Part shown: positions 1 through 20,000 of the stretch, piece by piece
Layout of the letters: each line of letters starts with the position of its first letter
Numbering within the stretch: position 1 is the first letter of the stretch
IMG/VR virus record: IMGVR_UViG_2558309035_000001
Origin: an uncultured virus (IMG/VR IMGVR_UViG_2558309035_000001)
Taxonomy: Duplodnaviria; Heunggongvirae; Uroviricota; Caudoviricetes
Reading direction: 5' to 3' (one strand)
Length of the DNA: 20,000 bases
Program-made: the position numbers and the translations under genes
Notes under the pieces: model-generated
Seen by the model: only the letters and a program-made list of their open reading frames with translations
Told to the model about the DNA's origin: nothing
Database searches by the model: none

Positions 1-1064
1 TTGAATTTTTTGGTAATGAACCTACCTTTGTACAATTGGTATAACAGACCATCTTGTCTGTTAATGAATTTACCGGGAGTAGTAGCATCTTCAGGAGTAG
101 CAACGTGAATACCTTTTACAGTAGAGATACGATCTTCAACACGCGCTTTTTTATCCAATTCAGATACCAAGAACATTACAAAAGACTCTTTGTAAGGCTG
201 AGAACCTTCTTTATTCCATTTGTTCAACCAGCTAGCTTCCATTTTCTGTAAGTAGTAACCAATGAACTCAATGTCTATTTGTACAGGGAATATTTGACCT
301 TCCTCTGCCTGGATCATTTGTTTGTTCTTCGGTAACCAAGGCAGTTTTCTAGCTTGGGTAATAGGTGCCGAAACTATGTTACCGTCACTTACCTTATCAT
401 CTACGTTAAAACGTTTGGGCCAAAACGATGGTAAACCAAAATTATCTCTATGTAGTGATTTAATAGTTTCAGGATTCTCTCTAAAATAATGATCCAAATC
501 ATCGTTCAATTTCTCAACGATCACTTTATCACTGAACTCCGTTGCATCGGTTACGATACCTGCAGCTCTTTGGTTCCATGGTCTACCCGCAAAAGCGTTG
601 TAAGCTTTGTTGTCTCCCCATAAATGGGTAGCACTGTGCATTGCTTTTTTACCTGGTGATGGAACTATAGCTAAGGGAGCATCAGGTTCAGATTCGTTTA
701 TCAACTTATCTATCTGTTGCTTCATTAACTTGTTACTGGCATTAAGCGCAGCAATTTGTCCGGGTACATCGCCTTCGGCGATTTTAGCATCCACTTCCTC
801 TTCAGTATGTCCGGCTTCTTGCAATGCCGTTTTCAATTCACTGTTTAAACGAGCCTCACGCTGGGCATCGGTTTCCATCTTTGCGAGATCACGATTAAAA
901 GCGTTTATCGCTTCATCTACATCACTCTCAGCCTCTAGCCGTTTCGCTAATTGCTGTTTTTGGTCATCTGTAAAATTGACCTTTCCCTCCAATACCGGAA
1001 TTTCTCCGATACCGAGGATCCCACAAACAATTGTGGCTAAATTTGCTGCTAATGTCCATTTCAT
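1..1064 (-). CDS. Probable major capsid protein with N-terminal scaffold-like region (3'-truncated by window edge; absent from ORF track)
   Basis: Manual translation from ATG at 1064 stays open to the edge: MKWTLAANLATIVCGILG...QREARLNSELKTALQEAG...IFPVQIDIEFIGYYLQKMEASWLNKWNKEGSQPYKESFV... Directly follows the S49 protease; charged helical N-terminal third. Capsid call rests mainly on position. Confidence 0.7.
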   Translation of the reverse strand, partial: MKWTLAANLATIVCGILGIGEIPVLEGKVNFTDDQKQQLAKRLEAESDVDEAINAFNRDLAKMETDAQREARLNSELKTALQEAGHTEEEVDAKIAEGDVPGQIAALNASNKLMKQQIDKLINESEPDAPLAIVPSPGKKAMHSATHLWGDNKAYNAFAGRPWNQRAAGIVTDATEFSDKVIVEKLNDDLDHYFRENPETIKSLHRDNFGLPSFWPKRFNVDDKVSDGNIVSAPITQARKLPWLPKNKQMIQAEEGQIFPVQIDIEFIGYYLQKMEASWLNKWNKEGSQPYKESFVMFLVSELDKKARVEDRISTVKGIHVATPEDATTPGKFINRQDGLLYQLYKGRFITKKF

Positions 1065-1084
1065 GGCTTTCTATAATTAAGGGT

Positions 1085-1966
1085 TTAAATAATTCTCTTT
1101 AATTCTGTTCGTAATTGTATTTTATCGATCATACCGATCGCTTCTTTTATACTACCAATGCCGTCTATCATTCCCAAGCCTAAAGAGGTATCGGCATCAT
1201 AAGTTTTACCATTGAGCACCCCCGGTTCTTCTTTAAGGTTAGGTCTACCGGCACGCACACCAGCTTGAAATTTTTGAGCAAGTGGAGATAGCTGCTCTGT
1301 CTTTATCATATCATATTTACCCTCTAGCGCCAAACGAAAAGCTTCGTTTTTGTTCGCACTTTCATCTGGATAAATTTCATGGAACACGATCCCCTGTTCT
1401 TTATAGTAAGGCTTCACATCTTGAAACGATGCTACTACGCCAACGCTACCAAAACGGGCGCTTACATCATTATCTGCCATTAAGTAATCGCAGACCGCAC
1501 ACGCCGTCCAATAGTGTAAGCTCATACAGGCATCTGCCAAACCGATAACGGGCTTGGTCTTCGTTTTCGCAAATTGCAAAAACGGACCTATAGCACTCAC
1601 CGCGCCCCCTGGTCCATCGATATTTAAAATACTTCCTTTAATATTGGGGTTGTTCTCTGCCATTTGCAGCGCCCCAACAATTTCATCTGCACCATAAGTA
1701 CACCAATCGCCATATTTAATGACCGCCCCCATCATATCTACCACGGCAACGGAACCTTCTGGGATATCCATATCTCCGTCATCATTGGCACGCACACGGT
1801 TACCGTTTGGGTCCATGATCTTTACCAGGGCAGTAGTACTGTTTTCAAATTCCACATTCTGCCCGCTGACGATTTTATGCACCGTTTCACCAAACCCCAA
1901 TAGGTAGCTTGGTTCCAATAACCAAACCCCTCTAATAACTTCCGATAATAGACGATTTACTTTCAC
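1085..1966 (-). CDS. S49 (SppA/ClpP-like) family peptidase, putative prohead maturation protease
   Basis: Motifs ILNIDGPGG, ACMSLHYW (catalytic Ser region), GSVGV and GMIDGIGS; GTG start; upstream of capsid-like gene. Confidence 0.9.
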   Translation of the reverse strand: MKVNRLLSEVIRGVWLLEPSYLLGFGETVHKIVSGQNVEFENSTTALVKIMDPNGNRVRANDDGDMDIPEGSVAVVDMMGAVIKYGDWCTYGADEIVGALQMAENNPNIKGSILNIDGPGGAVSAIGPFLQFAKTKTKPVIGLADACMSLHYWTACAVCDYLMADNDVSARFGSVGVVASFQDVKPYYKEQGIVFHEIYPDESANKNEAFRLALEGKYDMIKTEQLSPLAQKFQAGVRAGRPNLKEEPGVLNGKTYDADTSLGLGMIDGIGSIKEAIGMIDKIQLRTELKRII

Positions 1967-2015
1967 AACGTAAAAATGGGAAGAACTGAGCGTTAAGCGT
2001 GTAACACCAAAATCA

Positions 2016-2043
2016 CGTCATTGCGAGCGAAGCGCGGCAATCT
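2016..2043. repeat. REP-like palindromic element CGTCATTGCGAGCGAAGCGCGGCAATCT
   Basis: Resembles the widespread GTCATTGCGAG..GAAGC..GGCAATC intergenic palindrome family; ATTGC/GCAAT arms; flanked by a 9-bp inverted repeat at 1994-2002 and 2055-2063. Confidence 0.7.
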
Positions 2044-2060
2044 GTTTGTTAGGGACACGC

Positions 2061-2630
2061 TTAGTAATTGGTAACCCTATTACTCTTCTTATGCTGAAAC
2101 CTGGTCAGTTTATTTTCCTTACTGGTTTCACGGTAATAGAGAATACGCAACGCCTCGGTATCGAAACCAAGTTCTAGCAGGTCGTACTCATCCATAAAAT
2201 CGTTGATGACCTCTTTTACGCCAATATTGGTAAACTGCTTGCTACCGTTAACATAGAAGATGAATGCAGTACGGAAAATGTCTTCAAAGAAACTATTGAT
2301 ATAGGTGTTGTCAGATTCTGTAAACCTCAAAATTTCATGCACATCTTTACGACTTTTAAAAAGTGAGCTCTCGAACTTTTTACCGCCCTGCACCATGCGA
2401 ATACTGAACTGTATTCTATAATCGTACAAATGAGTACTGTCTTCGTACTTAGCATGAATAAGGTTGATAATACGGCAAATGCTACTGGTACGGTTCAACT
2501 TTATGGCCTTGGTCTGCAGACGTGGCATCATCACCACCTCCTCGGCTTTAAATTCATTGAAAAGAAATGGTACCAGGTGATCTCGCAACCTGAAGGGAAC
2601 TAACTGTATTTCTTTTCCTTTATACGTCAA
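2061..2630 (-). CDS. Hypothetical phage protein (189 aa), possibly nucleic-acid binding
   Basis: Long ORF with TTG start 3 nt after the spanin stop; basic C-terminus (EALRILYYR...KKSNR). Confidence 0.7.
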   Translation of the reverse strand: MTYKGKEIQLVPFRLRDHLVPFLFNEFKAEEVVMMPRLQTKAIKLNRTSSICRIINLIHAKYEDSTHLYDYRIQFSIRMVQGGKKFESSLFKSRKDVHEILRFTESDNTYINSFFEDIFRTAFIFYVNGSKQFTNIGVKEVINDFMDEYDLLELGFDTEALRILYYRETSKENKLTRFQHKKSNRVTNY

Positions 2631-2633
2631 ACG

Positions 2634-3095
2634 CTATTTTTTAGAACGGTTAATTAATAAGTACAAGCTAAAACATACCACTACCACCAAACCGCCCCAC
2701 AAATACGGATTCGGTTTTTTCGTCTCCACTTCAACAGCTTTCTTTTTGGATTTTAATTTGCTTTCAATCTTTTCTGCTTTAGCAGAAACAGACCGGTCAG
2801 TGCCCGTAGCCGAACTGTCTTTTTTTGAACTGTCAAATATTATTTTACTGTTGGTGAACTTGGTCGTGTTACCGGCACTGTCCGTAAAGGTGCTTTCCTT
2901 TGTTGGATCCACCGGTTCTAGCGTGGTCATGTTATACGCCTTGGTGTACCGTACATTCGAGGTAATGTCATTTTTAGTTTCAACACGAGTTTCTTTTTTT
3001 TCCTCCAGTTCAAGTTTTTCTAAATCCATCGCACGTTTACGGGTACCACAGCTCGTGCAGATGATAAAAACTAAAAACAGGATCCCGATTCTCAT
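2634..3095 (-). CDS. Putative unimolecular spanin (N-terminal lipoprotein, C-terminal TM helix)
   Basis: Lipoprotein signal MRIGILFLVFIICTS-C; C-terminal TM YLWGGLVVVVCFSLYLLI followed by NRSKK; close downstream of endolysin. Confidence 0.75.
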   Translation of the reverse strand: MRIGILFLVFIICTSCGTRKRAMDLEKLELEEKKETRVETKNDITSNVRYTKAYNMTTLEPVDPTKESTFTDSAGNTTKFTNSKIIFDSSKKDSSATGTDRSVSAKAEKIESKLKSKKKAVEVETKKPNPYLWGGLVVVVCFSLYLLINRSKK

Positions 3096-3235
3096 ACAAT
3101 GTCTATTAATATATACGTTGGAAACGCTTTATAAAAAGCAGATTCAACCTCTTTTATATTCGCACCTCTCATGTTCATTAAGCCTGGTCTGTAATCATCT
3201 TCTGATACCTTATATGTAATACAGTAATTATACAT
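3092..3235 (-). CDS. Small hypothetical protein (47 aa), not in ORF track
   Basis: MYNYCITYKVSEDDYRPGLMNMRGANIKEVESAFYKAFPTYILIDIV; stop overlaps the spanin start (ATGA); starts 1 nt after the upstream stop. Confidence 0.6.
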   Translation of the reverse strand: MYNYCITYKVSEDDYRPGLMNMRGANIKEVESAFYKAFPTYILIDIV

Positions 3236-3236
3236 T

Positions 3237-3359
3237 TTAACATGGTATATTCCTTAACAAATGTTCCTCACAGATAAAATCACCTGGTCGTATTTCGTAA
3301 GCTCCTTTAGTACCACAGATACCGCAATATTTTTGATGATAGAATAGAATGTCGTTCAT
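3237..3359 (-). CDS. Small putative zinc-binding protein (40 aa), not in ORF track
   Basis: MNDILFYHQKYCGICGTKGAYEIRPGDFICEEHLLRNIPC; CxxC...CxxH; start overlaps the endolysin stop (TAATG). Confidence 0.6.
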   Translation of the reverse strand: MNDILFYHQKYCGICGTKGAYEIRPGDFICEEHLLRNIPC

Positions 3360-3796
3360 TAAGCTTCTCTTTTTATGTGTGTTTGCCTTACCCATTTACT
3401 GTTGTAGACATAAGCATCATTCTGAGCGTTTTTATAATCTCCATGGATAAAACCATTATAGATTGCTAAACGTGTGTACCTAGTAACAGCAATTAAGGCT
3501 TCAAGTAATATTCCTTGATTTTCTTTAAAGTTATCGCAAGTAATATCACAAGCACCCAAAAAATTATAGGTATGTTCTGAATAACCGCTACGACCTTTTG
3601 ATTTTTCCCACTCAACACTTCTGTAGCTACTTTTAAGTGATACATAAATTTTAATATCACATTTGTACTTTTCTTTTATCCATTGCTCCACAAGTTTTAG
3701 TGGTGCCATATGAGCAACATAAGCAACGGTCTCCACTTTAGAAGGAAGACCATCGCCTTTAATGTCATAGCTGTTTATATTATGTATGCTGTTCAT
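3359..3796 (-). CDS. Peptidase M15A-like Zn peptidase, putative endolysin
   Basis: Motifs SSYRS, SEH(x6)D (SEHTYNFLGACD) and FIHGD; next to spanin. Confidence 0.8.
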   Translation of the reverse strand: MNSIHNINSYDIKGDGLPSKVETVAYVAHMAPLKLVEQWIKEKYKCDIKIYVSLKSSYRSVEWEKSKGRSGYSEHTYNFLGACDITCDNFKENQGILLEALIAVTRYTRLAIYNGFIHGDYKNAQNDAYVYNSKWVRQTHIKREA

Positions 3797-3813
3797 TATT
3801 TAGGTAAATTATT

Positions 3814-5529
3814 CTAGTACCCGTAAAATTTAACTTCTGCTACGTCTAAATCCGCAACCTCCCCATACATTCTAATATATCTATAAGGTGTTGTATCTGT
3901 GATTATTAATTTTGTATATTCTCCACTTACTGGATCTGTACCAGTCGATGGCCCTATATCTACAAACCCATCTGTAGTACTTGTATTACTCCCTTGTGGT
4001 GTAAGATTATGTGATCTATCACCAAAGCTAGTCCTGGGATATATATATACTTTTGTAATTACTTTTTCGTTACCAACACCTAAATCAAGCCCTATATATT
4101 TATTAATAGACCCTCCTGAACCTTCTGAACTAAAAAATGTAGATGTATTGTTATCAAAAGCCTTTTCATCAGAATAAACATCATTAGAACCTTCTAGATA
4201 ATATGGAGAACTAAAAGAAGTACCTGTTAATTCAGTACCTAACTGATCTATATTCACCCCTATAGCTTCCGCTACCTCAAGTGCTATAGTGTTTATTCCA
4301 GAAGCATTATAATGTACATTATCCGCTTGAGTAGTGGCTGCATCCGTATCTATTAGAACATTATATGGCTGTGCAGCTACAGTTTCCTGAATCGCTCGTA
4401 TAGTATTTCTTTGTAATTCTGTATATAAAGTCTGGTTATTGCTCATCCTACAAATAAGGAAAGGCATTTGAGGGTAATTGTAATAAGCTCGTTTTGCTGC
4501 AATAAAAGCTTCTAAATTAGCTTGGTAAGTATCTAAATTATCTTGTTGTATATCTTCCTCTCCTTGAATCCAAACATAATAAGCAGGGGCTAATTGACTA
4601 GGCATTAATGCTACCGCTGCATCATGATGACCATTACTATCTAAATATAAATCATCTACAGAATTAATATTCCAATCCGCAGCAGCTACAGTTTCAAGCC
4701 CTGTTGATCCCTCGGATGTTTTTATGAAGTAAAAATCTTCTCCAAATGTATCTACCAATACTTCTGCCAGCCTTAACTCTATACCGAAATTACCAAATGT
4801 ATTAGTACCGTTCCATCCTTTACTATTCGTATAGCTTAAAGTTTCTAGTGTCATAGATTCATAACTACCGTCTTTACCACCTATAGCCATATAAGCCCCA
4901 GTTATAGGTATAGAAAGTTCTCCAGGCAATCCAGAACTAGGAGCAAATCCGAATGCATTACTTTGACCGCCTATTTCTATTAGATTAGGGTTGTAAGCCA
5001 ATTCAACTACTACGTCTGGCTCATCAACTCCAGCACTTGTTACCCAATTAGTTCCATTATACCATATCGGATAACCTAATGTTGAATCAAAAAAACTTTC
5101 CCCCGTAGAAGCATTTTCTGGTCTTTCTGTACTTGCACCAGAACCAGGGGAAGACACCACATCCCCATCACTCTCACCCAAACTATCTTCTGCCCATTGC
5201 TCCAACTCGTTGTAATTGGAGAAGGTACTGCCGTAGGTGTTGAACAAGGGGTCTTTTGGGGAGAGCTTTATTTTACCCAGCTTAAAACCTTCTTTACTGA
5301 CCATGTACTCTTGCGTAGGTACCACAACAAAGGCAACACGGTTACCGCTTAGACGTTCCCAGGTCATATCTTGTGCCGGGTTTTGTTGGTCGGGACCGAA
5401 ATAGGTACGTATTCTAAAATTCTTGGCATCGCCAATGACTCCGATTTCTATAACGGCATCTTTACTCAGCTCTTGTGCGGTCGCCAAACAACCGAACATT
5501 AATACCAGGGCAACTACTATCTTTTTCAT
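3814..5529 (-). CDS. Signal-peptide protein: fibre-type linker + SGNH/CE6 (SASA) sialate O-acetylesterase-like domain + C-terminal F5/8-type (discoidin-like) domain
   Basis: Signal MKKIVVALVLMFGCLATA-Q; RP...G..FFDSTLGYPIWYNGTNW linker; GQSNA, WIQGE and DNVH motifs; KAFDNNTSTF, IGLDLG, YRYIR and VAEVKFYG. Confidence 0.85.
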   Translation of the reverse strand: MKKIVVALVLMFGCLATAQELSKDAVIEIGVIGDAKNFRIRTYFGPDQQNPAQDMTWERLSGNRVAFVVVPTQEYMVSKEGFKLGKIKLSPKDPLFNTYGSTFSNYNELEQWAEDSLGESDGDVVSSPGSGASTERPENASTGESFFDSTLGYPIWYNGTNWVTSAGVDEPDVVVELAYNPNLIEIGGQSNAFGFAPSSGLPGELSIPITGAYMAIGGKDGSYESMTLETLSYTNSKGWNGTNTFGNFGIELRLAEVLVDTFGEDFYFIKTSEGSTGLETVAAADWNINSVDDLYLDSNGHHDAAVALMPSQLAPAYYVWIQGEEDIQQDNLDTYQANLEAFIAAKRAYYNYPQMPFLICRMSNNQTLYTELQRNTIRAIQETVAAQPYNVLIDTDAATTQADNVHYNASGINTIALEVAEAIGVNIDQLGTELTGTSFSSPYYLEGSNDVYSDEKAFDNNTSTFFSSEGSGGSINKYIGLDLGVGNEKVITKVYIYPRTSFGDRSHNLTPQGSNTSTTDGFVDIGPSTGTDPVSGEYTKLIITDTTPYRYIRMYGEVADLDVAEVKFYGY

Positions 5530-5546
5530 TTTAATCTACTTTTGTT

Positions 5547-5575
5547 ACTGGGCAGGGAGTCGAACCCCACCCAGT
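5547..5575 (-). other. tRNA T-loop-like minihelix hairpin (not a full tRNA)
   Basis: Minus strand ACTGGGTGGGG-TTCGACT-CCCTGCCCAGT: 11-bp stem with 2 G-U pairs and a 7-nt T-loop, in a 51-nt intergenic gap. Confidence 0.65.
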
Positions 5576-5580
5576 TAGTT

Positions 5581-5907
5581 TTATACTTCACTTGTTACCG
5601 ATCGGTACAGTTGGTTTAAGAATACCGAACCAAGTCCTGTTAAGAACATGACAATAAAATTGCCGTCGCTCGCCAACGTACCTAAGTAGGCAGATGCCGT
5701 GGCTATCAAAGGCACCACAATCAACGTGGTCGTGCCGGTAACGAACGGGGCTATCTTTTTTACGAGCCACGTTACGCCCAATGTAATAAGTGGCATAAGC
5801 CATGTTAATACCGATGTGGCATTATCGAATTCAATGCTTTCTTCTTGCGCCAATAACGCCATAGGTGCCAATAGCACCACTACTAATAATTTTAAACTGT
5901 TTTTCAT
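5581..5907 (-). CDS. Small membrane protein, holin candidate (signal-like N-terminus plus about 3 TM)
   Basis: Hydrophobic segments VLTWLMPLITLGVTWLV, TTLIVVPLIATASAYL and FIVMFLTGLGSVFL; lysis-region context. Confidence 0.6.
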   Translation of the reverse strand: MKNSLKLLVVVLLAPMALLAQEESIEFDNATSVLTWLMPLITLGVTWLVKKIAPFVTGTTTLIVVPLIATASAYLGTLASDGNFIVMFLTGLGSVFLNQLYRSVTSEV

Positions 5908-5918
5908 GATACTTCTAT

Positions 5919-6608
5919 TTAATTAATAATTATCGTGTCTTGCACCGCATTTGCACTATCGGTTACAATCTCTATGACTTCCATTTTCCCTTGAGCATCA
6001 ATAACCTTTACCAACAACTCTAAAGGAGCACTAAAACCGAACATTCTGTTCTTATAATATTTGCTACGCCATTTATGGCTATACAATAGCGTTTTACTGC
6101 TGTCTGGCCACATCCACGGTTCTACGTCATCTTCAGGTTCTCCGCTGCTTAATACCTTACGGTCCATCGCCTCAAAAACCACAGCCACTTCATAGGGCAC
6201 TAGATCAAAATTGGTTTTACCTAAACTCTTCACTCTGTCGAGTCCGAATACTTCCTCGTACTTTTCGTTCATGCCCGTAATGCGAATACTATCGCCACGT
6301 TGAGTTTTCTCGTACCAGGCAATATCGAGCTCATCCATCTCAATGTTTCTACCGATATTGGCGGTGACCAAAAAAGCATTGGTAACCGCTAGTTGTTCGC
6401 TCTTGGTACGCCACTTATCGCGCTTACCGGTCATTACCCACAACTGTACGGTAGTCGTAGCCAATGGCACCAGAACCAACCAACCTTTATTCTTTTTTAT
6501 GAACGTATGTAGCCTGGTCTTTATAAACCGGCGCTCTTTTGATCGCAACCACCACCTGTATTTGATCCACAGTCTAAGCAGTAGTTTTTTGGGGGAATTC
6601 TCAGGCAT
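5919..6608 (-). CDS. Membrane-anchored standalone PAS-domain protein
   Basis: Basic N-terminus, hydrophobic WLVLVPLATTTVQLWV, then PAS_4-like MNEKYEEVFGLDRVKSLGKTNFDLVPYEVAVVFEAMDRKVLSSGEP. Start moved to ATG 6608 (MPENSP) because a small ORF occupies 6616-6693. Confidence 0.75.
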   Translation of the reverse strand: MPENSPKKLLLRLWIKYRWWLRSKERRFIKTRLHTFIKKNKGWLVLVPLATTTVQLWVMTGKRDKWRTKSEQLAVTNAFLVTANIGRNIEMDELDIAWYEKTQRGDSIRITGMNEKYEEVFGLDRVKSLGKTNFDLVPYEVAVVFEAMDRKVLSSGEPEDDVEPWMWPDSSKTLLYSHKWRSKYYKNRMFGFSAPLELLVKVIDAQGKMEVIEIVTDSANAVQDTIIIN

Positions 6609-6615
6609 GCGCTTA

Positions 6616-6693
6616 TTATGCTTTATCGGCATGATCAGAGAGCAATATTACTATTGCCACCAACACACTAACTATTGTTGTAACCAATATCAT
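6616..6693 (-). CDS. Single-TM micropeptide (25 aa), not in ORF track
   Basis: MILVTTIVSVLVAIVILLSDHADKA; starts 1 nt after the upstream stop and fills the gap. Confidence 0.5.
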   Translation of the reverse strand: MILVTTIVSVLVAIVILLSDHADKA

Positions 6694-6694
6694 C

Positions 6695-7051
6695 TTAATT
6701 CAATTTTTGCAATAACCGTATCAATTTCGCTACAATAAAACCACCACCGAGTCCGCTAATAGCAGCCAAAAAATGATCAATAGGTGTTTGAATATCAACA
6801 GGAATACTAACGAAGTAATCAGCAAAAGGTAGTCCAACCTCTACTATAAATGATAGTACTAGATAACCGCTTAAAATCTGATATAAATAGTTTTTCCAAG
6901 TACCTTTAAAGTAATTATCTACACCGTATAAATTCTTTTGAGTTATACCCGTACCTATAGCCATTATAGTTACAAGTATACCACCAGTACATACCCATAT
7001 CATAGACCAGTCTAATTCCTGATACCAAAACTTTTCGACAATTTCTCCCAT
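6695..7051 (-). CDS. Membrane protein with about 3 TM, holin candidate
   Basis: Three hydrophobic segments and a basic C-terminus (AKLIRLLQKLN). Confidence 0.6.
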   Translation of the reverse strand: MGEIVEKFWYQELDWSMIWVCTGGILVTIMAIGTGITQKNLYGVDNYFKGTWKNYLYQILSGYLVLSFIVEVGLPFADYFVSIPVDIQTPIDHFLAAISGLGGGFIVAKLIRLLQKLN

Positions 7052-7053
7052 AA

Positions 7054-7140
7054 TTATTTACTATTTCTATATTGATACCATAACTTACCCAACACTATAA
7101 AAGCTATATACACTATTACGAATGTTAGATAATTGGTCAT
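7054..7140 (-). CDS. Single-TM micropeptide (28 aa), not in ORF track
   Basis: MTNYLTFVIVYIAFIVLGKLWYQYRNSK; fills the gap with 2-nt spacers on both sides. Confidence 0.55.
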   Translation of the reverse strand: MTNYLTFVIVYIAFIVLGKLWYQYRNSK

Positions 7141-7142
7141 TT

Positions 7143-8036
7143 TTAATTGTTCCTTTTCTTGTTCAGCATCAATTGTTGCTCTATAGGTTTAAATTCTAAA
7201 GGTGCAGGTGTTGGAACGGTAATATCACCGTCAATTGATAGCCCCAAAGGACTCACATCTTCATATTCCCCACCACTACCTTTCCATACTTTAAATGTAT
7301 CATAGTGCGCTTCGCCTGTTGAATTACTAGGGCCGTAGTATAACCCTAACTTTACATATCCCGCAGGGTCTTTTTGGCTTCCGTCATGAGCCTTGTTATA
7401 AGTAGTAGTACCTACATGATTTAAAACTACATCACCATTACACCATATTCTTACAAAACCGTTATCAGGATCTAATTTAAAGTTGATAACAATATCATAC
7501 CACTCACCAAGCTCATAAGGGTATTCATAAACTATACTTCCGCTTATTGCTCCACTAGGAAACGTTGTATTTTTTGCGCTTGCATTTGTATTCCACAAAA
7601 AACCAAATTTGTTTCCAGATAAATTTCTTAATGTATATGGATTAGTACCGCTTGTGTTCGTGTAATTATGAGTGTGTGGTCTGAATTGAGTAAGTATAGC
7701 ATAACCACTAACAGGTTCTACAACTCTAATAGAGTAACCTATCCAATATTCTGTGTACCAATCATAAAAACCATTTGCAGCATTTGGGGCGTCATTATAC
7801 TGTCTTGTAATCTCTGATCTAATACCCCCTAAATCATTTGTCAACCTAACATAACCTATGCCCTGTCTTGCTGTTCCATCTGTAATAATACCACTATCAA
7901 AAGTACCTATATCATTACGCCAATCGGTAGAACCGTTACTACCTAATTCACTAGAGCTATCAAACGGACTATCTAGTATAATAGAGCCTTGTGCAGCTAT
8001 TAAAAAAGGAAATAATAAGAATAATATGTATTTCAT
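7143..8036 (-). CDS. Signal-peptide polysaccharide lyase-like beta-jelly-roll protein (heparin lyase I/Polysacc_lyase-like)
   Basis: Signal MKYILFLLFPFLIAA-Q; motifs RSEI, YWIGYSIRV, ILTQF, GEWYDIVI, GFVRIWCNG and YVKLGLY. Confidence 0.75.
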   Translation of the reverse strand: MKYILFLLFPFLIAAQGSIILDSPFDSSSELGSNGSTDWRNDIGTFDSGIITDGTARQGIGYVRLTNDLGGIRSEITRQYNDAPNAANGFYDWYTEYWIGYSIRVVEPVSGYAILTQFRPHTHNYTNTSGTNPYTLRNLSGNKFGFLWNTNASAKNTTFPSGAISGSIVYEYPYELGEWYDIVINFKLDPDNGFVRIWCNGDVVLNHVGTTTYNKAHDGSQKDPAGYVKLGLYYGPSNSTGEAHYDTFKVWKGSGGEYEDVSPLGLSIDGDITVPTPAPLEFKPIEQQLMLNKKRNN

Positions 8037-9869
8037 TTACAACGCTTTTAAACTAATTTTAATCTGCATTATATCACCTATACTACCAGTGGTATTATTA
8101 GGGTATGCGTCAAGTTGAAAACCTGTAGCTGTACTTTCAAATACATGAGATAACAGAACCCATTCGCTAGAATTAAGATTTAACCATTGAAAACCATCAG
8201 CTCCAACATTTAATTTGATTCTTCCATCATTACCTTGAATCATTCTGTAATAAACATCAACCCTGTAATCTGTACTGTTCAAAATAGTTACACTTGGTCT
8301 TGCACGACCACCACTAGCATTACTTTCTATTTGATATACGTAGCTCCAATCATCAAAACCAGTAACCACCACACTAGATGTAGTTGCGTTAATTGTAGTT
8401 ATTTCACTTGGTGAGGTAGCTGCATTGGTTTCATTAGGTGGAAAAGCTGCTGCACCTATATTCCATAATTCTGGATTACTGTTGTTTTGATTTGTATAAG
8501 GGAAATTTGAACCATTTGAAGCTAAACCACTTGTTTCGATCCAAAAGGTAGTAGCATCTAATTTAATAACGTTTGCAGTTTCATAAGGACTTAGTTCTAT
8601 TTGTGAATCAACATCTAAAGCTGTTTTAAACCCATCTTCATTAAGGGCATAACCTGAAAAGTCATAACCACTTTCTGGTTTTAAAGTAACAGCACCGTTA
8701 CCGCTATTGTTAAAATCTGCCCATGTATTTAATTGTGTGACAGCAGAACCAAAAGTCAACTCACCTACATCCGCTTTGTAATTATTTACCTTTTTTCCAC
8801 TAGATATAAAGTTTGAATTATTTATTGTTATATCACCTGTTGTAAGGTTGTTTCTTACTGATTGTATTGAACTTGCTGAACCTGCTATTTCATCAATAGC
8901 ATCTTGTACGTCCGTTGCTGTTAATCCGCTTGTTGTTGGGTCGTAGGTTACTTCGGATGCGTCATTATTACTAATAGCTGTATCAACATAGAGTTTAGTC
9001 GCTAAATGCAAGTCATGCTCTATAATTCCATCATGAGCAATAAAAGCTCTGTTAATAGATGAACCAGCAGAACTATTCCTAAATGCTAAATCACCTGAAT
9101 AAGTACTAGCTGTTTGCTCTGTAATATCCCATGTTCCAGTATCAGAATTTTTATCTGACAAATTTAATATTCCGACATTCAATACATCTTCCCCACCGGC
9201 ATCATTACCTTCTGTTAATACTTCCGGTAATGTTTGATCGTCTGTGCCACCGCCTGAACCTAATGCATCTACATAACCCTTAGTAGCTGCGTCCGTATCG
9301 TTTACAGGTGCAGCTAAGTTTTTAATAGCATTGTTCTGCATATCCAAAGGATCATCAACATCTATCTCTGTTGATAATGCATGCAAGTTTCCTGTATAGA
9401 TATAGCTAGAGAAAATTTGAGAAAATGAAGCTCCTGAACTACCTAAGTCTATTGAGCCACTACTTTGAGGTAAAAGATCACCTGTAAGCCTGCGGCTGCC
9501 ATCTTTTAATAAGTCGTCGTTATTATCAATATCCAAATCGGAGTACAAAGCAGACAACCAAGAGGCCGCCCTGGCATCGGTATGATATTGTGTATGGTCA
9601 TCATCGGTTAAACCAGATAATGCACCATGGTCGGTAACTCCACCGCCAACAACATCCATCAAATCCACAAACTCGGTACCGTTATAATACCAAAGCGATT
9701 TAGTTGTACTATTACCTACCAACAACCCCTCACGCGGATTACCGATACCGTTCAACACCGTCGATGTTTTTGTATCGAGTAGCAGTCCATCTGCAGGACC
9801 AATGACATCTACCTGGGCAATACCGAATGCCGATACCAATAGGGCTATTACTATACTTAACTTTTTCAT
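8037..9869 (-). CDS. Signal-peptide fibre/adhesin-like protein
   Basis: Signal MKKLSIVIALLVSAFGIA-Q; fibre-type motifs WYYNGTEF, DHGALSGLTDDDHTQY, IKNLAAPVNDTDAATKGYVD, LATKLYVD and ATDVQDAIDEI; beta-rich C-terminus. Confidence 0.7.
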   Translation of the reverse strand: MKKLSIVIALLVSAFGIAQVDVIGPADGLLLDTKTSTVLNGIGNPREGLLVGNSTTKSLWYYNGTEFVDLMDVVGGGVTDHGALSGLTDDDHTQYHTDARAASWLSALYSDLDIDNNDDLLKDGSRRLTGDLLPQSSGSIDLGSSGASFSQIFSSYIYTGNLHALSTEIDVDDPLDMQNNAIKNLAAPVNDTDAATKGYVDALGSGGGTDDQTLPEVLTEGNDAGGEDVLNVGILNLSDKNSDTGTWDITEQTASTYSGDLAFRNSSAGSSINRAFIAHDGIIEHDLHLATKLYVDTAISNNDASEVTYDPTTSGLTATDVQDAIDEIAGSASSIQSVRNNLTTGDITINNSNFISSGKKVNNYKADVGELTFGSAVTQLNTWADFNNSGNGAVTLKPESGYDFSGYALNEDGFKTALDVDSQIELSPYETANVIKLDATTFWIETSGLASNGSNFPYTNQNNSNPELWNIGAAAFPPNETNAATSPSEITTINATTSSVVVTGFDDWSYVYQIESNASGGRARPSVTILNSTDYRVDVYYRMIQGNDGRIKLNVGADGFQWLNLNSSEWVLLSHVFESTATGFQLDAYPNNTTGSIGDIMQIKISLKAL

Positions 9870-10102
9870 TACAACGTTTTTTTAAATGGTATTAAATTGC
9901 CTTCCTCATCGCTGAAGACGGTCTCGTTCTCTTTATTGATAATAGTAACATTGCTCTCCCCTTTTTTGATCACGGGCACATGCTCGTCATCTGCCAGAAC
10001 CGGTATCTCTGCCTTATACTTTTTTTGAAGCTTCAAAATCAAATTGCCAAGCCATATAAGCGCCACGATCATAAATGCTATTAGTACCCCTATTGCTATC
10101 AT
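9869..10102 (-). CDS. Hypothetical protein with one N-terminal TM helix
   Basis: Hydrophobic first 23 aa followed by KLQKKYK; overlaps both neighbours. Confidence 0.7.
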   Translation of the reverse strand: MIAIGVLIAFMIVALIWLGNLILKLQKKYKAEIPVLADDEHVPVIKKGESNVTIINKENETVFSDEEGNLIPFKKTL

Positions 10103-10473
10103 GTTAATCGTATTTTACCGTTCGTTTTAAAGAAGACATCTTTATCTTCTAGATCCGCAACGCCCGTAAAAGCATTGTTCATGAGTATACCCTCTATCCA
10201 TTCTTCTTTAGTAGCATCATCTACCCAGGCCTCAATTTTATCGTTCTGCTGAAATGCAGCAATATCCGTATTGCCGTTACCTTTACGTATATGCCATACC
10301 TTACCGTTGCTATCGGCTAAATACATACTACGCCCGTGCAGCTCTATAAGCGCCAACCGCATTTCATTGAAGTCCGTCGCCAACCATTTGCTTTTCAACG
10401 GTACATTGGCAAGCTCCAGCAAACGTGCCGGCGAATCTTCTTTCTCGATTATGGTCAATGGAAATACACTCAT
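10099..10473 (-). CDS. Hypothetical phage protein (124 aa)
   Basis: ORF coupled to both neighbours. Confidence 0.7.
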   Translation of the reverse strand: MSVFPLTIIEKEDSPARLLELANVPLKSKWLATDFNEMRLALIELHGRSMYLADSNGKVWHIRKGNGNTDIAAFQQNDKIEAWVDDATKEEWIEGILMNNAFTGVADLEDKDVFFKTNGKIRLT

Positions 10474-10474
10474 G

Positions 10475-10978
10475 CTAATAGGGTTCTAAAAATGATACGG
10501 GAAACTCATACACGAAACCATAGGCATTCGTATTCTCAAAAAAACCGATGGGAAAAATACTGGTGGACCTGAATTCAACCTCTGTCGTTTTCTCGTTGCT
10601 GGAGACCGTTACTTTCGGACTCGCATTCTGAAAAAAGTCGTTTCTACCGATGATGACCGTTTGATCATTACTGAACTTCATACTCAAAAACTTCACTTTA
10701 CGAAGCTCTTCTAACCGAAGACTACGCTGCTCATCGTTACTGGGGAACTTTATAGTAACTCGCTGGGCATATAGAATTCCGTTTTTTGTTTCTGAAGTCG
10801 TTTCTTGAAATCGGGCGCTGCCGTTACTATAGTAGACGGATTTAAAGTTACCCTGACTGATGTTGGTATTATAGAACGGCTGATTGTCTAGCGTGCCGGA
10901 CGCAAATTCATTACCCGAAACATCCAGTTGGATTCCGCATATATGAGGATTCGATAAAACACGTTCTGTAATCAGCAT
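10475..10978 (-). CDS. Hypothetical phage protein, first gene of the late block, possibly structural
   Basis: 167 aa with a beta-strand-rich pattern; follows the long non-coding region. Confidence 0.7.
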   Translation of the reverse strand: MLITERVLSNPHICGIQLDVSGNEFASGTLDNQPFYNTNISQGNFKSVYYSNGSARFQETTSETKNGILYAQRVTIKFPSNDEQRSLRLEELRKVKFLSMKFSNDQTVIIGRNDFFQNASPKVTVSSNEKTTEVEFRSTSIFPIGFFENTNAYGFVYEFPVSFLEPY

Positions 10979-11039
10979 ATCTGTCTACTAAGATATTGCA
11001 AAATAGACAAATAAGCATATAATATGGTGTAACATGAAG

Positions 11040-11059
11040 CGAAAAAGTAGACTTTTTCG
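11040..11059. promoter_or_regulatory. Operator-like palindrome CGAAAAAGT-AG-ACTTTTTCG upstream of the late block
   Basis: Perfect 9-bp inverted repeat about 60 nt upstream of the ATG at 10978. Confidence 0.4.
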
Positions 11060-11201
11060 AATATTGTTGAACCATTATCCGGCAATCGCCCAAAATTAGA
11101 CTTAAAATTTACCAAACGTTAAACAAAATGAAAATCATCTCGCTCTGGTCGAACAGTTTTTCTAGTAGATTTCTGTAGTCTCTGTTAAAGTGCTTTTTTT
11201 T

Positions 11202-11432
11202 TGTAACTCTGTAACTTTGTAACCTTTTTGTATAAGTTGTTGATTAACAACTATTTAAATGGAGATTTTTGAAGAGTGGTTTTTGTAACCGAGGCATATT
11301 CAAGTTTGTAGAAACTGTAACCTTTAGTAAAGGTTACAGTTTTTTTGTAACCAAGTTACAATTTTAATAAACCTTTTGTATCCGTTCAGCCCAATGACTA
11401 CAAGCTTTTTCGTAAGTGGTTACAAAGTTACA
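11202..11432. repeat. TGTAAC/GTTACA iteron-like array with a 31-bp palindrome and an IHF-like site
   Basis: GTAAC at 11203, 11211, 11219, 11285, 11317 and 11347; GTTAC at 11333, 11355, 11419 and 11427; palindrome 11312-11342; AATCAACAACTTA on the minus strand at 11233-11245. Confidence 0.85.
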
Positions 11433-11576
11433 ATTATTTTCTACTAGAGCTAAGAGGGGGTTTGGGGGAGATACTGACACAATGGCGTGTGTGCCGTTTT
11501 GTCGCATTTGTTTAATGTTGTAACAATTATACGGAAGTATCTTAGTCTACTGCACCAGGCGTTCGCTACCGGGCAT

Positions 11577-11601
11577 AAAAAAACCTCCAGTATTAGAGGT
11601 T
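11577..11601 (-). terminator. Probable intrinsic terminator ending the early operon
   Basis: Minus strand AACCTCTA-ATAC-TGGAGGTT followed by a T run. Confidence 0.6.
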
Positions 11602-11613
11602 CTATTTGAAAAG

Positions 11614-11693
11614 AAACGATGCGATAACAGTTGCTATAACCAAAAGCTCGTGCCTCGCTACTGGTCATAGCTTGGTGTTGTAAAACATATTGC
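11614..11693 (-). other. attC-like imperfect hairpin directly after the 90-aa gene
   Basis: Minus strand TTTTACAAC-accaa-GCTATGACCA-gt-AGC-gaggcacga-GCT-tt-TGGTTATAGC-aact-GTTATCG. Confidence 0.6.
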
Positions 11694-11966
11694 TTAGTTC
11701 TTTGATATTTCTTGTTCGTCGTAATCCATCCCCATAAATTCAAAAGCAACTAAGTCAGTATCAATATAATTTTGTGTGTAATTATTTTCAAGTATGTATT
11801 TGTGGTGTTCAGATAAGACTAAGGATAAGTCTACTTTGTCGCAAGACGATTTTACATTACTATGTAAAATTAATTTCTTGGCATGGTACGCTTCTGCAAA
11901 GGCAAATATTTCTTTGCGTGTGTCAATATCTAAATCTGATTTTTGATAAAACTCTTGTGCTTTCAT
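11694..11966 (-). CDS. Hypothetical protein (90 aa), apparently chimeric across an attC-like junction
   Basis: ATG in an A-rich context; the junction falls at ...KLILHS/NVKS... Confidence 0.75.
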   Translation of the reverse strand: MKAQEFYQKSDLDIDTRKEIFAFAEAYHAKKLILHSNVKSSCDKVDLSLVLSEHHKYILENNYTQNYIDTDLVAFEFMGMDYDEQEISKN

Positions 11967-12049
11967 TATTGTTTAATTTTAAGTTAATATTTACTAAGGC
12001 TTGTTATTGCTATTGAAACTAATCTTACATTTTACGTTATCCATCATTT
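11841..12049 (-). other. Long-loop attC-like element whose loop contains a gene start
   Basis: GGATAAC overlaps the upstream stop; 16-bp arms at 12015-12030 and 11862-11877 match 14/16 as an inverted repeat; the expected GTT reads AAT. Confidence 0.55.
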
Positions 12050-12276
12050 GAGCTTGCTACATTCTGAACTCTATATACTTTACATGGGTACGTAGCTTTT
12101 TTCTCAGCAGCGGAGAAATCAGTACCACATTCAAAAACATCTCCGTTTTTGTCTAGCCAAATCCATTGTTCGCCACCTCTAATTTTATCTGGTAGTATAC
12201 CAGGCACTCTGCTAATCCATTGTAATTTGCTACTGAGTTCAAAAAGAAACTCCGCATTCACCATTATTTTTTCCAT
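12037..12276 (-). CDS. Hypothetical phage protein (79 aa)
   Basis: ORF in the packed early cluster. Confidence 0.7.
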   Translation of the reverse strand: MEKIMVNAEFLFELSSKLQWISRVPGILPDKIRGGEQWIWLDKNGDVFECGTDFSAAEKKATYPCKVYRVQNVASSNDG

Positions 12277-12455
12277 TGCTGATTGTTTACTATTAATTGA
12301 TCATTGCATTTACTTTTATCATGCAGCGCCTTGCAGTTCCAGCAGACGAGGGCACCGGTGACGGCATCTCTAAAACCATTGAACAATACATCGTTCTTTG
12401 GTTTGGATGCTGTACCGCAATAGCTGCACGTTTTTATATTACTGAAGAGATTCAT
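12264..12455 (-). CDS. Small zinc-ribbon protein
   Basis: CSYC...CWNC; ATGA overlap with the upstream gene. Confidence 0.7.
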   Translation of the reverse strand: MNLFSNIKTCSYCGTASKPKNDVLFNGFRDAVTGALVCWNCKALHDKSKCNDQLIVNNQQWKK

Positions 12456-12790
12456 TTCATTTCATCCATTTCAATCTCACTAAAATCAATCCCTTCAACA
12501 CTGATTAGTTTAATTCCATAACTTCCATCTAACTCAGGAAATCCTTCCGCATCTTCAAAATCAGACAACACACCTCTTAAATTATGAACATTAGTGGTCG
12601 CAAAACACATTGCTGTTCTACAATACAACCTACCCAGTTCATCATAAATGTTTTTTTCCAAGTCCCAATCCCAAGAGAAGAATTCTAATAACATTTTCGC
12701 ATCACCTTCAGATAATTTCTCAATATCAATTTCTAAATGGGCAGAAGCATCTCCCCAGTTATATTCGTACTTATATGTTTTAATTTTCAT
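12452..12790 (-). CDS. DUF2528-like phage protein
   Basis: Pattern YxYxW...EID...FFSW...EGFPELDGSYGIKL, recalled as DUF2528-like; not verified by search. Confidence 0.6.
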   Translation of the reverse strand: MKIKTYKYEYNWGDASAHLEIDIEKLSEGDAKMLLEFFSWDWDLEKNIYDELGRLYCRTAMCFATTNVHNLRGVLSDFEDAEGFPELDGSYGIKLISVEGIDFSEIEMDEMK

Positions 12791-12824
12791 TTTCTAATTT
12801 ATTTTTTTTACGGTCAACCAACAA

Positions 12825-13328
12825 CTAATAACGAACATCTGACCAATGAATAATCCTTCCTTTAAAATCTGTATTGAACCAAGTAAAGAATGCCTCTACG
12901 GTGGGGAAGCCATCGTTGAGCGCTAGTTCTGTAACGTCTGTGATCCATGCGCCATCTATAAACACCAATGGTCTTTCCAATTTACATTTGTCCTGGTCTA
13001 TCCATTGTATCTCCAGCTCCTGGATCGCGGTCACTTTTTTAACCGGTGCAAAACGCATCATACTTATTTTGCGAACATCTATATAAAAGTGAATATCCAA
13101 TCCCACTTTCCAACGGTGAGCTTTGTCTTCGCGAATGGTATGCGGTTTACCGAACTCTAATTTTTTATACATAGGCATATCAAACCTATTACAAAATAAA
13201 GCCTGTTGAAATCCGGTATCTATAGGCTCATCACCTAGACCTTTCCATAATTTCTCTACAAAATACGTTGGCTCACCTGCCAACGCTCCCATTTTCTTGG
13301 GCCACTTTGTGCTAATACCTAAGATCAT
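12825..13328 (-). CDS. ASCH/PUA-like domain protein
   Basis: GKPHTIR, WKVG, LALNDGF..VEAFFTWF and IIHW motifs. Confidence 0.75.
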   Translation of the reverse strand: MILGISTKWPKKMGALAGEPTYFVEKLWKGLGDEPIDTGFQQALFCNRFDMPMYKKLEFGKPHTIREDKAHRWKVGLDIHFYIDVRKISMMRFAPVKKVTAIQELEIQWIDQDKCKLERPLVFIDGAWITDVTELALNDGFPTVEAFFTWFNTDFKGRIIHWSDVRY

Positions 13329-13830
13329 AATTAGTTAATTTGTTAAACCTTTTCAAAAACATAGCCTTCGCTTTTTCTGGAGACCAATAACACATTAAAT
13401 CTTTTTTCATAACAAAAGCATTCCATTCCGAACTTAATAATAGTGCATCGGCATCTTTAATGTACATACTATACGGATATTTAATACCAAATTTTTTAGC
13501 AATTACTACAGATAGATTATGTTCCAGCTCCTTATAGCAAGGCATTAATTTTTTAAAAGGACTAGGCATATCACCTAAGTAAGCCTCGCTTGCATCATGA
13601 AGTAGACCTGCTAATTCATCATTCGTTCCGGCTAAACAATCAGAAACATAGAATGAATGTTGCGCTACGCTATAAAAACCTTCTAAATGTCCACCAAACC
13701 TAGGTGTATATGCTAGTGCATGAGCAATATCTTCGATACAGATAGAATCTGGATCCAGTTTTCTAATATCAAAGCATTTTCCCGTATAAGTTCTAATACT
13801 ATTCTCTGTATATTCTTGATCTAATATCAT
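13312..13830 (-). CDS. HD-domain phosphohydrolase (YfbR-like 5'-deoxynucleotidase)
   Basis: IEDIAHAL, RFGGH, YSVAQHS and LLHDASEAYLGD. Confidence 0.92.
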   Translation of the reverse strand: MILDQEYTENSIRTYTGKCFDIRKLDPDSICIEDIAHALAYTPRFGGHLEGFYSVAQHSFYVSDCLAGTNDELAGLLHDASEAYLGDMPSPFKKLMPCYKELEHNLSVVIAKKFGIKYPYSMYIKDADALLLSSEWNAFVMKKDLMCYWSPEKAKAMFLKRFNKLTNYDLRY

Positions 13831-14033
13831 ACCGTTTCTTTTTTAGGGGTTTCTATTAATCCGTAGAAAGTATTGTTGCCGCATTTGGGACATACCTGTT
13901 CTTTACTATTGATCACACCTTCGGTTCTACGCCATTTACGCTCATCTGGCAAACCTTGCCATTTACAAACTCTTCTGGTACACTCGTACGCCACGGCGGT
14001 ATCTCCGCTTCTAGTATATTTTCTTTTCGCCAT
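13827..14033 (-). CDS. Small zinc-ribbon protein
   Basis: CTRRVC...CPKC; ATGA overlap with the HD gene. Confidence 0.75.
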   Translation of the reverse strand: MAKRKYTRSGDTAVAYECTRRVCKWQGLPDERKWRRTEGVINSKEQVCPKCGNNTFYGLIETPKKETV

Positions 14034-14091
14034 AATTGATTATTGATTATTGTTAATTTATTACTGCCAACTGTTACTGCCAACCGCCTAC

Positions 14092-14286
14092 TTATTTCGG
14101 AACCCCGTACCCTTTTTGCTTTCCCTTAAAATTAAAAATCGGATAAGGATAACTTCTTGCTTGAGCGGCATAAGCCTCTGCAGGTAGTTGCTTTCTAAAA
14201 AATTTGGTTAATCCTTCTTCAATTCTTTTGGTTACATCTACCCTTGTACCCGTGTAAAAACCGTAATCTTCCTCTTTTTTTGCCAT
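14092..14286 (-). CDS. Hypothetical basic protein (64 aa)
   Basis: ATG with AT-rich leader, in the early cluster. Confidence 0.7.
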   Translation of the reverse strand: MAKKEEDYGFYTGTRVDVTKRIEEGLTKFFRKQLPAEAYAAQARSYPYPIFNFKGKQKGYGVPK

Positions 14287-14306
14287 AATTATTTACTGTT
14301 TATTGA

Positions 14307-14468
14307 TTATAAATTATTGTTCATTGGTTTTAATTTTGCTGTTTTGGTATCCAATGTTTGACCCATCTCGTTAGCCAACACTTCAAGCTCTTCCCAGGCT
14401 TGATAATATCCTTTTAATTGCGCGTGAATGTACTTGGCCGATCGTTCTATATCTGATGCTCTAGCCAT
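14307..14468 (-). CDS. Hypothetical protein (53 aa; start revised to MARASDIER)
   Basis: In-frame ATG at 14468, 1 nt after the stop of the 52-aa ORF. Confidence 0.6.
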   Translation of the reverse strand: MARASDIERSAKYIHAQLKGYYQAWEELEVLANEMGQTLDTKTAKLKPMNNNL

Positions 14469-14469
14469 A

Positions 14470-14628
14470 TCAACAATCCAATTTTTTGTTAGACAATATT
14501 TTATCGCAATGTCTACAGCGTATCTGCATAGCTTCACAGGTTACCGATGATGGTAACATTTCATAATACCAGTCTGTATGCCGGCACCCTAATTGATTAA
14601 GCCACCTAAGCAGTTTCCAAATTTTCAT
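14470..14628 (-). CDS. Small Cys/His-rich protein (52 aa), not in ORF track
   Basis: MKIWKLLRWLNQLGCRHTDWYYEMLPSSVTCEAMQIRCRHCDKILSNKKLDC; CxH...CxxC. Confidence 0.65.
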   Translation of the reverse strand: MKIWKLLRWLNQLGCRHTDWYYEMLPSSVTCEAMQIRCRHCDKILSNKKLDC

Positions 14629-14648
14629 ATAATTGATTTTAATGGTTA

Positions 14649-14795
14649 TTAATACCTGCGTACAACAAAAATTTTGTCATCGTTACAAAATAATTTCACG
14701 ATTTGTAGTAGAAAATAGATGATGGTACCCAAGAAAAAAGCAAGAAAAAAGCTAACTACGATAAACGGTATCCCTATTAATTTTAGATATTTCAT
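14649..14795 (-). CDS. Small membrane protein (48 aa; start revised to MKYLKL)
   Basis: Long hydrophobic stretch; the revised start removes the overlap with the upstream gene. Confidence 0.55.
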   Translation of the reverse strand: MKYLKLIGIPFIVVSFFLAFFLGTIIYFLLQIVKLFCNDDKIFVVRRY

Positions 14796-14811
14796 AACTC
14801 CGTTATTTAAA

Positions 14812-15072
14812 TTAAGCGGCATCACTTTTGGGCGCAATCTTTGTTTTGTACAAGTGTTCGTATAATTCAAACATTTTTTTACACCATACTTTTTTCGATG
14901 GATCGTACCGAATTTCACCTGGTTTAATCTTGATTATTTCATGCGGAAAAAATTCGTGTGTTTTATTGAACTCTATCTCTAGAAAATAGTAGCCATATTT
15001 TAATACCGGATAAATACCAATCCCGTTTTTGTTGCACCGGTGCATGTACGTGTATTCTTGACGTTTGCTCAT
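14812..15072 (-). CDS. Hypothetical protein (start revised to MSKRQ)
   Basis: ATGA overlap at 15069-15072. Confidence 0.65.
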   Translation of the reverse strand: MSKRQEYTYMHRCNKNGIGIYPVLKYGYYFLEIEFNKTHEFFPHEIIKIKPGEIRYDPSKKVWCKKMFELYEHLYKTKIAPKSDAA

Positions 15073-15257
15073 CGTGGTCTTCTTTTTAAGGATAGATGAC
15101 GAATACATGCATTCGCCCACAGGTTGATATACATGGGCAACGGATCGCCAAATTCATCGGCAAAATATTTAAACACCCTGCACGCCTTGAATATCTCATT
15201 AATATTCTCGCACTTTGCGAAAATGGCTGCCACTTCTAATCGCGTATATTTTTTCAT
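15069..15257 (-). CDS. Hypothetical protein (62 aa)
   Basis: ATGA overlaps at both ends. Confidence 0.65.
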   Translation of the reverse strand: MKKYTRLEVAAIFAKCENINEIFKACRVFKYFADEFGDPLPMYINLWANACIRHLSLKRRPR

Positions 15258-15502
15258 ATTTCTTTAAATTTTTCATTCCATTGAACTGGAACATATATCA
15301 TATTATTTTTTAACCAAGAAGCCAGCTCATCTACATCTGTATTCTCATGAATTTTTAAAGGTTGGTTCATAAACTCACCTGTAACCATACTCTTTAACCA
15401 AAATGGTTGACCATAATTCAACGTTTTATCGTCTAATTTCAAGTCACTGGCCGTAGCTTTTCTAACTTTCATTACTACACTACATTCTAATGTATCGCTC
15501 AT
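15254..15502 (-). CDS. Hypothetical protein (start revised to MSDTLEC)
   Basis: The longer track version runs through the repeat array; in-frame ATG at 15502. Confidence 0.6.
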   Translation of the reverse strand: MSDTLECSVVMKVRKATASDLKLDDKTLNYGQPFWLKSMVTGEFMNQPLKIHENTDVDELASWLKNNMIYVPVQWNEKFKEI

Positions 15503-15550
15503 AAAAAAACTTTTTAATGCTCTCGCGTTATACTTAAATAACCTTTCACG

Positions 15551-15740
15551 TTTCAACACTTCAACATCATTGATAATCAGATACTTACGCTTAAAAAGGT
15601 GTTGAAAGTGTTTGAAACACAAAACAGCTTCAAACACTTTCAAACAACTTCAACACCTTTTCAACACCTTACTTTTATAGTTAATCATTTGATTTTTAGT
15701 TTATTAAGTATTATTTATTTAGGTGTTGAAACGTTTGAAG
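15551..15740. repeat. TTCAA(A)C iteron-like array downstream of the primase-helicase, putative replication origin
   Basis: TTCAAC/TTCAAAC at 15552, 15560, 15629, 15639, 15649 and 15660; inverted copies near 15601, 15611, 15725 and 15734; IHF-like sites at 15575-15587 (+) and 15682-15694 (-); AT-rich core. Confidence 0.8.
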
Positions 15741-15741
15741 T

Positions 15742-18700
15742 TCAAAAGGGTAAATCTTTCTGCTCCGTATTATTTATTTTTTCTTCAGGGGTTGCAGGGG
15801 ATGGAAACAAAGAGTTCTCATTCCGCTGAAAATCAACCGCAAACTTTATCTCATCTTTAATAGGTATCTCTTGTATCTGCACCAAATAGGCAGATGTAGC
15901 CTTAGATTCTTTACCAGGCGCAAAACGGACCCCTGCGATAGTGTCTATAAATGATTTATCTTTTTTCAATGCATCCATCATTACTCCCTTAGCCGGGGCG
16001 CTATCTCTGTACTGCGTATACCATTGCCGTTGTACCCGATTGTAACAGCTGGTAAAATTGAAATACAGTCTATCACCGTCAAGTTTTAAATCACGGCCGT
16101 CTCTAATTTGGTCTGCCACCGTACCTCGCATACTCGCCAAGAAACAATCCCACCAACGATTGATTACACTAGCGCTGTTCATTTTGCTCATTTGACTATC
16201 GATAGTCTTATCGAAATGGGACATCATATCTTCATGGCTAAAAGGAAAGCTTACCTCGGGTATATTCTGAAACATCTGGTAAAATGTTCCCAGTACCGAA
16301 AGATTTTGAACCATTCTACTCTGTGCCTCTGGTCTACGTTGTGCTAGAGTGCTCTTAAATTCTCTATACCTACCCTTGAAATTATTTTTTACGGATGCCC
16401 TATGGTGCAAGAACATATCCGTATAGCCACTGATACCTTTTTTTACAATATCACTAAGCTTCTCGTACTCTTTTGTGTCCTCGTCATCAAAAACGGTCTT
16501 ATCCATAAACTCCCAAATAAATCTTGAAATCAAAGCTTCTTGATCGGGAGCATAATTACCGGTCATAATTACACTTGAAAGAATGGGAATGCTCTCTGTA
16601 CCCACATGACTATCTATATTTCCTCTTTTATAGCCACGTCTATCCCATAATCCTTTAAGAACTCCATCTAATTTTGGATCACCGTTCTTATATTCACTTA
16701 ATTGAGAAATTAAATTACAGAACTGGGCAAATTCTCGAACCTGCGCTTTAATAGTACTTACGCCACCCTCTAAGTTAATAGCGGTCTGTGGTCTTCCTGA
16801 GAAACTCTGACATACATCCGCTAATTGATCTTTACCTGAAGAAGCAGGTCCAAATAAGAACAGCATAGGGAAAGAATTTAGCTCAGAAACAACAATATCT
16901 TGAAATATAGAAGCTATGGAGAACAGGATACCCATCATACCATGACTTCGATGAACTTTAATGAGCTGATTGGTAAAGTTTTGAAAGTTTATAGTGGGTG
17001 GCAGGGAGACCACTCTTTTTTGAGCCTCGAACTTATAGATGTTCGTACTGTATATTTTATTGGCACTAGGCACATAATACATAACGTTTTTATGTTCAAA
17101 TACTCCGTTATCATCTATAGTGATATCATTTTCGCTAGGCACTGTTACTTTGTTGTTCCATACCCAGAACCCTTCAGGTTGCCAACCAAGCACTTCAATC
17201 TTACGACCGGTACCCATTGAATCGAACAGAAACGTTTTAAGAAGTTCGTGTTCTTTACGACCACCTTTCCATCTAAAGTTGCCGTGCGCCGTTACAGCGT
17301 TTTCAAATGACATGGGGGTGTTCATTTCAGCGCTCTGCATATCAAAAATGCGTTCAAGTTTATGCACGTTCTTAATACGTACCAGCTTCATTGGGTACTT
17401 TTCATCTTGCATATGTTGAATAATCTCAATGTCGAAATTGCTGTAACTTTTAAAAGTAAAAGGGGGTTCAGCGCCTTGCTGTACATAAATCTGATGATTG
17501 GCCATGAACATTTGATACTTTTCAATGATCGGCCTTATATTTTCCAATGGCTCTTTTACACTTTCAGGAAGGCGGTAGAAATCTTCTGAAGAAAACTCTT
17601 GTATTCGTTTGTTCTGATTTCCCTTGATATCTTTTATAAGTGATAGTTCTTTAAACCACTTATTTATTTCGGTTGGTTTTACTGAGCTTTCTTTAGTTAA
17701 CCAGTCCTTATAAATACTGCGGATGCCTTCGTCTGAAATATCACTTACCAGTTGAACTAATTCTTTAGTTGACTGCGCAATTGCAACGGCATCTTTTGCC
17801 TTAAAGCGATGTGCCATCAAGAATTTAAATCCATCTTGACGATAGTTTATATTGTCACTTAGATTGCTTAAATCGTATTTACGTGCAGCAACTTTATGAT
17901 AGCGAATAAAATCGTCTGGGTCCAACTGTGGTTGGTTCACTACAAGTTGTACTCGAAACCCTTCCTTAATAAATTCAGGTATATACCTGAGCATTGCTTT
18001 TTTACCAGGTCCGTCTGGGTCAAAATTAAAAATGATACGATCGCATAATTTTTTTAGCAAACGGATTTGACCGATTGCAATAGCTGTGCCACACCCAGCA
18101 ATGGTATTGGGTATACCGTTGGTTTGCCAGGCAATTACATCATTATACCCTTCGACCAACCAGGCTTCGCCCTTTTTAACTATCGCTTCACGAGCTTTGT
18201 CCAGTCCGTACCAAAAAATTCCTTTTTTGTATAGCTCACTATCTGCAGAATTTATCCATTTAGCGTACTTTTTATTGTCTACCAATGCCCTACCTGCGAT
18301 ACCTACCGGTAGTAATGAAGTGCCTTTACGCTCAACCAAAGGATAAATAACTCTGTTATGCCATTTATCACCCGTATCCGATATTAAGCCCAATGTAATG
18401 GCATCTGCCTTTCTACCGTTGGCTACACATAAATCATAAAGAAACTTGCCACCAGGTGCATATCCAATCCTATAGTCTTCGACAATATCATTAGAATACT
18501 CTCGTTTACCGAATACCTCCAATTTAGCAGGGTGGTCTTCAGGTAGTTCTTGAAATGCTTGTTCAAATTTTCTTAAACTACTTTCTAATAAAGGGCGAAG
18601 GGCTTCCTTTTTTTCTTGCTTTTCATGATAAGCCCTGGTGGCCTTATTATCTTCATATTGTAACTCTACATTATATTTTTTCGCCAACCACTCAATCGCT

Positions 18701-18951
18701 TCAGGGTATGTGATACCCTCTTTTTTCATTAGAAAACTAACTGCAGAGTTGCCACTATTTCCATTGCTAAAATCTTTCCAAATTCCCTTTGCAGGTGAAA
18801 CCATAAAACTTCCTGAAGATTCATTTATCCATGGGCTTAGTCCTTTAAATTGCGCCCCTGCTTTTTTAAGTTCAACAAAATCCTTAATGACTTCAACCAT
18901 ATCGGAAATTTCCCAAACCTTTTCGATTGAATCTTTTGATATAAATGGCAT
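15742..18951 (-). CDS. DnaG-type DNA primase fused to a C-terminal P-loop NTPase (putative primase-helicase)
   Basis: Cys-less ZBD-like GLSPW..ESSGSFMVSPAKGIWKDFS; TOPRIM LVEGYNDV, FDPDGPG and DPDD; Walker A GPASSGKD; C-terminal DLPF. Confidence 0.92.
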   Translation of the reverse strand: MPFISKDSIEKVWEISDMVEVIKDFVELKKAGAQFKGLSPWINESSGSFMVSPAKGIWKDFSNGNSGNSAVSFLMKKEGITYPEAIEWLAKKYNVELQYEDNKATRAYHEKQEKKEALRPLLESSLRKFEQAFQELPEDHPAKLEVFGKREYSNDIVEDYRIGYAPGGKFLYDLCVANGRKADAITLGLISDTGDKWHNRVIYPLVERKGTSLLPVGIAGRALVDNKKYAKWINSADSELYKKGIFWYGLDKAREAIVKKGEAWLVEGYNDVIAWQTNGIPNTIAGCGTAIAIGQIRLLKKLCDRIIFNFDPDGPGKKAMLRYIPEFIKEGFRVQLVVNQPQLDPDDFIRYHKVAARKYDLSNLSDNINYRQDGFKFLMAHRFKAKDAVAIAQSTKELVQLVSDISDEGIRSIYKDWLTKESSVKPTEINKWFKELSLIKDIKGNQNKRIQEFSSEDFYRLPESVKEPLENIRPIIEKYQMFMANHQIYVQQGAEPPFTFKSYSNFDIEIIQHMQDEKYPMKLVRIKNVHKLERIFDMQSAEMNTPMSFENAVTAHGNFRWKGGRKEHELLKTFLFDSMGTGRKIEVLGWQPEGFWVWNNKVTVPSENDITIDDNGVFEHKNVMYYVPSANKIYSTNIYKFEAQKRVVSLPPTINFQNFTNQLIKVHRSHGMMGILFSIASIFQDIVVSELNSFPMLFLFGPASSGKDQLADVCQSFSGRPQTAINLEGGVSTIKAQVREFAQFCNLISQLSEYKNGDPKLDGVLKGLWDRRGYKRGNIDSHVGTESIPILSSVIMTGNYAPDQEALISRFIWEFMDKTVFDDEDTKEYEKLSDIVKKGISGYTDMFLHHRASVKNNFKGRYREFKSTLAQRRPEAQSRMVQNLSVLGTFYQMFQNIPEVSFPFSHEDMMSHFDKTIDSQMSKMNSASVINRWWDCFLASMRGTVADQIRDGRDLKLDGDRLYFNFTSCYNRVQRQWYTQYRDSAPAKGVMMDALKKDKSFIDTIAGVRFAPGKESKATSAYLVQIQEIPIKDEIKFAVDFQRNENSLFPSPATPEEKINNTEQKDLPF

Positions 18952-18954
18952 TGT

Positions 18955-19221
18955 TTACTTGTTTTTTTCGTTATAACCTTCCACTTCCGCGTTCCAAAAA
19001 TTCCTCAATTGTTCGTCTATTATCGAGGGCCACATTACTATTTCGTCTTCAGGTAACTTCGATTCAGCAATTAAATCCACATGAAATGAAGATATACCTG
19101 CCACAAAAGCCTTTTTCATTTCGGATAATTGAACAGGATTAATTTTGCTCTTATCCACATTTGATAATTTCAAATAGTGGTCGAACCATGATTGTATATT
19201 GAATTCTGGTTTAGTAGCCAT
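18955..19221 (-). CDS. Hypothetical phage protein (88 aa)
   Basis: Ends 3 nt before the primase start. Confidence 0.75.
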   Translation of the reverse strand: MATKPEFNIQSWFDHYLKLSNVDKSKINPVQLSEMKKAFVAGISSFHVDLIAESKLPEDEIVMWPSIIDEQLRNFWNAEVEGYNEKNK

Positions 19222-19346
19222 TACTTCGCTTTATTTAATTGAAAAAACATTCTTTTCGTTGCCTTGGCATCTATGATGGTGAACACTGCCATACCGAACA
19301 GGAAGCCAGCCGATAAGAACATTGTGATATAGATAATTAGATTCAT
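19221..19346 (-). CDS. Single-TM small protein (41 aa), not in ORF track
   Basis: MNLIIYITMFLSAGFLFGMAVFTIIDAKATKRMFFQLNKAK; TAATG overlap with the next gene. Confidence 0.6.
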   Translation of the reverse strand: MNLIIYITMFLSAGFLFGMAVFTIIDAKATKRMFFQLNKAK

Positions 19347-19358
19347 AAGGTTTGGTTT

Positions 19359-19386
19359 AAAAACCCTGCTGCCCCAACAGCAGGGT
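19359..19386 (-). terminator. Intrinsic terminator/attenuator-like hairpin after the LuxR-type gene
   Basis: Minus strand ACCCTGCTG-TTGGGG-CAGCAGGGT-TTTT; 9-bp perfect stem. Confidence 0.65.
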
Positions 19387-19439
19387 AACTAACTAATATA
19401 TAATAGCCGGCGTGTGCTCCAGCTGCACCTAGGATTCTC

Positions 19440-20000
19440 CTAGATAAGATTAAGGCGTTGGCCTATTATTGTTGATTCTTGCTTGGTCTGTACACCAAGC
19501 TTTTGATATAGTTTCTTTTTAGCAAGGTGAAAAGAGCCTAAAGGCAGGTTCATTTCACTTGCGATAACATCATTGGTGTTATTGGTAGACAACATTTGTA
19601 CTAGCGTAATATCTTGATGATCTAACCGCGCACCGTTATACTGAACCGCTTTACACAATACCCCTTCTGATGCACATGTACCACGCAAAGGGCACGGCCA
19701 CCATTCACCATCTTGAACCCCATCGGTAGACATATCGGCTTTATAGTCCAACCCACCAAAACGGCATTTTACAAATTGCTCTAATCGTTTGTAGCTACTC
19801 GCTGGGTGCATATCGAACAGGTGAATTTTAACCTCATGATCTTTATCGATTTCATCTTGCAACATTTGCATATAAGAGAAAGGAAGTTGAGTTAAATCCA
19901 TCACGCTACCATTGGTAATCGCTTTAATATTATCGTTATCGATAAAAAATTCAACAGCATCGCTGGTGAGTCCGGGTAATAATTTGTTCTGGTTTGTCAT
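19440..20000 (-). CDS. Cys-cluster plus LuxR-type HTH transcriptional regulator
   Basis: CPLRGTCASEGVLC cluster; C-terminal NDVIASEMNLPLGSFHLAKKKLYQKLGV. Confidence 0.8.
   Translation of the reverse strand: MTNQNKLLPGLTSDAVEFFIDNDNIKAITNGSVMDLTQLPFSYMQMLQDEIDKDHEVKIHLFDMHPASSYKRLEQFVKCRFGGLDYKADMSTDGVQDGEWWPCPLRGTCASEGVLCKAVQYNGARLDHQDITLVQMLSTNNTNDVIASEMNLPLGSFHLAKKKLYQKLGVQTKQESTIIGQRLNLI

Follow-up and report, generated by a model that had tools for sequence, protein, structure and literature searches.

The locus

By the window we mean the whole stretch of DNA analysed here, 20,000 nucleotides long, in which every sizeable open reading frame (ORF) lies on the minus strand. Away from the genes that concern us, PHROG and Pfam families identify a transcriptional regulator, a primase, a nucleotide phosphatase, an S49 head-maturation protease, and tail-fibre-like and carbohydrate-active proteins. 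The primase is 41–43% identical to that of the temperate Flavobacterium phages 6H, 1H, 23T and laban6-1, while the gene order matches that of laban6-1 (Duneviridae), which carries an integrase. Together, these two features suggest that the window most likely comes from a prophage, whose host would be one of the Flavobacteriia, a marine-type flavobacterium. The gene of interest codes for a protein of 237 residues built around a PAS domain. Its parts are as follows.

5919..6632, minus strand: ORF of the PAS-family protein, 237 residues; stop codon at 5919–5921
6483..6632, minus strand: residues 1–50, basic helical N-terminal region (17 K/R, 2 D/E)
6426..6482, minus strand: residues 51–69, weakly hydrophobic helix with a conserved Gln63, a marginal membrane segment
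6333..6425, minus strand: residues 70–100, stalk, the rest of a single long helix (49–95 in the AlphaFold2 model) that leads into the PAS domain
5991..6332, minus strand: residues 101–214, PAS core and C-terminal helix 204–214 (AlphaFold2, Foldseek, VIA-align)
5922..5990, minus strand: residues 215–237, low-confidence tail (pLDDT 42–74) with the motif MEVIEIV.D...NAVQDTI, seen in the alignment

The weakly hydrophobic helix reads WLVLVPLATTTVQLWVMTG. Its best Kyte–Doolittle average over 19 residues (KD19) is 1.35, and its Gln63 is invariant in an alignment of six sequences. The tail extends 23 residues beyond the C-terminal helix of the PAS domain; its motif is kept in a subset of relatives, including one (P0013) with 29% overall identity. 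At E ≤ 0.1 the only Pfam matches are PAS_4 and PAS, hence neither a kinase nor any other output domain; a DNA-binding domain was likewise not found with Pfam. The earlier note on this DNA, made from its letters, had described a very basic N-terminus, a single moderately hydrophobic segment and the lack of a kinase or output domain, and this description stands, with 17 K/R for 2 D/E over the 50 residues that precede the helix. A second in-frame ATG at 6608 would yield a form of 229 residues, the one recorded by gene callers (P0001). It is at this ATG that the earlier note made the gene end; the longest ORF reaches 6632.

Several small genes surround this ORF.

7054..7140, minus strand: ORF of a 28-residue membrane peptide, abutting the start of the next gene
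6695..7051, minus strand: 118-residue protein with three hydrophobic helices (phrog_15401), an acidic N-tail and a basic C-tail, upstream of the PAS gene
6616..6693, minus strand: ORF of a 25-residue, single-helix membrane peptide, MILVTTIVSVLVAIVILLSDHADKA, with equivalent tiny ORFs in other lineages
5581..5907, minus strand: 108-residue membrane protein with a signal-like N-terminus and further hydrophobic helices, downstream of the PAS gene
3359..3796, minus strand: 145-residue candidate endolysin, with weak similarity to M15/LAS peptidases
2634..3095, minus strand: 153-residue lipoprotein-like protein with a C-terminal membrane helix, in an architecture resembling that of unimolecular spanins

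The 118-residue protein belongs to a family (phrog_15401) annotated as of 'unknown function', with conserved TWKNY and SGLGGG motifs. The acidic N-tail and basic C-tail that bracket its three helices follow the pattern of class I holins, and this makes it, on the strength of its predicted architecture, the best holin candidate of the cassette. Neither it nor the 108-residue protein matches a Pfam family, the latter has no PHROG either, and neither Pfam nor PHROG puts any neighbour in a holin family. The earlier statement that the PAS gene lies between two holin-like genes therefore stands for size and architecture, but not for family assignment. As for the candidate endolysin, its match to Peptidase_M15_3 (E 0.017) is under the cut-off, and it matches phrog_894, annotated 'endolysin', at E 1.7e-5. 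A search of PDB sequences returned nothing relevant, and BLASTP found no similarity to Ingeline gp38. Its location matches that of the endolysin of the syntenic phage laban6-1. It is 2.1 kb away from the PAS gene, with the 108-residue protein gene and a gene for a 571-residue esterase between them. The architecture of the 153-residue protein recurs in Ingeline gp39, MA9V-1 gp195 and phiSM gp14; two of the lipoproteins, compared as a spanin check, show no similarity.

A PAS fold in an unnamed family

The AlphaFold2 model of the PAS protein, built from an alignment of 38 sequences (A3), has a pLDDT of 88.9; it replaces a run from 6 sequences, with a pLDDT of 40.2. Helices occupy residues 14–37, 40–47, the long stretch 49–95 and then 204–214, while the strands of the core are 105–112, 115–121, 167–174, 180–189 and 196–203. 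Two strands, helices and three strands thus make a five-stranded antiparallel sheet in the order proper to PAS domains. The closest PDB structures by Foldseek are short LOV proteins, VqmA, NifL and FixL (probability 1.00, with E between 4e-8 and about 1e-6). In an exhaustive VIA-align search, PAS or LOV domains make up all 50 of the entries listed, with Z running from 14.2 (rmsd 3.1, 104 residues aligned) down to 10.4. The earlier note had spoken of a PAS-like domain and proposed AlphaFold as a check: as modelled, the domain is confirmed to be a genuine PAS fold, without output domain, in a family that has no name.

Pfam PAS_4 matches the window protein at E 1.1e-4, with 22.8 bits against a curated cut-off of 23.1, and it matches 12 of the 38 family members at E ≤ 0.01 (2.1e-8 at best); gp193 of the Chryseobacterium jumbo phage MA9V-1 reaches 28.8 bits. 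Two PHROG families, phrog_31932 (E 1.4e-20) and phrog_10199 (E 1.6e-4), are also matched, both annotated 'unknown function'. The ORF is no product of chance: the protein has relatives at E 7e-91 and below, and a profile search of the whole library with the family retrieves 766 proteins at E ≤ 1e-3. Among the 150 listed, 39 have at most 248 residues and match in a single stretch, and the other 111, multi-PAS sensors of 367–3709 residues, match in several. Across the 38-sequence alignment N122 and G138 are invariant, and K109, D157, K187 and G199 nearly so. A profile scan with alignment A1 returned only the three known Cellulophaga phages, and a scan of genome contigs a single PAS domain, from a sensor of Helicobacteraceae. 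No relative came out of the viral contigs when they were scanned with A4, A5, P0026 and P0040. The 14 loci of a metagenome scan contained no short family member; wherever the ORF was complete enough, the PAS domain was that of a large sensor.

Company of the PAS gene in other phages

Family members were located in other phages by tblastn and profile comparison, and six external lineages were examined.

phi10:1/phi19:1 (Assiduviridae), gp099: after three annotated small membrane proteins; endolysin 0.75 kb downstream; in phi10:1, a 23-residue ORF overlapping the PAS-gene start
Nekkels (Assiduviridae), gp58: after two annotated small membrane proteins; endolysin 1.46 kb downstream; a 23-residue ORF overlapping the PAS-gene start
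phiSM group, gp11: order pectate lyase, gp10, gp11, endolysin gp12 (overlapping), membrane protein, lipoprotein; an unannotated 22-residue ORF ending 9 nt before gp11
phi18:3 group (Pachyviridae), gp090: order gp088, gp089, gp090, five-helix gp091, endolysin gp092, with the endolysin at 0.57 kb; the tiny ORF is the annotated gp089, 33 residues, ending 109 nt before the annotated start of gp090
Ingeline (Duneviridae), gp36: order gp35, gp36, gp37, DUF5675 protein gp38; a 26-residue ORF whose stop overlaps the PAS-gene start
Chryseobacterium jumbo phage MA9V-1, gp193: order GH108 endolysin gp191, lipoprotein, gp193, membrane protein, lipoprotein with a C-terminal helix

In all six, as in the window, the PAS-family gene adjoins small membrane proteins, and in five of the six an endolysin can be recognised no more than 1.5 kb away (0.73 kb for MA9V-1 gp193, which follows the GH108 enzyme). 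phiSM gp11, a family member according to hhalign (probability 97.8%, E 7.5e-13), comes directly after gp10, a homologue of the 118-residue protein of the window (phrog_15401). The endolysins vary in type: GH108, 'lysozyme', L-Ala-D-Glu peptidase and, in the window, an M15-like protein. As their families differ, the PAS gene follows the cassette rather than one enzyme. The survey of gene neighbourhoods that had been proposed as a check of the link with lysis thus came out in its favour, and we regard this link as supported by conserved context. The synteny may nevertheless partly reflect inheritance rather than selection, because all these lineages infect Flavobacteriia and arrange their modules in related ways. 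In laban6-1, a syntenic temperate phage, the equivalent spot is occupied by an annotated holin and an annotated endolysin, without a PAS gene, so the PAS module is an accessory, optional one.

A micro-peptide gene before the PAS gene

The 25-residue peptide encoded just upstream of the window PAS gene consists of one very hydrophobic helix followed by a short acidic tail. Its ORF overlaps the start at 6632 and ends 8 nt before the start at 6608. ORFs for single-helix peptides of 22–33 residues precede the PAS gene in six of the seven contexts (the window and the six external lineages), abutting or overlapping its start in five, namely the window and four of the external lineages. The sixth case is that of phi18:3, where the frame of gp090 extends without a stop for 32 codons ahead of its annotated start and gp089 ends just before that frame. 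The seventh context, MA9V-1, has no tiny ORF: a strong N-terminal membrane helix is instead fused to the PAS protein gp193 itself.

How often such an arrangement arises was measured on 120 ORFs of at least 100 residues, taken from the window and seven loci on both strands from their first ATG, spurious ORFs included. A tiny hydrophobic ORF abuts only 7 of the 120, and 5 of these 7 are PAS-family genes (Fisher p 6.5e-7; merging the two Assiduviridae gives 9e-6). The remaining two belong to the same cassettes: the gene for the 118-residue protein of the window and Ingeline gp38. The conserved unit is therefore the pair made of the peptide gene and the PAS gene. A membrane-peptide ORF abutting the PAS gene is new in this analysis. 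The 25-residue peptide gene, as a conserved partner, does not appear in the earlier note.

A weak helix and the side of the membrane

Summed crudely on an insertion scale, the insertion energy of the window helix is +4.6, that of the neighbours' helices ranges from −3.7 to +2.1, and the median over the 38 family members is +5.8, with values above +2 in 35 of them and at or below zero in 3. The helix being marginal by this measure, attachment to the membrane is not assured. Its composition, with T, S, G, A and Q, and its marginal hydrophobicity would suit a SAR (signal-anchor-release) segment, a weakly hydrophobic helix rich in small or polar residues and able to leave the membrane. As an amphipathic anchor the N-terminal region is weakly supported: its amphipathic moment is 0.42, within one standard deviation of shuffled sequences, and higher, 0.55–0.77, in several relatives. 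Three members (P0060, P0120 and P0130) have a hydrophobic helix at the position of the weak one, fairly so in the first two. In P0040, P0104 and MA9V-1 gp193 a strong helix aligns upstream, while the columns of the weak helix are those of a polar coiled coil, an argument for a cytoplasmic PAS domain that comes from a region where the alignment is unreliable. We infer that the protein is attached to the membrane, in our proposal with help from the peptide encoded next to it.

On which side the PAS domain would then be found is a matter of about even odds. Most members have a basic N-terminus, and for most of them the positive-inside rule favours a periplasmic PAS domain; P0060 and P0120 have 7–8 K/R before the helix and no excess after it. 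In favour of a cytoplasmic PAS domain, the two 15-residue flanks of the helix in the window protein hold 5 K/R apiece. The PAS domain is also of a type known from cytoplasmic sensors, and in sensor kinases this kind comes after the second of their membrane helices. The strong helix of gp193 comes after an uncharged N-tail of 6 residues and is directly followed by KK, which suggests an N-out/C-in orientation for that protein.

Likeness to known systems

Holin T of phage T4 is described as beginning with an amphipathic helix in the cytoplasm; a single membrane helix and a bridge helix then lead to its globular domain, which is regulatory only (PMC12162936). RI binds this globular domain (PMC11413866), and RI itself is now described with a cleavable signal peptide (PMC8385771), a feature that the PAS protein lacks. 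The word GAF is absent from the first two papers, which were checked for the 'GAF-like' domain that the earlier note ascribed to T. The parallel of architecture that this note drew is borne out by the AlphaFold2 model: helices 14–37, 40–47 and 49–95, then a globular domain, come in the order of parts given for T (PMC12162936). Gene t is likewise found among lysis genes, after tail-fibre genes. There are also differences. The sequences are unrelated, the membrane helix of T is much stronger, the globular domain of the window protein is a canonical PAS, and the PAS gene has a coupled micro-peptide gene, unlike the T4 system.

Among solved structures, the three VqmA entries come nearest by sequence profile (E 0.0023). 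Foldseek finds VqmA entry 6ide at E 1.3e-6 and 23% identity, while VIA-align superposes the complex of the phage VqmA with DPO (7dwm) over 129 residues with a Z of 11.4. VqmA and VqmA-Phage (PDB 6ide, 6ugl, 6kju, 7dwm) share with our family the PAS fold and several conserved positions: N122, Y125, F153 and D157, conserved in the family, align with N33, Y36, F67 and D71 of VqmA, whereas K187 meets the ligand-bonding K101 only if shifted by two residues. In VqmA, the main contacts of DPO are F67, F99 and K101, and Y36, F67 and D71 are mutated positions of the binding site, F67A being the only change among these three that abolished binding (10.1101/2019.12.19.881847). As conserved residues of the family align with these mutated positions, a conserved ligand pocket is plausible from the alignment. 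VqmA-Phage, itself encoded by a phage, makes lysis depend on a signal. VqmA differs from the window protein in acting on transcription through a C-terminal DNA-binding domain, of the helix-turn-helix kind; the window protein has no such domain, and it has instead an N-terminal basic and hydrophobic part and a location in a lysis cassette. Any control that it exerts would therefore come late in infection and have proteins as its target.

The best Foldseek match (E 4e-8) is with short LOV proteins, PpSB1-LOV and its relatives (7r4s, 5j3w, 3sw1), which likewise consist of a PAS core without output, between N- and C-terminal helices; they differ in being soluble and foreign to phage lysis genes. 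The LOV flavin–cysteine adduct requires a cysteine in the flavin pocket. There is no cysteine among the 237 residues of the PAS protein, therefore no such adduct, and its identity as a LOV photoreceptor was rejected. A further likeness is with sensor histidine kinases of the membrane, encoded at metagenome loci L008-L020, where a membrane helix, a coil of some 30 residues and a PAS domain succeed one another as they do here. BLASTP aligns residues 75–174, stalk and PAS, with the juxtamembrane coil and PAS of these kinases at 26% identity. The kinases differ by their kinase core, absent from the window protein, by a second membrane helix and by a large outer domain.

A proposed role beside the holin

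We propose, with a probability of about 0.45, that the micro-peptide and the PAS protein form a two-gene sensor module that regulates the triggering of the holin in the manner of an antiholin. The 25-residue peptide, translated immediately upstream, would be one half of this accessory module of the lysis cassette. With the basic, weakly hydrophobic N-terminal part of the PAS protein, it would hold a dimer of the latter at the inner membrane, beside the holin, most likely the 118-residue, three-helix protein. The state of the PAS pocket, set by a ligand or a redox cue, would alter the contact made with the holin by the long helix or by the conserved tail at the C-terminus, so that hole formation would be delayed or advanced. 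The module would thus be a signal-dependent antiholin, or holin partner, not a hole-former: a non-enzymatic protein setting the timing of the holin, as RI and RIII do in T4. A periplasmic PAS domain would make it resemble RI, a cytoplasmic one RIII. What the analysis establishes is the PAS fold, the missing output domain, the family, the constant place in lysis cassettes and the conserved pairing of peptide and PAS genes; attachment to the membrane, holin binding, ligand sensing and an effect on the timing of lysis are what we infer.

The earlier note raised the possibility that the PAS protein is itself a holin, a sensor-holin. It would form holes as T does, with a cytoplasmic N-terminus and a periplasmic PAS domain receiving an inhibitory signal. 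The order of parts shared with T (PMC12162936), a similar length (218 residues for T, 229–237 here), the position of t, also after tail-fibre genes, and a basic N-terminus that fits an N-in orientation all go in this direction. Yet comparison of the family profile with T by hhalign gives no homology (probability 0.2%), no holin family is found among Pfam matches of the PAS protein at E ≤ 0.1, and its helix (KD19 1.35, crude insertion sum +4.6) is far weaker than that of T (2.62 and −1.4). Small multi-helix proteins are present in every PAS cassette, the 118-residue one of the window having a class I pattern, and in the relative laban6-1, which has no PAS gene, lysis relies on an ordinary holin. 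A hole-forming function is unlikely because the helix is so much weaker than that of T and class-I-like holin candidates adjoin the gene; the complete scheme of a sensor-holin is, in our judgement, improbable.

If the PAS protein forms no holes, it might still have nothing to do with the timing of lysis. Module junctions in phages often collect accessory genes, and this one, at the junction of tail-fibre and lysis genes and optional among related phages, might be such a gene, for instance a kinase-less mimic of the membrane-helix and PAS part of a host sensor kinase, interfering with signalling in the host, as the 26% identity of residues 75–174 with large sensor histidine kinases could be taken to mean, or a membrane protein involved in superinfection. 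This is unlikely too, if less so than hole formation. Lysis genes stand on both sides of the PAS gene in phiSM (gp10 and gp12) and in MA9V-1, mimicry of a kinase leaves the translationally coupled membrane peptide unexplained, and the matched kinases come from soil metagenomes, not from the host. The same peptide bears on the idea of a soluble cytoplasmic PAS regulator, with the weak helix as its dimer interface, acting on late gene expression or another cytoplasmic target. Insertion sums above +2 in 35 of 38 members, the polar coiled coil in the columns of the weak helix in P0040, P0104 and gp193, and a PAS type that is that of cytoplasmic sensors would suit it. But five of six lineages couple a membrane-peptide gene to the PAS gene, and in the sixth the protein carries a real membrane helix of its own, which points to the membrane; P0130, P0060 and P0120 have hydrophobic helices at the equivalent position, and no DNA-binding domain was found. 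We hold such a regulator to be very improbable, the last of the explanations that we would choose.

The two-gene module acting on the holin, our preferred reading, has a bolder form. There, a PAS protein with a VqmA-like pocket, together with its micro-peptide, would read a small molecule or the redox or energy state of the cell and gate the triggering of the holin at the level of proteins, making up a signal-dependent lysis clock. This would be distinct both from lysis inhibition of the T4 type and from the transcriptional quorum sensing of VqmA-Phage. In so specific a shape we would rather bet against it, at odds that are long without being forbidding.

Significance

To our knowledge, the timing of lysis beyond the built-in clock of the holin is known in detail only for lysis inhibition of the T4 type and a few other cases. 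A literature search, which left most subscription journals outside its range, found no paper describing a PAS protein in a phage lysis cassette. If the proposal is true, a conserved sensor-domain protein in lysis cassettes provides a second, chemically addressable route to lysis timing. The idea is directly testable, since relatives of the window protein are present in cultivable phages of Cellulophaga baltica, phiSM, phi10:1 and phi18:3. It would also suggest what two PHROG families without an assigned function, phrog_31932 and phrog_10199, may do. Finally, the analysis points to genes for peptides of 22–26 residues that are unannotated in the published genomes of four groups of Cellulophaga phages.

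The two ends of the PAS-family protein

The gene for the PAS-family protein has two in-frame ATGs, at 6608 and 6632 (minus strand), eight codons apart, and the extra residues of the longer form include K, K, R and H. This arrangement, reminiscent of that of dual-start holin/antiholin genes, is absent from the closest relative of the protein (P0002). At the other end of the molecule, a tail motif, L/MEVIEI..D...NA.QDTI (residues 215-237; window 5922-5990, minus strand), is retained by some relatives, including ones with as little as 29% overall identity, and is missing from the Cellulophaga phage homologues. Despite its conservation, this tail, a candidate docking peptide, has low confidence in the predicted model.

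Small proteins of the lysis cassette

The WY..LDWSMIWVC, TWKNY and SGLGGG motifs are invariant in the family of the 118-aa membrane protein, our holin candidate (seven sequences, 44-65% identity; window 6695-7051, minus strand), and this conservation is unusually strong for a small phage membrane protein. Next to it lies a tiny ORF:

7054-7140 (-): membrane-peptide ORF, 28 aa, abutting the start of the holin candidate; the second such ORF in the window

Membrane-peptide ORFs of 22-26 aa are likewise found just upstream of the PAS-family genes of phages phiSM (L021), phi10:1 (L001), Nekkels (L002) and Ingeline (L023), and the database records of the four phage groups do not annotate them. Ingeline gp37 (44 aa; L023 5012-5146) abuts gp38. 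These lysis cassettes seem generally to contain micro-peptide genes.

Downstream of the endolysin, these cassettes repeatedly encode a protein whose N-terminus is lipoprotein-like (a Cys that follows a hydrophobic stretch) and whose C-terminus carries a membrane helix. Such proteins are built like a unimolecular spanin; no pairwise sequence similarity was found among them:

window 2634-3095 (-)
Ingeline locus, L023 5578-6051
Chryseobacterium phage MA9V-1 locus, L024 5241-5873
phiSM locus, L021 2806-3174

A further ORF gave no family match:

3237-3395 (-): 52 aa, zinc-ribbon-like pattern CGICG...C..H, just after the candidate endolysin

Export-like N-termini

The window encodes three large proteins that are tail-fibre-like or carbohydrate-active, and each begins with a signal-peptide-like pattern, MKK..hydrophobic..AQ:

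3814-5529 (-): SASA esterase with F5/8 type C domain, 571 aa
7143-8036 (-): polysaccharide lyase, 297 aa
8037-9869 (-): tail-fibre-like or carbohydrate-active protein, 610 aa

Pectate lyases and tail fibres of Cellulophaga phages also have signal-peptide-like N-termini; phage proteins with similar starts lie at L001 100-4878 (phi10:1), L022 2387-4066 (phi18:3 group), L023 1766-4023 (Ingeline) and L021 5164-8448 (phiSM). For some of them (phi10:1 gp093 and gp094; phi18:3 gp087) the virion annotation is based on proteomics, and export-like N-termini are present on proteins annotated as virion components.

Follow-up and report, generated by a model that had tools for sequence, protein, structure and literature searches.

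A chimeric small gene in a probable integron-like cassette of an uncultured provirus

Organization of the locus

The locus described here lies in a 20,000-nucleotide stretch of viral DNA (the window), which is contained in a provirus record of 67,115 bases (IMG/VR IMGVR_UViG_2558309035_000001). It closes a run of small early genes on the minus strand, and the places where relatives of its sites occur point to a Bacteroidota host. Read along the gene strand, the end of a 79-aa gene is followed by an AAC triplet, a long hairpin (H1), a core triplet, a cargo segment, a second AAC, a short hairpin (H2), GTT and 15 complementary nucleotides (Table 1).

Table 1. Features of the cassette locus and the observations that define them
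Feature	Position	Strand	Evidence
Cassette: leader hairpin H1 plus cargo, ending in AAC; 359 bp	11677..12035	-	Contigs of runs X9 and X10
Left outer end of the resident site, where the 79-aa gene also ends; AAC 12038-12036 is the upstream crossover	12036..12049	-	Breaks in X3, X6, X9 and X10; pairs with 11628-11614
H1 interior, 177 nt: arms 12030-12015 and 11877-11862, AT-rich loop of 137 nt, ATG at 11966, 36 codons	11859..12035	-	Sequence; same leader in P0007
Inner core, predicted to be translated as a codon; AAT, against GTT (Val) in the family	11856..11858	-	Sequence; GTT in L007
Cargo: 54 codons, stop at 11696-11694; its two ends are mutually complementary; AAC 11679-11677 is the downstream crossover	11677..11858	-	L007, P0004, P0005, X14
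Chimeric ORF of 90 aa (P0001), no assigned function	11694..11966	-	ORF; Pfam, PHROG, Atlas
Short hairpin H2, 54 nt, AAC..GTT, without a gene start codon; resident site, retained in the empty allele	11626..11679	-	Folding; X9
Right outer end of the resident site; can pair with 12049-12036	11614..11628	-	Pairing test
Second AAC (11601-11599), opening a terminator-like hairpin	11582..11601	-	X3 and X6 rejoin here
79-aa gene, fixed flank in the window	12037..12276	-	Alleles; homologues in L008-L012

No Pfam family was found for P0001, PHROG 5693 matched it weakly and in the C-terminal half only, and its Atlas model has a pLDDT of 0.45; a search of the ESM Atlas gave no usable match. No convincing promoter was seen in the leader. 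The hairpin at the downstream edge of the locus is probably a terminator; a simple terminator scan listed none at this position. In the arrays L008 and L011, homologues of the 79-aa gene are GTT..AAC-bounded cargo; those of L009, L010 and L012 are not enclosed by sites of this kind. An 8.3-kb terminal repeat starts at the gene's stop codon; this was taken as a record boundary, and its reading as a crossover was dropped. The repeat is direct (1-8299 and 58809-67115 of the record). Its two copies agree at 99.9%, and the eight single-base losses that distinguish them interrupt ORFs of the first copy. The copies enclose an island that has an integrase of its own, and the repeat is either a duplication or an assembly product.

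Two other parts of the window stand out. Positions 11100-11450 are non-coding, carry many GTTACA/TGTAAC repeats and are conserved in relatives, so that an origin or a packaging-related site may lie here; a perfect 15-nt palindrome is found at 11312-11342. At 15540-15742, a long inverted repeat separates the primase gene from the next gene.

The mobile unit and the chimeric protein

Eight of the 20 listed runs were compared with the window (X1, X2, X3, X6, X9, X10, X14 and X15). In X9, a contig joins position 12036 to 11676, leaving out 359 bases; three letters at the joint fit either side, and the short side comprises 56 letters. The contig of X10 shares both flanks and has 425 different letters in place of the 359 bases. 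Those of X3 and X6 leave the window at 12035 for leader-like sequence and rejoin it at 11601 after a cargo-like end, and that of X14 holds leader and cargo pieces and passes into other sequence after 11677. X1 yielded chance pieces only, and X1, X2 and X15 gave no allele information. The contigs of X3, X6, X9 and X10 all stop matching at 12035/12036: the empty and the alternative allele come from two studies, two more studies show the break at 12035, and a fifth study shows one at 11677.

In close relatives, then, the 359-bp unit is absent or replaced exactly at AAC. Since the empty allele retains H2 and has neither leader nor cargo, H2 is the resident site, and leader and cargo form a unit that runs from AAC to AAC. 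Empty and alternative-cargo alleles had been anticipated in the original prediction, which was made from the window sequence without database searches; both exist, though the empty allele retains the downstream hairpin and it is the leader that is lost together with the cargo. As in attC sites, the crossover lies inside the AAC/GTT triplet of one strand, both at the X9 joint and in six of six isolates of the phage Freya discussed below. Since X3 and X6 rejoin behind a cargo-like end, the AAC at 11601 appears to serve as a terminal or secondary site. Relatives also replace or lack a 112-aa gene between the ATG at 12455 and 12814/12837; as 12455 shows no hairpin, gene-boundary mosaicism of the ordinary type also takes place next to the cassette.

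On alignment, the predicted 90-aa protein is a chimera that breaks at LHS/NVKS, as had been proposed; its homologues share single halves and are not alike over their full length. P0004 and P0005 match it from NVKS/VVKS onward only, their N-terminal halves being unrelated. In P0007, this leader (25 of 34 residues, 74% over residues 1-34) is followed by an unrelated C-terminal half, and P0008 and P0009 have the leader peptide in common with P0001, without the joint motif. The DNA of L007 matches 11856-11677 at 86%, with no match past either end; there the shared cargo is preceded by a different leader hairpin, and the GTT core is intact. The cargo is thus found behind three leaders and the leader before two cargoes. 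Because each homologue shares a single half, a rarer exchange at the inner joint took place in addition to the movement of the whole unit. The loop of the upstream hairpin was correctly predicted to supply the start of the gene, with the ATG in the loop and 36 codons before the core.

P0007-P0009 are known as proteins only, since a region search with residues 1-40 found P0001 alone; alignment of the leader gave no confirmed locus and no longer protein. A scan of viral contigs with the C-terminal half returned two weak matches of 38%, which were set aside, and P0006, a repeat protein, was discarded as a chance match. No match to 10400-13400 was found in the phage collection, where protein matches stayed at chance level. 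Among genome samples, short matches were obtained in 6 of 401, and the one match in 251 was the known homologue of the 79-aa gene.

Hairpins and crossover points

The four end sequences on which the original prediction was built all lie where it had placed them, and their crosswise pairing exceeds both controls. Of 20,000 random AAC/GTT flank pairs from the genome, 45 equalled the pairing of the upstream left with the downstream right end, as did 12 of 5,000 shuffles; for the cargo end with the cargo start, the counts are 22 of 20,000 and 0 of 5,000, respectively, and both 'self' pairings score 0. The cassette start thus pairs with its own inverse core, which is the swapped-end arrangement of attC cassettes.

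Two attC-like AAC..GTT hairpins had been described, a description that fits H2. Of the 16 positions in the arms of H1, 14 are paired and two form G.T pairs, but H1 ends in AAC..AAT, whereas H2 ends in AAC..GTT (compared with RYYYAAC/GTTRRRY in attC) and GTT is present in the homologous cargo. In run X2, possibly the source sample itself, one contig spans 11735-12055 and shows 0 differences, AAT included. Folding of the whole of H1 is at shuffle level (z +0.24, +0.41), and H2 alone folds marginally (z -1.74, -2.15); no extrahelical base was seen in the arms of either. The modelled empty allele reaches -15.3 kcal/mol (z -3.57), compared with -9.1 kcal/mol (z -0.92) for the filled allele as found, and the modelled circle junction of the 359-bp cassette gives only z -1.58. 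A covariance model built from 12 short sites of other phages missed H2 and found nothing in 60 recombinase loci. Rfam searches of the window and related loci gave no relevant family, and scans of viral contigs for the junction, H2 and the terminator gave no match. A copy of H2 that is 80% alike lies inside an array of the Winogradskyella phage Peternella_1 (L006:4001-4055); its outer AAC is replaced by AAT, which makes it another apparently frozen site.

The crossover point could be followed in cultured phages. Isolates 1, 2, 5, 6, 8 and 9 of the Polaribacter phage Freya (3, 4 and 7 were left out) were compared with Freya_10, and all six differ from it in the array by AAC-bounded losses, gains or replacements only. 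Of the junctions, three fall inside a record, and three coincide with the record origin and were closed by coordinates. The otherwise identical isolates (L016, L056, L088 and L090-L095) differ by 0.3-4.9 kb of cassettes right before an intact 271-aa recombinase, and Freya_6 carries a cassette that is absent from Freya_10. Across 42,900 nt, the four complete genomes examined agree at 99.998-100%. The main text of the paper on the isolation of Freya does not use the words 'cassette', 'integron' or 'deletion' (PMC8776804). Between P12002L and P12002S, nine match ends, read by eye, fall at AAC and none at GTT.

A wider comparison covered 86 units from about 37 stretches, several of the loci being near-duplicates, and considered pairs with one part at least 85% alike. 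Eleven pairs are wholly alike, seven fit a crossover at AAC (four or five events) and none fits one at GTT. In 90 pairs, a near-identical 116-nt hairpin is combined with cargo and upstream DNA that are both unrelated; the listed pairs all belong to one 116-nt family. A homogeneous hairpin of 121-122 nt recurs at about position 2501 of L057-L081, in many unrelated viral contigs with different cargoes, and resembles the sites of sedentary integrons in this respect. Danklef_1 and Freya_10 differ with three ends at AAC, two on the GTT side and two elsewhere; the divergence begins right after GTT, and neither GTT-side break falls within an ORF. A GTT-side chimera was not seen between near-identical genomes.

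With respect to polarity, 89 sites have 174 G.T against 3 C.A pairs on the gene strand, and the gene-strand duplex is the more stable one in 81 of 81. The detector placed 88 sites on gene strands and 14 on other strands, counts that are biased because it rewards G.T. The gene strand, which opens with the crossover AAC and holds the G.T pairs, likely plays the part of the attC 'bottom' strand. An ORF runs through the core in 19 of 25 long hairpins, in all of which GTT is a codon in a single frame, in two frames in the mid-size ones (8 and 10 of 52) and in 0 of 12 short ones; the arms are related, and these frame counts are not independent. In attC cassettes the ORF is on the top strand, upstream of attC and without overlap, whereas here it is on the AAC-first strand and starts in the loop.

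Candidate recombinase and proposed mechanism

The record encodes two integrases, which score 31.7 and 48.4 bits on TIGR02249 (cut-off 265) and were rejected as the cassette enzyme, being arm-binding types of phages or islands. No IntI was found in the 67,115 bases, so that the locus has attC-like sites without a nearby IntI, as CALINs and SALINs do; the earlier statement that no integrase is visible in the window holds for IntI in the whole record. A better candidate is the 271-aa tyrosine recombinase of Freya, which has the IntI N-terminal Pfam domain, scores 96.5 bits against the cut-off of 265 and has no IntI insertion; a complete integron, with an IntI above the cut-off and with the insertion beside the array, is thus not what is seen. 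The IntI insertion is regarded as necessary for recombination at hairpin sites, which speaks against the short enzyme. In Freya, the last site of the array is a non-hairpin AAC site that precedes the recombinase by about 50 bases, and this layout, with the site at a fixed distance, recurs in L008, L051 and Ingeline_1; in the window, the AAC at 11601 has no recombinase behind it. The short recombinase of Danklef is annotated in pieces, and the array genes of Danklef_1 and Danklef_5 are alike in size, the only property compared. The short recombinase was not found in the record of the window (best tblastn E 2e-5), and PF13495 occurs in only 3 of 35 records searched, in 0 of 7 near-complete virus records and not in the record itself.

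Homologues of the short enzyme are present in 131 of 401 sampled genomes of the phylum, and an enzyme above the TIGR02249 cut-off in 90 of 301. Within 1.5 kb, a strong hairpin was detected at 9 of the 30 top chromosomal loci of the short enzyme, compared with 1 of 30 IntI loci. Among ten chromosomal loci picked for a hairpin, the intervening gene is on the other strand in nine, which is the classical polarity; hence phages appear to carry an inverted, self-starting form of an integron-like system. In L098, L105, L108, L111, L114, L115, L122 and L123, a chromosomal short recombinase is followed by cassette-like genes on the same strand and an AAC..GTT hairpin of 120-190 nt. One chromosomal cargo may be a toxin-antitoxin pair, by its resemblance to one, and three loci share a nucleotidyltransferase-like gene that we take to be possibly a resistance gene. 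By this association, the short enzyme likely moves the cassettes.

We consider it probable that the locus carries an integron-like cassette which was moved at AAC by a tyrosine recombinase acting in trans, that an exchange at the inner GTT made the chimera and that the change to AAT then froze this copy. The recombinase, likely short and IntI-related, would insert the cassette via folded single strands, with the gene strand in the role of the attC 'bottom' strand. Compared with a classical cassette, the gene would lie backwards, start in its own hairpin and read through the inner GTT, so that the cassette would bring its own start. Routine crossovers at AAC would move whole genes; as such movement carries the gene intact, the fusion requires a second, rarer exchange at the inner joint, which may proceed by recombination of the other strand and would place a new cargo behind a leader, always in the same reading frame. 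The core probably changed from GTT to AAT afterwards. With this core, the AAC of H1 cannot pair fully and the copy is likely inactive: in the accessible text of PMC2811028, a non-complementary core, with the changed base on the cleaved side, lowered IntI1 recombination from 2.2e-3 to 6e-6. The paired outer ends of the resident site may represent the junction left by a circularized 79-aa cassette that opened elsewhere, an idea suggested by the self-complementary cargo formed by its homologue in L008 and L011.

The most serious alternative, although we regard it as unlikely, accepts that cassettes move and attributes the chimeras to cassette formation or to phage single-strand annealing between short similar arms. 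The 90 pairs look as if one hairpin had been added to many cargoes, chimeras on the GTT side are absent among near-identical genomes, and Freya encodes an annotated RecT. On the other hand, the breaks are base-exact at the core (L007 from 11856, Danklef/Freya right after GTT). It was also reported that integrons are cut at the AAC of the bottom strand, the one richer in G.T, and that, with IntI1, either strand of a site devoid of extrahelical bases can recombine (PMC5027507, as far as its text is accessible). It is less probable still that a canonical host IntI moves the cassettes and the short enzyme is merely a neighbour. IntI is frequent in the phylum, most arrays lack the short enzyme, and P12002L_attC2 was recombined by IntI1 according to the accessible text of PMC9892861; against this stand the hairpin frequencies given above, which come from our own detector, the constant spacing, in four phage loci, between the short enzyme and a similar non-hairpin AAC site in front of it, and the confinement of the Freya variation to its flank.

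Two further explanations are very improbable. Hairpins that regulate at the RNA level, with ordinary mosaicism swapping DNA at their ends without a dedicated recombinase, would account for the swaps at 12455, a plain gene boundary, and for a G.T bias that fits RNA and single-stranded DNA equally, but not for three-base precision at an invariant AAC in five runs and six isolates, for an attI-like terminal site beside a recombinase or for the lack of an Rfam family. Finally, the originally proposed entry of a circle of about 230 bp, made of cargo and downstream hairpin, into an upstream solo site at G/TT, with the fusion made in one step, matches the cross-complementary ends and the protein break at the inner joint, but the actual unit is 359 bp long and crosses over in the gene-strand AAC, where near relatives all break; the empty allele keeps H2 and lacks H1, the upstream hairpin joined to the downstream end folds at z -0.01 against -3.57 for that allele, and the same cargo precedes other sequence in L007 and X14.

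The probable cassette system shares with integrons the imperfect AAC/GTT hairpin, the crossover in the AAC of one strand and, by counts biased in their favour, G.T pairs on it, the mutually complementary cassette ends and, in related arrays, a non-hairpin terminal site by a tyrosine recombinase. It differs in its ORF, which occupies the AAC-first strand, begins within the hairpin and is predicted to be translated through the core, in its outer complementarity of 15-18 nt and hairpins that reach 180-270 nt, and in the associated enzyme, which has about 270 aa and no IntI insertion. Phage CALINs were described by Qi et al. 2023 (PMC9892861), whose P12002L_attC1 is a short hairpin of this AAC/GTT family with the gene strand as 'bottom', in phage arrays without integrase. 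Two P12002L sites are reported in the accessible text of that paper, where leaders, in-frame fusion and the short recombinase are not mentioned; recombination of P12002L_attC1 by IntI1 was not verified, and attC2 is read here as the terminal site of the array on the opposite strand. SALINs (bioRxiv 10.1101/2022.09.11.507474) likewise have isolated cassettes far from an integrase, at GWT-type genomic attG sites, and insertion of this kind, as outlined in the main text of the preprint, could explain the one-cassette array in a prophage and the use of 11601. The receiving site here is instead a hairpin with complementary outer ends, and the main text of the preprint makes no mention of Bacteroidota. 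The Flavo-1 RNA motif (RF01705), also a repeated Bacteroidetes hairpin, was set aside, having a different sequence and no Rfam match in the window or related loci. In the literature searched, which includes few subscription journals, no description was found of a leader-in-hairpin design or of the short enzyme.

The accessible text on IntegronFinder 2.0 reports few integrons in Bacteroidetes (PMC9024848); despite this rarity, the AAC/GTT hairpin family is common in Bacteroidota phages and adjoins the short recombinase in Bacteroidota genomes. Somewhat tentatively, a second integron lineage may exist in Bacteroidota, based on a recombinase of about 270 aa without the IntI insertion and inverted in phages, where one strand would shuffle self-starting genes and the other would fuse leaders and cargoes in frame. 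Under that reading, the cultured Freya phages would now carry out the whole-gene reaction, and phages would gain programmed combinatorial small proteins. If the short enzyme does recombine hairpins without the insertion, this bears on the evolution of single-strand recombination and reveals a cassette system currently missed by detectors. The window offers a natural series of empty, filled, alternative and apparently frozen states, and the cultured Freya isolates make both the enzyme and the crossover point directly testable. Genes that start in their own recombination site may explain many small phage proteins that share L-x-I-x-x-V-V joints between unrelated halves, and such a system would enable phages to exchange entire genes frequently and to recombine protein halves on rarer occasions.
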